From a virus, in IMG/VR virus record IMGVR_UViG_3300009084_000003, positions 325 through 64,324 of that record: DNA of 64,000 bases. One strand, written 5' to 3'. The notes below the pieces were generated by a model that saw nothing but the letters and a program-made list of their open reading frames with translations, did no database searches and was not told the DNA's origin. Shown piece by piece: positions 1-64,000 of this stretch; positions within the stretch are counted from its first letter, which is position 1; every line of letters starts with the position of its first letter. A program made the position numbers and the translations under genes.

Positions 1-87
1 AGCATTCAGACGTTCGAGCCACGAAGCCTGGACGCGCAGAGACTCCTTCAACTCAGCCACCATGCCGAGCAGGTCCGTGGCGCTCAC
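1..87 (-). CDS. 5' part of a hypothetical protein running off the window edge (probable member of the tandem paralog array)
   Basis: GTG at 87 overlaps the stop of 84..488; open frame VSATDLLGMVAELKESLRVQASWLERLNA; same junction repeat as neighbours. Confidence 0.5.
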   Translation of the reverse strand, partial: MSATDLLGMVAELKESLRVQASWLERLNA

Positions 88-811
88 GGCTTCACCGCCC
101 GCAGGTGAGCGATGATTGGGTGGGGGTCGTATTGCCCTGCCTTCACCTGGTCTGTTGTCCAAGCCAGGTGGTCGTAGGTTGTCGCCATCACGGCTCGGGC
201 GATGGCGAGCGCACGGAACACGTCCATGCGGCCGTCCGTGCAGTCGGGGCAGGCTCGTCCGTAGTCGGCTTGGGCGGCTCCCGTTGCGGGTCCGAGGTGG
301 CCGATGCCCTCGCATGTCGGGCAGACGGGCAAGGCGCTGGCGATCTGCTGGATGAAAGCTGCCGCCTCCAATGTCAGCAACCTGGATTGCGGCGAGCCGA
401 ATCTGTCGTGCATCCATTCAGCGACCCCCACCAGATGCGCCACCATGTCGGGCAGGCTTTCGCGTTCGGGCAGGTTCGAGGTGCTCACAGCTTCACCGCC
501 CGCAGGCGTTTGAGGCATTCGTTCCAGCCGTACTCCCACTCGAATTCGACATGCCCATCGCATGGGACTTCCTGAGCGGTTGCTGGGTCCATCACGGCGC
601 GGGCGATGGCGAGCGCACGGAACACGTCCATGCGACCTGACTCGCGACAGTCCTGGCATCGCTCCGCACCCTCAGCGCACGTTTCCCAGCCCTTGCCATC
701 GCACGTCGGGCAGACGGGCAAGGCGTCGATGATGCGCTGGATGAGTGCGTCTTCGTCGGCCGTTAGCGACGCATCAAGGAGTTCCAGCAGCGTGGTCACA
801 GCTTCACCACC
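83..811. repeat. gene-junction direct repeats CTCACRGCTTCACCGCCCGCAGG (83-105, 484-506; partial 796-811)
   Basis: 22/23 identity between the first two copies, read directly. Confidence 0.9.
84..488 (-). CDS. hypothetical protein with DnaJ-type CxxCxGxG zinc finger (paralog B)
   Basis: GTG at 488 overlaps upstream TGA; ALPVCPTCEGIG...CPDC...GRMDVFRALAIARAVM. Confidence 0.7.
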   Translation of the reverse strand: MSTSNLPERESLPDMVAHLVGVAEWMHDRFGSPQSRLLTLEAAAFIQQIASALPVCPTCEGIGHLGPATGAAQADYGRACPDCTDGRMDVFRALAIARAVMATTYDHLAWTTDQVKAGQYDPHPIIAHLRAVKP

Positions 812-982
812 CGACGTGTCCATATCGCCCATCGCCTCGCATGTGCTATGCGGGCGTGGGTCGCCGGGCTCTCGAATGTGGTGACACAAGTGCTTGCCTG
901 TGTGGCCCGAAGTGAGGTCGCATTGGCAGTATGGGGGAGGAAAGCCGTAACGACAGCGACCCGGTGCCTCGTCGTCGTTCAT
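485..982 (-). CDS. hypothetical protein with DnaJ-type zinc finger (paralog A; alternative start GTG 799)
   Basis: ALPVCPTCDGKG...CQDC...GRMDVFRALAIARAVM shared with 84..488. Confidence 0.7.
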   Translation of the reverse strand: MNDDEAPGRCRYGFPPPYCQCDLTSGHTGKHLCHHIREPGDPRPHSTCEAMGDMDTSGGEAVTTLLELLDASLTADEDALIQRIIDALPVCPTCDGKGWETCAEGAERCQDCRESGRMDVFRALAIARAVMDPATAQEVPCDGHVEFEWEYGWNECLKRLRAVKL

Positions 983-1188
983 GCTCTCACCGCCGCCAGA
1001 AACAGGCGCTCGTCGAAGTGCGGGTTGTCGTCACGGAGACGTTGGGCGATCCGCTCGGCGCAGCGATGGACAACCCATACAGCGGCGGCTTCGTCGGCGG
1101 CGACCTCGTCGCCGTGTTGTTCGGCGAGGAGGGCGAGGAGTACCGAGTTCAGTGCTCCGGCGACGATCTTGTAGTCTTCCGTTGTCAT
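979..1188 (-). CDS. hypothetical protein
   Basis: SD GGAAAGGAAG before ATG 1188; stop overlaps next start. Confidence 0.7.
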   Translation of the reverse strand: MTTEDYKIVAGALNSVLLALLAEQHGDEVAADEAAAVWVVHRCAERIAQRLRDDNPHFDERLFLAAVRA

Positions 1189-1204
1189 GGCTTCCTTTCC
1201 TGTT

Positions 1205-1217
1205 GACATACTATGTC
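1205..1217 (-). promoter_or_regulatory. GACATAGTATGTC palindromic promoter/operator, copy 1
   Basis: palindromic arms GACATA-N-TATGTC just upstream of the SD of 979..1188. Confidence 0.7.
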
Positions 1218-1510
1218 ATCGGAACTGTCCGGCGCAACACAAGTTCTACAGCGCAAGCGCCGGTTGCTGACCAGTCCTGATCGACTTCGGGCTGTTGGGA
1301 CTCCCCATCCACGAAGGTGTGAACCTGTAGATGTAGAACCCCTGGTGCGGTGGTGGGGAGAATCACCACAGTGATGCCTGTCTCGCTACACCCCAACGAG
1401 ATTGCTGGGGGCAGTTTGTCGGATTCGAGTGGAATGTCGATTTCCAACATCTGGCGAGTTTCGGCGACGCGGCCGTCGACGAACAGTTCAAGGTCACTCG
1501 AATGACTCAT
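1211..1510 (-). CDS. hypothetical protein
   Basis: MSHSSDLELFVDG...; start trimmed to limit overlap with the upstream gene. Confidence 0.6.
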   Translation of the reverse strand: MSHSSDLELFVDGRVAETRQMLEIDIPLESDKLPPAISLGCSETGITVVILPTTAPGVLHLQVHTFVDGESQQPEVDQDWSATGACAVELVLRRTVPMT

Positions 1511-2252
1511 CGCCAGGTCCAATGAAGAGCGCGTTGTTGCCAGGTTCGCGTAGGTTGCGGGGAGGCTGGCGGGCGAGGCTGGGAGGCTGGCGGGCGAGGC
1601 GGGTGATTTCATCGGCCGTGCGGAGGTCTCGCTCTCGGTCTGCGGTGAAGACCCGTGTCCAGTCGAACCGCTCGCGGACGGTTCTCGGTCGCAACGCCTC
1701 CGCCGCCGCCGCCCTCACCGCAGCCGCCCTCGCCGCCGCCGGGTATGGCGCGCCGCAGAAGCTGCATTCGGTGTGTTCGTCGCCGGCGGTGTCGGGGTGG
1801 ATGCTTTGGGCCGCCGAGTATTGAATGAACTCCGCGGTGTTGGTGATGTAGCGCTCGCCGGTATCGGGTTCTTCGTCTTCGAGGAAACTGAGCAGCGATG
1901 AGCGGCCGGGGATGGGGCGTGAGGAATCTCGGTTGGTGGTCATGGTGTTTGCTCGTGGTTGACCTGCCCGAACGTGCCCGAACGGGACGCCAGCATCAGG
2001 GTCGCGTAGGTTGCGCCCCGTCAGTGCCATGAGCCTGGCGACCGCCATAGCGAGATGAAAGTCTCTCTCCATCCCTGAGTAGCCCCTCGATAGCGGAACC
2101 GGGAGAGCACCAGGGTTGGCCGGGACGATTGCGCCCCAACGAGCCGACATCGTGTCCAGCACGATTCGGACAAGTTCGTTGTCGGTAAGCACCACCTCAA
2201 GCATGTGCTCAGGTTCCCCCACCGGGATGACTATTGTCTTTGACATTGGCAT
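1494..2252 (-). CDS. hypothetical protein (CxxC; 21-bp tandem repeat at 1560-1601 encodes LARQPPS/R x2)
   Basis: ORF with purine-rich upstream sequence. Confidence 0.6.
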   Translation of the reverse strand: MPMSKTIVIPVGEPEHMLEVVLTDNELVRIVLDTMSARWGAIVPANPGALPVPLSRGYSGMERDFHLAMAVARLMALTGRNLRDPDAGVPFGHVRAGQPRANTMTTNRDSSRPIPGRSSLLSFLEDEEPDTGERYITNTAEFIQYSAAQSIHPDTAGDEHTECSFCGAPYPAAARAAAVRAAAAEALRPRTVRERFDWTRVFTADRERDLRTADEITRLARQPPSLARQPPRNLREPGNNALFIGPGDESFE

Positions 2253-2270
2253 GTCTCTTTCCTGGGAGGA

Positions 2271-2301
2271 GGGCGGGCGGTGATGATCTCACCGCCCGCC
2301 C
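2271..2301. terminator. 13-bp perfect hairpin (terminator or processing stem)
   Basis: GGGCGGGCGGTGA-TGATC-TCACCGCCCGCCC; no U-tract. Confidence 0.6.
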
Positions 2302-2313
2302 GGTTACCGCTGG

Positions 2314-2634
2314 CTAGGCGGTGATGATCTCGACGGCTGCGGTGGTGCAGTCGACGAGAGCGAAGCCGCTCGGGAAGCGGCGCAGGTTGCGCCGGATGGC
2401 ACGAGCGCGGTCGGCGTAGCCGTCCACTCGGGTGCCGTCGAGGCGGTACACGACGTGCGGGTGCAGGATCGTGAAGGCGGCTGCCGTCGGGGCTGCCACA
2501 CTCCACACGTCGAGCGCGTCGCCGCCGAGGACGACCTCGCCGGAATCGGTCTCGACGACCGTGAAGGTCTCCGAGCTGAACATGACGGTCGCCGTGATGG
2601 TGCCGTCGGTGATGACAATGCCGTTCTCGAACAT
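2314..2634 (-). CDS. hypothetical protein
   Basis: SD AGAAGGAG before ATG 2634 (MFENG...). Confidence 0.7.
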   Translation of the reverse strand: MFENGIVITDGTITATVMFSSETFTVVETDSGEVVLGGDALDVWSVAAPTAAAFTILHPHVVYRLDGTRVDGYADRARAIRRNLRRFPSGFALVDCTTAAVEIITA

Positions 2635-2783
2635 GTCACTCCTTCTGTGTGCTGGCCTGACGCCGGAATTGGCATCAGGTGTTGCGCCTTTCGGCGGTGG
2701 GCCGCCGAGCGATGAAACTCGACGGCCCGCTCCTGATAAAGCTGGCGACACGGGAGGGTTCACCCCCGCCCGGCCAACACTTC
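2635..2783 (-). ncRNA. putative structured cis-regulatory RNA
   Basis: closing stem 2649-57/2772-80 plus four internal hairpins including a GAAA tetraloop. Confidence 0.45.
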
Positions 2784-3743
2784 TTAGGAGACTTGCTTGG
2801 CGTAGCGCGCCCGCATGTAGCTGCGCTGGCGCTCGATGAGCGGCCTCACGGCCGGATCGACTTCGGCCAACGCGTCGACGAACGAATCCATCGTCACCGT
2901 TGGTCGCTTCGTTGGGTGCGGTGCAGTCAGCGTCGACCACGCGGGGCGGATGATCTCACCCCACGGCGAGTCACACCCGACCGGCCACGCCGTCGAGCCC
3001 CGGAGCGAGGCTTCGACGAGTGCAGCGAGAACCGGGGTGGCTTCGACGAACGCCACCGACATCCGGGCTGCGAGTTCGATTCGCCATGCTGAGTTGGTGG
3101 CATTGAACACCCGGAACTCAAGAGTGCCGTACCGGGAGAAGTTCAGGTCAACGTGACGGTCGCGGCCGATTGCCTCGGCCAACGAGTCACCCACGCTCAC
3201 CCGTCCGAGACTCTTCCAGTAGTCGGGTCGGCCCCCTGCGTAGCCGTCGACGACGTAGGAGCGTATCGCTTGCATGAGCGTGGTGTTCATGTCTCGCTTC
3301 TGCTGCGATCGACCAGGCGCGACGATCTCGCTGAAGTACCGTTCGTACGCCAGGTAGGTCGAGGCGACCAGACGGTATGCTTCCCGGTCGCCGCCCGAAA
3401 GCCCGACATGGACATGAAGACCACAACGCGGGCCGGTCGTGGCCCCCGCTGAGGTGGCGGCTTCGGTCAACTGTTTCGTGATTCGCTGGAGGTCATCCCA
3501 GTCGTTGAGGATGCGGCTGATGAACTCGCCGTCGGCTGACGAATCAGTCTGTGCGTGCAGGTCGGGGACAGGTTGATCTCCGCCGTTGTTGTCCCGGACC
3601 CAGCATTGCACACAGTCACAGTGGTATCTGTGGAAGTGGTCCATCTTCACCACGCCTTGACCGTAGAGGTCGCGCAGTGTTGCGTTCGCTCCCGAGGCGT
3701 ACTCCAACTCGAACCCGAACGTGCGGGCTGATGGGTTCGGCAT
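2784..3743 (-). CDS. amidoligase (COOH-NH2 ligase, glutamine synthetase-like fold)
   Basis: FGFELEY, DSSADGEFIS, CGLHVHVG, TLEFRVFNAT motifs. Confidence 0.85.
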   Translation of the reverse strand: MPNPSARTFGFELEYASGANATLRDLYGQGVVKMDHFHRYHCDCVQCWVRDNNGGDQPVPDLHAQTDSSADGEFISRILNDWDDLQRITKQLTEAATSAGATTGPRCGLHVHVGLSGGDREAYRLVASTYLAYERYFSEIVAPGRSQQKRDMNTTLMQAIRSYVVDGYAGGRPDYWKSLGRVSVGDSLAEAIGRDRHVDLNFSRYGTLEFRVFNATNSAWRIELAARMSVAFVEATPVLAALVEASLRGSTAWPVGCDSPWGEIIRPAWSTLTAPHPTKRPTVTMDSFVDALAEVDPAVRPLIERQRSYMRARYAKQVS

Positions 3744-5072
3744 TTATGCTCCTGCCTGGGCGAATCGCCCGGTAAGACGGTTGGGGACCGTCATGGGAAT
3801 GTGGCATGGGTCGAAGTCGATGACCATGTCGCCAGCGGCGGTGACTTCCATCACCGTGCCGGTCAGGTCGAACAACTCGCCCGACCCGACACTGAGCCGC
3901 ACTCCGATTTCGATGCGGTCGCCTTCCTGGCGCTTGCCAGCGGTGTTGCCCGCCGTGATGGCGTAGGGCTGATTCGACTGGATGGGCGTCACGTTGTTGC
4001 GTGCGACCGCCTCGGTCTTGATGGCGTCTGCTCGCTGTTCAGGAGACATCGAGTTGATCTCCCCCGGATACAACGGGCGCACCTTGTGCCAGGTGCCAGC
4101 CGAGTACCGCTGCTGCACCCAACCGTCACCGACGGCGTGCTTGGAACGGATGTCACCCTCAGTCGGGGAGACTCTGGTCTTACCGACGACGACGCCTGCG
4201 GGCGGCGCGCCGCTCCTGACGACTGAGGAGGCTCCGGGCGGTGTTACTTTTCCCGTGACACCACCCCCGCCGCTGTAGCCGGAGGCGTACTCCCAGTCCC
4301 CAGACCACAACCGGGAGCGCTGCTTTGTCGGGTCTTCGACGGCGTGAACGCCGCTGAAGTCGAAGGTCGGGAACTGTTCGAGCTGCCCGTCGGCACCGAC
4401 GCACGCCAGGAACCCCTGAGGCGCTTCGATGACGTCGACTTCCTTGACGTCCTGGGCGATTCCCCCGGCGATGAACGCCGCACCAACAGCCTCTTTCGTC
4501 GAGGCGAACACGGTCGAACCTTCGACGGTGCGGGCGTAGTGCAGGGGGCTTGATCGCCCTCTGGCCATCCACAACGTGCGAGGCTCAATCGCCTGGTCAA
4601 TCCACGCGATTGCCCATGAGGCGTCGATCGCTTTCAACCCGTCAGCGAGCAGCGGGTAGTGGTGAATGGCGGCGAAGATCGCCTCCGAATCCACCTGCGC
4701 CTTGCGGTCCCACTTGAGTGTGTCGAACAGGTCGTCATCGTTGCGGACCATGCCGTTGTGGATGCCGATGATGTTCTCGTACCGAATGGGGTGGTTGTTG
4801 AGAGGATTTATCGGCGAGCCCTGTGTCGACGCTCGGGTGTGGATGAGGGCAGTCTGAGCTGAACGCCCGATGCCTTTCCGCCCGGCGAGGAATACCTCAG
4901 CCTTGCGTGCCTCCTTGCGCAGCTCGACGCGCCCTCGGGGACTGACGGTGCAAACTCCGGTGGCATCTTGGCCACGCTGTTGCATCATCCGTGCGAGAAC
5001 GAGTGTCATGCGTTCGGTGTCGATCTTGCCGAAATCCTTATCGCTGATTACGAATCCAGCTATTCCGCAAAT
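3744..5072 (-). CDS. class II (Ntn) glutamine amidotransferase with C-terminal extension; apparent ATT start
   Basis: CGIAG, RGQDATG, IHTRASTQGS, NNHP, HNGMVRN, VDSEAI; SD AAGGAAGG 8 nt before ATT-TGC. Confidence 0.85.
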   Translation of the reverse strand: MCGIAGFVISDKDFGKIDTERMTLVLARMMQQRGQDATGVCTVSPRGRVELRKEARKAEVFLAGRKGIGRSAQTALIHTRASTQGSPINPLNNHPIRYENIIGIHNGMVRNDDDLFDTLKWDRKAQVDSEAIFAAIHHYPLLADGLKAIDASWAIAWIDQAIEPRTLWMARGRSSPLHYARTVEGSTVFASTKEAVGAAFIAGGIAQDVKEVDVIEAPQGFLACVGADGQLEQFPTFDFSGVHAVEDPTKQRSRLWSGDWEYASGYSGGGGVTGKVTPPGASSVVRSGAPPAGVVVGKTRVSPTEGDIRSKHAVGDGWVQQRYSAGTWHKVRPLYPGEINSMSPEQRADAIKTEAVARNNVTPIQSNQPYAITAGNTAGKRQEGDRIEIGVRLSVGSGELFDLTGTVMEVTAAGDMVIDFDPCHIPMTVPNRLTGRFAQAGA

Positions 5073-5097
5073 GGTGGGTACCTTCCTTTCTTGTTCG

Positions 5098-6024
5098 TCA
5101 GTAGTTGACGAGGTGGTCGTTGAGAAGTTGTGCGGCCTGCTCGAAGCGCGGGCCGACTGGGAGGTAGGCGATGACGGCTCGCTTGAAGTCGTCGATGTGA
5201 GCGGCGTATTCGCCAACCCACCAGCCTCCCGGTCGGGTGGAGTCCATGCGCTCCATGTGTGCGCCCCAGCGGGTCAGGGCGACCGACAGACCCAGGTGCG
5301 CCCATAGGCGCTCAGGGTCACTCGGGGTGTTCCACAGTCGGTGTTCGACGGTGTGGTCGCGTTGCGAAAGCCACGAACCGCTGAAGCCGTAGATGCCGTG
5401 GGTGGGCTTTGTGTTGTAGCCGCGTATCCGCCCGCATCCGCCATCGGCGACGAGGGTCCAATCGTAGGCGGCGTAGGCGGCCTGGATGAGATTGAACCCA
5501 GCACCCGTGAGGTGCTGGACACGGTTGGCGTCGTCGCGGCCGACGTGAATGTGGTTGCCGCACGGGGTGACACCGTCGGGCATCCAATGCCCGTCGGCTT
5601 TCCACACCTCGACGAAAGCAATCCACTCGGCAACCGAATCCATGTCGGTTTCGGAGCGAACGTCGAGGATGCGAGACACCATCTCCACGCCAACCGTGGA
5701 GTCGTTCTGTGTCGCCATCAGCGGCCCACTGCGGGTGTATCTACATTCAACGCACCGGCAGTGGTATTCGTGCGCCCGGCCATGTGCGAGACCCAGGGCG
5801 CTGGCTCGTACGATGTACTCGGGCACACCACCGCTGGATGTCGGTGTGGGTCGCGGGCCGTCGCATTCTTCGCAGCACCAGTCGCCGTCGTCTTCTGTTC
5901 CCCCGTAATAACGGGGGAACATTTCGTACTCGATGCCGAAACGATGAATCGTTTGGATGACATTCGGGTCGGGCTCGTGTCCCCAGATTTTGAGCGCTAA
6001 CGGGGGCGCATCAGTGACTGTCAT
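5098..6024 (-). CDS. second, divergent amidoligase
   Basis: FGIEYE, DSTVGVEMVS, CGNHIHVG, TVEHRLWN motifs. Confidence 0.75.
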   Translation of the reverse strand: MTVTDAPPLALKIWGHEPDPNVIQTIHRFGIEYEMFPRYYGGTEDDGDWCCEECDGPRPTPTSSGGVPEYIVRASALGLAHGRAHEYHCRCVECRYTRSGPLMATQNDSTVGVEMVSRILDVRSETDMDSVAEWIAFVEVWKADGHWMPDGVTPCGNHIHVGRDDANRVQHLTGAGFNLIQAAYAAYDWTLVADGGCGRIRGYNTKPTHGIYGFSGSWLSQRDHTVEHRLWNTPSDPERLWAHLGLSVALTRWGAHMERMDSTRPGGWWVGEYAAHIDDFKRAVIAYLPVGPRFEQAAQLLNDHLVNY

Positions 6025-6045
6025 TCTGTTCTCCTCTGTTGGTTG

Positions 6046-6567
6046 TCAGGCTTCCGCCCAGATCAGGTTGATGCCGTCGAATGTCGCGGTCAGGTCAGGC
6101 GAATCGTCGATGCTGACGATCTCGCCGTCGTCGCCGAAGATCGGGGCGTCGAAGCCCCACCACTCGATGAGGGCGTCCCCGTCGGCGACGGTCAGCATGT
6201 CGCGAATCCATTCGACGAGATCGAAGGCGGTGCCGTCATGCCGGTTGGTGTTGGTCGTGCCGTCGGCATGGGTCACTCTGGCAAACTGCTTCCCGTCACC
6301 CATCGGGGCGGCGGTGGAAGGTCGCGAGATGACCTCCATGTTGTCGGTGATCCATGAGGTGGAGAAATGGAGTTCATACCCGATTTCTCGGGGGTAGGTG
6401 GGGCCGGGGTCAACCAGCTGCATCACCCACTCGCCATACAGCGACTGGGCGGTGGCTACCCAGGTGTCACCGCCGACCTGTTCGCCGTACGCGTTGCGCC
6501 GCGGGAGGCGTCGAAGCTGCGTCCCTACTTCGATTTCCAAGAGAACCTCCAATGACGATGTCGGCAT
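6046..6567 (-). CDS. hypothetical protein
   Basis: ORF in operon orientation with typical codon use. Confidence 0.65.
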   Translation of the reverse strand: MPTSSLEVLLEIEVGTQLRRLPRRNAYGEQVGGDTWVATAQSLYGEWVMQLVDPGPTYPREIGYELHFSTSWITDNMEVISRPSTAAPMGDGKQFARVTHADGTTNTNRHDGTAFDLVEWIRDMLTVADGDALIEWWGFDAPIFGDDGEIVSIDDSPDLTATFDGINLIWAEA

Positions 6568-6628
6568 CCCTTGCAGGGACGCCAGTTCGGTCGATGTGAT
6601 CGTGCGTGGCAGATGCAGGCGTGGAGGC

Positions 6629-6937
6629 TCATGTGGGCACCAGCGTCAGTTTGCGCTCGTCCTTGTCCCACTCGAAGCGCCCTACGCCCTCGGCAAGCCA
6701 GCGCAGGAAGGCCAGGACTTTGCCGATGAGAATGTTCAGGTCGGCAACTGTGTCATGGGGGCGTCCGAAGTCGCCCGTGTACCGACTTTCGCCGGTCTCG
6801 AAAGCGTAGACACAGCGAGCCTCGGGGCCGGACAGGTTGTACCCGTACTCGCGCCCTCGCTTCACGATGTCCAACTCGTTCTCAGCGAACACGCCGGGGG
6901 TGACGAGTGAATTGTCAGCCAGTTCGATCATCGCCAT
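6629..6937 (-). CDS. hypothetical protein
   Basis: MAMIELADNSLV...; start overlaps upstream stop. Confidence 0.65.
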   Translation of the reverse strand: MAMIELADNSLVTPGVFAENELDIVKRGREYGYNLSGPEARCVYAFETGESRYTGDFGRPHDTVADLNILIGKVLAFLRWLAEGVGRFEWDKDERKLTLVPT

Positions 6938-7299
6938 GACTCCCCGTATTCGGCTTGATAGGCCTCGTATTCGGCTTGATAGGCGTCCCAATCCTTGTCA
7001 GCGTCCAGGTGGTCGATGACGGCTTCGTCGAACATGTCCGATGCCTCGAAGCCCCGGTCGAACCGGACAACGGACACGAGTCCAATGTGTGTCTCGGTGA
7101 CCAGATAGTCATGGCCGTAGAAGTCGAGCAGCAGCGCGTGCCAGCACGACCCAGTCCAAGTATCACCACAAGTGTAGGTGTCCTCGAAATGCTTGTCCTC
7201 GGCTCGCTCCATCGCTGCCAGGTAGACGACCATGTCCTTCATCGGAATGGCCTTCATCGGTATGTCTTTGTACTCTGCGGCGATCAAGGTCACCTCCAA
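6928..7299 (-). CDS. acidic hypothetical protein (19-bp repeat with 21-bp period at 6945-6984 encodes YQAEY x2)
   Basis: ORF track plus repeat seen in sequence. Confidence 0.6.
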   Translation of the reverse strand: MEVTLIAAEYKDIPMKAIPMKDMVVYLAAMERAEDKHFEDTYTCGDTWTGSCWHALLLDFYGHDYLVTETHIGLVSVVRFDRGFEASDMFDEAVIDHLDADKDWDAYQAEYEAYQAEYGESWR

Positions 7300-7649
7300 T
7301 CAGTCATGTGGACCCAGGGCACGACAGCCGAGGAGGGAAGCCCCTGCTCTGAATCCACATCACCGATCAAAGGTCTGACCACAACCAGTCCCAATACGTC
7401 GCTAAGAGCATGACGATGGTGGGGATCACGAGTACCGGCCAGCTCATGCGCTGACCTTGTCGGTGAGCTGCAACTCGATCACGGTGAGGTAATAGAAGGT
7501 GCGCTGATACTGACGCAGCAGCCGACTCACCACCGACGTGGGCGTGTGAATCCAAGGCTGCGCCTCACGGGTGCAGCGGATCGCTGAGGCTACGTTTGCA
7601 CGTCGTTTACGGAGCGCCATGAGGTCGCTCGTGAATAGATGGTCTTGAT

Positions 7650-7934
7650 TCACAGGAGCCTCACTCGCTCGACCAGGGCCGCTACTGCGGCCTCGCTCAG
7701 ATATCCGATCACGTTGTCGGTGATGGCGGTGCTGTAGCAGAGACCCCCGTGGTGACGGACTGCGAACTCCCACAGCCCGTGTTGGTTGCCGTAGGAGCCG
7801 CTGAAGCGCACCACGCTCGCCCCGTACCCGTTGGGAAACTCGAATTGGTACAGCATCCCGTCTCCCACTGGGTGCGGCTTTGCAATCGTCGCCGGGTATT
7901 CAAGCGGGAACGGATGGTTTGGAATTGTTGTCAT
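7650..7934 (-). CDS. conserved phage hypothetical protein (FPNGYGASVV family)
   Basis: FPNGYGASVV...GLWEFAV...LCYSTAITDNVIGYL pattern recalled from phage proteins. Confidence 0.7.
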   Translation of the reverse strand: MTTIPNHPFPLEYPATIAKPHPVGDGMLYQFEFPNGYGASVVRFSGSYGNQHGLWEFAVRHHGGLCYSTAITDNVIGYLSEAAVAALVERVRLL

Positions 7935-8050
7935 GCCCTGCACTGTTTCCTCCTCTGAAATCGAGCCTGGGGCGAAACGGCAATCGTCATCGTCTCGTTG
8001 CTTAGCAGCCCCCCGGTCAGCCTTGAAGCTGAGGGAACCCCAGGTAAGAA

Positions 8051-8248
8051 CTACCGGCTCGCTAGGGGCCGGGTGAGATTGTTGGCTGAGTTGACTTCAT
8101 CAGCCCAGTTGACGAGTCGTACCGCCTGAGTTCTACCGCCGATGATGCGGTACAGGTGGGTCTCCCCGTGAATCTGCCGGGCGGCTCGAACCGTCATCAT
8201 CGGCCGACCCTGGTCGTCGATATGAAGGGCTGCGCGTGGCGCTTTCAT
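8051..8248 (-). CDS. hypothetical protein
   Basis: strong SD AGGAGG before ATG 8248. Confidence 0.7.
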   Translation of the reverse strand: MKAPRAALHIDDQGRPMMTVRAARQIHGETHLYRIIGGRTQAVRLVNWADEVNSANNLTRPLASR

Positions 8249-8260
8249 GGTTCCTCCTAA

Positions 8261-8880
8261 GTGTCGATGTGATGACCTTCGGCTGAAGGGATGTTGACAA
8301 ACTCGCCGAACGTCGCTAGCAGACGATCGTCAATAGGTGGCCGTAGTCGTCCCACGCAAAGTAGCGTCGAACGCCGTTGGCGATTTCCATGTCGCACCTT
8401 CAAGTGGCGGAGATCATCCCGCCTTCAAGCTCCCCGACGGTTTCTATGCCGCTCACATGGGGGAGTGCTGAAGGTCATCACATCGAGACTCACGAAGAGT
8501 GCTCGTGAGAGAACACGGGGCGTGGGGCCGTCCCCGTGTTCTCACACCAACACTCGAAAGTCGAGTGGCCCGACACCTGGCCCATAGACCCGGCGTGTTA
8601 TTGGAACCACTTAGAGGCATCCGCTCTAGATCGGCCCTCCCCTCAACCCGGACAGTTCGTTGGATACATAACCTCATCTCTGCCGCATCCCGACTTGTTC
8701 AGGATGTTGGGCGCGGACTATTGGCGTCTTCACTTGAAGCCGAGTCGAGGCCCTCATCGCCCACTATTGAGCCGCTACCCCTCGGAAGGAGCGCATTAGC
8801 TCGGGACAGTCACGCTGTCAGGCGTCGAGACCACTCGTGAGAGCCTTCCAGGGCCGTTGTTTCCCTAGAAGACTCACACC
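8261..8880 (-). ncRNA. candidate large structured non-coding RNA or leader
   Basis: no convincing long ORF; 23-bp long-range inverted repeat and at least five further hairpins; strand inferred from neighbours. Confidence 0.4.
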
Positions 8881-8885
8881 AGCGG

Positions 8886-9188
8886 TCACGGATATACCGT
8901 GACGGTGTGCTGAGAGTAGACGTAGCACTTACCACCCTTGTCGGCTGGCTCCTCACTCAAGAACCGAGGAACCTCCCAAGTCCCTCGCCCATCGGCAATG
9001 ACCTCGATCGGGGAGTGGTAGTTGGCCTTCCGCCCGTTGAGGTGAATGACCACCTCGATCCGCTCTTCCTCCCCTTCCCGCCTGGCCCGCTTCGCGCACC
9101 CAGCGCAACTCCTCGACCTGTATCCGGTCAGAGCCCCATCCTCGCCCAGAGTATGGTCGTGGGTGTATCCGAAGTCGTCAAGACTCAC
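8886..9188 (-). CDS. hypothetical protein (FGYTHxH...CAGC paralog 1)
   Basis: GTGA overlap with upstream gene. Confidence 0.7.
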   Translation of the reverse strand: MSLDDFGYTHDHTLGEDGALTGYRSRSCAGCAKRARREGEEERIEVVIHLNGRKANYHSPIEVIADGRGTWEVPRFLSEEPADKGGKCYVYSQHTVTVYP

Positions 9189-9532
9189 TTCTCCTCCTTC
9201 TCGACCAGTATGGAACTCGAGTAGGCCGTTCGGTAAACAGCGTTGACCCGCTCGGTCCCCACATAGGTGACCACTGGCGGGATGAACTCCCTGGGCTGAT
9301 TGTGATTCTCGTCCCGCTCGTCACACCCAGCGCAACCCGACCTGTAACGCGCCAGAGTCCCATCCTCGTTCAGAGCATGGGTGTGGGTGTACCCGAAGGT
9401 GTCGATCTCGGGCTGGCTCAACTTCCACTGAAGGTAAGCCTCCTGCCCCTGCACCGTCGAAAGGTCAAACCCCGAGGTGCTCACAAACTCCACCCCCAAC
9501 CGCTCGCCGCTCATGGCAACCTCTCGACCCAC
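9185..9532 (-). CDS. hypothetical protein (FGYTHxH...CAGC paralog 2)
   Basis: shares an ~30-aa block with 8886..9188. Confidence 0.7.
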   Translation of the reverse strand: MGREVAMSGERLGVEFVSTSGFDLSTVQGQEAYLQWKLSQPEIDTFGYTHTHALNEDGTLARYRSGCAGCDERDENHNQPREFIPPVVTYVGTERVNAVYRTAYSSSILVEKEEK

Positions 9533-9714
9533 TCGAAAGCTAGGTCTTCGGTCGCAAGCGTGGGGGAACTCGTCCCCTTATTGCCAGTCCAGAAGTAGCC
9601 ATCGCTGGCCACGAACAGAGACAAGGTCTCCCCCGTGGTGCGGTTGTCCACCGCAGAGATTCGCAGGTTCAACCAGCCCGTCGGGTCAGACCCAACAACC
9701 TCCTCGTCGTTCAT
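9511..9714 (-). CDS. hypothetical protein
   Basis: ORF in operon. Confidence 0.6.
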   Translation of the reverse strand: MNDEEVVGSDPTGWLNLRISAVDNRTTGETLSLFVASDGYFWTGNKGTSSPTLATEDLAFEWVERLP

Positions 9715-9717
9715 GGC

Positions 9718-9870
9718 CTACCACCTCACCTTGTGGTCTCGCAGGCGAGCCTCTCGGCAGTACTCCACTGGGGTCAAGGTTCGCACCCCAGCATCGTCGT
9801 AAACAACGAAGTCGCCTTTCTCCTCCATCAACACGATGGTGATGGCCTCCGGCTCGTCCTCGCCGGTCAT
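9718..9870 (-). CDS. 50-aa hypothetical protein (not in ORF track)
   Basis: MTGEDEPEAITIVLMEEKGDF...; ATGA overlap and SD GAGGAG. Confidence 0.65.
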   Translation of the reverse strand: MTGEDEPEAITIVLMEEKGDFVVYDDAGVRTLTPVEYCREARLRDHKVRW

Positions 9871-10040
9871 GGCTGCATCTCCTCAAGCCACGCGTACAGC
9901 GCCCCCTCGAAAGGAGAGCAAGGCTGAGGCTCGCAAGGGGGATCGTAGAGCGAGTACACCCTGCCCGGCTCACAATCTTCTCGTGCAGGTGCCCCCAATG
10001 CGAACATCAGGGTTCTCACCGCCGGCTCGTCCTCGGTCAT
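9867..10040 (-). CDS. 57-aa hypothetical protein (not in ORF track)
   Basis: MTEDEPAVRTLMF...; tight packing. Confidence 0.6.
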   Translation of the reverse strand: MTEDEPAVRTLMFALGAPAREDCEPGRVYSLYDPPCEPQPCSPFEGALYAWLEEMQP

Positions 10041-10042
10041 CT

Positions 10043-10219
10043 TCACTTGAGTGCCATCCTCTCCAAGGTCCGCTCGTACTGAGCGACCCCCACGGCCTCC
10101 TCGACACTTGCGATCGCCTTGCGGATCAAGATGCGATTCCCCAGGTCAAGCTGACCCAGCGCGTCGATCTTGTCAGCCAACGCCCGCAAATGCGTCGTTG
10201 AAACCACTCGCTCACTCAT
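10043..10219 (-). CDS. 58-aa hypothetical protein, first gene of the leftward unit (not in ORF track)
   Basis: MSERVVSTTHLRALADKIDAL...; SD GAGGAGG. Confidence 0.7.
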   Translation of the reverse strand: MSERVVSTTHLRALADKIDALGQLDLGNRILIRKAIASVEEAVGVAQYERTLERMALK

Positions 10220-10330
10220 CAAAGCCCTCCTCAGAGCTAGTAGGTACCCCCTAGAGAGACCTCTCCACAGAAAGGGGAGGGGGGAGGGGGGAGAGGTACC
10301 CCCCCGGATTCCTTACTCATTTCTCCCGGA

Positions 10331-10585
10331 TCGAACAAACGTTCGCTAGGGGTCAATCGAACAAACGTTCGAGACCGCCCTATCGAACAAACGTTCGACG
10401 AGAACAACTAAAGCCGATCGAACAAACGTTCGACTGACAGCGATCGAACGAGTGTTCGATGAGAACAACTAAGTCGATCGAACAGAGGTTCGACCAAAGC
10501 CTATCGAACAAACGTACTGCCGGCCGGAATCGAACAAACGTACGACTGCAACCTAGATGACCTAGGGAATCGAACAACCGTTCGA
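10331..10585. promoter_or_regulatory. tandem array of nine LexA/SOS boxes (TCGAAC-N4-GTTCGA)
   Basis: starts at 10331, 10357, 10383, 10418, 10444, 10478, 10504, 10530, 10570; six perfect, two with one mismatch, one degenerate. Confidence 0.85.
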
Positions 10586-10597
10586 CTGCAACCTTCA

Positions 10598-10623
10598 CCA
10601 TTCGGTAAACAGTGTTGACCGAA
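10598..10623. repeat. 26-bp palindromic direct repeat CCATTCGGTAAACAGTGTTGACCGAA, left copy
   Basis: identical to 12016-12041. Confidence 0.95.
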
Positions 10624-10862
10624 CGCCACGACGCAACGAAGCGCACCGACGACAATGGCGACACCAAGGGCACCGGAACTACGCGGACCGGGGCAACGAA
10701 CGAGCAAGGGCAACGAACGGGCAAGGGGAGAACCGAGCCGCAGGAGCGAGCCGACGAGCAACGAACAGACAATGGCGCGCCTAGGTGCACCGAAACTGCG
10801 CGGCACTCTGATAGCGTTCCGAACTGGTGGTCCGAACAGACGAGGCCCGCCGAGAGGATGAC

Positions 10863-12014
10863 ATGTCGAACCGATCAACACTGACGAGAAACGCAGTCCG
10901 TTTCTCTGAGCAGACAGACCACGAAGCGCGGGTGCTTGAGAGCGAAGAACTTGCCGAGTTGGAATACCGAGGGGTGAACACGCGGAGCTACTCGCTACGC
11001 ACGTCTAAGGCGTTCCGAACGAGCGAATGGGCCTACTTGACCGAACAGGATTTAGTGGACGCTACAGCCGACTACACGGCACGCCTTGAGGCTGTGAAGC
11101 GTGACGTCAAGGCGAAGCGACTGACAGGAGCTACGGCGAAGAGAGCACTCCGCAACGCAGAGCACGCGCTCACCGTTGCCGAGCGTCAGACACTCGACAG
11201 CGTGACCCGCGAGGACGACACTGACTTCGACCCGCTGATCGCTGATCTCATCATCGGCAAGTGTGCTACCGGGCAGTACGTGATGCCCAGTAGCGACGCC
11301 ATCCTGATCACGTCGAAAGACCCGATGGCAGTCACGAAGTGGTCCGCGGACCTTGAACACGCGGCGACGATGTTCCTTCATGCTCATGGCGTGCGCACTA
11401 CTGCCCGACCCGACGTGTTGCCACGGTACGCCACGCGACGTCGTGCGATGAGCGATGACGTCGCATTCAAGGGTACGGCTCGGTATGCCCTTCCCAAGCC
11501 ATGCCGAGTCGGCTCTCTGGGCAATGAGCCCGCGGAACTGGGCAACGTCGAAACGCACGTCACGGAGCTACTCGTCACGCCGCGTTTCGTGCTTGTTGAC
11601 GGTGTGCTGACACTGAACAACGGGCGCGTTCGTAAGGCGTGGCGCGGCCACCGTTCGATCCTCGTTCGACTGTCGTCAAGGCGAAGCGCGAGCGAGACGA
11701 CGCGCAAGGCGAGGCGCGCCCAGTCAGTCGCGACCGACAAGGTGGCGAAGCGTGGCCCGGCCCGCGATCCGTGGAACCTTTCGCCGCGGAGCATTCCCGC
11801 CCGACTCAAGGCGACGACGGGCGCTACCGAACTTGCCCTACGCCTTGAGTCGGTACTGCGCACGTCGACCTACGGCGCGACCCTCTCGCTGAGCGATGGG
11901 ACAACGGTGGCACTCACCGACGTTTCGTTGAGTACAGCCCAGTATCGGGACGTCGCCTATCCGGTCCGCGAACTGTCACGCCGCGCCGCGCTCGCCGGGC
12001 TCACTGTCGAGTAG
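10863..12014 (+). CDS. orphan basic protein (383 aa), function unknown
   Basis: SD GAGAGG before ATG 10863; long ORF; no family recognised. Confidence 0.8.
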   Translation: MSNRSTLTRNAVRFSEQTDHEARVLESEELAELEYRGVNTRSYSLRTSKAFRTSEWAYLTEQDLVDATADYTARLEAVKRDVKAKRLTGATAKRALRNAEHALTVAERQTLDSVTREDDTDFDPLIADLIIGKCATGQYVMPSSDAILITSKDPMAVTKWSADLEHAATMFLHAHGVRTTARPDVLPRYATRRRAMSDDVAFKGTARYALPKPCRVGSLGNEPAELGNVETHVTELLVTPRFVLVDGVLTLNNGRVRKAWRGHRSILVRLSSRRSASETTRKARRAQSVATDKVAKRGPARDPWNLSPRSIPARLKATTGATELALRLESVLRTSTYGATLSLSDGTTVALTDVSLSTAQYRDVAYPVRELSRRAALAGLTVE

Positions 12015-12015
12015 G

Positions 12016-12041
12016 CCATTCGGTAAACAGTGTTGACCGAA
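12016..12041. repeat. 26-bp palindromic direct repeat, right copy
   Basis: identical to 10598-10623. Confidence 0.95.
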
Positions 12042-12080
12042 TAGGGGACCGTTCGCAATCGCGGGCGGTCCCCTATTCGG
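12037..12080 (+). terminator. 15-bp perfect hairpin after the orphan gene
   Basis: CCGAATAGGGGACCG / CGGTCCCCTATTCGG. Confidence 0.7.
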
Positions 12081-12447
12081 GGCCGCGATGGCAGGCGCGT
12101 GCCATTCCCTCTAGTCCCGACCATCCGATGTGTTACACCTTCCACTGTTCCTTCTACTGGTTTGCAGGGGGGGTTTGGCGGTTGCCGACCCTCCTGTCCC
12201 GTCCAGGCCGGTAAACAGGCCGTTTGCGGGCTCTAGAGAGGGGGTTGGGGTGCATGGGTGGGTGCCGGGTTGGCTCTTGCGTGGGTGGGGGCCATGATGT
12301 AAGATGTGTTACACCGTCGGTTCCGTTGTGGACCGCACTAGGGAAGAGGGTTGGAATGGACAGGTTCTGGGTGGGTTGGGCGATAGGTCTGGTCGGTGGT
12401 TTGGCTGGGGTTTTGGCTGGGGTTTACTTCGCTTGGTGGTGGAAGTG

Positions 12448-12792
12448 ATGTGCTGGTCGTGTGTTGTGAGTGAGTTTGTCAATGCCGGGTTGACGCCTGA
12501 ACAGGTGGAGATCACTCCCGAAATGGACCGCTTGGCGGGGGCGATCTGGGCGTGGTATCAGATGCCCGGCAATGAGGCGGGCGGTGTGTTGCACGTCGTA
12601 ACAGACGACTTCAACATCGACGATCACAGCTTGGACTTCTGCTCTACCTTTGAGGCCGAGAGCCTCGACGCCGAATACGCCGAGGCTCGGGACTTCATCA
12701 TCGACGGCATGCGCGTCCTCTCTATCCCAGAGCGCGCTCTGGTTGTGTGGCATGGCTTTGTCTCACCCGAGACGCGCAGGGTGGTGAAGTGA
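12448..12792 (+). CDS. hypothetical protein
   Basis: TGATG overlap; MCWSCVVSEF... Confidence 0.7.
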   Translation: MCWSCVVSEFVNAGLTPEQVEITPEMDRLAGAIWAWYQMPGNEAGGVLHVVTDDFNIDDHSLDFCSTFEAESLDAEYAEARDFIIDGMRVLSIPERALVVWHGFVSPETRRVVK

Positions 12793-13310
12793 TGGGTTCC
12801 CATCTGGACCTGTTGGTGGGGTTGCTCGAAGTGGACCCTTGGGGGCCTGCTGATCATGAGACCGGGGACTCGACCTGTCACTACTGCGGTTCGGGAGTCC
12901 TCGGGACGCGAGTGCAGGGGGAACATGTTGAGTACTTCCACTTCAGCGACTGCGTGTGGGTTCTGGCCTGTGCCGAGGTGGGGATGGCTTTGCCCTCCAC
13001 CCACGGCATCTACGTCCCTCCCCCGCCTGTGGCCTGTGGTGAATGCGGCTACACCTATACCTACGACGATCACGGCCAAGTCACCGGCCACGGTGATCGT
13101 GAGGTCCACGACGCTCACTGGCTCGCAACAGTCCGCGCTGACACTCGGCGCGCAATTGCTGACGCTTTCCCCTTGCTTCGCCCGCGGCGCGGCGCTGTCC
13201 TGCCTCCCCTTCCCGCCTCGGGTGGCAAGATCACCACTTCCGATGGTCAGGTCTACGAGACCAACGAAAGAACCATTCGCGCCGAGATCATCATGCCCTG
13301 GACACCCTGA
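12792..13310 (+). CDS. hypothetical protein with CxxC pairs
   Basis: TGATG overlaps at both ends. Confidence 0.7.
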   Translation: MGSHLDLLVGLLEVDPWGPADHETGDSTCHYCGSGVLGTRVQGEHVEYFHFSDCVWVLACAEVGMALPSTHGIYVPPPPVACGECGYTYTYDDHGQVTGHGDREVHDAHWLATVRADTRRAIADAFPLLRPRRGAVLPPLPASGGKITTSDGQVYETNERTIRAEIIMPWTP

Positions 13311-13549
13311 TGCCAACTCGCATTGGCTCAGGCCAAATCGTTCTCCCCGGTCACCACTACAGCCCACCGCACCTCTGTAGCCCACCTTGCCGCCCTGGGG
13401 CGTGGACAACCCCCGTCCCGGTTCCCGTAGACCTGGACGGGGCCGTTTGGCGCTGCGACTGCGGTTACTACTGGTGGGCGGTTGACAATTACTGGCGTTC
13501 GATCTCCGCTCGCAAGGCCCGGCGTCTCATCCGAAAGGCTCAGAAATGA
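13310..13549 (+). CDS. hypothetical Cys/Trp-rich protein
   Basis: tight packing. Confidence 0.6.
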   Translation: MPTRIGSGQIVLPGHHYSPPHLCSPPCRPGAWTTPVPVPVDLDGAVWRCDCGYYWWAVDNYWRSISARKARRLIRKAQK

Positions 13550-13785
13550 CCAAGCGTTCCAAGGGCGGCAAGCCAGCCGTCAACCCTCCCTCACCGTCCA
13601 AGAGCCAGGCCCGACCGCCCTCAGCCCCCATGCGGTTGTGTTGCTTCCAGCGCCACTTCGGCGTGACCTGCCCCGATGGTCTCACTATGTGCTGTGTGTG
13701 CTTCGAGCGCTTCCCGTACGACCAACTCGCCTCTGACAGTCGCGGCCAGAAGATGGACGTCTGCTCCTCCTGCGGGTGGCCCTGA
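13546..13785 (+). CDS. hypothetical zinc-finger-like protein
   Basis: CPDGLTMCCVC...CSSCG; ATGA overlap. Confidence 0.6.
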   Translation: MTKRSKGGKPAVNPPSPSKSQARPPSAPMRLCCFQRHFGVTCPDGLTMCCVCFERFPYDQLASDSRGQKMDVCSSCGWP

Positions 13786-14102
13786 TGAGCGATCCTGACT
13801 ACGGCCCCATTCAGGTGGATGCCTTCATCCAGATGGCCAAGAACGTCATCTGCCAGCCCGGTCAACCGTGGGTCACCGACGAAACCTGGCCTGCCTCAGA
13901 CCACGGGCACACCCTGTGCTACTTCGTCGGCTCCCTTCTCGCCCTCGTTCTCGCCCAGAGAGCCTGGATCGACCAGGCGTACGACGAACTTGGTGATCTG
14001 AGGAGCCAGAACGGCGATGACTACCTCTACCAGAAGCACAACGAGCGGGTCTTCTGTGAGCTGCGCGACGCCTATTTGCGCATCCACAACACCACCTTCT
14101 GA
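13785..14102 (+). CDS. hypothetical protein
   Basis: TGATG overlap. Confidence 0.65.
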   Translation: MSDPDYGPIQVDAFIQMAKNVICQPGQPWVTDETWPASDHGHTLCYFVGSLLALVLAQRAWIDQAYDELGDLRSQNGDDYLYQKHNERVFCELRDAYLRIHNTTF

Positions 14103-14274
14103 CCACTCTGCGTCAACAGAATGTGTTACAAAGTGGCCCCCACCCACCGTCCGGTAACCCCGAATTGCCCAAATTGACCACTTTCCGTCGACATTTGGCC
14201 CTTTTTGCCTCTTGTCAGCCCGATTTGGGTGTGTTACACTCTATTTCGTCCCCCAAACGCCAAAGGAGCGCCCA

Positions 14275-14463
14275 ATGGGCCTAATGCCCGACGTACACCG
14301 CGGAGCAACCCTCACCCGAGAGCAGTACGCCGCCCTCGAAGCAGCAGGGAAGCTGACTCGCCCGATCAACAGCCCCCCGATGGGCCGTCGCTCCAGCAAG
14401 GTCTCCTTCGTCCCCGACACCCCGACCAAAGGTCGCGACACGAAGTCCGGCAGGCTCTCATGA
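14275..14463 (+). CDS. small basic hypothetical protein
   Basis: SD AAAGGAG before ATG 14275. Confidence 0.6.
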   Translation: MGLMPDVHRGATLTREQYAALEAAGKLTRPINSPPMGRRSSKVSFVPDTPTKGRDTKSGRLS

Positions 14464-14575
14464 GGCCGATGGAGCGGATGCTCTACATCTTCATTGCCAT
14501 GAATCTGGTCACCGACGATGTTTGGAAGGCTCTGGTTGTTTCCGTCCTTCTGGTGGCTGCCTTGCAGGTGGCACC

Positions 14576-14815
14576 ATGACCGCCTTCCGTGATGCCATCT
14601 ACCTCGCAGCGCGTGAAGGCATCGACGCGAACGGGCACTTTGACCGGGAAGTTGCTGACGTCGTGCTCGACATGCCCGAGATGCAGGCCATCAAGACAGC
14701 ATTGCTGGACAGGTTCGCCCCACTCGCATGGTCCGATCCTCAGCCCGACGTCAGCGAGTGGGACATGCGCGTTGCTGGTCTACCCGATTCCATCATCGAG
14801 TGGGTGCTGTCGTGA
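14576..14815 (+). CDS. hypothetical protein
   Basis: ATGA overlaps. Confidence 0.6.
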   Translation: MTAFRDAIYLAAREGIDANGHFDREVADVVLDMPEMQAIKTALLDRFAPLAWSDPQPDVSEWDMRVAGLPDSIIEWVLS

Positions 14816-14912
14816 CCGGCGGGCTGCTGCTGTTGGCGGTGGTGTTGATCGCTGGCCCACTGATCGTGTTCGTGGTGATCTGGCGCGACCAGAAGAACGA
14901 GCGGAGGCGTCC

Positions 14913-15143
14913 ATGAGCATGACCGTGGAAATCAAGGTCAACGGCGAGCTGGTCCACCAGTTGTACATCGTGAACCGCGGTGAGAGCGACCGTGCCGACC
15001 TGATTCCCGACGAGCGCCTCTACCAATGGGAATGTGACCTAGGTACGGTCCAAGGCGTGGTCGCCCACCGTCGCAACGATGGCGCTCTCGCCTTGGTGGC
15101 CGTAGTTGCTGGGCTCGCCCACCGCGCTATGGGGGGTTCATGA
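14913..15143 (+). CDS. hypothetical protein
   Basis: MSMTVEIKVNGELV...; ATGA overlaps. Confidence 0.6.
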   Translation: MSMTVEIKVNGELVHQLYIVNRGESDRADLIPDERLYQWECDLGTVQGVVAHRRNDGALALVAVVAGLAHRAMGGS

Positions 15144-15405
15144 CCTGCCTGGCCCGTTCCCGCTATCACCGCAAGTCAATGCCGCATTCGTTCACCTCGT
15201 CGCTGCGCGTCGGCGACCAACCCAAAGTGATGCACTGTTCCTGGTGCTGGAAGGAAGGAAAAATGAGTGACACAAGCGACCCGCCTATGGCGTCTCTCGT
15301 CGTCAAGCAGATTGTGCGGTTGTCCTGCACCGACTGTGGGCGTGAATTATCCTATGGCGGCGGCTTTTCCGGGCAACGCTGCGCCGCCTGTTCTGGCGGC
15401 GACCT

Positions 15406-15576
15406 ATGAGCTGGCGGGGCATTGAATCATCCAGTGAATGGTGGGACCACCAGGCTCGGGTTCTCAAGCCGCCGATGGCGATTGAGTATCCCGAAATGAA
15501 GGAATGGCGGCAGACGCAAATCGACGCCGGGGCGACCGTCCTGACGCAAGAAGAATGGAGAAAGATTCATGGGTGA
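15406..15576 (+). CDS. 56-aa hypothetical protein (not in ORF track)
   Basis: MSWRGIESSSEWWDHQ...; fills the gap with overlaps at both ends. Confidence 0.6.
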   Translation: MSWRGIESSSEWWDHQARVLKPPMAIEYPEMKEWRQTQIDAGATVLTQEEWRKIHG

Positions 15577-15814
15577 CCGACCGAAATGGGCGAAAGCCAT
15601 CAAGAACTTCGTCACCGACGAAGTGATCGACGAGAAATACAACTACCCGATGGATGGTTCCGATGACGAAATCTTGGACCGCATCGCTGGTGCCGTTCTT
15701 GCCGCTCTTTGGGCTGAATATGGGCACGAGTTCGTGCACGACCATTGTGGCATCCCCGAGCATCGCTTCTGCATTCACTGCGATCAGCGGGCGACCAGTT
15801 TGGGCCTGTCATGA
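15569..15814 (+). CDS. hypothetical protein
   Basis: ORF in operon. Confidence 0.65.
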   Translation: MGDRPKWAKAIKNFVTDEVIDEKYNYPMDGSDDEILDRIAGAVLAALWAEYGHEFVHDHCGIPEHRFCIHCDQRATSLGLS

Positions 15815-16035
15815 GCGCTGACGGGAAGCTGTACGGCAAGTACAACGTCTTCCGCCTCGACAGGGCGGAAGAAGACTCAGAGTCAAAGCACTATTTGGGC
15901 TGCGCCTATTTCGTGCTCGACCTGGACCACGACCCCTACGCCGCCGCTGCTCTCTATGCGTATGCGAACGCGTGCAAAGACACCCACCCCATCCTCTCGG
16001 AAGAGTTGATGAGTAGAGCATTGGAGATGAAATGA
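15811..16035 (+). CDS. conserved phage hypothetical protein
   Basis: LYGKYNVFR...YFVLDLDHDPYAAAALYAYA pattern. Confidence 0.7.
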   Translation: MSADGKLYGKYNVFRLDRAEEDSESKHYLGCAYFVLDLDHDPYAAAALYAYANACKDTHPILSEELMSRALEMK

Positions 16036-16376
16036 GCCACACTTCGGCCGCCCACTGGGGGGCCATCGACGCCGCGCACCTTGACCATCAACGAGCCTGG
16101 TCTCGCGAAACCTTCGGCCCTGGTGCTCGCCTGAATGGAGTACTCGATCACATCCGCAAAGAACTCAGCGAGATTGAGGCCGACCCCACCGATCTGGGTG
16201 AGTGGGTCGACGTCATCATTCTGGCGTTCGACGGCGCGTGGAGGGCGGGCTGGGAGCCGCAGGAGATCATCAACGCCATCAAGACAAAGCAGTTTGTGAA
16301 TGAGCAGCGCACCTGGCCCGACTGGCGCACCATGTCACCCGACCAAGCGATCGAGCACGATCGGAGCGGGGAATGA
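16032..16376 (+). CDS. DUF550 / dATP-dGTP diphosphohydrolase-like (all-alpha NTPase)
   Basis: WSRETFGPG...LDHIRKELSEIEADPTDLGEWVDVIILAFDGAWRAG. Confidence 0.8.
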   Translation: MSHTSAAHWGAIDAAHLDHQRAWSRETFGPGARLNGVLDHIRKELSEIEADPTDLGEWVDVIILAFDGAWRAGWEPQEIINAIKTKQFVNEQRTWPDWRTMSPDQAIEHDRSGE

Positions 16377-16560
16377 CTTGGAGGGAACTACAGGAAGCGG
16401 TGGCGAATGAAGCTGCGCGCCTTGGCGTGTCACTCGACGACGTCGAAGTGTGGCTGAGCGATGACCCCTACTGCGTCCTCGCCGACGTAAGGGTCGACTT
16501 GTGTCGCAATGACTCTCCGCACACAAGGCGTCTGCGTCTCCCGCATATTGAGCTGCTGTC

Positions 16561-16827
16561 GTGAACCTCAAAGTCTCTTGCACCGTTCGTAATCTTGACG
16601 CGGCCATTGAGGACGCTATGTCAAAGGCGTTGCAGTACTTCGGCCCAAACGTCGACGTGAACCTATTCATCGACCAAGCGCAACCTGGGCTGATGGCGAT
16701 GGATGGCACGATCCTCTTGTTCGAGGTCGAGGTCACCGTCCAAGCCGTCTATACCGGGCGCTTGGCCACGGCACGCAACACCGGCCCCGCTATAGACCCA
16801 AACAACAAGGAGCAACACAATGACTGA
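16561..16827 (+). CDS. hypothetical protein
   Basis: GTGA overlap. Confidence 0.55.
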   Translation: MNLKVSCTVRNLDAAIEDAMSKALQYFGPNVDVNLFIDQAQPGLMAMDGTILLFEVEVTVQAVYTGRLATARNTGPAIDPNNKEQHND

Positions 16828-17455
16828 CAAGAACTACACCCACATCACTTTGGTCGTCGACCGTAGTGGTTCGATGTTCACAATTCGGGGTGATGCCGAG
16901 GGTGGCGTCAACTCGTTCATCGACGAGCAGAAAGCTGTTGAGGGGAAGGCCACGCTGGCGCTCTTTGAGTTCAACGAATGGGTGAAGGATTACTACCGCG
17001 AGTTGGTTGACATCGGCAGCGCCGAGAAGTACGCCCTCCACCCGACCGGCAACACCGCACTTTACGACGCCATCGGCACTGCGATTGTTGCCACCGGCAT
17101 CCAACTGAAAGCGCTGAAGCCCATGAACCGCCCGGCAAAGGTGGTGTTCGTGATTGTGACTGATGGTGCAGAGAACGCGTCGAGGGAGTACACCCACCGG
17201 CAGGTCGCCGCGATGATCGCCCACCAGAAGGCCGAGTACTCGTGGGAGTTCATCTTCCTCGCAGCGAACCTCGACGCGGCAAAGGTTGGTGCGGCCATGA
17301 ACATCACCAACAACACCCAGTTCGCCGCGACGTCAAGGGGTGTGGCGGGCACTTATGGGGCGATGTCGTCGACCGTGTCGGCTTACCGCGGGGCCGACAC
17401 CTCAGTGATTCCTCAAATGCCTACGGGTGTCGACGCTGACGGCAATCCGCAGTAG
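16820..17455 (+). CDS. von Willebrand factor A (vWA) domain protein
   Basis: MIDAS DRSGS, GNTALYDAIG, FVIVTDGAEN; SD AAGGAG. Confidence 0.9.
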   Translation: MTDKNYTHITLVVDRSGSMFTIRGDAEGGVNSFIDEQKAVEGKATLALFEFNEWVKDYYRELVDIGSAEKYALHPTGNTALYDAIGTAIVATGIQLKALKPMNRPAKVVFVIVTDGAENASREYTHRQVAAMIAHQKAEYSWEFIFLAANLDAAKVGAAMNITNNTQFAATSRGVAGTYGAMSSTVSAYRGADTSVIPQMPTGVDADGNPQ

Positions 17456-17473
17456 GGTTCAATCACCCACAGA

Positions 17474-17591
17474 CGACGCCTACGAGGGCTAGACCCCGAG
17501 CGTCGACCATCAGCCACCCCAGGTGCCAATTCGGATGCCGGGAAAGCGATGAAGTGACACCTGGGGTGGCCCCTAATGACCTGGAGGTCAT
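17474..17591 (+). promoter_or_regulatory. structured 5' leader with SD-sequestering hairpin
   Basis: stems 17474-79/17500-05, 17513-25/17558-70 (13 bp perfect) and ATGACC-TGGA-GGTCAT over the SD. Confidence 0.5.
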
Positions 17592-17592
17592 C

Positions 17593-18285
17593 TTGAATAC
17601 TACGAAACGATTGGCCCGCGTTCTGACGGTTGTCATTACGAGTGTGTTGCTCTTGGGTTGTACCCCCGAGCAGCTGAAGACATACCAAGCCGTCACTGGC
17701 GACATTCTCTCCCCTCAGCGGGAGGTGGAGTTGTTGGCCCTTGACGATCATCCGATGAAGCTGAGCGACGGCTCGGTCATCGAGCTGAACGGCTCGGTCA
17801 CCCCCCCGACGCCGTGCGACGTGGAGAAGGGGCGCATCAACTCGCTCACCTACAACTACGACGACCCCACTCCGGCGATGGACGCCGCCCGAACGGTAGC
17901 TCGTTGCCGAGGGTGGAACCAGGCTCAGATCGACTCATGGCAGATCGCCCTACAGGACATCATGCGCTTTGAGTCGGGCTTCTGCCCTAACGTCCTCAAC
18001 GGTGCTCGCATGGCGGGCAACGGGGCGGGCTGCGTGTTGTCGCGTCAGGGCCGCAAGGGCGACTCTGGTTTCGGGCAGTTGATCTCGATTCACTACCGCC
18101 CCGGCGCTTGGCTTTGCTCTCAGGAGGGCCTGTGCTCGAAGTGGGACGTCATTGCCACCCCGTGGTCGTCGATGACCGCCTTGGTGGCGATGATCGAGCG
18201 CTCGGGTACTGCTGGGTACTGCTACAACTCGGGGGCTCGCCGCCTCCACCGGGCCACTTGCAACAACCCTGGCCTGGATGTGTAA
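17593..18285 (+). CDS. lipoprotein with lytic transglycosylase (SLT-like) domain
   Basis: TTG start after GGAGG; signal peptide with lipobox LLLGC; IMRFESG and DSGFGQL motifs. Confidence 0.75.
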   Translation: MNTTKRLARVLTVVITSVLLLGCTPEQLKTYQAVTGDILSPQREVELLALDDHPMKLSDGSVIELNGSVTPPTPCDVEKGRINSLTYNYDDPTPAMDAARTVARCRGWNQAQIDSWQIALQDIMRFESGFCPNVLNGARMAGNGAGCVLSRQGRKGDSGFGQLISIHYRPGAWLCSQEGLCSKWDVIATPWSSMTALVAMIERSGTAGYCYNSGARRLHRATCNNPGLDV

Positions 18286-18297
18286 TACACTCTGATC

Positions 18298-18332
18298 TGC
18301 CGGGGCGTGGACTCGTCCCCCACGCCCCGGCA
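18298..18332 (+). terminator. 13-bp perfect hairpin
   Basis: TGCCGGGGCGTGG / CCACGCCCCGGCA. Confidence 0.65.
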
Positions 18333-18351
18333 CCCACCCGAAAGGAAGCCA

Positions 18352-18498
18352 GTGACCCGACCAAAGAACAGCGTGTGGTGGACCGTGCAGTGCTCTACTG
18401 AGGAGCGCGATGCCGTCGACGAGGCGGCCGAACAGGCGAGCATGAACCGCAACGCCTTCGTGCGGGCCTGGATCGCCTCCTTGATGGGCAAGAAGTGA
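18352..18498 (+). CDS. ribbon-helix-helix DNA-binding protein
   Basis: TVQCSTEERDAVDEAAEQASMNRNAFVR; SD AAGGAAG. Confidence 0.7.
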   Translation: MTRPKNSVWWTVQCSTEERDAVDEAAEQASMNRNAFVRAWIASLMGKK

Positions 18499-18740
18499 GC
18501 GGGCAAGGCAAGCAGAAGGCTCTCGCTCGCAGGCTTGAGTCTCAACTAAAGGTTGAGGGTTTGGAGCCATCGGTGAACTTCGGCTGCTCCTGTCGCACTC
18601 TTCAATGCGAGCCTCGCGTTGGTATCGGCGCTCCCATCCTGCGCATCCCGCTCCCCGACTGCGTCATCCATTTCCCGCGCAAGTCGTGGTCGCAGATGAC
18701 CGGGGCCGAGCTGCTCAAGTCGCTGACTCTCCCGTCATGA
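18495..18740 (+). CDS. hypothetical protein
   Basis: GTGA overlap. Confidence 0.5.
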   Translation: MSGQGKQKALARRLESQLKVEGLEPSVNFGCSCRTLQCEPRVGIGAPILRIPLPDCVIHFPRKSWSQMTGAELLKSLTLPS

Positions 18741-18949
18741 CGATGGTCAGCCAGCATGGCCTCGCCGCATACAACAAGGGGCATCGCTGCGACGACTGCA
18801 AGGCCGCCAAGCGCGCCAAGAGCGCGCTGCTCCGCTCGCGGCACTACATGCAGCGCGAGCGGGTCGAAGGCGACCACATGTGCGCTTTCTGTTGCTGCTG
18901 GTTCCACCCCAAAGGCATCAACCGGCACGAGCAGGCTTGCCAGGGGTAG
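18737..18949 (+). CDS. small Cys/His zinc-binding protein
   Basis: HGLAAYNKGHRCDDC...CAFC...HEQAC. Confidence 0.65.
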   Translation: MTMVSQHGLAAYNKGHRCDDCKAAKRAKSALLRSRHYMQRERVEGDHMCAFCCCWFHPKGINRHEQACQG

Positions 18950-18965
18950 ACCGACCGGCCAGCGT

Positions 18966-18978
18966 GACGTAGTATGTC
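18966..18978 (+). promoter_or_regulatory. GACGTAGTATGTC promoter/operator copy
   Basis: 3 nt before ATG 18982 (leaderless). Confidence 0.75.
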
Positions 18979-18981
18979 TAC

Positions 18982-19134
18982 ATGGCTGCTGGTCGACCCG
19001 TTTCTTTCTGGCTCAGGAATGAAGACATTGACGCGCTCGACGCTGCGGCGGAGGAGCGGGGAGAGACGCGCTCCCAGCTCGTCGTGGGTCTCATTCGCGA
19101 CGAAGTGTCGCCCCCTGGGCCTGGCGCTCAATAA
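18982..19134 (+). CDS. 50-aa CopG-like ribbon-helix-helix regulator (not in ORF track)
   Basis: MAAGRPVSFWLRNEDIDALDAAAEERGETRSQLVVGLIRD... Confidence 0.75.
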   Translation: MAAGRPVSFWLRNEDIDALDAAAEERGETRSQLVVGLIRDEVSPPGPGAQ

Positions 19135-19357
19135 CTGCCTGTACCTCGGGCTGACAGATGAGCCAGCGCAGGGCCACGGAGCCCTTGCCGTCAGGGAACG
19201 ACTCGAAGAACGGCAACAGCGCCAGGTACTCGCTCGGGGGCAGCCTGAACGCCACCGTGTGTGTCAGTCGCTCTCCCGTAGCTGCGACATAGAACGTGTT
19301 GTCGTTCAGTTCGGCGACGGTGAATCCTGGTGGCACGGTGATCTTGACGGTGGTCAT
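19091..19357 (-). CDS. hypothetical protein with possible RHH-like C-terminus
   Basis: HTVAFRLPPSEYLALL...SVALRWLI; convergent overlap with 18982..19134. Confidence 0.5.
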   Translation of the reverse strand: MTTVKITVPPGFTVAELNDNTFYVAATGERLTHTVAFRLPPSEYLALLPFFESFPDGKGSVALRWLICQPEVQAVIERQAQGATLRRE

Positions 19358-19525
19358 GGGGCGACCATACACCAACCGCAAACGGTACGCAAACGGCCCG
19401 TCAGCACCCCAAAACGTCACATCCCGCCGAACCCCTTGACAGGGCAGGCGGGATGTGGAAAGGTGGCAAGCGTCGAACCGCCGAGGTCAGCCTAACACGC
19501 TCTCGGCCTCAATGAAAGAGTAGAC

Positions 19526-20506
19526 GTGGCAAATCCAGCATTCATTCGTGACGGCGAAGACTGGGACGATGGTTGGTCCCGCGCCCCGCATGGCCTGTGG
19601 ACCCTCGACATCCCCAACGGGGCCAAAGTGCTACTCGGGTGGCTCCATTCGCACTCCGGCGCGTTCCTGAACGGCGTGACGGTGAACCAAGCACGCCGGG
19701 CTGTTGGGTCGTCCTCGATCAAGGTCTGGTTTGAGTCGCTAGAGGCTGCCGGGTTCATCGAGATCGCCCGCAAAGACAACGGCACGCAGTCTCAGTTCAC
19801 CCTCAAGATGGCCCCCTGGAAGGCCCTCATCGGCAGGCCGGACCGCGCCGAAATTAGCGCGGTAACCGCGCCGAAATCGGCGCGCACAGAAGAACACCTA
19901 GAAGATCACTGTTCTTCTTCACTTCGTTCAGAAGAAGAACTCAACGCGGAAAGTCGCGTAGATACTCAAGAGCGCATCACGCCAACGACGATCGCTCGGG
20001 AATACTGGGACTGGCACGTCGAGGATCGCGGCAAGCCACCCACCCAGACCTTCCTTGCCCTCCAGAGCATCGCGAAAGCACTCACGAAAGCTGGGTATCA
20101 ACCCGATGAGATCATTGACGCGATGAAGGTCGCCAAGGTGATGACCGCCAAAGCCCTCACTGACGTTGCGGCCGAGCAGAAGCACAAGCGCGACGACACG
20201 CCGAACACGCAGGCGATCCCAGCAGCGATCGTCAGGGCGTTCGCGAAGTGTGAGTCGTGGTTCGAGCGGAGGGACTTGATGACCGGGGCGTCGCGGACAC
20301 ACTGGATGCGCCTGTGTGCTTCGCAGGTGAACTTCGGCTACGGGCCGGGTGAGACCATGTTGCGCATGGCGGTCGCGCTTCGCACCGGCAACGCGACCAC
20401 CTTCGCTCTCAGTGATGCGAAGGTCGAGCGTTTCAACGGTGAACTCGCCGACTACCCCGACGCGATGGAACGGGCGTACGTCAACCAGGCTTGGAGCGCA
20501 CGATGA
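19526..20506 (+). CDS. phage replication initiator with N-terminal HTH
   Basis: GWSRAP..LW..DIPNGAKVLLGWL...LEAAGFIE; upstream of helicase. Confidence 0.65.
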   Translation: MANPAFIRDGEDWDDGWSRAPHGLWTLDIPNGAKVLLGWLHSHSGAFLNGVTVNQARRAVGSSSIKVWFESLEAAGFIEIARKDNGTQSQFTLKMAPWKALIGRPDRAEISAVTAPKSARTEEHLEDHCSSSLRSEEELNAESRVDTQERITPTTIAREYWDWHVEDRGKPPTQTFLALQSIAKALTKAGYQPDEIIDAMKVAKVMTAKALTDVAAEQKHKRDDTPNTQAIPAAIVRAFAKCESWFERRDLMTGASRTHWMRLCASQVNFGYGPGETMLRMAVALRTGNATTFALSDAKVERFNGELADYPDAMERAYVNQAWSAR

Positions 20507-20883
20507 GCGACCGGGAACTCCTCATGCGTATCACCGCCAAGGATTTCGAGATCACCGCCATCCGCGGTTCGGGGCCGGGAGGACAACACCGCAACAAGGT
20601 GTCGTCGGGCCAGCGGTTCAAGCACAAGGCGTCGGGCGCTGTCGGGGAAGCCACCGACGACCGTAGTCAACTCGCCAACAAGCAGCAGGCGTTCAGGCGC
20701 TGCGTTGCTACCAAAGAGTTCCAGGCGTGGTTTCGTATCGCCGTTGCTGAGGCGCAGGGTCGCCCGAGCACCGAGTCGCTGGTTACTGCCGCGATGAAGC
20801 CGGGCAACATCGACACCCAGATTCTGGTCGACGATCGTTGGGTCACCATCGACCCCTCCCTGCTCGAAGGCGACGAATCGTGA
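20503..20883 (+). CDS. class I release-factor (RF-1/ArfB-like) GGQ peptidyl-tRNA hydrolase domain protein
   Basis: RGSGPGGQHRNKVSSG...RSQLANKQQA. Confidence 0.85.
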   Translation: MSDRELLMRITAKDFEITAIRGSGPGGQHRNKVSSGQRFKHKASGAVGEATDDRSQLANKQQAFRRCVATKEFQAWFRIAVAEAQGRPSTESLVTAAMKPGNIDTQILVDDRWVTIDPSLLEGDES

Positions 20884-22124
20884 GCGGGAAGATTCCCCAC
20901 AACATCGAAGCCGAGGAGGCGCTGATCGGCGCTGCCCTCTTGCGTCAGTCGATCGTCGGCGATCTCAACGGCTACATCGACGCCAGCGATTTCTACAAGC
21001 CGTTCCACCAACTCGCCTGGGAAGCAATGGTTGTGCTCCACGCGACCGGCCAGCCGATCGACGTGGTGACCGTTGGGATGAGCTTCACCGACCCGATCGC
21101 CCGCCAGTCGTTGATGGCGTGCATGAACGCAACCCCAGCCGTGTCGCAGGCGAAGAAGTACGCCGAAGCAATCGTCGAGCTATCCCGCCGCCGCAGGTTG
21201 CTGCACCACTACTCGTCGCTGGCTCAGGAATGCTACGAGCGCTCTGCCGACGAGGTGCTGGGTATGGACGACCCTCACGCCGACCGCCTGATCGCCCGGC
21301 GTGACGCGGAGACCGAAGGGCTGTTCGGCCTGCCGGATTTCATGGCTCAAGCCTCCACGGTGGAGAGCAGGGGTGAGTGGCTGTTGCCGCACATCTTCCG
21401 GGCGAAATGGCGCGCCATCATGGTCGGCTCAGAAGGAATCGGCAAGGGCACCATCATGCGATACCTCGGGCTGAATGCCGCTGCGGGCCGCGACCCGTGG
21501 AACCCTCGAATGTCCATCACCCCCAGGCGGGTGTTGTACATCGACGTCGAGAACGCCGACTCAACGATCCTGCATCAGATCAACGTCGCCAACATGGACG
21601 TTGACTTCGAGGATGAGTGTGAAGACCGCTACTTCATCTGGCGGCGCGAGGCCGGGTTGAACTTCCGCGACCGGCGCGTGCAGGCCGAGGTCGAGTCGGT
21701 ACTACAGCAGGTGCGTCCCGAGATCGTGTTCGCGGGGCCGCTCTACAAGATGTTCCGCCGCAAAGGCTCCGATGACATGGAGCAAGCCACCATTGAGCTG
21801 CTCGAAGTGTTGGACGATTTCCGCACCCGCTTCAACTTTGCTCTCATGCTCGAACACCACGCACCGAAGGGCGGGCCGGGGTATCGGGAGATGAACCCGT
21901 TCGGCTCGTCCGCGCTGCTTCGTTGGCCGGAGTTCGGCCTGACGTTGGAGCCGGTCGGCAACCCGCTCCCCTACGAGACGACGATGACGTTGGATATCGG
22001 TCGCTTCCGTCGCGACCGCGAGCCAGCCGACTGGCCTCAGTCGATCAAGCGCGGCGAGATGGGGCAACGCGCCGCGTGGACGCCGAGGTTCGCGATGGGA
22101 AGAAACAGACAAGGGTTCGTGTGA
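20880..22124 (+). CDS. DnaB-like replicative helicase (DnaB N-domain plus RecA-fold ATPase)
   Basis: PHNIEAEEALIGAAL; Walker A GSEGIGKGT; VLYIDVEN; HHAPK; GSSALLRWPE. Confidence 0.85.
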   Translation: MSGKIPHNIEAEEALIGAALLRQSIVGDLNGYIDASDFYKPFHQLAWEAMVVLHATGQPIDVVTVGMSFTDPIARQSLMACMNATPAVSQAKKYAEAIVELSRRRRLLHHYSSLAQECYERSADEVLGMDDPHADRLIARRDAETEGLFGLPDFMAQASTVESRGEWLLPHIFRAKWRAIMVGSEGIGKGTIMRYLGLNAAAGRDPWNPRMSITPRRVLYIDVENADSTILHQINVANMDVDFEDECEDRYFIWRREAGLNFRDRRVQAEVESVLQQVRPEIVFAGPLYKMFRRKGSDDMEQATIELLEVLDDFRTRFNFALMLEHHAPKGGPGYREMNPFGSSALLRWPEFGLTLEPVGNPLPYETTMTLDIGRFRRDREPADWPQSIKRGEMGQRAAWTPRFAMGRNRQGFV

Positions 22125-22189
22125 CCGTCTAGCCTGCGGGGAAGTTCCTCCAGAACCGCGTTTGACCGCCCCCTCGACTTTCCCCGTCG

Positions 22190-22714
22190 TCAGGGGGCGG
22201 TCGCGCGTAGCAGCCACGCGCTGAGCGCCCGGCGCACCTCGGGGCTCAACTCTCGTGACGGGAACTGCATCAGCGCACCAGCCGAAACATCGGCTCGCCC
22301 AACGCGACCGTCACGAACAACACCCCGCCATTCCTGCGAGAACAACTTTGAGGCTTTGACCGTGGTGTCGGGGGAGAGCGCACCTGACGCAACGCCCGCC
22401 ATCAGCGCCTCGACGGGCAGTGTCTGGATGGCGTACAGCGCCTGCCACGGCTTCGGTAGCTGCGCTGCGATCTCCTCGGGCAGCTTCTCGTATGCGGCTG
22501 AAATGGCGATGAGTCGTCGGGCCGTCTCGTGGCCGAACGGCAGACATTCCCGAACCCACTCGTCGAACCCTTCTGGGTCGGCTTGCTTCGCTTCTCGCAA
22601 CAAGCGCCCGACACGCAGGGCTGTCCCGTTCAGAATCTCGAGGATTTCCTCACGGAGTCGACTCAGTGTCGACCAGGCGAGAGAGCTACTATGTCCCGAA
22701 TGAACGACCTGCAT
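22190..22714 (-). CDS. DUF3102-like protein
   Basis: LRVGRLLREAK...FDEWVRECLPFGHETARRLI. Confidence 0.6.
   Translation of the reverse strand: MQVVHSGHSSSLAWSTLSRLREEILEILNGTALRVGRLLREAKQADPEGFDEWVRECLPFGHETARRLIAISAAYEKLPEEIAAQLPKPWQALYAIQTLPVEALMAGVASGALSPDTTVKASKLFSQEWRGVVRDGRVGRADVSAGALMQFPSRELSPEVRRALSAWLLRATAP
22683..22695 (+). promoter_or_regulatory. degenerate copy of the promoter/operator motif (GAGCTACTATGTC)
   Basis: 4 nt before ATG 22700, first gene of the head operon. Confidence 0.55.
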
Positions 22715-23137
22715 GGGGTTGAAGGATACGAAGACTGTCGCCTTTGCGGGGCGATGGTCCTCACCCCCGTCGCTCACAGCACTGGGTATTTGTGCATGAA
22801 ATGCTTCAACGACGGGCTGGGTGAGGTGCGGTTCCTTGAGGTGATGCACCGCGGGTCGCGAGTGATGTTGCCAACCGGCGGACGCAAGCGGAAACGTCGC
22901 AAGAAGAACTCAGCAACCCAACGTCAAGCCGAGCACGCCCAGCGGTCTGCGTGGCGGCGTCTGGCGGCGATTCATCCCGAGTTGTACGAGATGCTGTACG
23001 ACGAGGAGCGCCACCTGCGTGGGCTCAACCCGGTCATTCGCCGCAACCGTCAGGACCGCGCCGTTGTCGCATCGGAGACTTTGGACTTCGAGAGCGTCTA
23101 CGATGCCTTGCGATCGTCAGGAGAATCAGATGCGTGA
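22700..23137 (+). CDS. hypothetical protein with CxxC pairs and a basic patch
   Basis: CRLC...CMKC, RKRKRRKK; precedes portal. Confidence 0.7.
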   Translation: MNDLHGVEGYEDCRLCGAMVLTPVAHSTGYLCMKCFNDGLGEVRFLEVMHRGSRVMLPTGGRKRKRRKKNSATQRQAEHAQRSAWRRLAAIHPELYEMLYDEERHLRGLNPVIRRNRQDRAVVASETLDFESVYDALRSSGESDA

Positions 23138-24662
23138 ACGTCACCGGCGCGAACGGGACAGCAATTCGGGGGTTCAGTTCGCCGCCGCGCCCATCGACCT
23201 CGCCAACCCTGACGACGCAAGATACCTGCGGGCCATCCTCCCTGCATCTCAGAGCGGGTCGGCTTCTTCGTGGAGCTGGCACGACAAGATCGGTGAGATT
23301 CACTACGCGGTTGGCCGCGGGGCGCGCATCGGTGGGTACGCCAAACTACGCGTCCACAAGTTGGAGAGGGACGGCAGTATCGGCGAACCCGTCACCACTG
23401 GGCTCGCGGGCGAAATCAGCGACATGCTGTACTCGCCGTATGGCGGACAGCGTGGGCTGATTGAGCGGTTCCTGACGCTGATGAAGGTGCCCGCCGACGC
23501 CTACCTCATCCAGTGCCCCGACAGCGTGGGCGGGTTTGATGGCATCGACTTCCTGTCCGCCGATGAGATCAAGATGGAAGACCCGACGTCACTACGCTCG
23601 GGTGATGAGTTGACTCGCATCACGCTCCCCGGCAACAGCCGAATGGGCGAGGCTCGCCTTGAGGAGCGGCTCACCAAGGCTGATTTCAAGGGCCGCGTGT
23701 GGCGGCCCTCCTCTCGGTATGTCGACCTGCCTGACTCCCCGCTGAAGTCGCTCGATACGACGTGCGAACTTCTCCACCTGTTGACGATGGGTATTCGCTC
23801 GACGCTGATGTCTCGGTTGTTGTCGAACGGCATCTTCTACGTCCCGAGCGAAGTCACTGAAGCGAAGTCGACCGCGCCCTCGGGTGAGAAGAACGAGTTC
23901 CACAACAACGCCGTGCTGAACGAACTCATCAAGGCCGCCGTCTACGCCTCCCGCAGCCCAGGCGAAGCATCCGCTGGGTTGCCGGTGTTCATGTCTGGCC
24001 CTGGCATCCACGGCGAGCAGTTCAGGCACGTCATCATGGAGCAGGTTCTCGCCGAGACCGACATGAAACTGCGTGCCGAGCTGATCGACCGCATTCTCAT
24101 GGGCCTCGACATTCAGCCTTCCCAGGTGAAGGGTGCCGCTGACGCCAACCACTGGGGTTCGTGGTCAGCGACTGATGACGAGCTGAAGGTTTCAATCAAG
24201 CCCGATCTGGAGACCGGGTGCTGGGCGTTGACTCGCTTGTTCTTGTGGAAGCAGATGCAGGACGCCGGTACAAGGCCGGGCACGATCATGAAGCACGTCA
24301 TCTGGTACGACCTCGACGACGCGACTTCGCACATGAACATCTCCGAAGATTCCCGCCAGCTCGTCGATCGCAACCTCATCGGCCCCGCAGCGACGCGCCG
24401 CATGAACGGCATCAAAGAGAAGGACGCGCCGACGCCCATCGAGTACATCCGCCGGTTGGGCATCAAGATGGCCGACCCGTATCTCGCCACGTTCGGCATG
24501 ACCGAAGCTGAGTCGTTCGACTGGGAGAAGATCGGCTCCGCTACCCCTGGCCCGAGCGCCGACTCGCCCGCCGCCCCCGCCGAATCTGCCCCCGGCCAGG
24601 GGAACCCCGGCTCCCCTGGTGATAGTAAGTCCGACACCCCCAAGCGTCTACGCCCGGCGTAG
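23130..24662 (+). CDS. portal protein
   Basis: size, position before protease and capsid; SD AGGAG. Confidence 0.8.
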   Translation: MRERHRRERDSNSGVQFAAAPIDLANPDDARYLRAILPASQSGSASSWSWHDKIGEIHYAVGRGARIGGYAKLRVHKLERDGSIGEPVTTGLAGEISDMLYSPYGGQRGLIERFLTLMKVPADAYLIQCPDSVGGFDGIDFLSADEIKMEDPTSLRSGDELTRITLPGNSRMGEARLEERLTKADFKGRVWRPSSRYVDLPDSPLKSLDTTCELLHLLTMGIRSTLMSRLLSNGIFYVPSEVTEAKSTAPSGEKNEFHNNAVLNELIKAAVYASRSPGEASAGLPVFMSGPGIHGEQFRHVIMEQVLAETDMKLRAELIDRILMGLDIQPSQVKGAADANHWGSWSATDDELKVSIKPDLETGCWALTRLFLWKQMQDAGTRPGTIMKHVIWYDLDDATSHMNISEDSRQLVDRNLIGPAATRRMNGIKEKDAPTPIEYIRRLGIKMADPYLATFGMTEAESFDWEKIGSATPGPSADSPAAPAESAPGQGNPGSPGDSKSDTPKRLRPA

Positions 24663-24674
24663 AAGGAGACCACA

Positions 24675-25943
24675 ATGTTGCGTACTTTCGGAAAGCAGCC
24701 CACCTCACTCCCGGCAGGCTTCTTCAAGGCGATTGAGTTCCCCACGCTCGCCCTGCTCGACACTAAGACCGGCGATCATCGGCTACTCGCGTCAGCGGGC
24801 GCTGGCACGCGAGATTTGCCGTTGACGATCCGTTTCGCGATCGCCGCCTCTGATGGTCACGCTGGTGCTGTGGTCTCAGGTGCGTTGTTCGAGGTCACCA
24901 TCGACCCCGAAGCCAAGCAGGCGTCAGGCAAGGGCTTCCTCCTGAACGACCAGAACGGCCGCGACCACGCCCGCTACGTTCACACCGGGGCCATGCGCGG
25001 CAACTCTGTTGATCTTGCCGAGATCAAGGCCCGTCTCGTCGAAGAGATGGATAGCGACGAATGGTGGATTGAGTTCACTGAGTTCAATCTGTCCGCCACC
25101 ACAGGTGTTGCCACCCCCGCCTTCGGCGCGGCTCACGGAGTCATCCCAGAGGGCATGTCTGACGATGAGCTGACTGCCGCGATGGGTGACGACCCGATGG
25201 TGCCTTTGGTTGTGGCGTCGGGCGGCCAGTTCAGCATCCGCGTCATCGGCGAGCCGACCGTCGATGTCGAGATGACGGCGGGCATGTTGCTCGCTCCGTA
25301 CGACGCGTTCTTTCAGCCCGAGCCGGACGAGCCGCAGAAGACGATCATCTCCTCCGAAGGCTGGGTCGCAGGTCACCTCGGCCTGTGGAACACCTGCCAT
25401 GACGGCCGCACCGACAAGTGCCTCATCATTCCGCGCCCGGCCGACGGCTACGCGTCGTTCAACAAGCCCGGCCCGATCACGGAGAACGGTCGCGTTCAGA
25501 CCGGCCCGATCTTCGCTTTCGGCGGCCACCGCCCGTCGCGTTCCGCAGCAACCATCGAAGACGCCTACGGCGGCATCGAGAATGCGTGGTGCGACGTTCG
25601 TATTGTCGAGGGCCGTCTTGGCCCGTGGATGTCGGGGTTCGTGCGCCCCGGCGTTTCTGACGAGACGATCTACGCAGCCAACGCTTCGCGACTGTCGGGC
25701 CACTGGGTCGGCCCGCGCTTGAAGGCCGTGGTGTCGGTGAATGCCGAGGGCTTCGATGTCCCTGGCTTGTCCGAGGCCGAGCGCGACCTCGTTGCGGGGT
25801 TCGCATTCCACACCAACGATGAGGGTGTCGTAGAGCTGGTCGCCTCGTTCCCGAGCTGCGCTGACGACACGGAGACGCAGACCGAAGAGGCCAGCACCAA
25901 CGATGATCTGTTGCTCGCCCTGTTGATGGACGACGACGACTAA
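24675..25943 (+). CDS. capsid maturation protease
   Basis: position; GHAGAVVSG and WVAGHLGLW motifs; acidic tail. Confidence 0.7.
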   Translation: MLRTFGKQPTSLPAGFFKAIEFPTLALLDTKTGDHRLLASAGAGTRDLPLTIRFAIAASDGHAGAVVSGALFEVTIDPEAKQASGKGFLLNDQNGRDHARYVHTGAMRGNSVDLAEIKARLVEEMDSDEWWIEFTEFNLSATTGVATPAFGAAHGVIPEGMSDDELTAAMGDDPMVPLVVASGGQFSIRVIGEPTVDVEMTAGMLLAPYDAFFQPEPDEPQKTIISSEGWVAGHLGLWNTCHDGRTDKCLIIPRPADGYASFNKPGPITENGRVQTGPIFAFGGHRPSRSAATIEDAYGGIENAWCDVRIVEGRLGPWMSGFVRPGVSDETIYAANASRLSGHWVGPRLKAVVSVNAEGFDVPGLSEAERDLVAGFAFHTNDEGVVELVASFPSCADDTETQTEEASTNDDLLLALLMDDDD

Positions 25944-26019
25944 TCCGTCAGGTGTGGACTTACCGCCCGTCCGGCGGCAACACTGCGACTCACCACTGAT
26001 CTACCGGAGGTTGCCCGCT

Positions 26020-27723
26020 ATGTGGCCCCAGGTTCCCGAAGCCATCAACTCACTCAGCGCCGACGCAGCCCGCGGGCTAGTCAAGGCCATCAAGACTCTT
26101 GCGGTCTCCAAGTTGCGCTCCGGCGTGACTGGCGACGAGCGCAAGGAAGTCGACGCGTATCTCGCGAAGGCTGACGCTCTGTCGGCCTGGGCGATCGACG
26201 CTGACGCTGCCGCCGCGCTGGAAGCCGACAACGCCTCCGCCGACGCCGACGAGGCCGCCGCGGCCGCTACTGCCGAAGCCGCTGCAACTGCTGCTGCTGC
26301 TGCTGCATTGGAAGCCGAGCAGGCCGTCGCCGACGAGGTCGCCGCTGCTGCTGCTGCTGCGGAAGCAACCGCTGCTGCGGAAGCCGCGACTGCCGCCGAA
26401 GAGGCGCTGGCTGGCAAGCCCGGCAAGCTGGTACCGACCACGTTCGGCACCCCCGCCGTGCCGCCCGCCACTGGCACCCCCTCGGTGAAGCGCACCGCCC
26501 CCGAGTACCTGTTCGCCACCTCTGGCGTGCAGGGCAAGAACCCCGGCGACAACTTCGCTTCGTGGTCTGAGGTCGCTGACGCGGCCGCCGACCGGGCGAA
26601 GTCGCTGAACCCCTCGACCAGCGAGCGTTTCGAGATCGCACGCATCCGTGGCAACTACGCCCCGGAGCAGATTCTCGGCGACGACGTGATGTTGAACCTC
26701 GCCAAGTTCGACGATGCCGAAATGACCGCCACCTTGTGTGCCCCGGCCACCCCGCATTACGACCTGGCCTGCGCCAACGTCCTCGACCGCCCGGTGTTCA
26801 ACAGCCTCCCCGGCTTCCAGGCACCTCGCGGCAAGGTGTCGATCATGTCGTCCCCGTCGCTGTCGAGCATCACCACTGGCTACGGCCAGTGGACCGCGGC
26901 CGATGACGCCAACGCCAACGCCGTGAAGGACGCCTGCCAGACCATCGAGTGTGGCAGCCCGACCGAGTACACCATGTACGGCGTGTACCGCTGCCTGACC
27001 GTCAAGAACATGCTGGCGATGACCTACCCGGAACTGGTCGAGGCATACCTCAACCGTCTGGGTGCGGCCCACGCCCGTCTCGCCGAGGAGCTGCTGCTCA
27101 ACGCAATGGCCACCGGCTGCGATACTCTCGCCGCCCCCCGCCTCGGCTACGGCGCTTCGGTCACGATCACCTCGACGATCCTCAACTACCTGGCCTTGTA
27201 CCAGGAGTCGGAGCGCTGGAGCATCAACGGCAACATGCAGGCATGGCTCCCCCGCCACGTGCAGTGGGGCATGAAGATGGACATTCTGCGCCGCCGCCGT
27301 GTCGACGGTGGTTTCAGCATCCCGTCGGACGCTCAGATCAACGGCATGTTCAACGATGTCGGCGTGACCCCCCACTGGTTCATGGACACCCCGACGTACG
27401 CGGTGGCTGTGCCTGGTCCGGGCACGAGCACCCTGAACCGCATCCCCGCCTCGGTGCAGGTGATGATTGCCCCTCCCGGCAAGTTCGCCGCCATCGACCG
27501 TGGCGAACTGGCCATCGGCGTGACCGGCAACAACATCTACCGCGACAACGAGTCGAACCGGCGCAACCAGTTCACCTTCTTCTTCGAGAACTTCGAGGGC
27601 GTCGTTGACACCACGAGCTGCCCGGCTCACATCTTGGACATCCCGGTCTGCTGGAACGGTGCCCAGATCGACGACATCGTCATCAACTGCCAGGGCGGCG
27701 ACGAAGTCGGGTACCAGAGCTAG
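26020..27723 (+). CDS. major capsid (hexamer-type) protein with Ala/Glu-rich N-terminal scaffold
   Basis: SD GGAGG; Ala-rich N-terminus; LCAPATPHYD, APRGKVSIM; downstream terminator. Confidence 0.85.
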   Translation: MWPQVPEAINSLSADAARGLVKAIKTLAVSKLRSGVTGDERKEVDAYLAKADALSAWAIDADAAAALEADNASADADEAAAAATAEAAATAAAAAALEAEQAVADEVAAAAAAAEATAAAEAATAAEEALAGKPGKLVPTTFGTPAVPPATGTPSVKRTAPEYLFATSGVQGKNPGDNFASWSEVADAAADRAKSLNPSTSERFEIARIRGNYAPEQILGDDVMLNLAKFDDAEMTATLCAPATPHYDLACANVLDRPVFNSLPGFQAPRGKVSIMSSPSLSSITTGYGQWTAADDANANAVKDACQTIECGSPTEYTMYGVYRCLTVKNMLAMTYPELVEAYLNRLGAAHARLAEELLLNAMATGCDTLAAPRLGYGASVTITSTILNYLALYQESERWSINGNMQAWLPRHVQWGMKMDILRRRRVDGGFSIPSDAQINGMFNDVGVTPHWFMDTPTYAVAVPGPGTSTLNRIPASVQVMIAPPGKFAAIDRGELAIGVTGNNIYRDNESNRRNQFTFFFENFEGVVDTTSCPAHILDIPVCWNGAQIDDIVINCQGGDEVGYQS

Positions 27724-27741
27724 TCCCCAGCTACACAGCGC

Positions 27742-27771
27742 AAGGCCCCCGGTCGGCAGTCCGGGGGCCTT
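27742..27771 (+). terminator. intrinsic terminator after the capsid gene
   Basis: AAGGCCCCCGG / CCGGGGGCCTT 11-bp stem. Confidence 0.8.
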
Positions 27772-27853
27772 TGCCGTTCTGGGCCAGCATGTAGACCTGA
27801 CGGCCCGCCGGGTGGCAGTATGTTGAACATGACCACAGGGAAGGGCTTTCATC

Positions 27854-28198
27854 ATGGGGCAGGGTAGGGATTGGCGTGGCCGCTTTGCGGGCGGTGGCGG
27901 TGGCGGTGGTCGCAGTAGGCGTGGTGGTGGGTCTCTCGGTCGCAGCGGTGGGGCCAAGGCGCGCTCCACGCGGACCTACGCTGGACGGCCAGCCCTACGG
28001 AACCGTCCGGCTCGGGTCAAGGGGCAGCGCGGGGTCACCCGTGTCGGTCGCCGCGTCACCACCCAGGGCCACGCCCGCGGTTACACGCAGACCTCGCAGA
28101 AGGTGAACGTGCAGCGCATCGGTAGCGGGAGCAGTGCCCGCTCGGTGATCAGCGCTCGCGGCAAGCCCAAGACCTACTCGACCATCCTCCGCCCATAA
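27854..28198 (+). CDS. very basic Arg/Gly-rich protein (putative DNA-condensing core protein)
   Basis: about 22 R and 5 K with one acidic residue in 114 aa; RDWRGRF start. Confidence 0.65.
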   Translation: MGQGRDWRGRFAGGGGGGGRSRRGGGSLGRSGGAKARSTRTYAGRPALRNRPARVKGQRGVTRVGRRVTTQGHARGYTQTSQKVNVQRIGSGSSARSVISARGKPKTYSTILRP

Positions 28199-28208
28199 AG
28201 GTGCCATT

Positions 28209-29093
28209 ATGCCCGTGTCAACAGCCCCCCCCGCCATCTTTCTGCCCCTTGGCCCGCGCCAGCCGCGACGCCTGCTGGACATCGCGTCCCCACTGCCGAC
28301 CCAGGAGGGTGTCAACCCGTTGCGCTGGCTCGACGGGGTCACCTTTGAGCCGTGGCCGTGCCGTAGCCTGCAAGTTGACAGTGAGATCGTTTGCGACGAT
28401 GGCTCATTCGCCGTCGTCCCGTCGGAATGCGTTCCGTGGGTTACTCAGACTCCGTTCCGCATCATCGACGCGATGAAGGGCAGTCTGCTCGATTACCAAC
28501 TCAGCGACGTGCAGCTCATCTTGTCTGTCCGCTACGAACAGATGGTCTCAGCCGCTGTGGCACGCGAACTTCTGGGCGGCACCGGGTCGAGCGGGATGTC
28601 GCTGTCAAGCGAAGCCCATGCGCCTAACGGCGCGGCCTTTGGCGTCGCGGCCACTCCGGTCTGGAATGCACTGGCGATCCTCGAAGAAGAGATCGCCGAG
28701 AACCTCCAAGGCGGCGTGGGAATCATCCACCTCAGCCCTGGCCTCCTCGCCCAGGCGGTCACCTCTTACGGTCTGTCGGTCAACGTCAACGGTATGTGGG
28801 AGACGCCCGCAGGCAATGTCTTGGTCTCCGATGCTGGGTACCTGAACCCCACTCAGCCCACTGGGCAAGCCTCATCGTCGGCCGCAACGGACTGGGTTTA
28901 CGCTTCTGGCCCGGTCTGGTTCGCGACGACCGCACCGGGCTTCGTGGGTGTTGGGGCTGAAACCCTCAACGGCACACTCGCCACCCCGTGGAACCGCAAT
29001 ACGTTCGCCCAGTTTCTTGCTGGCTACGCAATTCTCGTCTTCGACCCCTGCCCCGTCACCGCCGTGCTCGCCTCCTACGCCCTGGAGGGTTGA
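28209..29093 (+). CDS. second capsid-like protein (pentamer/minor capsid type)
   Basis: PLRWLDGVTFEPWPC, LEEEIAE...GIIHLSP; resembles the cluster-B-like actinophage arrangement. Confidence 0.65.
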   Translation: MPVSTAPPAIFLPLGPRQPRRLLDIASPLPTQEGVNPLRWLDGVTFEPWPCRSLQVDSEIVCDDGSFAVVPSECVPWVTQTPFRIIDAMKGSLLDYQLSDVQLILSVRYEQMVSAAVARELLGGTGSSGMSLSSEAHAPNGAAFGVAATPVWNALAILEEEIAENLQGGVGIIHLSPGLLAQAVTSYGLSVNVNGMWETPAGNVLVSDAGYLNPTQPTGQASSSAATDWVYASGPVWFATTAPGFVGVGAETLNGTLATPWNRNTFAQFLAGYAILVFDPCPVTAVLASYALEG

Positions 29094-29094
29094 G

Positions 29095-29553
29095 ATGGCC
29101 ACCGGAGCACTCCCCAGTGGCGGGGCCGGAGGCTCAGCCATTGCCCCAGGCACTGAGTACACCGATGACGCAACCGGTCTTGCTCTACCTGGCGGTACTT
29201 TCGCTTACGAAGCGACTGCAAGCACAGAAGACCTTGGTGGTTGGTGGGACGCCGCCGCAGGCCAGCTACTGCTACCTGCGGGCCTGTACTTCTTCAATAT
29301 TTCGTGGAGTGTTTACCCCACCCCGTACTCAGCCGTGAATTTCTCACTTGAGATGATCTTGACCGAAGGAGACAGCTTCTACATGGAAGTCAAGGGAAGC
29401 CAATCCCCACGTGGAGCGCCCAGTAGCCTGCTGATGACGATTCAAGCGACGATAGCAGTGCCTGAAAGTACCGACGTGCTACTGGAACTCTATAACGGCG
29501 ACTCCCGCACAGGCACATACGGTTACAACATCGCCATTACGAAATACACCTGA
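29095..29553 (+). CDS. C1q/TNF-like beta-sandwich protein (possible capsid decoration)
   Basis: WDAAAGQLLLPAGLYFFNISW pattern. Confidence 0.45.
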   Translation: MATGALPSGGAGGSAIAPGTEYTDDATGLALPGGTFAYEATASTEDLGGWWDAAAGQLLLPAGLYFFNISWSVYPTPYSAVNFSLEMILTEGDSFYMEVKGSQSPRGAPSSLLMTIQATIAVPESTDVLLELYNGDSRTGTYGYNIAITKYT

Positions 29554-29716
29554 AGAACTACGCGATCTACTCAACAATGCCGTCACAGGACTCCCGCCCG
29601 GCGGGTACGTCTGCGGGTTCTCGGTCCGGGGAGCAACCTCCTCGCACTATCCGGCGGCCGCCACGGCGGCATGGACACCCCGCCTGAAATCTGACTGTTG
29701 CGCCGTCAGCCGTGAT

Positions 29717-29729
29717 GACATAGTATGTC
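29717..29729 (+). promoter_or_regulatory. GACATAGTATGTC promoter/operator copy
   Basis: 3 nt before ATG 29733. Confidence 0.75.
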
Positions 29730-29732
29730 TCC

Positions 29733-30734
29733 ATGCCCAACTCGTCGACCGTCATCCAAATCGGTAATTTCCAGCCTGAACATTCGACAGAGAACCACCT
29801 ACGCAGGGCACTGATCGAAAACGGGCACGTCGTCATCCCGATGCAGGAGAACGACCCAGGCACCTTCCTGGCCATGAGCAACAGGCGCACCTGGCCGGGG
29901 AACCCCGACTTCATCTTGTGGACTCGCACCGGCTGGGACTGGAAGTCCATCTACAGGGATGGCGGCGAAGCCATCGCTCACGGCCTACAGCGGGCGATGC
30001 TCGGTCAGGCGAAGCTACTCACCGTGCCGACGGTCAGCTACCACCTCGACATCTGGTTCGGGCTCCCTCGCGTCCATCAGATCAGCGAGCCGTTCTTCGA
30101 GAGTGATCTCGTCATCACGGCCGACGGCGGCCACGATGAAGAGTTTGCCGGGCACGGCGTCAACCACGTCTGGTTCCCACCGGGCGTGTCGCGAGCCGAA
30201 TGCGAGGTGGGGACGTCCCGTGATGAGTACCACTCGAAGCTGGCTTTCGTCGGCTCCCATGACGGCAGCTACCACAAAGAGCATGAGCACCGTCACGAAC
30301 TGGTCGCCTGGTTGAAGAAGAACTTCCGACGCGACTGCTCCTTCTGGCCGCAGCCGGGCTGCCACGCGGTGCGCGGCCGAGACCTGCAAGACCTGTACGC
30401 CTCCGTCGACATCGTCATCGGCGACTCGTGTTTCGCAGGCACTGGCCTGCCCAATTACTGGAGTGACCGCGTGCCGGAAACGCTCGGTCGCGGTGGCCTT
30501 CTCCTTCACCCCGAGGTGCCCGGTCTAGTCGAAGCGTTTCATGGGTCGGTGATTACTTGGCCCGCCTTTGATTGGGAAGCGCTCGGCGCTCTCATCGAGA
30601 AACGCCTCGTCGACCGCTACGGCTACAACTCGGCAGCGACGTGGCGAGGGCGACTTGAAGTGCTTGAACATCACACCTACGAACGCCGCATGGAGCAACT
30701 CGTGGAGCTGCTCACAAGGTCGGCTTGGACGTGA
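29733..30734 (+). CDS. glycosyltransferase (GT-B, Glyco_trans_1_2-like)
   Basis: KLAFVGS, LQDLYASVDIVIGDS, YWSDRVPETLGRGGLLLHP, HTYERR. Confidence 0.85.
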   Translation: MPNSSTVIQIGNFQPEHSTENHLRRALIENGHVVIPMQENDPGTFLAMSNRRTWPGNPDFILWTRTGWDWKSIYRDGGEAIAHGLQRAMLGQAKLLTVPTVSYHLDIWFGLPRVHQISEPFFESDLVITADGGHDEEFAGHGVNHVWFPPGVSRAECEVGTSRDEYHSKLAFVGSHDGSYHKEHEHRHELVAWLKKNFRRDCSFWPQPGCHAVRGRDLQDLYASVDIVIGDSCFAGTGLPNYWSDRVPETLGRGGLLLHPEVPGLVEAFHGSVITWPAFDWEALGALIEKRLVDRYGYNSAATWRGRLEVLEHHTYERRMEQLVELLTRSAWT

Positions 30735-30738
30735 CCCC

Positions 30739-32403
30739 ATGAAGCAGGACACGAGCGGCCCCATTCCCGTCGTCTGGTTCTCAAACCACGACAACATTGA
30801 CGCTCGCGGCCCGTGGGACACCCGCATCCTCGAAGCGTTGTTCAGCGGCACACTGTGGCGGCACGACCTTGAGTTCGAGCATGTCGCCGTCGGGGACGGC
30901 ATCGGTGGCCCGGCGATCGTCGTAGTCCCCGCCCGCCACCACACCTCGCCAGAAGACATCGCAGCGCTCAACGGTCAGCTCGCCCGATATGACGGGGTGC
31001 TGCTGATCTTGTGCGGCGACGAAGAGGGGCAATTTCCGTGGAAGGGAATCAAGCACGACAACATTCGTTTCTGGGTGCAGATGCCAGACCCGAAGCACTA
31101 CGCCGACATGGCCGACTTCGGGTTCTTCTTCGGCAATGGCTGGGGGGCGGCAACCCCCGAGTTGATCGACGAGCATTGGCCGGAGGCAGACCACAAGGAC
31201 ATCTTGTGGTCGTTCGCCGGTCAGATCACCAACACCCGCCGCAAACAGGCTGCAAACGGTCTCAGGAAGGCTCGCGCTCGTGTCGCCGGGCGGTTCCGCC
31301 CAACCAGTGGTTTCGCCCAAGGGCTGCCCGCTGAGATGTACGCCCAGGAGTTGGCCCACACCTGGATTGTCCCCTGCCCGTCGGGGCCGAAGTCGGTCGA
31401 CACGTTCAGGGTGTATGAGGCCCTGGAAGCTGGGTGCATCCCGCTCGTCGACACCGCCACACCTGACGGCGAAACCGACTACTGGTCGTTCGTCTACGGG
31501 AATGTCCCGATGCCCAAGATCATCAACTGGGAAGACGTGGGTGGGGTCATCGAAGCCTCGCTCGCCGACCGTCACCTTCTCGCTGCGAAGTGCTCAGCGT
31601 GGTGGCAGTTGCAGAAGTCGCTGATGCTCGACCAGCTCATTAGCGATCTCACGCAACTGGGTGCCGAGATCGACCAAGCGACCCCCGACTTGCAGGTCGT
31701 CATGGTCACCTCGCCCGTTCCCTCCAACCCGAGCCTCGACATCATCCGCGCAACCCTCGACTCGGTGGAGAGGCAGCTCCCTGGCGTCGACGTTCTCATC
31801 GCTTGCGACGGAGTGCGCCCCGAGCAGGCGCAGATGGCCTGGGACTACGCGCAGTACCTCTACAACCTGTGCATGTGGGCGCGCCGTTACCACAGTGTGT
31901 TGCCGGTGATCGCTGAGTCTTGGGGGCATCAGGCCAACACGACGAAGCGGGCGCTCGTGCGCGTCGTGTCCCCATGCCTTCTGTTCATGGAGCACGACAC
32001 CCCACTCGCCGATGACTTCATCCCCTGGGCCAACGTCGTCGACGTCGTAGCGAACGGGCACCTCGACGTGCTCAGGTTCCACCATGAGTCTTGCATCCTT
32101 GACGTCCACGAGCACCTGATGACCGACCATCGGACGAAAGACATCTTGGGGGTGCCGTTGCGTCGCACGCGTCAATGGTCTCAGCGCCCTCACGTCGCGA
32201 ACACCAACTACTACCGTCGCATTCTGCGCGACCATTTCCCGCTGACATCGCGCACCATGATCGAAGACAAGATGCACTCCGTTGTTCAATGGCAGCCCGG
32301 CCACCGCCTGGCGATCTACCACCCCGAAGGCAGCATCCTGAGGTCCAAGCATCTGGATGCTCGCGGTGACGAAAGCAAGTTCGACATGGAGTTCGGGCAA
32401 TGA
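30739..32403 (+). CDS. bifunctional glycosyltransferase (exostosin/GT47-like plus GT-A)
   Basis: WSFAGQIT, PCPSG...DTFRVYEALEAGCIP; second domain IACDG, LFMEHD, WSQRPH. Confidence 0.8.
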   Translation: MKQDTSGPIPVVWFSNHDNIDARGPWDTRILEALFSGTLWRHDLEFEHVAVGDGIGGPAIVVVPARHHTSPEDIAALNGQLARYDGVLLILCGDEEGQFPWKGIKHDNIRFWVQMPDPKHYADMADFGFFFGNGWGAATPELIDEHWPEADHKDILWSFAGQITNTRRKQAANGLRKARARVAGRFRPTSGFAQGLPAEMYAQELAHTWIVPCPSGPKSVDTFRVYEALEAGCIPLVDTATPDGETDYWSFVYGNVPMPKIINWEDVGGVIEASLADRHLLAAKCSAWWQLQKSLMLDQLISDLTQLGAEIDQATPDLQVVMVTSPVPSNPSLDIIRATLDSVERQLPGVDVLIACDGVRPEQAQMAWDYAQYLYNLCMWARRYHSVLPVIAESWGHQANTTKRALVRVVSPCLLFMEHDTPLADDFIPWANVVDVVANGHLDVLRFHHESCILDVHEHLMTDHRTKDILGVPLRRTRQWSQRPHVANTNYYRRILRDHFPLTSRTMIEDKMHSVVQWQPGHRLAIYHPEGSILRSKHLDARGDESKFDMEFGQ

Positions 32404-32942
32404 CCTACGAATACACCGAGTCGATCACCCGCGTCGCCGTGCGTGAAGCGTTCCAAAACTCAGCCGAAGTGTTCTGCGAATACTGCGGACAGCAGGTGTC
32501 GGGCGACGTCGTCAACACAGCACGCAATAGGGCCACCGGCGACCATCGCATTCCGAAGGCCCGAGGCGGAAGCAACGAGCGAGCCAACATCGCGATCTGT
32601 TGCTACTCGTGCAACAAGAGCAAGGACATGTTGACCGAAGCTGAGTTCCGGGCGGTGATGTCCGACAACTGCGCTCTGGGGATGCTGCGCGGGGAAATCA
32701 GGCGACAGGAACTCCCCAACCCTTCCCGCCCAGCCGATGTTCGCCAGTGGGTGGAAGTGAAAGAGAATCGCCGTCTCGCCCGCCTGATGGGTCGCCTTGT
32801 CGACGCTGACTCCAACTGCGAACTCTGCAACGGTAGTGGTGAATGGCGGCGACGCGACCGGGTTCATCCGTGTCAGTGTCGGGTTCTCGATCGCGAGGAA
32901 AGAGGTGGGGTCAATGCGTCTCGGCCTAATCGCAAGGTGTGA
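32400..32942 (+). CDS. HNH endonuclease
   Basis: CEYCG...DHRIPKARGGSNERANIAICCYSCNKSK. Confidence 0.9.
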   Translation: MTYEYTESITRVAVREAFQNSAEVFCEYCGQQVSGDVVNTARNRATGDHRIPKARGGSNERANIAICCYSCNKSKDMLTEAEFRAVMSDNCALGMLRGEIRRQELPNPSRPADVRQWVEVKENRRLARLMGRLVDADSNCELCNGSGEWRRRDRVHPCQCRVLDREERGGVNASRPNRKV

Positions 32943-33927
32943 GATCGCTCGCGGCATCGCGATCCAAAGCAAGAACTTCTACGACAACATGCCTGTCGAC
33001 CGCGTGTTGCTCGTGCGGATGCCTCGCCCTGATTGCGTAGTAGCTCCCGACTGGTACCAGAACGCCACCTGGGCCAGCTACGACGACAAGAACCACCAAC
33101 TCGACGAGACGCTCGTAAGGGAATGGCTGGACGGCCTCGACGTCGTCTTTACCGTCGAAACCCCGAACGACTGGCGTATGCCGCTGTGGTGTCGCGAGAT
33201 GGGCGTGAAGCTGATCATCCAAGGCAACCCCGAGTTCGTGCGTCACACCACCGACCCTTCGATTCCCCACCCCGACGCATGGTGGTGGCCGACGAAGTGG
33301 AGGCTCGACCAACTGCCAGCCGGGAAGGTGATGCCCGTCCCGATGTCGCCCGTAGCCCCCGCCGCCTCGACCGACGACCACCGGCTCCACCTCACCCACG
33401 TTGTGGGCAAGCGCGCCTACGCCGACCGCAACGGAACCGATTTGCTGGTCCAGATCATGCGGTACGTCCGGGCCGACGTGAAGCTGTCGGTGTTCGGCAT
33501 CGACGGGCAGCTTCCCGAGTTCCGTCGCCAGCGCAACATTGAGTTTGATCTCCACCCAGATGGCGTCGACAACAAGCGGGACTTGTACGCGGGCGCTGAC
33601 GTGTTGGTAATGCCGAGGCGGTACGGGGGGCTCTGCCTTCCCGCATTGGAAGCGGCAGCCTCTGGGTTGGTGGTGATGATGCCCGACTGCTCCCCCAACG
33701 ATGAGTTGGCTGCCGTTCGTCCAGCCATCCAACATCGCCGCCCTATGTCCTTTGCCTGCGGGCCGGTGCTGATCGTCGACGTGAATACCCCCTCCTTCGC
33801 TGCCGAGATAGATAATCTTGCCCAGCCCGCCGCCCTCAAAGCAGCACGCGAACAGCAAAGTTGGATGGTGCCATACTGGGCTGACTGGCGTCAGTGCTAC
33901 CTTGACGAGATGGAGTCCATGCTGTGA
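32914..33927 (+). CDS. glycosyltransferase (GT-B, GT4-like)
   Basis: RNGTDLL, LYAGADVLVMPRRYGGLCLPALEAAASG. Confidence 0.85.
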   Translation: MRLGLIARCEIARGIAIQSKNFYDNMPVDRVLLVRMPRPDCVVAPDWYQNATWASYDDKNHQLDETLVREWLDGLDVVFTVETPNDWRMPLWCREMGVKLIIQGNPEFVRHTTDPSIPHPDAWWWPTKWRLDQLPAGKVMPVPMSPVAPAASTDDHRLHLTHVVGKRAYADRNGTDLLVQIMRYVRADVKLSVFGIDGQLPEFRRQRNIEFDLHPDGVDNKRDLYAGADVLVMPRRYGGLCLPALEAAASGLVVMMPDCSPNDELAAVRPAIQHRRPMSFACGPVLIVDVNTPSFAAEIDNLAQPAALKAAREQQSWMVPYWADWRQCYLDEMESML

Positions 33928-34883
33928 AGATCGACGTTGTCTCTAGCGAGAGCCACTACCAGAGTCATCTCCTGCCCATCTTCGAGGCGCTCCCCGACCA
34001 CCTGCGCGGCAACGTACTTCCGATGGCTCCGCCTGGCGAGGCAACCCGCCCACCGATGGGCCGCATTGCAATGGTCGCTGGATGGCAGGACGTCAACCCG
34101 CTACGTGGTCAGTGCCCGATGATCTACGTCGAGCACGGTGCCGGGCAGGTCTACGTCGACGCACTTCATGACCCGTCGTACTCTGGCTCCGGTGGCCGTC
34201 GGCACTCTGGTGTGATCGGCTTCATCGCCCCCAGCGAAACGGTGGCCGAGAGATGGACGTCGGCCCCGTCAGTGGCGGTCGGCTGCCCAAAGATGGACAA
34301 GTGGCTCAATGCCCCGATGCCCGAGAAACCGTCGATCTGTTTCGCCTGGCACTGGAACGGCTCTACCGCACCCGAAGCGAGGTCGGCGTACCTTCATTAC
34401 GGCCCGCAGCTCCACGAGATCATCAACCTCTACAAGTCGATGGGGTTTAGGGTTTTCGGCCACGAGCACCCGAAGTGGCGCGGGGCAATGAACCGCATGT
34501 GGGAAGACTACGACGTCGAGATTCTCTACACCGATGAAGAGGTCTTCGCCCAGGCGTCGATCTTGATGGTGGACAACAGCTCGCTCGCCTACGAGTTCGC
34601 GCTCATCGGCCGCCCCGTGGTGTCACTCAACGCTCCGTGGTACCGGCGCGACGTCGAGCACGGTCTGAGGTTCTGGGAGTACGTCCCCGGCATCCAAGTC
34701 GAGGGGCCGGAGCGGTTGCTGTCGCTCAACCCGTGGGATTTACTCCACGACACGCGACTGGCGGGTGTCTGCAAGGAAGGGGGCCGACTGGCCGCCGACT
34801 ATGCCTACGCGAAGCCGCCCGCCGGGATGACATCCAGCCAGTGCGCCGCACAGTGGATTACTGACCTTGTGGGTGGGGTGTAG
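33924..34883 (+). CDS. GT-B fold transferase (glycerophosphotransferase or capsule-synthesis-like)
   Basis: YVEHGAGQ, VGCPKMD, HEHP, LMVDNSSLAYEFALIGRPVV. Confidence 0.7.
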   Translation: MKIDVVSSESHYQSHLLPIFEALPDHLRGNVLPMAPPGEATRPPMGRIAMVAGWQDVNPLRGQCPMIYVEHGAGQVYVDALHDPSYSGSGGRRHSGVIGFIAPSETVAERWTSAPSVAVGCPKMDKWLNAPMPEKPSICFAWHWNGSTAPEARSAYLHYGPQLHEIINLYKSMGFRVFGHEHPKWRGAMNRMWEDYDVEILYTDEEVFAQASILMVDNSSLAYEFALIGRPVVSLNAPWYRRDVEHGLRFWEYVPGIQVEGPERLLSLNPWDLLHDTRLAGVCKEGGRLAADYAYAKPPAGMTSSQCAAQWITDLVGGV

Positions 34884-34892
34884 CCTTCCGCC

Positions 34893-35615
34893 ATGCCCGA
34901 ACTAGCGTGCCAATCGTTCGCCACCGTCGTCGACGTCCTCGAAGCGCCGTGCGGCTGCGCGTACACCGACAGCGACCACGGTGCGCTGATTCAAGAGCTG
35001 ATCGACGAAGCCAGCGACTTCTTGTACGTCGCCTCTGGGGGTCGAGTGCATGGGCGGTGTACGCGCACCGTCTATCCGATTTCCAGCGGCTACCCCTGTG
35101 GCCCGGTCGGGTGGATGGGGTTCGGGGGCAACAGCAGTGAAATGCTGCTCAATCCCATCCCGCTGCCTGGACCATCTGCGTCGGTGGCGCAGGTGAAGAT
35201 CAACGGTGTCGCTCTCAACGCGAGCGAGTACGGCATCTACAACGGGAGCTACCTGTTCCGGCGCGTGGGTTCATGGCCGACGTCGAACGACATCACCAAG
35301 GCCAACACCGAAGAAGGCACGTTCACCGTCACCCACTCGTTCGGCAACGCGCCTTCTCGCATCACGGTGATGGCCACTGTCGAGCTGGTCTGCCAGATGA
35401 TGAAAGACCCCACCACCTTGTCGCGACTGCGAGGCGTGACCTCAGCGAACGTCCAAGGGGTCAGCGTGTCGCTCGATGCTGCCGAGGAAGCAGAGGCGCT
35501 TGGCATCCCGGCCGTGGGCCGGTTCCTTGATCGCTTCGCCCCTCGCGGGATGGGGGTGCTGGCAGTGTGGACGCCAGAGCTGGACAACAACTGGTCGCTG
35601 GTGACGGTGTCGTGA
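34893..35615 (+). CDS. head-to-tail adaptor
   Basis: ASDFLYVASG..VHGRC.RTVYP, VTSANVQGVS; leaderless -10 TAGCCT. Confidence 0.75.
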   Translation: MPELACQSFATVVDVLEAPCGCAYTDSDHGALIQELIDEASDFLYVASGGRVHGRCTRTVYPISSGYPCGPVGWMGFGGNSSEMLLNPIPLPGPSASVAQVKINGVALNASEYGIYNGSYLFRRVGSWPTSNDITKANTEEGTFTVTHSFGNAPSRITVMATVELVCQMMKDPTTLSRLRGVTSANVQGVSVSLDAAEEAEALGIPAVGRFLDRFAPRGMGVLAVWTPELDNNWSLVTVS

Positions 35616-35959
35616 GTGGCCCCCCGCAGCCCAAAGGCCCACCCAGAGGCCCGAAGCAGCGTCTGTCGATGCGACGCACCGCCATGAAGCGCAACCCGTC
35701 GAAGTCCAAGGCTGAGTTCCACCCGTCGGTCCGCGCCGCTGTCGAGCGGCGCTCCCTGGGATGGTGTGAGGCTGACGCCCCAGGCTGCACCCGCAGAGCC
35801 ACCGTGATGCACCACCGTCGCCGTCGGTCGCAGGGCGGGGCAGCAGACGCCGAGAATGCCTTGCACGTCTGCAACCCCTGCCACCTATTCATTCATGCAA
35901 ACGTGGAGCTGTCAGTCTCCCGTGGGTGGCTTCTAACCTCAGGGCCGCGTCAACCATAG
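35612..35959 (+). CDS. HNH endonuclease
   Basis: CEADAPGC...HHRRRRSQGG...NALHVCNPCH. Confidence 0.85.
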   Translation: MSGPPQPKGPPRGPKQRLSMRRTAMKRNPSKSKAEFHPSVRAAVERRSLGWCEADAPGCTRRATVMHHRRRRSQGGAADAENALHVCNPCHLFIHANVELSVSRGWLLTSGPRQP

Positions 35960-36017
35960 ACATTCCCCTTGTCGGTCTGCGACGATCTCGGCATCTCGCA
36001 ACAGGAGGATTACAAAG

Positions 36018-36740
36018 ATGGCTACCAACCTTGCCGGTGGAGTGTGTGTAGGTGAGTTGCAAGCGTGCATCTTGCGCGCCGCTCGCCTCGACTCCGACTG
36101 CACCCCCACGGGTGGCGTCAATGGCGGTCTTGTGACCGCTGGCCTCGTGACGCTCACCGCCGACCCCGACGTGGAGGAAGGGACGATCTACGAGCAGAAG
36201 AATGCCTGTGGCGACATCTTGTTCACCTACGAGAAGGACGACAAGATCAAGCGTTACAACCTGTCGGGCGAGCTGGGCTTCTCTGACTTTGAGATGATGG
36301 CTCTCCTCTTCGGCGGCTCGGTCATTCTGGGCAAGGCAGGCGGCGCGTTCGCTGGCAAGGTCATCGGCTACGCCGACCCGCTCTACACCGCAGCGCCACG
36401 CAACGGCGTCTACCTGGAGGTCATCACGACCGCCATCACCGAAGGCGCTGGCTCGTGTGTCGTCGCTGGCTCGGAGGCACCGTTCGCCATCGGCCACATC
36501 TTCGGCAAGGTCAAGCTGCGCCCCGGCTCGAAGGCGTTTGCTGATGACGTGAAGCGCATCGCCTTCAGCGGCAAGGGCACGAACAACCCCAACATCTTCA
36601 ACGGCCCGTGGAATGACTACCCCGGTGCCGGGTACGCCCCGAATAGCGCGAGCATCTCGGTCGGCTACACCGAGGCTCAGTTCAACGCCATCGCGGCGAC
36701 GGTCGACTGCGGGTACCAAGACCTCCCCACCGGGAGCTAG
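36018..36740 (+). CDS. major tail (tube) protein
   Basis: SD AGGAGG; LQACILRAARLDSDC...KNACG; followed by terminator. Confidence 0.85.
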   Translation: MATNLAGGVCVGELQACILRAARLDSDCTPTGGVNGGLVTAGLVTLTADPDVEEGTIYEQKNACGDILFTYEKDDKIKRYNLSGELGFSDFEMMALLFGGSVILGKAGGAFAGKVIGYADPLYTAAPRNGVYLEVITTAITEGAGSCVVAGSEAPFAIGHIFGKVKLRPGSKAFADDVKRIAFSGKGTNNPNIFNGPWNDYPGAGYAPNSASISVGYTEAQFNAIAATVDCGYQDLPTGS

Positions 36741-36766
36741 CCTCCACATTCCTACAGTCATCCGCT

Positions 36767-36794
36767 CAAGCCCTCACCTTCGGGTGGGGGCTTG
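36767..36794 (+). terminator. terminator hairpin with UUCG loop
   Basis: CAAGCCCTCACC-TTCG-GGTGGGGGCTTG. Confidence 0.75.
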
Positions 36795-36838
36795 CTGCGT
36801 TCATCGACCAGTTCACGCCGACCAGCTATGGTTCAGGC

Positions 36839-37375
36839 ATGATTCCTGCGGCCCCATGCGACAACACGCCCGAGCCTTGCTGTGTGAGCCTGTCGGATAT
36901 CGCCAACCACCTTCTCTCCGAGACCTTCGATGCCCTGGCGGAATGCGGGGTCGACGCCTGCGAGGGCATCGTTGCGTACGTGACGATGGGCAACGGCGAC
37001 GATGGCATCTCTGATGCGCTGACGGTTGCGTTCCTTTCGACGACGGCGTCACCGAACACCCGCGCCGGACAGCTCAGCCTGTATCGCGCCACCTTCGACG
37101 TCCGACTGCGAGAGTCGGGCTGGCCGACCGCCGTTGTCGAGGGTAAGGCCATCGTTCTCCCCGACCCAGCGGTCCAGGCCGCCGCAGCGCGCTACATGCT
37201 GGGTCGCGGTGAAGCCATTCACCGTCGCCTCGCACACCTCTCCACCTCCAGGGGTCTCGTCCCGGCTGGCGTTCGCTGCTCGAACGGTTCAGTTGGATCA
37301 CTGTCCCCCCTCGCTCCGCAGGGTGGGGTGGCCGGGTGGACGACACAGGTGACGATCGACTTGCCGTGGAACTGA
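36839..37375 (+). CDS. tail terminator or head-tail joining protein
   Basis: position; C-terminal PQGGVAGW. Confidence 0.55.
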   Translation: MIPAAPCDNTPEPCCVSLSDIANHLLSETFDALAECGVDACEGIVAYVTMGNGDDGISDALTVAFLSTTASPNTRAGQLSLYRATFDVRLRESGWPTAVVEGKAIVLPDPAVQAAAARYMLGRGEAIHRRLAHLSTSRGLVPAGVRCSNGSVGSLSPLAPQGGVAGWTTQVTIDLPWN

Positions 37376-37376
37376 C

Positions 37377-37973
37377 ATGGCCCAAGGCCCAGTACGCATC
37401 ACTCGCTCGCTGAGGGGTAGCTCTGGCTTCGCTCGGGCCGTGGAGGCAGCGGCAGCGGAGCAGGCGTACCGCCAGTTGAAGACCTTGGTCGATGAGGCCG
37501 CTGCCGAGGCGAAGCGCATCGTTTCGTCGGAGCTGGTCAACGACCGCCCGCCTCTGCGCCGCAAGAAGGGAGCCCGTCACCTGTTGGGGGGCATCAAGGT
37601 GGAGTTGGACTTTCCGAACGGCGTCAACACGTTCCCGATCATCATGACCGGCAAGGTCATCGGCGACCAGAAAAAGACTGCGGCGTTGGAGTTCGGCTCC
37701 CCTGGACACCCGATCAACGCCGTGAACGCGCCCTTTCTCGTCTTCCCGTCCTCGGGGGACGCGCGCTCAACGAAGACGGCTGGTGATGGTTCCATCATTC
37801 GGCTGGAGTCCGGCAAAGCGTCCAAGCGCCAACGCGCCCAGGGCCTGGCGAACAACAACCGCCTGTCTCGTCAGAAATTGGTGAAAGCCAAATCGGTCGA
37901 CCACCCAGGCAACCGTCCATACAGGTTCCTCCAGCGCGGCATGGAGCGGGCGATCCGGGCGGCCTTCAAGTAG
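37377..37973 (+). CDS. minor tail/neck protein (HK97 gp10-like)
   Basis: LEFGSPGHPI...VDHPGNRPYRFLQRG. Confidence 0.6.
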   Translation: MAQGPVRITRSLRGSSGFARAVEAAAAEQAYRQLKTLVDEAAAEAKRIVSSELVNDRPPLRRKKGARHLLGGIKVELDFPNGVNTFPIIMTGKVIGDQKKTAALEFGSPGHPINAVNAPFLVFPSSGDARSTKTAGDGSIIRLESGKASKRQRAQGLANNNRLSRQKLVKAKSVDHPGNRPYRFLQRGMERAIRAAFK

Positions 37974-37998
37974 TGGTGCTAGCGCCAGAGCGCTCCGT

Positions 37999-38011
37999 GA
38001 CGTAGTATGTC
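37999..38011 (+). promoter_or_regulatory. GACGTAGTATGTC promoter/operator copy
   Basis: 4 nt before ATG 38016. Confidence 0.75.
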
Positions 38012-38015
38012 GGGC

Positions 38016-38384
38016 ATGGCATCACCGCAGAAGATTCTGGACCTCGACTCACAGCTCGGGTTCGACCTCACTCCCGCCCCCACCAAGACCGTGCGCCTCC
38101 TCGGGGCGGAGTGGACGATCGTGTGTGACATCAACTCGTTCGCCGTTTCCGACATTATGTCTGGCGATTCCGGCGGCATCGCTCGGTTCATCCGCGGGAT
38201 CATCGTCCCAGAGGAATCGGTCGCGTTCGCTGAGGCGCTCTCGAAAGTGCCGAACCTTGATGGTGAGAAGTTGGGCAAGTTGCTCGAAGCGCTGATCGAC
38301 GCTGCGAGCACGCCTGTTCCGCCAGCGCCCGTCCGGCGCACTCCCATCAGCCCAAAGCCTCCGCGCAAGACCGCGACGCGCTGA
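38016..38384 (+). CDS. tail assembly chaperone paralog (no downstream T segment)
   Basis: directly before tape measure; homologous to 49150..49524. Confidence 0.7.
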   Translation: MASPQKILDLDSQLGFDLTPAPTKTVRLLGAEWTIVCDINSFAVSDIMSGDSGGIARFIRGIIVPEESVAFAEALSKVPNLDGEKLGKLLEALIDAASTPVPPAPVRRTPISPKPPRKTATR

Positions 38385-38436
38385 CCCTTTCGGCGCGAAG
38401 CCTCAACCAGCCCTAGTCGTCGGCTAGTCTTCAGCC

Positions 38437-41400
38437 GTGGCTGGGTTCACCGCAAATTCTGACGGCACTGTTTTCATCGGCGCTCAGCTCGACGCGGACT
38501 CAGTCGACGCCATCGCGAAGGTTATTGAGGCGGCCTGCTCTCGTGGCGTCACGCAGGGGTTCGCCGAATTCAAGAAGATTTTCAACAGTTCGGCTACCGC
38601 CGATGGAGTGAAGAAGATTCAAGACGCGGTGAACGCTGCTGGCAAGAGCGCCGTACAGGCTGGCAATGGGGCCAAGGTCTTCTCGAAGAATCTGAATGCC
38701 GCATCGCAGGAGGCGTACAATCTTGGCGACGCGCTTCAGCGGATCGGGCAGCTTGAAAAGGCGATCGCCGCCGCCCAATACCGCGCCCGCTCCACGGAGC
38801 GTCAGGGGGCCATCACTGATCGGGAGCGCTTCTCGCGTGACGCCCAGCTCCGCATCGAGACCCTGAAGGGCGAGAACTCCCGCGCCGCGTCGGGTGCCCA
38901 GGGTGCCGCCCAGCAGCAGGTGGTTGCAGCTCGGTACGCGGGCAAGCAGCGGGTACTGATCGTGCAGGAAGTCTTGCGCACTATTGGGCGGTTGGAGAAG
39001 GCGCTCGGGGCGACCATAGCTGGGATCGCCCGCACCGCGACCAGCGCGATCTCAAAGTCGTTCAGCGGGCTCACCTCAACCCTGAGCAAGTTTGGCAGCT
39101 CTCTGCGCCGTACCGACTCAGGGTTCAATCAGACGCTGCCTCGCGAGTTACGCACGCGCGAGACGTTGATCCGGTCGTCATTCTCGCGCCAGGAGAAGGA
39201 ACTCCGGTCGTCAACTATCCGTCAGCAGCGCATCATCCAGCAGGCGCGAGCTGCCTCGTCGACGGGTGTGCTCGGAGCGGTGAGCGGGCGGGGCGCTGGG
39301 GGCGGAATAGGTCTAGGAGGTCTCGCCGGTGGCGTTGGCATTGGGGCGTTGCTGACCTCTGGCTTCAGGCGCTTCTCTGATCTGGAGCGCATCAACAAGC
39401 AGTTCCTTGCCCTCACTGGCAACATCGACGACACCAACACCCTGCTCGCCCAGGTGAAGCAGTTTGCCAAAGAGACGCCCTTCGATCTCGTTGGTGTCGC
39501 TGATCTCGCCAAGGGCTTCCTCGCCATCAAGACCCCGGTCGATCAGGTTCTTCCTCGCGTCCAGGCCATCGCCGACGCCGTCGCCTTGACCGGCGGCGGG
39601 GTCGACTCACTCAACCGCATCCAGCGAGCGCTTGGCCAGATCGTCTCGACCGGCAGGTTGCAAGGCGACGAACTCAACCAGCTCGCCGAGAACCTGCCGG
39701 GCCTGAACATTCGTCAGATTCTCGCCGACCAGGTCACAGGCGGCGACGTCCAGGCGCTCGTGGCCTTGCAGGAGGCCGGGGAGCTGAGCGCTGACGCCGT
39801 CGTCAACGGGCTCATCACCGGCCTTGCCAGCGACCCCCGCTTGGCGGGGGCGAGCGCCGATCTGGCCAAGACCCTGGGCGGTCGAGTCGCCAACCTCAAG
39901 GAATCGTTCGACGATTTCGGCGCGGCCATCATCGGCACCATCGCAGGGCCACTGAAGGTCGCCGTCTTGGGCGCTCAGACCGTCTTGCAGAGTTTGGCTG
40001 ACTTTGTCAAGGGCGAGGCGCTCAGTGGTCCTCTCCTCATTCTCCGCGAGGCCCTCACCGGGGCGGCTGTCGCGCTCACGGCGGTCGTTGTGGCGAAGGG
40101 TGCGGTGGAGGTCTTCAAGCTGCTGGCCGTTTCCGCCCAGCTCCTCCTCTCGCCGATGGGCCTTCTGCTTGTCGGCGTGGCGACCGTGGGTGCAGCGTTC
40201 AACGTCCTGCGCACCCGCTCTGCCGACTTCCGCGAGGCCATCTCCCTTCTGGGGCGCTACCTCGTCACACAGGGCAGCCGCATCTGGGATGGCATCATCA
40301 CCGCCGTCCATACCGTCATCGACGCGTTCGCGCGGACCAAGGAGGCGGTTGGCGGCACAGCCGACCGCATAGAGCGAGAGGTCAAGCCTGCCTCTCGGTT
40401 CTTCCGCGACCTCGGCGACACCATCAAGCGTGCCCTGTTCACGGCCACCTCTTTCATCGTTGAGAAGGTGATCCCAGCCCTTGCCGAGTTCGCGATCTTC
40501 GTAGGCCGCAACTTCGTCCCAGCCGTCTCTGTCGCCGTTGGCGTGGTGTTGGGGCTCGTTGACCGGGTTGTCGATATTGCCAAAGGCATTTACACCTACG
40601 TTCGTCCGGGGCTCCAGACTGCCATCGACGGTTTCCACGAACTAGCGAACGCCATCGGTGCGGCATTCAGTGGTGATTTCTCGGGCCTTGAGAAGCAGAA
40701 GACGAAGCTACTCATCGCCCTCACCGCCGGGGTGACGGGCCTGGCGATCGGCGGCCCCATACTCGGGGCTGTGGCCGCCGCGGCGGTGCTGGTTGGCCCC
40801 GCCATCGGCAAGGCGCTCCAGCCGATCGGGCGGCGGGTTGCGGAGTTCTTCACTGAGCTGTTCTCCGGCCCGAACATCAAGCGGTACATCTCCGGTGTTC
40901 TCGACTTCGTGGAAGCGGTTGGCCGCACTATCGGCACAATCGTGTCCAGCCCGTTGTTCTTGAAGGCCGTCGCCGCCATCGCTGCCGCTGCCGTGGTGAT
41001 CGGCTTCCGCTTCGTCAAGGGCTTCATTGAGGGTGTCGCATCCAACCTCCCTTCCTTCGGCGACGTCCTTCAGGCTGGGCTGGGGCTCATCTTCGACAAC
41101 CTCGGGGTGGTCCTTGGGATCGCCCTCGCTGCGGCTATCTTCGGTCCACGCCTGCTGGGGCTGTTCCGTACTGGCGGGGCTACTGCGGGGACGTCGTTCG
41201 CATCGGGGCTGAAGGCGTCATTCGGCCGCGGTGGCGATTTCCTCAGCAGCCTGTTCGGTGGGGCTGGGGCCGCCGACCGACGGGCGATCGGCAACCTCTT
41301 CAGGGGGGCGGAGAGGGAGGCGCGAGGGTTGGCCAACCAACTCCGCGTTCTAGGGGAACCTCGCCAAGTATTCGGCAGCCCCACCTCCATGAGGGAGGCG

Positions 41401-44400
41401 ACCGATCGTATCCGCGAGCTGAGCACCGGGCTTACCGCCGCTCAGATAAACGGGCTTCGGCTGCGAGACACGTTGCAGCAGGGTGGCCTTGCCATCAGGG
41501 GCGTCTTCGGCGGGCTAGTCCAGGCCAGCAAGGGTCTCGGCCCCGCTTTGGCGGCACCAGTGAAGGGGTACATCGCAGCGCTCAATGCGACCAACGCCTA
41601 CATCGGCCCCGGCACGTCGGGGGGCAAGGCATTCGTGAAGGCTTTCGCCGAATCCTTCCGTGCTGGCGGCGGTGCGATCAAGGACGGGTTTCGGTCGGCG
41701 TTGTCGGCGGTTGAGCAGTTCTCTATTTCGCAGGGGAAGTCCATCGGCCGCACGTTGGTCAACGGGCTGCGGACAGGCGCTGAAGCGGGGCTGGCGGCAC
41801 TAGGTGGATTCATGGCTGGCCGCGCCGAGGGCGCGGCTGGCGGAAGTGGGCTACTAAGCGCCGCTACCGCCGGGCTGACGGCGGGCCTGATTACCCAGAA
41901 CCCAGTGATTGGCGTCGCCGCCGCGGGAGCCTCCCTGCTAGGCACCCAGCTCGGCAAGGCTGAACGGGCCGCGAAACTGTTCAAGGAGCGGTTGGCTGAA
42001 ATTGGGTCCGTCATTCGTGGCAAGTTGGAAGCGGCGCTCAAAGCGGGCAAAGATGCAGTACTTGACCTGCGCGACGCGTTCAGTCTGGAAGGGGAGGCTG
42101 GACTTACCGACGAGATCACTAAGCTGCTGAAGCCTGAGACGCTGAAGACCCTTCTGGACGCTGGGGTCAACAGTCGAGAGTTGTTCGCCGCTTTTCGTGA
42201 AGGCCAGCCAGCCGTGGAGCGTCTGCTCAGCTCAATCGGCGGGAGTAAGGGCTCTGGAGAGTTCGGCAAACTCACCGACATCCAAAAGGCTGCCTTTGAT
42301 GTCGGTACCGTGTTCGTGGGCGTGGCCAAGGAGATCGAGTCTGTCAACGTCAAGGCGCAGTTCGGTGCTGACGGGCCGATAAAGCGCTGGTCTGCTGCCG
42401 CCTTCCTCGCCCTCGGCGGGCCAGGCACCACCGACACCTTGGGCCGGATGAAAGATGCCATAGAGACTCTCGACCCGGCCTTTCAGAGGCATATCGACGA
42501 CACTAAGAGGTTGGCCGACGGGTACGACGGCGTCGCCGCTGCGGTCAAGGGAGCGCAAGACAACATCAACGCCGCGTTCGGCCCCAAGGGCGGGTCGCTT
42601 GGTTTGCAGATCGACACGGCAGTCGTTGGGGCGAAGAGTCAGGGCGCTCAACTCGCAGAAGCACTACGGTCGGGGGCTGGCAGCTCTGAGTTCAACCTGG
42701 CGCTGAACGACATCAGTAGCAGGATTGGGACAATTGTTTCGGAGGGCGTCGGGAGCGGGGCGATCCTAACCCCCGAGGCGGCGGCATTCGCTACCGACTC
42801 GTACAAGAGCGCGCTGTTGGCGGCAGTGAAAGACAACCCAGAAGCCACCGCCGCGATCCGCGCGTTGTTCGACAGCATCCCCGCGACAATCAAGCCCGAG
42901 TTGGACAAGGTCAAGCTGAAGAGGGACGCCCAGTCCGCCCTGGAAGGCGTCACCCTGTTCGGCGTTGGCAAGGGGAAGTTCAATCGGCCGATTGGCGATA
43001 TTGAGGCCCCCAAGGCCCCCAAGGTCGACATCCCTTCCTCCTCAAAGACGCAGGGTGAATGGTGGAGGTTTGGTTCCGACATCGCCACGGGGGCGGCGAG
43101 GGGCGTCACCGCCAACACCTACAAGCCGGTGACGGCAGCCGTGATTATGGCGTCGAAAATGGCCATCGCGGCGCGCAAACAGTCGGGCATCGCGTCGCCG
43201 TCGAAGGTGTTCAGGCAGATCGGCGTGTTCATGGGCGAGGGTCTCGCCGTCGGCCTCCAAAGCACGGCCGCCTTGGTGTCGGGCGCTGCCACTCGTCTCG
43301 TCGACCGCGTCGTCGCTGCGGCTCGCTCCGCTGGTTCTGGTGCGGCTGACGCGTTGAAGGGTGTCGGGTCGGACATCTTCGCTGGGATGGTTGGGTCGGG
43401 CGCTGAACTCAACACCGGCAACTCGTTGCTGCAAGCCCGCGGCGCGCTCACTACAGCATTCAGCAGCCTGCGCGACTCACTGTCGGGTGAGGGGGCGACG
43501 ACAACGCTGGACATCAACGACGCCCTCGGCGTGGCGAACATCCAACAGTTGACCGGCGCGTTCGACGCGATCGCTGAGTTCGGCCAGGTGATGCTTAGCC
43601 AGGGCGTCGACGCGTCAACGGTCGCCATCCAGCTCCAACAGCAGGTGGACGTACTCACCCAGCTTGCTGTGTCGATGGGTTTCGATCAGGCCGGTGTCGC
43701 GGGCCTGGCTGATTCGCTCGGCCTTTCGGGCGCTGCGCTCGGGCAGTTCGTCTCCACTGCCGCCGACGCCGCAGCGCAGATCAGGCAGATCGCCGCCGAC
43801 CTGGCAGCCACCGACTTGTATCAGAAGTCGTTCGGCTCTCAGGCGACCGGCCCCAACGGCAACGCAGGCGCTCTTGCTTCAGCGCAGGCCGGGGTGACGA
43901 CCGCCGTGCAGTCGGTGTTGTCCAACTTCGACACGCAGATCGGCCAAGTGTTCACACTCGGCGCGTCTGATTACTCGAAGCTGAACGCTGCCGATAAGGC
44001 ACTCTTCGATGAGATCAAGGCTGGCAAGGCGCTCTCAACTGACACGACGACGGTGCTCGGTTCGGCGAACCTGGCGTCGCTGACCGGCGCGTTCGACGCG
44101 ATCGCGAACCTCGGCCAAGTGATGATCAGCCAGGGTTCCTCTGCCGCTGACGTGGCGGCCGAACTGAAGAAGCAGACAGCGGCAGCTACAGCGAAGGCCA
44201 CTGCCCTCGGCTTCAGCGTCAGCACTGTTGCTGGTGTCGCTGCTGGGCTCGGACTGTCGAACGTGGCAATCGACGGCTACGTCACTGGTGCCGCTGCCGC
44301 TGCCGCTGCTGCCGCCGCTCCGGCCCCCGGCGCTGCCGCCGCCACGGCGGCCGTGTACGCACTGCCCCCAGCCGCCATTCCCGTGTACCGTCCGCCTGTC

Positions 44401-44631
44401 GCGCCTGCCGCCGCCGCTCCGTCCGGCCCGTTCACCCCGTCCACCGCCGCTGAAGACGCTGCGTCCGCGGCAGCGAACGCAGCCTTCGTCGCCCAGTTGA
44501 TCAACTCTGGGATGCTCACGACGAGCGGGGGCTCTGGCTTGTCGGGCGGCCCTGACCCGCAGGCGTTCATCAACGCTGTCGGCCCAGGGTTGGCTAAGGT
44601 GATTCAGCAAGCGATACGGGCAGGTGGGTGA
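38437..44631 (+). CDS. tape measure protein (2064 aa)
   Basis: size, Ala/Gly-rich, FAKETPFDL...GRLQGDELNQLAE tape-measure domain. Confidence 0.95.
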   Translation: MAGFTANSDGTVFIGAQLDADSVDAIAKVIEAACSRGVTQGFAEFKKIFNSSATADGVKKIQDAVNAAGKSAVQAGNGAKVFSKNLNAASQEAYNLGDALQRIGQLEKAIAAAQYRARSTERQGAITDRERFSRDAQLRIETLKGENSRAASGAQGAAQQQVVAARYAGKQRVLIVQEVLRTIGRLEKALGATIAGIARTATSAISKSFSGLTSTLSKFGSSLRRTDSGFNQTLPRELRTRETLIRSSFSRQEKELRSSTIRQQRIIQQARAASSTGVLGAVSGRGAGGGIGLGGLAGGVGIGALLTSGFRRFSDLERINKQFLALTGNIDDTNTLLAQVKQFAKETPFDLVGVADLAKGFLAIKTPVDQVLPRVQAIADAVALTGGGVDSLNRIQRALGQIVSTGRLQGDELNQLAENLPGLNIRQILADQVTGGDVQALVALQEAGELSADAVVNGLITGLASDPRLAGASADLAKTLGGRVANLKESFDDFGAAIIGTIAGPLKVAVLGAQTVLQSLADFVKGEALSGPLLILREALTGAAVALTAVVVAKGAVEVFKLLAVSAQLLLSPMGLLLVGVATVGAAFNVLRTRSADFREAISLLGRYLVTQGSRIWDGIITAVHTVIDAFARTKEAVGGTADRIEREVKPASRFFRDLGDTIKRALFTATSFIVEKVIPALAEFAIFVGRNFVPAVSVAVGVVLGLVDRVVDIAKGIYTYVRPGLQTAIDGFHELANAIGAAFSGDFSGLEKQKTKLLIALTAGVTGLAIGGPILGAVAAAAVLVGPAIGKALQPIGRRVAEFFTELFSGPNIKRYISGVLDFVEAVGRTIGTIVSSPLFLKAVAAIAAAAVVIGFRFVKGFIEGVASNLPSFGDVLQAGLGLIFDNLGVVLGIALAAAIFGPRLLGLFRTGGATAGTSFASGLKASFGRGGDFLSSLFGGAGAADRRAIGNLFRGAEREARGLANQLRVLGEPRQVFGSPTSMREATDRIRELSTGLTAAQINGLRLRDTLQQGGLAIRGVFGGLVQASKGLGPALAAPVKGYIAALNATNAYIGPGTSGGKAFVKAFAESFRAGGGAIKDGFRSALSAVEQFSISQGKSIGRTLVNGLRTGAEAGLAALGGFMAGRAEGAAGGSGLLSAATAGLTAGLITQNPVIGVAAAGASLLGTQLGKAERAAKLFKERLAEIGSVIRGKLEAALKAGKDAVLDLRDAFSLEGEAGLTDEITKLLKPETLKTLLDAGVNSRELFAAFREGQPAVERLLSSIGGSKGSGEFGKLTDIQKAAFDVGTVFVGVAKEIESVNVKAQFGADGPIKRWSAAAFLALGGPGTTDTLGRMKDAIETLDPAFQRHIDDTKRLADGYDGVAAAVKGAQDNINAAFGPKGGSLGLQIDTAVVGAKSQGAQLAEALRSGAGSSEFNLALNDISSRIGTIVSEGVGSGAILTPEAAAFATDSYKSALLAAVKDNPEATAAIRALFDSIPATIKPELDKVKLKRDAQSALEGVTLFGVGKGKFNRPIGDIEAPKAPKVDIPSSSKTQGEWWRFGSDIATGAARGVTANTYKPVTAAVIMASKMAIAARKQSGIASPSKVFRQIGVFMGEGLAVGLQSTAALVSGAATRLVDRVVAAARSAGSGAADALKGVGSDIFAGMVGSGAELNTGNSLLQARGALTTAFSSLRDSLSGEGATTTLDINDALGVANIQQLTGAFDAIAEFGQVMLSQGVDASTVAIQLQQQVDVLTQLAVSMGFDQAGVAGLADSLGLSGAALGQFVSTAADAAAQIRQIAADLAATDLYQKSFGSQATGPNGNAGALASAQAGVTTAVQSVLSNFDTQIGQVFTLGASDYSKLNAADKALFDEIKAGKALSTDTTTVLGSANLASLTGAFDAIANLGQVMISQGSSAADVAAELKKQTAAATAKATALGFSVSTVAGVAAGLGLSNVAIDGYVTGAAAAAAAAAAPAPGAAAATAAVYALPPAAIPVYRPPVAPAAAAPSGPFTPSTAAEDAASAAANAAFVAQLINSGMLTTSGGSGLSGGPDPQAFINAVGPGLAKVIQQAIRAGG

Positions 44632-45017
44632 CGGTGGCTGAAATAGATTTCACACGGGTGTGGTTCCATCTGGCGTCTGATTTGTCGGACAGCCTGGAGC
44701 TAGACCTCGCCTCGAACGGCTGGAACTCGCCGCTTGTCGGGCAAGGGCAGGCCCGCGGCTTGGCGGCAGGGCGCACCGTGTGGGTCTCGCGCCCCGGCAC
44801 CACTCGAATGGCGACCATTGCTGTGATTCTCACCGACCGCGATCAGGTGTCCTGGCTGGAGGAGAAGGTCAACCGCCAGGTGTTGATCCGCTCCCCGCGT
44901 GGCCAGCGGCTGTGGGGGTCGTATGCGCAGGTCGAGGTGGCCGAACCGAACGGTCGCACGTACGCCGTGGTCTCGACGCTGTCGGTGTCCGAGGTGTCGC
45001 ATAGTGAGATCGTCTGA
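44628..45017 (+). CDS. minor tail protein (distal-tail-like)
   Basis: position after tape measure. Confidence 0.55.
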   Translation: MTVAEIDFTRVWFHLASDLSDSLELDLASNGWNSPLVGQGQARGLAAGRTVWVSRPGTTRMATIAVILTDRDQVSWLEEKVNRQVLIRSPRGQRLWGSYAQVEVAEPNGRTYAVVSTLSVSEVSHSEIV

Positions 45018-46102
45018 TGAGTGTCATCACACTGATCCAGTCCCCCGTCACTGAGGTTTCTGCTGGCCTCGACCTGCTGACGTCGGGCAACGTGTTCGTC
45101 GAAGACATCTCCGCCGACCTCCAAGTTGATGGCTCATCGGTGACGCGCAATATGAGCAACAAGATTCACGGCACCTGTGATCTGTCGATGCAACGTCAAC
45201 TGGCGTGGGGAAAGGACAGGGTGCGCCCGTGGGTGGAGATATCCGCTGATGGCGAGACGACGACGCGCTGGAACCTTGGGGTGTACGCGATGACCACCCC
45301 AACCCGTGAGGCTGGCGAAACTCCGGCCATCTGGAGGGTTCAGGGTTACGACCTGTTGACGGTGTTTGATTCCCCGTACGGGTCCACCTATTCCGCTGCG
45401 GCCGGGTCGGTGCCGTTGACGTTGATCGCTGCAATTCTGACGGCAGCCGGGGAAACGAACGCCATCAGTCAGGCTGCGATCGCCACGACCCTCCCGGCGG
45501 CGATGACCTGGCCGATCGACCAGGACAACACGACGTTGAAGATCATCAACGACCTATTGGAGCGCATTGGGTATGGGCCGTTGTGGTGCGACCGCGAGGG
45601 AAGGTTTCGCTCCGACCCGATTGTGGTGCTGTCGACGAAGGCCCCGATGTGGGCATACGACGCTGATGCCGGGTACACCACCACTGTCGGCGAGAGCCGC
45701 ACCGCCTCCGCTGACTTCTTCTCCACCCCGAACCGCTGGGTGTTCATTCGCGACGACGCTGGGGAGGCCATCGGCGCTGAAGGTTCCGGCATCTACACGG
45801 TGTCCAACGCCGCTTACGGCCCGACGTCGGTCGCTGGTCGTGGCCGGACGATCAACAAGGTGGAGCGCTTGCAGGCCGCCTCGCAGGCAGCGCTGGTCGC
45901 GCAGGGCGACAAGATCGTCGCAGCCGACATCCGCGTCGCGGCCTCCGTTGACCTATCCACCCAGACCAACCCCGAGCACTGGCATGATGATGTGGTGACA
46001 TACGTGGACGCTCAGCTCGGGGCGAGCGGGAGTTGGGCTGTCGCTGAGTGGCGGCTCGACCTTGGCGGCGCGCTGGAGACAATCAAGCTGGAGTCGATAT
46101 GA
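45017..46102 (+). CDS. minor tail / baseplate hub protein
   Basis: WNLGVYAMTTP, LWCDREGRF, PNRWV. Confidence 0.7.
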   Translation: MSVITLIQSPVTEVSAGLDLLTSGNVFVEDISADLQVDGSSVTRNMSNKIHGTCDLSMQRQLAWGKDRVRPWVEISADGETTTRWNLGVYAMTTPTREAGETPAIWRVQGYDLLTVFDSPYGSTYSAAAGSVPLTLIAAILTAAGETNAISQAAIATTLPAAMTWPIDQDNTTLKIINDLLERIGYGPLWCDREGRFRSDPIVVLSTKAPMWAYDADAGYTTTVGESRTASADFFSTPNRWVFIRDDAGEAIGAEGSGIYTVSNAAYGPTSVAGRGRTINKVERLQAASQAALVAQGDKIVAADIRVAASVDLSTQTNPEHWHDDVVTYVDAQLGASGSWAVAEWRLDLGGALETIKLESI

Positions 46103-46302
46103 CCGTCCCTTTGTCGAAGATTGGACTGACTTGGGGGTCGGTGACGCAGGTGACCCCGTTGCAGGTTCGCATCAACGGCGACACAGGCGACACCCCGATC
46201 GCCCTCATGGATTCGGGGATGACGTTCTCGGTTTCCGACAAGGTCGGCTTGGTGTTGCTCGGCTCGCAGTGGGCTGTCTTCATGAAGGTTGTAGCAACAT
46301 GA
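46099..46302 (+). CDS. small minor tail protein
   Basis: GSVTQVTPLQVRINGD; ATGA overlap. Confidence 0.6.
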   Translation: MTVPLSKIGLTWGSVTQVTPLQVRINGDTGDTPIALMDSGMTFSVSDKVGLVLLGSQWAVFMKVVAT

Positions 46303-46315
46303 GGGAGGCGACCTA

Positions 46316-48352
46316 ATGGCCGTCACAATAAATGCCACCACGACGGGGGTTATCTCGTGGGCCGGTCACGACCTTCAGGTCACCTCGGCCGGTCGTTGGT
46401 GGGTGGCCATATGGGACACCGCCACCGCCAGGATCGAAATGTGGTACTCCGACAACAGCGGGGCAACGTGGGCTGAGAACACGGCAGCGCGGTTCTCCTC
46501 GGTGGGCGTCTCCACCAACTTCGCCTTCTACATCGACGCCGACGACCACGCTCACGTCGTTTACTGCGTGACGGGGACAGTCTCGCTGTCGTACCGTCGG
46601 AACAAGTCAATCTCCACCACTTCCGCATGGTCGTCGGCGACGACGGTCGACAACGCTGACCTGGGCTACTCCGACTCAGACCTTGTCGTCCATCGCGAGG
46701 GCACCGGATGGGTCGCCCACGTCGTCGCCACCCACAACGTGACCGGGCCGGATGAAGCGGTGGTGTGGACCACCGTCACCATCAGCTCTACTGATGTCGT
46801 CGCCGTTGGCACAAGGACCACCATTGAGTCAGCGACCGGCCCGCCCCGTCGCGGGACCATTGACTTCCACCACACTTCCACCGACGAAAAAGCCATCCAA
46901 GGGGCAACTCCTCACCTTTACATAGTATGGACGAGGAGCCTTGACCTCAAGTTTGTGAAATGCACCTATTCGGCAGGGTCATGGACGAAGGGGACGACGC
47001 GCACCATCCGTTCGGCGGCGAGTGCCCCGTCCGCGCTGTCAGTGTTCGATGGCTCCAGGGTCATCATCGCCTCGCAGGAAGCGGGCGATCTCAACCTGTA
47101 CGAACGCGATGCAGCGGACACCACCACCACCACGCGAGCAGCAGGTGGTGCCACGTTCACTGCTGGCGGGCTCGGCGCGGTCACCTATGACGCCAGCGGA
47201 AACGTGTGGGTTGTTGGTGTGTCTGTCGGCGATCTGAAGACTCGCATGTTCATCCGGGCGACCCTGCTGTGGGACGTCGCACTCACCATCGACACCGACG
47301 ATGCCGACGGGTGGGCCTTCCGCCGCTATGCCGGGAATGACATCCCGGTGATCTTCGACTCGGTGACAGCGTCGAGAATACGAGCAGACAGCACCTCCGT
47401 CAATGTCGCCCCGTCGTCGCCGACCTGGGTGAATGTCGACAATGCCGGGGCGGACGTCGGGGCTGCGCTAGTTCTTGACTGGAACTTCGTCGACGCAAAC
47501 CCGTCCGACACTCAAACCGCCTACACGTTGCGCCGCCAAATCGGAGCTGGGGCCTACGCGTATTGGCGGGCCTCGGATAGCACTTGGCAGGCTGGCGTCC
47601 AGAAAGTTAGCACCGCGACCTCTGCGGTGACGTTGGCTTCAGCGTGGGGACTTGACGCCGACGCCAACCACAAGTTCGCAGTCCTGACCTACGATCTTCT
47701 CGACGTTGTCGGTCCATACTCGGCTGAGCTGACCGTCACCCCCTCGACGCCGTCGCCGCCGACGATCACCACCCCGGTGAATGCCGGAGTGGTGGCCTCA
47801 GCATCGCTCACTGTGGTGTGGACGTGCGCAAGCCAGTCCACCCTCCGGGTGCAACTGTTCGACCCGTCCGGGTTCTTCCCTTACTGGGACTCAGGTGTGG
47901 TTTCGGCGGCGGCGACCCGGTCGCAGACGATCCCGTACGCGCTCGTCAACGGCACCTCCTACAAGGTGCGTGTCACCACAACCAACGCCGAAGGGTTGGC
48001 GGCCACTCCGACCACCCATGACTTCTCCGTGTCCTACACGCTGCCAGCAACACCCACATTGGTCGTCGCCCCCAGCATCACGTTCGCCAAGGTCACCATC
48101 GCCCCCACTCAACCGACCCCCGGCGTCGGCCAGCCGACCGTAACGTCCATCGACGTCCTCGTGCGCTGCGTCGCGGGCCGCAGCTATCCAGATCGCGAGC
48201 GTCCCGTCGGCGGGGATGGGATTCGGGTCGCCACCGGCCTGCCACCGTCAACGGTCTGGGTGGACTACCCGAGTGCTGGCGTGGCCTACGAGTACAAGGT
48301 CCGGGCGTGGGGCGACAACATGACCTACTCCGATTCGGCGTGGACCGCTTGA
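46316..48352 (+). CDS. minor tail / receptor-binding protein (beta-rich, FN3-like C-terminus)
   Basis: Thr/Trp-rich; DTQTAYTLRR, YEYKVRAW. Confidence 0.7.
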   Translation: MAVTINATTTGVISWAGHDLQVTSAGRWWVAIWDTATARIEMWYSDNSGATWAENTAARFSSVGVSTNFAFYIDADDHAHVVYCVTGTVSLSYRRNKSISTTSAWSSATTVDNADLGYSDSDLVVHREGTGWVAHVVATHNVTGPDEAVVWTTVTISSTDVVAVGTRTTIESATGPPRRGTIDFHHTSTDEKAIQGATPHLYIVWTRSLDLKFVKCTYSAGSWTKGTTRTIRSAASAPSALSVFDGSRVIIASQEAGDLNLYERDAADTTTTTRAAGGATFTAGGLGAVTYDASGNVWVVGVSVGDLKTRMFIRATLLWDVALTIDTDDADGWAFRRYAGNDIPVIFDSVTASRIRADSTSVNVAPSSPTWVNVDNAGADVGAALVLDWNFVDANPSDTQTAYTLRRQIGAGAYAYWRASDSTWQAGVQKVSTATSAVTLASAWGLDADANHKFAVLTYDLLDVVGPYSAELTVTPSTPSPPTITTPVNAGVVASASLTVVWTCASQSTLRVQLFDPSGFFPYWDSGVVSAAATRSQTIPYALVNGTSYKVRVTTTNAEGLAATPTTHDFSVSYTLPATPTLVVAPSITFAKVTIAPTQPTPGVGQPTVTSIDVLVRCVAGRSYPDRERPVGGDGIRVATGLPPSTVWVDYPSAGVAYEYKVRAWGDNMTYSDSAWTA

Positions 48353-48353
48353 C

Positions 48354-48366
48354 GACATAATATGTC
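48354..48366 (+). promoter_or_regulatory. GACATAATATGTC promoter/operator copy
   Basis: immediately after the tail gene stop, upstream of 48410. Confidence 0.7.
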
Positions 48367-48409
48367 TGGGTGTAGCATCCCCTCCATCAACCTTCACAAA
48401 GGAGCACAC

Positions 48410-48784
48410 ATGAAACGCATTATTGCCCTGATTGTCGCAGCCATTGCGGCACTCACCCTCATTCCCGCCCCAGTCAGCGCCGGGTCGAATGTGGCCGAAA
48501 TCAACAACGTCGCCACATCGTGCGCCGCCCCCGACGGCACCTACACCGTCACCTGGCGGGCAGACATCTTCGCCCCGTCGAGGGTGCAGCGTGGCGTGAC
48601 GGCTTGGTCACTGACTGGCACGGCCGAAGTCTCGGTGGCATCGTCCATCTACGTCGTGACGACCCACAGTCGGATCACGCCCGGCTTCCCGGTCCGTGAG
48701 CCCCGCATCGCTATCCAGGCGCAGATCGGTTCTGCTCGTCCGATCTTGACCGACGACGCGAACATCCCGGCCTTCTGCCCCTGA
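48410..48784 (+). CDS. secreted protein with signal peptide
   Basis: SD AAAGGAG; MKRIIALIVAAIAALTLIPAPVSA. Confidence 0.75.
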   Translation: MKRIIALIVAAIAALTLIPAPVSAGSNVAEINNVATSCAAPDGTYTVTWRADIFAPSRVQRGVTAWSLTGTAEVSVASSIYVVTTHSRITPGFPVREPRIAIQAQIGSARPILTDDANIPAFCP

Positions 48785-48790
48785 GACCTG

Positions 48791-49233
48791 CTAGGTAGTT
48801 GGGTGGTGCAAGCCCTGACGGCCTCCAACGCCAGGGCTTGCACCATCGTCGCGTTTGATGGGAGGGCGGGGCTTCCCGTTGGCGAGGAGCGCCTTCAGCT
48901 TTGACATTTCCTCAGTGGATGCCGTGGCTGTCGAGGGGGCAGTCGAGCCCCCAGCCTTGCGCTTGGGGGCTGTGTCGTCGTAGCGGTCCTTCACCTGCTT
49001 GATGGTCTCTGCCGAGTAGCCGAAGGCGACGTTCATCAAGTCGCGATACTCGAACGGGTTCATCATCGCGCCCGACACGCGCACCTTCAGAGCCCACACG
49101 CAGTCCAGGTACTCAGACAATGAGAGGTCGCGCAGGCGCAACCCAGAACCTAGGAGGAGTGTGCCGCTGATTTCTGCCCTGATGTCCGCTTGCTCACCGA
49201 CCGCGATGAGGTGGAGGGCAGTACGGTAGGGCG
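48791..49233 (-). CDS. tail assembly chaperone T segment reached by a predicted -1 frameshift
   Basis: -1 frame open from CGCCCTAC (49226-49233): PYRTALHLIAVGEQ...LRDLSLSEYLDCVW. Confidence 0.65.
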
Positions 49234-49524
49234 TTCCGACGCAACCTCCACAAGTGCGTTGACGAGTTTGCCCAGCCTGTCGGCGTCCATGTTCGGCTGT
49301 GCCGACAGGGCGCTTGCGAAGTCATCGCGTTGCGATGCCACTACGACGTTGCTGAGGAACCTGGCGACAGCGCCGTTGTCGCCAGCACCAATCGACGACA
49401 ACGTGAAGAAGTTGAGACCACACACCACGTCCCACTCGCGGCCGAATAGGGTGACAGGCTTGGTGAGGATGGGCTCTTCCTCGCCGAGAAGATCGTCAAG
49501 GTTGGTTCGTTTGGGGTTTGCCAT
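49150..49524 (-). CDS. tail assembly chaperone G
   Basis: paralog of 38016..38384; ends ERPT...SS, typical of frameshifting chaperones. Confidence 0.75.
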   Translation of the reverse strand: MANPKRTNLDDLLGEEEPILTKPVTLFGREWDVVCGLNFFTLSSIGAGDNGAVARFLSNVVVASQRDDFASALSAQPNMDADRLGKLVNALVEVASERPTVLPSTSSRSVSKRTSGQKSAAHSS

Positions 49525-49528
49525 GCCA

Positions 49529-49541
49529 GACATAGTAGGTC
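49529..49541 (-). promoter_or_regulatory. GACCTACTATGTC promoter/operator copy
   Basis: 4 nt before ATG 49524. Confidence 0.7.
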
Positions 49542-49604
49542 GGGGGGGCGTGCGATGCAAGGATGCGCGTGCTCGCCGCGCGCGGCGCAGCTATGGTTGC
49601 GGAT

Positions 49605-50387
49605 ATGACCGTCACTTTCTACGACTGGCAGGCCGGGCTCCAACCTGGGAAGCCGTACGACTACCTGTCGCCCAATCTGGTGGCCGTTCGTAATGAGCTG
49701 GCCGTGCGTTTCGGGGGAACGCCGCTCGGCGACTTTGTTGTCCGAGCGATCCGGGCCGGTTTCACATGGTCGAGCCATTCGTTCGGGTCTGCGATCAACT
49801 GGCGCATCGAAGACGCCAAGGCCCGCCGGGCGGCGATGGACTGGCTGATTGAGCATCATGTTCTGCTCGGCATCCAGGTCATCCACGACTATGTCGGCTG
49901 CCGCATCTGGCACGCCAACCGCTACCCCGGCAAGGACGCCCAGACGTGGTGGAGGCCGCAGCCCAAGAACCCGAGGAACGGGATGGGGCAGGCGTGGGCG
50001 AAGTACCTGCATATCGAAACCGACCGCAGCAACTGGTTGAACAGCACCCCGGTTTACATGCGCGGTCAGGTCGCCCCCGTCACCCCCCCGACGACCGTAT
50101 TGTTCGATCCGGCGAAAGGCATCTGGGGTTTGTACCCACTGGACAGGAACAAGAACACCATCCGCGAAGTGACGAGCGTCGCAGCCTCCGACAACGACCG
50201 GGCGTTGTGCAGGTACTTGCAGGGGGTGCTGCGCCTCAAGGCATCACAGGACGTCAAGGTCGACGGCGACTTCGGCCCGTCGACGGGCGATGCCGTTGAG
50301 CGTTTCCAGCGCTACTTGGGGTTGAAGCCCGACCGTGTCGTCGGCCCGGTCACCTGGGGCTGGATCGACCGGATGACGAGGGGCTGA
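49605..50387 (+). CDS. endolysin: M15-like peptidase domain plus peptidoglycan-binding domain
   Basis: SSHSFGSAIN, YLHIET; VDGDFGPST...FQ...LKPDRVVGPVTW; -10 TATGGT 7 nt before ATG. Confidence 0.8.
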   Translation: MTVTFYDWQAGLQPGKPYDYLSPNLVAVRNELAVRFGGTPLGDFVVRAIRAGFTWSSHSFGSAINWRIEDAKARRAAMDWLIEHHVLLGIQVIHDYVGCRIWHANRYPGKDAQTWWRPQPKNPRNGMGQAWAKYLHIETDRSNWLNSTPVYMRGQVAPVTPPTTVLFDPAKGIWGLYPLDRNKNTIREVTSVAASDNDRALCRYLQGVLRLKASQDVKVDGDFGPSTGDAVERFQRYLGLKPDRVVGPVTWGWIDRMTRG

Positions 50388-50388
50388 C

Positions 50389-51027
50389 ATGCCTGGGTCC
50401 ATCACCGCCTGCGCCGTCAGGGCGACGAGGCTCGACTCCAACGGGGAGGCTGCCTCGGGGACCAACGCCTACATCGTCTCCGATGGGCTCATCCGTCTCG
50501 TCGTCTCGCCTCGCTACACCGAAGCACCGAGCACCATCCTGTTGGATATCTGGGGTGATGTTGTTGTGAACGCCCCGGAGAACCCAGAGATGCTCGGCAT
50601 CGACCTGGCGATTTCGTTGTCGGGCGTGGACCCGGCCCTCGTAGCCTTTCTCGCCGAGGGCTGCTCCCGCATCGACCGCATCGTCCCGGTTGGCCTGCGT
50701 CTGCGCTCCGGCCGCGACCTCAACGCCCGGTATGCGCTGGAGACGTGGACCATCGCCGTCGACAGTGACGGTGCCTGCATAAACGACAAGTGGCACTACT
50801 GGGTGTTCTCGCGAGTGCGCGCCGGGGCCTTGACGGCATGGTCGTTCGAGAACGCCCCGCTGGAGTTCGGCCTTTCCGGCTCAGCCCAGGCAGGTCTCGC
50901 CTCTTGGAGTCAAGGCCCTTACACTCCATTCCCGAGTGACGAAGTGATAACTGCGGGGGACTTCGCTGTTCATGCCCTCACTTCTGTGCCTCCCCCGGTT
51001 GCTACTTTGGGCTTGGCGTCGCTGTGA
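50389..51027 (+). CDS. second tail-tube-like protein (paralog of the major tail protein)
   Basis: ACAVRATRLDSNG vs ACILRAARLDSDC; shared GP(Y/W) C-terminal motif. Confidence 0.7.
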   Translation: MPGSITACAVRATRLDSNGEAASGTNAYIVSDGLIRLVVSPRYTEAPSTILLDIWGDVVVNAPENPEMLGIDLAISLSGVDPALVAFLAEGCSRIDRIVPVGLRLRSGRDLNARYALETWTIAVDSDGACINDKWHYWVFSRVRAGALTAWSFENAPLEFGLSGSAQAGLASWSQGPYTPFPSDEVITAGDFAVHALTSVPPPVATLGLASL

Positions 51028-51112
51028 GAAGGGGACGCGCGCTGCGGTCGTGTGCCATGCTGGTGGCGAACGAACCGCAAGGGTTCTCTACTAACTGGGA
51101 GACAGCCCGCCG

Positions 51113-51424
51113 ATGACGCAGCTCGCCTACTTCTCGCCCGCCGACGCGTCTGTGATCGTTGCTGTGATCGTCGCCGTAGCTGGTGCGATCGCGCAGCGGA
51201 ACCGGCGTGACATCAAGCAGATCAACCGGGCCGTGAATCATCAGGGGGCGGATCAGCCGACGCTGATTCAGCGGGTGATCCGCCTTGAGGCCAACCAGAC
51301 GATCCACACGACGTGGACCGCTGATGCGCTGGTGGCTGTCGCTGACCAGATCGGCGTGACCCTACCTATCCGCCCGAAGTCGCTGACCGAGTACGAGCCG
51401 ATCCCGCCCAACGAGTCCACATGA
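51113..51424 (+). CDS. membrane protein of the lysis module
   Basis: one TM helix then a coiled segment. Confidence 0.55.
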   Translation: MTQLAYFSPADASVIVAVIVAVAGAIAQRNRRDIKQINRAVNHQGADQPTLIQRVIRLEANQTIHTTWTADALVAVADQIGVTLPIRPKSLTEYEPIPPNEST

Positions 51425-51501
51425 CCCGCTCTGAGATCGCTTACATCATCGACGGTTGGTGGTACCGACTGTTTCGATCATCAACTGAAAGAGGTAACCC
51501 A

Positions 51502-51852
51502 ATGAAACCTGAATACCTGAACTCCCTGAAGGCTGGCATCAAGACGGCTTTCGTCACGTTCATCACGACGATGGTTGCTGGTCTCGTCATGCTGATGGAC
51601 GCCCTGCGCGCCTGGACGGTCGACGGTGACCCACCCGACATGGACATCGTGCAGAAGTTTGCGCTGGCGGCAGTATTGGCCTTACTGATCGGCCTCGGCA
51701 ACACGTTGCTGCGTTTCGCGCAGGCCGCCGCTGTCCCGTTTGTTAGCGCCCTGTTGGACAAAGTCTTGGGCGCTGCCCCCACCTATGCCCCCCTGCCCCA
51801 AGCCCCCGTGGACCGGGTGGGCGCACCCCCCAACGCGAGGGAGGGCGACTAG
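51502..51852 (+). CDS. holin (two TM helices)
   Basis: SD GAGG; two hydrophobic helices; near endolysin. Confidence 0.65.
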   Translation: MKPEYLNSLKAGIKTAFVTFITTMVAGLVMLMDALRAWTVDGDPPDMDIVQKFALAAVLALLIGLGNTLLRFAQAAAVPFVSALLDKVLGAAPTYAPLPQAPVDRVGAPPNAREGD

Positions 51853-52323
51853 ATGGCCACAGGACATATGCCCACCAACCGAGGGAAGCTGCTCATTGCG
51901 CAGGGGGCGTGGGACGACCATGCCGCCACGTTGATCAGGTGTGGGTTGCTCAAGGTGCAGGGAGCGGCAGCCGATACCTTGGTTGAGGTCGCTGACCTAA
52001 ACACAGTGAATGACCTGATCGTCACCAGCGGCTGCACTGAGTGCGACTTCACAAACTACGTGCGCAAGAACCTAGTCCGCACGCCCTGGGCGGAAGACGA
52101 CGCCAACGATCGCGTGAACGCTGTCGCTGCGCTGATTGCGTGGGCTGCGGCTGGCGGAGCCTCAAACAACACCGTGGTTGGTGCGTTCTTCTACGACGCC
52201 AGCACGGACACGAACGACACCACCCGCCTTCTCCTCTCGGTTGACTGGTTCGCCGCGGGTTTCCCCACAAACGGTGGCACCATGAATTACGACCCATCCG
52301 CAGCGTTCTATAGGTTGGCCTAA
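51853..52323 (+). CDS. minor virion protein
   Basis: conserved tail-region pattern (CDFTNYVRKNL, TNGGTMNY). Confidence 0.55.
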   Translation: MATGHMPTNRGKLLIAQGAWDDHAATLIRCGLLKVQGAAADTLVEVADLNTVNDLIVTSGCTECDFTNYVRKNLVRTPWAEDDANDRVNAVAALIAWAAAGGASNNTVVGAFFYDASTDTNDTTRLLLSVDWFAAGFPTNGGTMNYDPSAAFYRLA

Positions 52324-52727
52324 TGCCCATTGCAACTACCCCCTCATTCGCGATCACGCCAAGGATTGGCGTTGCCTCCGTATCGACAGCGAACACGGCC
52401 CGAGATGGCTCGGGCACGATGGCGACGATTCTGTCGGCGTCGGGCGGGTTGGTGATCAAGGTGTCGCGCATCACGATCCAAGCCACGGGCGACCCGGCCG
52501 ACTCAATCGTCACCATGTTCCTGCATGACGGTGCCACGGCTTGGCTGTTCGACGAGTTTGACCTTGGTAACCCCGCTGCTGCGTCGAATACCGTGGCAGG
52601 GTTCCGCACTGAACGTCGTTATGACGACCTGATGTTGCCTTCGGGTTGGTCGCTGCGCGCTGCGATCACTGTTGCTTTGACATCTGGTGTGTGCAACGTG
52701 TTCGCGTTCGGTATGGAAACGACATGA
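52323..52727 (+). CDS. minor virion protein
   Basis: TANTARDGSGT...LPSGWSLRA. Confidence 0.55.
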   Translation: MPIATTPSFAITPRIGVASVSTANTARDGSGTMATILSASGGLVIKVSRITIQATGDPADSIVTMFLHDGATAWLFDEFDLGNPAAASNTVAGFRTERRYDDLMLPSGWSLRAAITVALTSGVCNVFAFGMETT

Positions 52728-53635
52728 TCCTGCCGGGCGGTGAGCCGGGCGTCCCCGGCCGGTTCCTGTCCACCGAGCTGTTCGAGCCCGGCGCAGCAAC
52801 GACAGAGTTTGTGTGGGTTGTGCCCGAGTACGGGTCGCTGTTCCTGCTTCACATCCGCGGCTCGGGAGGAGGCGGAGGCTCAGGTCGCAAGGGAGCGAAC
52901 CTCTCCCTGAAGACGGGAGGCGCTGGCGGCGGAGCGGGCAACTACGTGGAGGTGATGCTTCGTCGCGAGGAGGTGATGCGCAGCGGTGGGCGATTCATGT
53001 TGTCAGTTCCCAGAGGCGGTGCGGGTGGCGCGTCGCAAACCACCAACAGTACAAATGGGCTTGCGGGTGCAGCGGGTGCAGCGGCGTCGCTATTGGAGCT
53101 ACAGAATGGTGCGTGGGTTGCAGCGTTGACGGCGGGTGGAGGTTCAGGCGGTGCAGCAGGCAACACTGGTGCCGCCGCTGGAGGGGCCGGATCGACGATT
53201 GGTATGGACGCAGCGCGCGCGGGTGCCGCAAACAGTGCAACAGGGCTTGTGGGGATTGCGCCTACAGCCGCAGCGAGCGTGCGCAGCTTTGCCATAGGTG
53301 GAGCATCAGGCGGCGGGATCACATCAGGCGGCGCTGTTGCCGCTGGCGGCCCGACTGGCCGCCCCACCTACTATGCGAACTCGCCTGGCGTGGGCGGGAC
53401 AGCCAGCTCAAGTCTGCCAGGGTCTGACGCGACGGTATTCGGAGGTTGCTTGGGGGTTATAGCCGCAGCGTGCGGAGGTGGAGCCAGGTCTTCCGGAGCC
53501 CCTGCCGGTGCGGGCGGTAACGGGACTTACGGTTCCGGCGGTGCAGGTGGTGGCGCTGGCGAAGATTCCTCCAACGATTCCGGCTCCGGCGGTAGCGGCG
53601 GAGACGGCTTCATTCTGATCCAAACCTGGGACTGA
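52724..53635 (+). CDS. glycine-rich tail fibre-like protein
   Basis: GSGGGGGSG and GGAGGGAG repeats, C-terminal GGDGFILI. Confidence 0.75.
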   Translation: MILPGGEPGVPGRFLSTELFEPGAATTEFVWVVPEYGSLFLLHIRGSGGGGGSGRKGANLSLKTGGAGGGAGNYVEVMLRREEVMRSGGRFMLSVPRGGAGGASQTTNSTNGLAGAAGAAASLLELQNGAWVAALTAGGGSGGAAGNTGAAAGGAGSTIGMDAARAGAANSATGLVGIAPTAAASVRSFAIGGASGGGITSGGAVAAGGPTGRPTYYANSPGVGGTASSSLPGSDATVFGGCLGVIAAACGGGARSSGAPAGAGGNGTYGSGGAGGGAGEDSSNDSGSGGSGGDGFILIQTWD

Positions 53636-53637
53636 CG

Positions 53638-54339
53638 ATGCAGGTTCGCCAGGTCACAGGCGACGCCAGCCGCCGCTATGTCATCTGGCCCGCCGGTACG
53701 ACCGGCCCCCGCACGTCAGCCGGACTGATTGTTCTCGATGTCGACGACATCGCACCAGTCACGATCGACGCGCAGGTCGCGACGTTCACACTGACGCCGG
53801 TCGCTGGCGCGGTCACTGGCGAGTCGGTCACGATCGACGCGCAGGTCGCGACGTTCACGCTGTCTGCCGTCGCTGGCGTGGTCACTGGTTCGGCCACCGT
53901 CGACGCGCAGGTCGCGACGTTCACGCTGTCTGCCGTCGCTGGCGCGGTCACTGGCGAGTCGGTCACGATCGACGCGCAGGTCGCGACGTTCACACTGACG
54001 CCGGTCGCTGGCGCGGTCACTGGCTTCGTCACGATCGACGCGCAGGTCGCGACGTTCACACTGTCTGCCGTCACTGGCGTGGTCACTGGCTTCGTCACGA
54101 TCGACGCGCAGGTCGCGACGTTCACGCTGACGCCGGTCGCTGGCGCGGTCACTGTCGAGTTGATGGGGGTTGGCTGCGCCCACTCCACGATTGCCGCAGC
54201 GTCCGCCCTCTCTGCATTGGCGGCCGCCCGCGCCCACTCCACGATTGCCGCAGCGTCTGCCCTCTCTGCATTTACTGCGGCTACCGCTGACACTAAGATC
54301 ACTGCGGCTACCGCTGTCACGACAATGAGGGATTGCTGA
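53638..54339 (+). CDS. repeat protein with six 22-23-aa (V/A)T(I/V)DAQVATFTL... units
   Basis: DNA tandem repeat 53758-54153. Confidence 0.75.
   Translation: MQVRQVTGDASRRYVIWPAGTTGPRTSAGLIVLDVDDIAPVTIDAQVATFTLTPVAGAVTGESVTIDAQVATFTLSAVAGVVTGSATVDAQVATFTLSAVAGAVTGESVTIDAQVATFTLTPVAGAVTGFVTIDAQVATFTLSAVTGVVTGFVTIDAQVATFTLTPVAGAVTVELMGVGCAHSTIAAASALSALAAARAHSTIAAASALSAFTAATADTKITAATAVTTMRDC
53758..54153 (+). repeat. six 66-69-bp tandem repeats
   Basis: core GACGCGCAGGTCGCGACGTTCAC recurs six times. Confidence 0.95.
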
Positions 54340-54653
54340 TGAACACTGACGAACTACCGATCATCTCATACCCGAACGGCACGCGCCCGGTCATATCTAC
54401 GCCGTTTCTCAACGCTGCGAACGTCCCGGCTGGGCCGAGCGCCGTCACGGTGTCCACTCTGTCGCCCGCCGGGGTGCGAACCAACTACACGAGCCCGGAC
54501 GCCACCATCGCGCTCGGTACCACCGTCGTGTTTACGTTCCCGGCCCCGCTCACCGTGGCCGGTGACTGGATCGTTCGCGTGGTGGGCACCGCCGGGGTCC
54601 AGGCGGCAGCCTCTGACTTCTCGTTCAACATTGAAGCCACCCAGCTACCCTGA
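54339..54653 (+). CDS. small Ig-like virion protein
   Basis: beta-rich; AGDWIVRVVGTAG. Confidence 0.55.
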   Translation: MNTDELPIISYPNGTRPVISTPFLNAANVPAGPSAVTVSTLSPAGVRTNYTSPDATIALGTTVVFTFPAPLTVAGDWIVRVVGTAGVQAAASDFSFNIEATQLP

Positions 54654-54759
54654 TCTGATGGGCGTCTCTGTGAAATCTGACTGGTGGCCCCGAGTGGGGC
54701 GCTTGCGCCTCTTAGGTACCCGTTTGCATACCGCAAACAGGTGTGTCATGATGGGTGGC

Positions 54760-54933
54760 GTGACCACTTCCACTGATCGCTTTGCGCTTGTCCCTGCCGG
54801 GCAGCTCGACGACCTGTTGGAGCTGTCGCGCATGGCCGTGGACCGCCTCCCCGATACCGACCCGCTGACCTCCGCCCTTCGCGGTGCCGCGGCGCAGGTG
54901 CGTGCTGTCGCCGTCCTCGAGCCTGGCCGGTGA
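54760..54933 (+). CDS. hypothetical protein
   Basis: leaderless GTG after -10 CATGAT. Confidence 0.5.
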   Translation: MTTSTDRFALVPAGQLDDLLELSRMAVDRLPDTDPLTSALRGAAAQVRAVAVLEPGR

Positions 54934-55226
54934 ACCATTAGCTGCAACTGCGGCAGGCGAGCGACCAGGGTCGAGACGCTACGCACGGCGCGCTCCGTGC
55001 CTACTCGCAATGGGGGCTACCTTCTCGCCACGTTCCCAGACTGCCAAGAACTACACCTTGGGGCGTGGGAGGGGACGAGCGTTTACGTCGTGGGCCGCAA
55101 CACTGAGTTTGAGCGGCTGTTCAAGCGCACCGACCTGACTGAAGCCTCGGCGTACGCACGGGAAGTGAGGCAGACGATTGAGAACCTGCCGACCAGCGCA
55201 CTATGCCACCTCGCCGTGATCGCTGT

Positions 55227-55448
55227 TTACGGCTGACGCTCTGACATCAGGTGACTGATGAGGCCGAAGCCTTCAAGGCAATCCAGCATTCGGCCGAGCT
55301 GATCGTCGTCGAGGTCTTTCCATGAAGAGACGTCGCGCCGTAGCACCATTTGCGTCAGCGAGATGCGCTCCTCGCGGGCGAGTTGGTAGAGGTCGCAGTA
55401 GTGGTGCGCCTTCCTTAGTTTGACTGTCCTACTGGTCATGGGGTCCAC
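55227..55448 (-). CDS. hypothetical protein (weak Mu GemA-like pattern)
   Basis: RDVSSWKDLDDDQLGRMLDCLE. Confidence 0.5.
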   Translation of the reverse strand: MDPMTSRTVKLRKAHHYCDLYQLAREERISLTQMVLRRDVSSWKDLDDDQLGRMLDCLEGFGLISHLMSERQP

Positions 55449-55466
55449 GCTGCTATTCTACGCGCA

Positions 55467-55889
55467 ATGGCGAAGGAGCGGAATACCGAAGGCAACATCG
55501 ACGATCTCGGTGTTCTGATAACTGCGGCCATTGGCCTTGATCGGGAATGGATGGAGCAGGGGGCGTGCTACGGGTGGGGCTCGCAGCGTCCCGGCCAGCC
55601 GACCCCGTGGCAGGTTTCGCCGGGCCAAAACGTCAACGGCATCTCGGGCGCAGAGATGGCGCGGTATGCGCAGATGATCTGCTTCTCCTGCAAGGCACAG
55701 TACGACTGCCTGGAGTTCGCCATTGAGGGGAAGATGCTCGCCGGGACATGGGCGGTGCGAGCCAAGACGCTGTACTGGTTGCAGTCACAGGACGATGCGC
55801 TCGACCTCGTGGCGATGGCGCGCCGGAACAAAGTGCCAGTGCAGACCATCGCGTCGAGCGTCATGGCGGAGCGGCTCAACGCGACGTAG
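55467..55889 (+). CDS. WhiB-family Fe-S transcription regulator
   Basis: WMEQGAC...AQMICFSCKAQYDCLEFAI...GTW; four Cys. Confidence 0.85.
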   Translation: MAKERNTEGNIDDLGVLITAAIGLDREWMEQGACYGWGSQRPGQPTPWQVSPGQNVNGISGAEMARYAQMICFSCKAQYDCLEFAIEGKMLAGTWAVRAKTLYWLQSQDDALDLVAMARRNKVPVQTIASSVMAERLNAT

Positions 55890-55895
55890 TATGTC
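55883..55895 (+). promoter_or_regulatory. GACGTAGTATGTC promoter/operator copy
   Basis: 3 nt before ATG 55899. Confidence 0.75.
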
Positions 55896-55898
55896 GAC

Positions 55899-56204
55899 AT
55901 GCAGTCGCAGATCGGCCCCGTCAACGTCAAGGTGTTCTCCGGCCTCGAACCTGACGGTGAGGAGTACAAGCGCTGCCGCATCTCGTTCCTGGGATCGAAC
56001 CCAGTGACAGCGAAGATGTGGAAGATGTGGGACGGCCGCTGGCTTGAAGTCGACACGCTCACCCACGCCTCGGTCGTTGAGAAGGGTAAGGATTCCATGA
56101 TTGTGGGTACATCAAAGGCGCTGACCGTCGAGGTCGGTCTCAGTTCTAGCAACGCCCAGGTGCGTTGGGAAGTGGAGTACGTCGGGTGTCGCAACTGCAA
56201 CTGA
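55899..56204 (+). CDS. hypothetical protein
   Basis: leaderless start behind the motif. Confidence 0.65.
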   Translation: MQSQIGPVNVKVFSGLEPDGEEYKRCRISFLGSNPVTAKMWKMWDGRWLEVDTLTHASVVEKGKDSMIVGTSKALTVEVGLSSSNAQVRWEVEYVGCRNCN

Positions 56205-56491
56205 CCATCATTCTGTCGTTGGCCTGCTATCGGGTCACCCGGTTCATCGTCGAGGACACGCTCATCGCCGGGTTTCGTATCTGGCTGCACACCGTCATCC
56301 TGGGCAGGAAGCCCAGACTGTGGCGCGAGAAGCTACAAGAACTGATCTCGTGTCAGTTCTGCATCTCCGTGTGGATCGCCGGGGCCTTGGTGTCCATCGC
56401 CGACTACTTCGGCCCCGTCGCCCTGCCGGGTATTCAGTGGGCCGCGGTTGCTGCTGGTTCCATAATCATCTGGCAAGTCGTTGAGGAGTAG
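56186..56491 (+). CDS. DUF1360-like membrane protein
   Basis: LACYRVTRFIVEDT...LISCQFCISVW. Confidence 0.75.
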   Translation: MSQLQLTIILSLACYRVTRFIVEDTLIAGFRIWLHTVILGRKPRLWREKLQELISCQFCISVWIAGALVSIADYFGPVALPGIQWAAVAAGSIIIWQVVEE

Positions 56492-56500
56492 GGTCCACCC

Positions 56501-56935
56501 ATGAGCGAGACAGTCACCTTCGATGAGCTGATGGGCCGCGAGTTGTTCGTTGAGCTGGTCGCGGGCGGGGTTGCGCCGATCAACGCTGGCATCCAGGTGG
56601 GGTGGACGCCACGTCAGTTGAAGCGAGAGCTGGCCGACCGTGATTTCAGGGAGCTGGTCGACGCCGCGTCTGAGCGCCTGATCGGGTCGGTGGAGGAGAC
56701 GCTGGTCGCCGTTGCGAAGCGGGGGAATGTCGCCGCCATCACCCTGTTCCTCTTCAACCGCGCCCCCGACCGCTGGCGCGACGTGAAGCGCATCGAGATA
56801 AAGAACGACCTCACCATCAGTCTCGGCATGGTCGCCTCCGTGAAACAGGGGGCGCTGGAGCTACTGCGCGAGCAGGGCGTTGGGGCTATCCAGGCCCTAG
56901 AGCCGCCGATCATCGACGCGGAGGTCGTGGAGTGA
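56501..56935 (+). CDS. terminase small subunit (putative)
   Basis: HTH-like N-terminus, GNVAAITLFL; directly before TerL. Confidence 0.7.
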   Translation: MSETVTFDELMGRELFVELVAGGVAPINAGIQVGWTPRQLKRELADRDFRELVDAASERLIGSVEETLVAVAKRGNVAAITLFLFNRAPDRWRDVKRIEIKNDLTISLGMVASVKQGALELLREQGVGAIQALEPPIIDAEVVE

Positions 56936-58485
56936 CGCCCGAACAGGAGCACCTTCAACGCATCGCCCTACCCTCGAAGGTCGGCCAGCACATCGGCCAA
57001 GAGGTCTTCGGTGAGCCGTACATCATGTTCCCGTTCGTCGCTCACGCCGAGCAACGCATCGTCGACGCGATCATGGACACCGAACACGAACGCTACGTGA
57101 TCGTGAACGCCCCACCGCAGGTCGGCAAGTCGACCTACTGCGGCATCCTGCTGCCATTCTGGGTCACCGGCATGTTCCCACAGTGGCAGGTCATGTACAT
57201 CTCGTACTCCGACGACTTCTCGACCGCTCGCGGCAAAGACGTTCGCACCCTCCACAACTTGTACGGCAATGAGTTGTTCGGTTCGCGCATTGACCCTGAC
57301 TTCACGATGGCAACCGACTGGCGGGTGTCGGGCGGGCGAGGCGGGATGCTGTCGGTCGGTGTCGGTGGTCTTATCACTGGCCGACCGGGCCACGTCATCA
57401 TCATCGACGACCTCATCAAGAATGCCCAGGAGGCAGCGTCCGCAGCGACGAAGAGGGCGCACTTGGCGGAGTGGGATGGAACAATCAACCGCCGCATCCA
57501 GCCGGGCGGCACCGTCATCATTATTGCTACCCGCTGGGCAGAGGATGATCTGTCGGGCGCGCTGATTGAGCGCATGAAAGAGCCGGGCTACTCCGGCCCA
57601 CAGTGGGAGATCATTGAGTTCCCTGCGTTCGCTGAACCCGCCGACGACGTCGAGCTGACCGACGAAGAGTTGGAGCAGTGGCGTGACGTCATTGGCCGCG
57701 AGAACGGCGAAGTGCTCGACTGTCGGTTCTCTCGCATCCCCTCGCGTCCTCCCGAAGACTTCTTCACTCTCGTGCGCGCAGGCATGGACGGATTCGCCTG
57801 GTCGTGTCTTTACCAGCAGAAACCCTCCGCTCGTGAGGGCGGCATGTTCCCTGTCGTCAATTGGCAGTTCTACGAACACGCCGAGCTGCCGCAGATGGAC
57901 AAGCAGGTTCGCATCTGGGACTTGGCCGCGACCGAGGGGGGTGGTGACTGGACGGTCGGCACGCTGATGGGCAGGGCGGGTGACAAGTTCTACGTGCTCG
58001 ACGTCCAGCGGTTCCGCAAGAGTGCTGGCGGGGTGCAGGATGAGGTGAAGCGCGTCGCAGCGAGGGACGGCTTCAACATCAAGATCAAGTTCGAGGAAGA
58101 GAAGGGCGGCTCGGGCAAATCAGTCACCGAGGCGTACCGCCGCCTGCTCGTTGGTCACACCGTCGAACCCTCGAAGGCTGAAGGCGACAAGGAATCCCGC
58201 TGCACCCCGTACTCGTCGGAGCAGAACAAGAGGCGAGTGTTCCTTCCTCGCCCTGGCACTGCCGATTGGGATGTCAAGGTGTTCATCGAGGAGCACCGCA
58301 AGATGATGGGTGACGGTCGCCGCCCCAAGCACGACGACCAGATCGACACCGCCGCCTACTGCGTGTTGGAGCTGCTCGGCGCTGGCACTGTCGAGATGTG
58401 GTCCCCGACGTCAGGGTCGAACTGGATGACCGCTCAGCAGCAGATGGACCGACTAATAGAGGAGCGCTTCCCGTGGGAGGGGTAG
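56932..58485 (+). CDS. terminase large subunit
   Basis: NAPPQVGKST, IIIDDLIK, IATRWAEDDL, WDLAA, HDDQID. Confidence 0.95.
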   Translation: MTPEQEHLQRIALPSKVGQHIGQEVFGEPYIMFPFVAHAEQRIVDAIMDTEHERYVIVNAPPQVGKSTYCGILLPFWVTGMFPQWQVMYISYSDDFSTARGKDVRTLHNLYGNELFGSRIDPDFTMATDWRVSGGRGGMLSVGVGGLITGRPGHVIIIDDLIKNAQEAASAATKRAHLAEWDGTINRRIQPGGTVIIIATRWAEDDLSGALIERMKEPGYSGPQWEIIEFPAFAEPADDVELTDEELEQWRDVIGRENGEVLDCRFSRIPSRPPEDFFTLVRAGMDGFAWSCLYQQKPSAREGGMFPVVNWQFYEHAELPQMDKQVRIWDLAATEGGGDWTVGTLMGRAGDKFYVLDVQRFRKSAGGVQDEVKRVAARDGFNIKIKFEEEKGGSGKSVTEAYRRLLVGHTVEPSKAEGDKESRCTPYSSEQNKRRVFLPRPGTADWDVKVFIEEHRKMMGDGRRPKHDDQIDTAAYCVLELLGAGTVEMWSPTSGSNWMTAQQQMDRLIEERFPWEG

Positions 58486-58923
58486 CCACTTCGTCACTCG
58501 CTGGCCGTTGCGGGCCGTCTCCCATACCGGGGAGAGCAGCACGGACATCTTGTTCGGTCGCAGGTATGGGGTGTAGGCGTCGTCCCCGTCACCCCATGCA
58601 GGTATCTCCAACGCCCACCAGCCGAGAGCGCCCTTGCCTATCAGGGCTGGGTGGGTGTCGATGTAGTTCAGCGCCTTCGTGATTGAACGCAGAGCGAGAA
58701 CATACCTGCCTGCGACCTCGGCGCGCTTGCCCCCGTGCGGCCCGAACGAGTGGTCGATGAGTCGTTTCTGGATGTGGAGCCAGCAGGCATAGCTGACCTT
58801 GACGTCCACCCGCTCGCCTACCCATCGCACGTTCTGGCCGAGGGCCTCAACAAGAGCCGAGTCGTCGCCTGCCATCTCCATCACTGCGGCGTAACCGCGG
58901 CGGGTGAGGCGCACCCACTCCAT
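58453..58923 (-). CDS. hypothetical protein
   Basis: TGATG overlap. Confidence 0.6.
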   Translation of the reverse strand: MEWVRLTRRGYAAVMEMAGDDSALVEALGQNVRWVGERVDVKVSYACWLHIQKRLIDHSFGPHGGKRAEVAGRYVLALRSITKALNYIDTHPALIGKGALGWWALEIPAWGDGDDAYTPYLRPNKMSVLLSPVWETARNGQRVTKWLPLPREALLY

Positions 58924-59111
58924 CACCACCTCATCGCTTCCATCTCTTCGTACAGGTTGTCGAAGACCTCCGGCATGAAGCGAGCAAGGTGTCCAATGCT
59001 CGGCTGGTTCTCGGCCCCCAACACCACGCCGATCATGATGCCAATGTCCTTGTCTTTCCGCCCCCAGTCGCGCAGCCTCGACACCGCAGGGAGACGCTCG
59101 TCCTCGGTCAT
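58923..59111 (-). CDS. hypothetical protein (MTEDERL...)
   Basis: ATGA overlap with 59108..59296. Confidence 0.6.
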   Translation of the reverse strand: MTEDERLPAVSRLRDWGRKDKDIGIMIGVVLGAENQPSIGHLARFMPEVFDNLYEEMEAMRW

Positions 59112-59296
59112 GTGCGCCACCGCTCGAACCGGCGCATCGTTGAATGCTTCTGCGCTCGCTCGATCCTGTCGCCCAAGGCATTCAGATGGAGAACCCAGCA
59201 GCCGTACGCCAGCTTGCGCAGGGCGGTTTCGTACCAGACGGGATGGAAGATGTCGAACAACAGGCGTTCCTCGGCGGCATGGCTGAGGCCCTCCAC
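59108..59296 (-). CDS. hypothetical protein
   Basis: abuts the lexA-like gene. Confidence 0.55.
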   Translation of the reverse strand: MEGLSHAAEERLLFDIFHPVWYETALRKLAYGCWVLHLNALGDRIERAQKHSTMRRFERWRT

Positions 59297-59536
59297 TTAG
59301 ACCGCCTCCGTCAGCGCCGCCATCCCAGCGGCGGTGATCGTGATGGCGCGGGGTGCGTCGGGGTACATGGTGATGAGGCCCTTCGCCTGCAACAGCTTCA
59401 AGTTCGCGTTGGTGCTTGCCGGGGACGCCAGCCCGCAACCTTTGGCGATCTCACGCTGTGATGGAACGAAGCCGCGGGTGTCGACTGATTCTTTGATGAT
59501 GCGAATGATGTCCCGTTCGCGCTGCGTGATGGTCAT
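59297..59536 (-). CDS. LexA-like winged-HTH DNA-binding domain only (no peptidase)
   Basis: TQRERDIIRII...RGFVPSQREIAKGCGLAS...LQAKGLI...PRAI; 79 aa. Confidence 0.85.
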   Translation of the reverse strand: MTITQRERDIIRIIKESVDTRGFVPSQREIAKGCGLASPASTNANLKLLQAKGLITMYPDAPRAITITAAGMAALTEAV

Positions 59537-59838
59537 GTGTTGATCTCCTGTTCGGCGTGTGTGGTCGGAACGCTAGCGGGTTCAAGAAGCCGGTAGCAGT
59601 AGATGGTCAGGTCGTCCGTCTGGGTGACAACCTGCGGGGCGGGTGCTGTGTACAAGCGAACGTCCAAGAGTTCCCCGTCATGGGTGGAAAGTGTGGCTTC
59701 GAGAATCGCCGCCGTCCACGGCATCCGGTACACGGCGCTCCCGTTGTTGAGGTTGAGGCTGATGGGGAACAGATCGAACCGCCTGCCGCCTGTCGTCCTT
59801 ATCGTCAGCACGGGGGCGGTGAAGTAGTTGATGCTCAC
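59533..59838 (-). CDS. hypothetical protein
   Basis: GTGA overlaps. Confidence 0.6.
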   Translation of the reverse strand: MSINYFTAPVLTIRTTGGRRFDLFPISLNLNNGSAVYRMPWTAAILEATLSTHDGELLDVRLYTAPAPQVVTQTDDLTIYCYRLLEPASVPTTHAEQEINT

Positions 59839-60614
59839 ATCTTCACCTTCCGGGGCTTCGGCTTGCGGAAGACGAAGCACACGCTGTAGTTGTTGCGTGC
59901 GTGCTTCACCTTGCGCTCGATGCGGCCGGTGCCCTTGCACTTGTGGCAAACCTGCACCCCGACGACCTCCCCGACGACAACAACGGCCGTCTCTCCGCTG
60001 CCTCCGCACGCTTTGCATGGGCCGTCCTTTGGTTGGGCGCGCACGTCGCCGATATGGATGAGCATGTCGTGGATCGTCAACCCCATCGCCAGCGCAGCGT
60101 CACGCGCCCACCAGTCGCCGTCCTTACGGACGCCCGATGAGATGTACGGGGCGCACTTGGCGAGAATCAGCCCGCCGGGCTTCGTGATCTTCATGGCCTC
60201 GCGGAGACCGAGTTCGTTGTCGGCCTGCAATAGCTCGGGTGTGGTCGCTGCGTTCTCCAGCCCGTAGCGGCCCATGAAGTCCGGCAGCCCCGACGTAGCC
60301 CGACCCCCCATTGAAACGTAGGGCGGGTCGAAGACCACCACGTCGAACTGCTCGGTGTAACCGAAGGACGGGATGAATACATCGCGGTAGTCGGGCAACA
60401 CGCACAGCCATGCTGCCTGCTCATCCTGCGTTGTTTGCTCGGGAGTTTCGACGCACCCGATGAAGTCGCCAGGGTGCGTGTAGTGCGTCCACCACTTCCC
60501 ACCCCCGTAGGTGAGGTCGATCACTCGGTCGGTGGGTTTGATGTAGCCCAGCTCAACGATGTCCACGATCATGTCGGCGTTTGTCGGCCATTTCGTGGCT
60601 GCGGTGACGGTCAT
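59835..60614 (-). CDS. amino (N6A/N4C) DNA methyltransferase with zinc-finger insert
   Basis: VIDLTYGGG, VVFDPPY; CKACGGSG...CHKCKGTG. Confidence 0.8.
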   Translation of the reverse strand: MTVTAATKWPTNADMIVDIVELGYIKPTDRVIDLTYGGGKWWTHYTHPGDFIGCVETPEQTTQDEQAAWLCVLPDYRDVFIPSFGYTEQFDVVVFDPPYVSMGGRATSGLPDFMGRYGLENAATTPELLQADNELGLREAMKITKPGGLILAKCAPYISSGVRKDGDWWARDAALAMGLTIHDMLIHIGDVRAQPKDGPCKACGGSGETAVVVVGEVVGVQVCHKCKGTGRIERKVKHARNNYSVCFVFRKPKPRKVKM

Positions 60615-60835
60615 TTCAACCCCCGATCTTTCGGGTCACTCGACAGGGCGTATCTTGCGAGCCTCAGGACGCCGACGAACGTGATGAAAAGGCCAAGCTG
60701 CCAATGCCAAAACCACACAAACGTCCAGCCAACGACTGCCGACACCGCCGCGATAAGGACAAGTGAAGCTGCGGCCAATGCCCGACTCTCGCTTCTGCTA
60801 TCCAGGTTCCTTGTGAGTTGTTCTTTCCAGTTCAT
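60611..60835 (-). CDS. small two-TM membrane protein
   Basis: two hydrophobic segments. Confidence 0.55.
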   Translation of the reverse strand: MNWKEQLTRNLDSRSESRALAAASLVLIAAVSAVVGWTFVWFWHWQLGLFITFVGVLRLARYALSSDPKDRGLK

Positions 60836-60887
60836 TCCTTGGCCTCCCGGGTCAAAGTTATACACAGCGAGTTGGCTGCGGTGACGG

Positions 60888-61169
60888 TCATGGGATCACT
60901 TTCCTGCTGGTGTGAGCTGGGCGCTCCATCTCGACGATCGCATCTGCCAAGGCCATCAGCCGCCCCTTCGCCTTCGAGCCGGTGATCTGCACCGTAGAGC
61001 GAGCGGCACTGCCGAAGTAGATGAAGCCAATATTGTTGGTGTTCAACGACACGGACATGGCCGAGCGCGGCATGGCGAGAATCAGCATCCCGTCAGGGCT
61101 TCCAAGGAACAGTTTGCGTCCTTGCCACACCTCAACGGTCGAGTAGTCGTCTATCTGGATGAGTCTCAT
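60888..61169 (-). CDS. hypothetical protein
   Basis: ATGA overlap with RusA stop. Confidence 0.6.
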   Translation of the reverse strand: MRLIQIDDYSTVEVWQGRKLFLGSPDGMLILAMPRSAMSVSLNTNNIGFIYFGSAARSTVQITGSKAKGRLMALADAIVEMERPAHTSRKVIP

Positions 61170-61552
61170 TCCTTGGCCTCCCAAGTGAGCGTGATCGACA
61201 GCGAGCTGGCTGCGATGTCGGTGGTGAATGTTGGCTCGACGGTGTGGACGTGCTTCGAGTCGTCGTCGGGCCAGACGGCCGCATCGGTGAACCCATCGCA
61301 AATTGCTTTGACCGTCGGAAAGAAATTGTGAGGGTCGCGCCGTTGGTCCGGCTTGTCGGTGCCGAACGCCACCCATATCTCGACGGTGGCGTCGGGTGCG
61401 GTGTGACAACGGATGCGATGCTGTTTCGCCCACCAGAACGCTGCAGCGCGCCAGACAGAAACAGACCCGGCACGCTCGGACCAGTGGCCGCGATCATTCA
61501 TGTTGAGCAGCTTGTCGGGCTTTGGGACGGTGATCGAAAGGGTGGTGAGCAT
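61166..61552 (-). CDS. RusA-like Holliday junction resolvase
   Basis: RRDPHNFFPTVKAICDGFTDAAVWPDDD. Confidence 0.85.
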   Translation of the reverse strand: MLTTLSITVPKPDKLLNMNDRGHWSERAGSVSVWRAAAFWWAKQHRIRCHTAPDATVEIWVAFGTDKPDQRRDPHNFFPTVKAICDGFTDAAVWPDDDSKHVHTVEPTFTTDIAASSLSITLTWEAKE

Positions 61553-61932
61553 TAGAACGCCACCCCATCGTGATGTTGGAGTTGGTCCACCAGCCACAAC
61601 ACATGTGCCGCCGCGTCGGTGTCCATATCGCGCAGCACCACGTTCGTTGCTTCCTTCGTGCCGACCACCAGAGGGCTCGCGCCCGCCACGGTTGAGTGGC
61701 CCATGATGGTGACGCCGGAGGCATCCACGCACACTCGCCGTCCGGGCATGATGTCGTGGTCAGGGAGCATCCAGAACCGTCGTATGGCTGCGTTCAGATT
61801 CCACTGCACCCACGTTTGGGTACGAGGCCCGTACTGGTGGGTGATGATCCACGGCCCGACCGACTCGTACTCGAACGACGGTGGGGTGGGAAGGGGAAGT
61901 TGCGCTCGGTCGGTCATTGGAGAATCCCCCAA
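61552..61932 (-). CDS. hypothetical protein
   Basis: TAATG overlap. Confidence 0.55.
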   Translation of the reverse strand: MGDSPMTDRAQLPLPTPPSFEYESVGPWIITHQYGPRTQTWVQWNLNAAIRRFWMLPDHDIMPGRRVCVDASGVTIMGHSTVAGASPLVVGTKEATNVVLRDMDTDAAAHVLWLVDQLQHHDGVAF

Positions 61933-62002
61933 AGCCCCCAGCCGATCACAAGGATGCAGGCGGCCATCAGGGCGACCATTGCCTTGCGGATGTACCTGAC
62001 GG

Positions 62003-62503
62003 TCATAGCTCTACTCGTTTCAGTGTGTAGCCGGTGTGTTGTTCCTCGAAGACGGCATCGAACTCGACGCCCAGCTCTTTGACCCCACCGACCTTCGGCA
62101 TGGTGGATGGGGAGACATACAGCCCCTCCATCAGTTCGACGGCTTTCGCCACCGCTTCCATCGGGCTGACGTCGCCAGTGTCGCGGTCCAACACCGCGTC
62201 GATAGCGACCTGATTGACGAGCAGGCGAATGGCTGGCATGTTTGGGCGTTTCTTGAACTCTGCCTTCTTCGACCACGCAGTCGTGTTGCCCTTGCCGTCG
62301 GAGACAAGGATGGGCTGTTCGATCTGCGAGATCGCCCGAGATTCAAGGAACGCAATGGTGTTGCCGAGCGCCTTGTAGACCTCGCGTGCAGCGTCCAACA
62401 GGACCACCGACTGCTCGGCCGAGAGCGTGCCCGACAGGTCGGTCAACCCTTCGGCCACGTCTTTCATGGCCAGCAGGTCAGCGACCCCGATGTCGTAGCT
62501 CAC
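62003..62503 (-). CDS. hypothetical protein
   Basis: coding-like composition; GTG start at 62503. Confidence 0.65.
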   Translation of the reverse strand: MSYDIGVADLLAMKDVAEGLTDLSGTLSAEQSVVLLDAAREVYKALGNTIAFLESRAISQIEQPILVSDGKGNTTAWSKKAEFKKRPNMPAIRLLVNQVAIDAVLDRDTGDVSPMEAVAKAVELMEGLYVSPSTMPKVGGVKELGVEFDAVFEEQHTGYTLKRVEL

Positions 62504-62585
62504 GACGCCACCATCCTGACTACGAGCATCAAGACGAGGCCCATCAGGGCGGCACCGAAACACATGGAGGCGAAGGAGATGCGGC

Positions 62586-62954
62586 TCACTGCTTCTCCCG
62601 TTCGATGCGATCAACAACCGCAGTTGCCCAACGCAACGACACGCCGACCTCGTCAGCGACGAGCACCAGCTTCGAGCGTTTCTTGCCGGTGTCCTTGTCG
62701 TCCCACTCTTCCTGCTTCACCCGGCCGGTGCAAACCACCCGAGTGCCTTTCGCGCAGGAAGCGGCGACGTTCTCAGCGAGAGCGTTCCAGACGGTGACGT
62801 CCCACCAGGCGGTCTCTTCGACCCACTCTTCCTGCTTCTTGTAGCGGTGAGACACCGCAACAACGAGAGACGCAATCGCGTGCCCGTTGTTCGTGAACCG
62901 TAGCTCCGGGTCTTTGCCCAGCGATCCGACGATGGTGACCATTGAGTCACTCAT
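62586..62954 (-). CDS. ssb: single-stranded DNA-binding protein
   Basis: VTIVGSLGKDPELRFT...KGTRVVCTGR...ADEVGVSLRWA. Confidence 0.95.
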   Translation of the reverse strand: MSDSMVTIVGSLGKDPELRFTNNGHAIASLVVAVSHRYKKQEEWVEETAWWDVTVWNALAENVAASCAKGTRVVCTGRVKQEEWDDKDTGKKRSKLVLVADEVGVSLRWATAVVDRIEREKQ

Positions 62955-62966
62955 GTTGCCTTCTTT

Positions 62967-63173
62967 CTATTCGTGGTAGGTGTTGAAGCCGTGGTCGAAG
63001 TCGGCCTTGTCGTCGACGTCGGGCCGCAAGCGGACGAGGGCGGGTTTGTCCAACATCGCGACGATCATCCGAGCCGCCGTGTAGTCGGGGTGTGGCCCGC
63101 CGGACAGGTACTCGTTCTTGAGGGCGACGACGATGATGTTGACCTCGTCGTCGGTGAGGTTGTAGAAGTTCAT
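62967..63173 (-). CDS. hypothetical protein
   Basis: SD AGAAAGAAGG-like region downstream; ATGA overlap. Confidence 0.6.
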   Translation of the reverse strand: MNFYNLTDDEVNIIVVALKNEYLSGGPHPDYTAARMIVAMLDKPALVRLRPDVDDKADFDHGFNTYHE

Positions 63174-63334
63174 GATTTCTCCAACTGGAACTCGATGTCG
63201 TCCAGGTAGGGGCTGAGCCGATGGAGGAAGTGTTCGTAGCCCCCGTCGGAGAGGCCCATGTCATGGGAGAGGTCGATGTGTTCCTCTTCCCACCCGTCGG
63301 TGTCGATGATCGCTGTGACTTTTATGCGTGCCAT
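63170..63334 (-). CDS. 54-aa hypothetical protein (not in ORF track)
   Basis: MARIKVTAIIDTDG...; overlaps at both ends. Confidence 0.6.
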   Translation of the reverse strand: MARIKVTAIIDTDGWEEEHIDLSHDMGLSDGGYEHFLHRLSPYLDDIEFQLEKS

Positions 63335-63516
63335 TAGAAACATTCCTCCTTGTCAGCGTGGTTCGTGCAGTAATACTCGGTGCCGCCTACACAGATGGGG
63401 GCTGGCAGGTTGCAGAGCGCCCCGTCTTCTAGTTCGGCGTCGCAGGCTGCTGCGACGCCGTTCTCGTTGCGGGGGAGCGGCAGCCACTCGTAGTGGGTGT
63501 GCTTGTACTTCGTCAT
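63334..63516 (-). CDS. small Cys-rich protein
   Basis: CDAE...CNLP...YYCTNH. Confidence 0.6.
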   Translation of the reverse strand: MTKYKHTHYEWLPLPRNENGVAAACDAELEDGALCNLPAPICVGGTEYYCTNHADKEECF

Positions 63517-64000
63517 TGGAGGGCCTCTAATCCCAATTCGTCCGCGGTCGGCTCCGGGGTGGAGCCAGCGGTGAGTTGGATGAAGGCGAGCAGGTCGTCG
63601 GCCTTGTCGCCGGAGCGCATCACGTTGCCGACGCCGAGGTTGTCTTTGGCGTGGGTGCTGACGATCTTCTTCGTGTCGGCGTCGAGCGTCGAGAACAGGG
63701 CTGCGACTTCCTGGGCGGGCGAGAGTTCGCGTGGCCCCTCGATATCGGCGCGAGCGCGGTCACGGTCGCTGGCGGCGCGAGGCCGGTCGCCTGCGGCGTC
63801 ACGTTCGTGGGTGATGCCGTCCGTGTCGTCGTCGGGGTCACCGATGCAGAGCAGACGTAGGAGCAGGTTCTTGAACGCCCCTGTCATCGCCTTGTTGTAC
63901 CCCTTGTCGGAGTTGTCTCGCCCCCACCCTTCGGTGCAGGCTTCAACCATCGAGCCGTTCGGGCCGTAGACCGCCCACTTGACGGTGACGAACGTGTCGC
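63513..64000 (-). CDS. ERF-family ssDNA annealing recombinase (5' end outside window)
   Basis: GWGRDNSDKGYNKAMTGAFKNLLLRLLCIGDPDDDTD. Confidence 0.8.
   Translation of the reverse strand, partial: DTFVTVKWAVYGPNGSMVEACTEGWGRDNSDKGYNKAMTGAFKNLLLRLLCIGDPDDDTDGITHERDAAGDRPRAASDRDRARADIEGPRELSPAQEVAALFSTLDADTKKIVSTHAKDNLGVGNVMRSGDKADDLLAFIQLTAGSTPEPTADELGLEALQ

Follow-up and report, generated by a model that had tools for sequence, protein, structure and literature searches.

The uncultured, actinobacterial-type phage described here carries a tail assembly chaperone pair of the G/GT type, G' and T', inverted and away from the tape measure gene, together with a second G that has no T part and occupies the usual slot beside the tape measure. 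This arrangement probably arose by capture, in that a foreign G/GT cassette would have been taken up backwards and used as the source of the long product GT', the native G then losing both its slip site and its T. The original prediction, made from the DNA letters, had recognised the two related copies and had proposed a -1 shift from G' into T', and in these respects it has been borne out and extended. It had also viewed the minus-strand pair as relocated and the tape measure copy as a paralog left behind, and this part we replace by a different history of the two genes.

Two G genes in one phage genome

The window, by which we mean the whole 64,000 nt stretch that was analysed, covers positions 325-64324 of a 67,272-bp IMG/VR record that is rated complete (62.7% G+C, siphovirus-type). 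Portal, major head protein, a glycosyltransferase block, the head-tail adaptor and an HNH gene come early, followed by the major tail (tube) protein MTP, the conserved unknowns X and Y, the resident G and the tape measure gene (Table 1). Beyond these lie the tail proteins p129, p361 and p678, then p140, two minus-strand frames and a lysin, and after the lysin a second tube-fold protein (MTP'), membrane proteins, a minor tail protein, WhiB and the terminase genes.

Table 1. Features of the two chaperone loci and their surroundings, in window coordinates.
Feature	Position	Strand	Remarks
Palindromic motif GACNTAVTATGTC, all sites	1205, 18966, 22683, 29717, 37999 (+), 48354 (+), 49529 (-), 55883		
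HNH endonuclease gene	35567-35959	+	just upstream of the tube protein
MTP	36018-36740		major tail (tube) protein; followed by X and Y
Motif copy GACGTAGTATGTC	37999..38011	+	before resident G
Resident G	38007..38384	+	probably native, clade B; 125 aa
Tape measure protein	38437..44631	+	2064 aa; start GTG; 52 nt after resident G
Short conserved coding stretch	46103-46315	+	between p361 and p678
p140	48362..48784	+	small predicted secreted protein; own motif promoter at 48354; left flank of the putative insertion site
T'	48791..49228	-	145 codons + stop, -1 frame; would be fused to G' residues 1-102, giving a GT' of ~247 aa
Hairpin	48804..48845		17-18 bp; between convergent p140 and T', inside the last T' codons
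G'	49150..49533	-	predicted tail assembly chaperone, putative clade-A xenolog; stop 49152-49150
Proposed -1 shift site CGC-CCT-AC	49226..49233	-	
Internal Shine-Dalgarno-like GGAGG	49245..49249	-	14 nt upstream of the CCT codon
Copy of the genome-wide promoter/operator motif, GACCTACTATGTC	49529..49541	-	-10 TACTAT (49537-49532); overlaps first ATG of G'
-35-like hexamer TTGCAT	49555..49560	-	17 nt upstream of -10
Lysin	49563..50387	+	peptidoglycan-binding domain; right flank of the putative insertion site
MTP'	50389-51027	+	tube fold, phrog_792 (E 2.8e-24); directly after lysin; 28% identical to MTP

G' (49533-49153, minus) and the resident G (38007-38381, plus) are paralogs, as had been noticed, and share 47% of their residues over 101 aa (E 1e-30). 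From G', the -1 frame enters the T segment and runs to a stop at 48793-48791; that this frame is open was correctly seen, but it opens further upstream than had been stated, at 49321, which is 31 codons before the Tyr codon at 49228. The ORF list began G' at TTG 49560, a start that we replaced by ATG 49533 or ATG 49524, giving a protein of 127 or 124 aa; if the mRNA is leaderless the second ATG is the more likely of the two. At the tape measure, the stop of G ends at 38384 and only a 52-nt gap separates it from GTG 38437, so the absence of a T there is confirmed, and with no T-like extension in either alternative frame this copy cannot shift. Fusion of this G to the tape measure by frameshifting was also considered and rejected, as there are stops in both alternative frames. 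The tape measure protein is homologous to its counterparts in relatives from about residue 7-17 on, and therefore has no T fused to it; indeed, a T-profile search found only one T in the whole 67-kb record.

The inverted arrangement is real and no assembly artefact, because it recurs outside the window. The independent metagenome contig L013, which matches the window at ~99% identity across 4.3 kb, has the order p678-p140-T'/G'(inverted)-lysin-MTP'; L022, another contig (99% identical), likewise shows a T-less G beside the tape measure, and several further contigs are recorded as encoding exactly these G' and T' proteins. L013 and the window have the same G' protein. The T' of L013 (L013:2712-3116) has a 30-nt in-frame deletion (window-equivalent 49045-49074), with loss of ten residues, among them the most conserved T motif, and this may represent a defective allele or relaxed selection on T'.

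Assignment of G' and T' to the G/GT chaperones

In four related lineages, i.e. the L003 type (L014-L018 and L023), L004/L019, L020/L024 and L021, the order on one strand is MTP-X-Y-G-T-tape measure, and the G and T genes there are orthologs of G' and T'. G' is 74% identical to the G of L003-type phages, a gene immediately followed by T and then the tape measure; T' is 60-70% identical to the T of L003 and L004 (~70% for the L003 type) and 40% identical to that of L020 and L021. This survey of relatives, which had been suggested as a check, found the orthologs in their usual order in all four lineages, each keeping CGC-CCT-AC. The window pair (49533-48791, minus) does not itself adjoin the tape measure gene (38437-44631, plus), and it is because it is orthologous to the tape measure-adjacent pairs of L003, L004, L014-L021, L023 and L024 that we regard it, in agreement with the original prediction, as a genuine G/GT-type pair.

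The AlphaFold model of G' (pLDDT 82.9) finds as its best viral (BFVD) matches annotated actinophage tail assembly chaperones (E 5e-4, Foldseek probability ~1, TM 0.4-0.5), and against the PDB it matches 3fgx with Z 5.9 and, weakly, the HK97 chaperone 2ob9 with Z 4.3. The T' model is poor (pLDDT 57.9), making a fold search on T' meaningless. The G' family comprises 168 cluster representatives at E <= 0.001. It has no match in Pfam, and in PHROGs one of 81 family members matches phrog_10551; Pfam and PHROGs searches with G', T', G, X and Y gave nothing useful, T' matching neither collection. A PDB sequence search with the family profile returned chance-level matches only, and the Phage GenBank collection held no DNA or protein match to the region.

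Conservation of the -1 frame and a candidate slip site

The -1 relation of T to G is the same in all four lineages. Conservation of the peptide encoded in the -1 frame begins at 'PY' and continues past the G stop; RAEISGTLLLGSGLRL (16 residues) is identical in three lineages, and the 29 -1-frame codons that precede TTG 49141 are conserved at the protein level. The T frame contains no ATG, GTG or TTG until codon 43 (L004) or codon 55 (L021) of the conserved segment, and in these lineages the segment is therefore only reachable by ribosomes coming from G. That ribosomes enter T out of the G frame is well supported by the conserved -1 peptide and the start-less T frames; most likely they would do so by a -1 shift in or beside CGC-CCT-ACC, as had been proposed. 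Upstream of CGC-CCT, the differences between the window and the L003 type comprise seven silent and seven non-silent changes in the zero frame, and one silent and 11 non-silent changes in the -1 frame. In the overlap, codon-wise synonymous and non-synonymous counts are mixed and do not clearly favour the -1 frame, pointing to it in the window-L003 and window-L004 comparisons and not in the L020 pairs.

The sequence CGCCCTAC is present at 49233-49226, exactly where it had been placed, and is invariant in all lineages with DNA (four). In the zero frame the P and T of the encoded 'RPT' are nearly invariant in the 81-member family, R is the majority residue, and a conserved Ser/Arg-rich tail follows, as expected of a dual-coded stretch. 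The shift must take place within limits set upstream by a T-frame stop (17 codons before the site in L004) and downstream by the conserved -1 peptide. Between that stop and the stop of G there is no XXXYYYZ heptamer in the zero frame of any lineage, and CGC-CCT-AC is the only element that is invariant; many annotated actinophage chaperone shifts are likewise without a heptamer (PMC10885494). The best candidate is a single-tRNA slip, in which tRNA-Pro would move from CCT (49230-49228) to CCC (49231-49229) with TAC as the next codon, and a slip at CCT gives the junction E-R-P-Y-R of the original prediction. CCT makes up 14% of the Pro codons in this genome. Single-tRNA slips on sites of the C-CCU type are less efficient in known cases. 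The internal GGAGG, found in three of the four lineages and as GAGG in the fourth, also encodes a conserved Glu and could possibly act as a stimulator of the shift. As an RNA stimulator, a consensus hairpin of the relatives 8 nt after the slip codon was rejected, showing no covariation, a stability no greater than that of shuffles (z values of -0.3 to -1.7) and an altered form in the window.

A shared promoter-like motif

The window holds eight sites of the palindromic motif GACNTAVTATGTC (15 strand matches), where 0.16 would be expected; none of 100 shuffles reached the observed number. The sites often overlap an ATG and contain a -10-like hexamer, and a second ATG lies 7-8 nt downstream of this hexamer, which fits leaderless mRNAs. 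One site precedes each chaperone gene (37999 on the plus strand, 49529 on the minus strand), so that the shared motif noted earlier is present and over-represented. Relatives carry one-mismatch versions before their G genes, and upstream of G in L003 and L004 the arrangement is TTGCGT-17 nt-TAACAT and TTGCGT-17 nt-TAATAT. The motif is probably a late promoter or operator of the phage, and it is plausible that both copies are co-regulated with the late genes; they may also, as the original prediction inferred, divide the labour between them. A related copy of the motif also lies before the p140 homolog of L028, a contig considered below.

Decay of the resident G and origin of the two copies

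The resident G keeps all family-invariant columns, D14, L17, G18, G33, W36, N43, F45 and F61 among them, but in this protein and its 98% twin 'ER' is deleted and the tail has diverged, though it is homologous up to the stop. In relatives P0156-P0163, 60-72% identical to the resident G, ERPT and the conserved tail are present throughout. The window and L022 differ in this gene by only two changes, both non-synonymous and both in the tail. Judged by its sequence, the resident G is a gene whose core is intact, whose slip site and conserved tail have decayed and whose T part has been deleted.

In a tree of the family G' groups with the L003 G (support 97) in a clade of seven (support 95), with the resident G placed elsewhere. 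Among tube proteins, those nearest to that of this phage are 91% and 87% identical (with others in the same 90% cluster), compared with 72% for the L003 type. Clade-B G proteins, to which the resident G belongs, and these closest tube proteins are both reported from contigs of 23,028, 34,483, 39,394 and 15,785 nt, and the clade-B relatives thus appear to be accompanied by a tube protein that shares 87-91% of its residues with that of this phage. On this evidence the resident G would be the native gene and G'/T' the xenolog, because its clade-B relatives appear to go with the closest tube proteins. With the two G genes in different clades, the minus-strand pair is better described as a captured foreign cassette than as a relocated one, and the tape measure copy, far from having been left behind, as native. 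IMG/VR scans with G', MTP' and the clade-B G alignment yielded no new relatives.

The putative insertion site and the boundaries of the cassette

An empty site is seen in L028, a 10.7-kb contig with p678 (61%), p140 (45%), lysin (66%), MTP' (64%), WhiB and the terminase genes, in which fewer than 100 nt, containing a 12-bp hairpin and no chaperone genes, separate p140 from the lysin. L028 is in the same Ilumatobacteraceae MAG as an L003-type G-T-tape measure contig; the two contigs are not joinable by overlap, and the single T of the MAG is at the tape measure.

On the promoter side, DNA homology to the L003 cassette (77% identity over 588 nt) starts at 49564. In L003 this position corresponds to the first base beyond the stop of the preceding gene, and the conserved -35-like TTGC(A/G)T comes shortly after it. 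At the other end T' has no native stop, and 20 extra C-terminal codons, absent from relatives, read through the hairpin of the recipient. This hairpin (inverted repeat I1) is 94% complementary, with z values of -3.1 and -3.3 and none of 200 shuffles folding as well, and is probably the terminator of p140 and the recipient site. No convincing direct repeats or target duplications flank the cassette. Homology to the lysin region of the relative begins near 'CAGCTATGGT', with 49563-49565 at the cassette junction, and the true lysin start may be ATG 49593 rather than 49563.

Co-acquisition of MTP' with the cassette was considered and rejected, as MTP' is 64% identical and beside the lysin in the empty-site relative; its conservation in the same position marks it as a stable part of this phage group.

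A probable captured cassette and its alternatives

The anatomy, the orthology, the empty site, the cassette boundaries, the decay of the native copy and the motif statistics, all observed or computed, are best explained by capture. The stretch from ~48850 to 49562 would be a self-contained cassette of ~0.7 kb, holding promoter, G' and, in the -1 frame, T', that came from another lineage of the same phage group and was inserted in inverted orientation between the p140 terminator hairpin and the lysin gene. Transcription would start from its own promoter, TTGCAT-17 nt-TACTAT, which includes the late-type motif of the phage, and the mRNA would probably be leaderless from ATG 49524. Most ribosomes would make G' (~125 aa), and a minority would slip back by one base, with tRNA-Pro on CCU in C-CCU-ACC, read UAC and continue to 48794 to give GT' (~247 aa). 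As with lambda gpG/gpGT, one would expect the G part to bind the tape measure and the T part to recruit the tail tube protein. The native gene (38007-38384) would since have lost its slip site and the whole of T, leaving the inverted cassette as the sole source of T, and as T is present in every relative examined, capture most likely preceded this loss. Of this scheme we infer how, and how efficiently, ribosomes slip, in what order the events took place and which partners are bound.

A more elaborate version, which we put forward tentatively and rate as doubtful, is that both G genes are needed, the native G, co-adapted to the native tape measure, serving as the bulk coat and the scarce foreign G'T' joining it via G-G' contacts to supply the only tube-recruiting T domain. 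If such mixed-origin assembly were true, the ratio of short to long form would be set by two promoters and a non-heptamer C-CCU slip, and neither adjacency to the tape measure nor identical G parts would be required.

The history originally envisaged, in which the phage's own G/GT pair moved by inversion or transposition and the tape measure copy is a duplicate without T, we consider unlikely. The identities of G' (74%) and T' (67-71%) to the L003 type lie in the range of most other structural genes of this phage against L003-type phages (57-82%), which would also fit vertical descent of G'/T', and X, Y and G are fast-evolving or mosaic in all relatives. Against this, the two G genes are not sisters, and the tape measure copy has a clade of its own, at 60-72% identity and with ERPT intact, that appears alongside the closest tube proteins (87-91%, against 72% for the L003 type). 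Moreover the resident tail is homologous to clade-B tails right up to the stop, and the gene is therefore a decayed G/T rather than a fresh duplicate.

It is also improbable that the cassette is a passenger, either decaying or put to some other use such as hindering the tails of superinfecting phages, with the resident G acting alone and no GT being made. Both frames are intact, the slip site is kept in the window and L013, G' is identical in the two and the exact proteins recur on several contigs, even though L013 has lost ten residues of T' including its most conserved motif. The cassette is moron-like in having its own promoter and lying antisense to its neighbours, but that promoter motif is common to head and tail operons, which points to late expression together with them. 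Phages with frameshift-free chaperones or without a recognisable chaperone gene have been reported (PMC10885494, citing Vladimirov 2022; PMC12859696), yet here the cassette holds the only T of the genome, and every relative examined keeps a T. Very unlikely, finally, is a separate T' protein made without any frameshift, its translation beginning at TTG 49141 either independently or, once G' has terminated, by re-initiation. A TTG stands 8 nt behind the stop of G' in the window, and likewise in the L003 type, and gene callers list T as an ORF of its own; it is, however, preceded by no Shine-Dalgarno sequence, the 29 codons upstream of it are those conserved in the -1 frame, and L004, L020 and L021 have no start codon there.

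Comparison with known chaperone systems

A G/GT frameshift upstream of the tape measure gene is among the most conserved landmarks of long-tailed phages and is used as such by annotators. Lambda gpG/gpGT and the conserved frameshift were reportedly the subject of work by Levin in 1993 and by Xu, Hendrix and Duda in 2004. Conservation of the G/GT frameshift in long-tailed dsDNA phages, with lambda gpG/gpGT as the example, is also reviewed in PMC5009743. The pair described here resembles that of lambda in having a small chaperone ORF followed by a start-less -1 extension, predicted to give a short and a long product, in the position of its orthologs directly upstream of the tape measure in relatives, and perhaps in the predicted G fold, whose best viral matches are annotated tail assembly chaperones. 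It differs in its place ~4.2 kb past the 3' end of the tape measure gene, on the other strand and under its own promoter, in a slip site that is no XXXYYYZ heptamer, and in the presence of a second, T-less G in the usual slot.

In T4-like phages the short and long chaperone forms come from separate genes and involve no frameshift, according to the work that PMC10885494 and PMC12859696 cite on this point. Here too the two forms may come from different genes, the resident G giving only the short one, but the long form most likely still needs a frameshift in the second gene, and the two G parts are xenologs with 47% identity. The separate-gene chaperones of T4-like phages are reportedly described by Vladimirov, Gautam and Davidson in 2022. 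For cluster DJ Gordonia phages, the authors suggest that the real chaperones may lie at an atypical location (PMC12859696). No frameshifting pair was found in those phages, whereas an atypically placed pair is identified here together with its probable origin and insertion site.

A -1 shift at CGA-AAG in Bacillus subtilis cdd, helped by an upstream Shine-Dalgarno-like sequence, is said to have been described by Mejlhede in 1999. The present site is similar in being a non-heptamer with a GGAGG-like sequence ~14 nt upstream, and is different in that the codon is CCU and not AAG and in that the site is known from sequence alone. In the literature that we searched there was no report of a G/GT cassette that is both inverted and ectopic and is accompanied by a decayed resident copy.

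If the cassette works, the chaperone need not be encoded beside the tape measure, and the G/GT unit would be a portable, self-promoted cassette that can be swapped between phages and can serve from an ectopic antisense position. The resident copy could then lose its frameshift half, creating a natural split into short-form and long-form genes that bears on the G:GT ratio and on the specificity of chaperone for tape measure. As the family keeps the 'RPT' site and not the classic heptamer, it also gives those who study recoding or build frameshift predictors a candidate non-canonical -1 site, and the cassette provides a concrete example for cases, like cluster DJ, in which the chaperone is missing at the expected place.

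Other features of the genome

The HNH endonuclease gene is situated at the margin of the X-Y-G block, which diverges fast. Genes for nucleases are reportedly linked to the boundaries of genetic exchange in phages, to go by the title of a bioRxiv paper of 2023. When the tape measure gene is compared with that of the 99%-identical L022, blastn-level similarity is lost over 39295-40080, 41212-41745 and 41963-43011, and a 217-nt island (41746-41962) is 95% identical, with flanks at 98-99%; the similarity-free stretches point to a tape measure that is mosaic or hypervariable even among very close variants. The clade-A G cluster is seen on hundreds of contigs. L003-type contigs and proteins are binned or annotated in MAGs of the Ilumatobacteraceae (Acidimicrobiia), and the binning of L023 and L028, itself weak evidence, hints at this family as the host group. 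The short conserved coding stretch between p361 and p678, for which no gene is listed at the 100-aa cut-off, is also present at the end of MAG contig C80.
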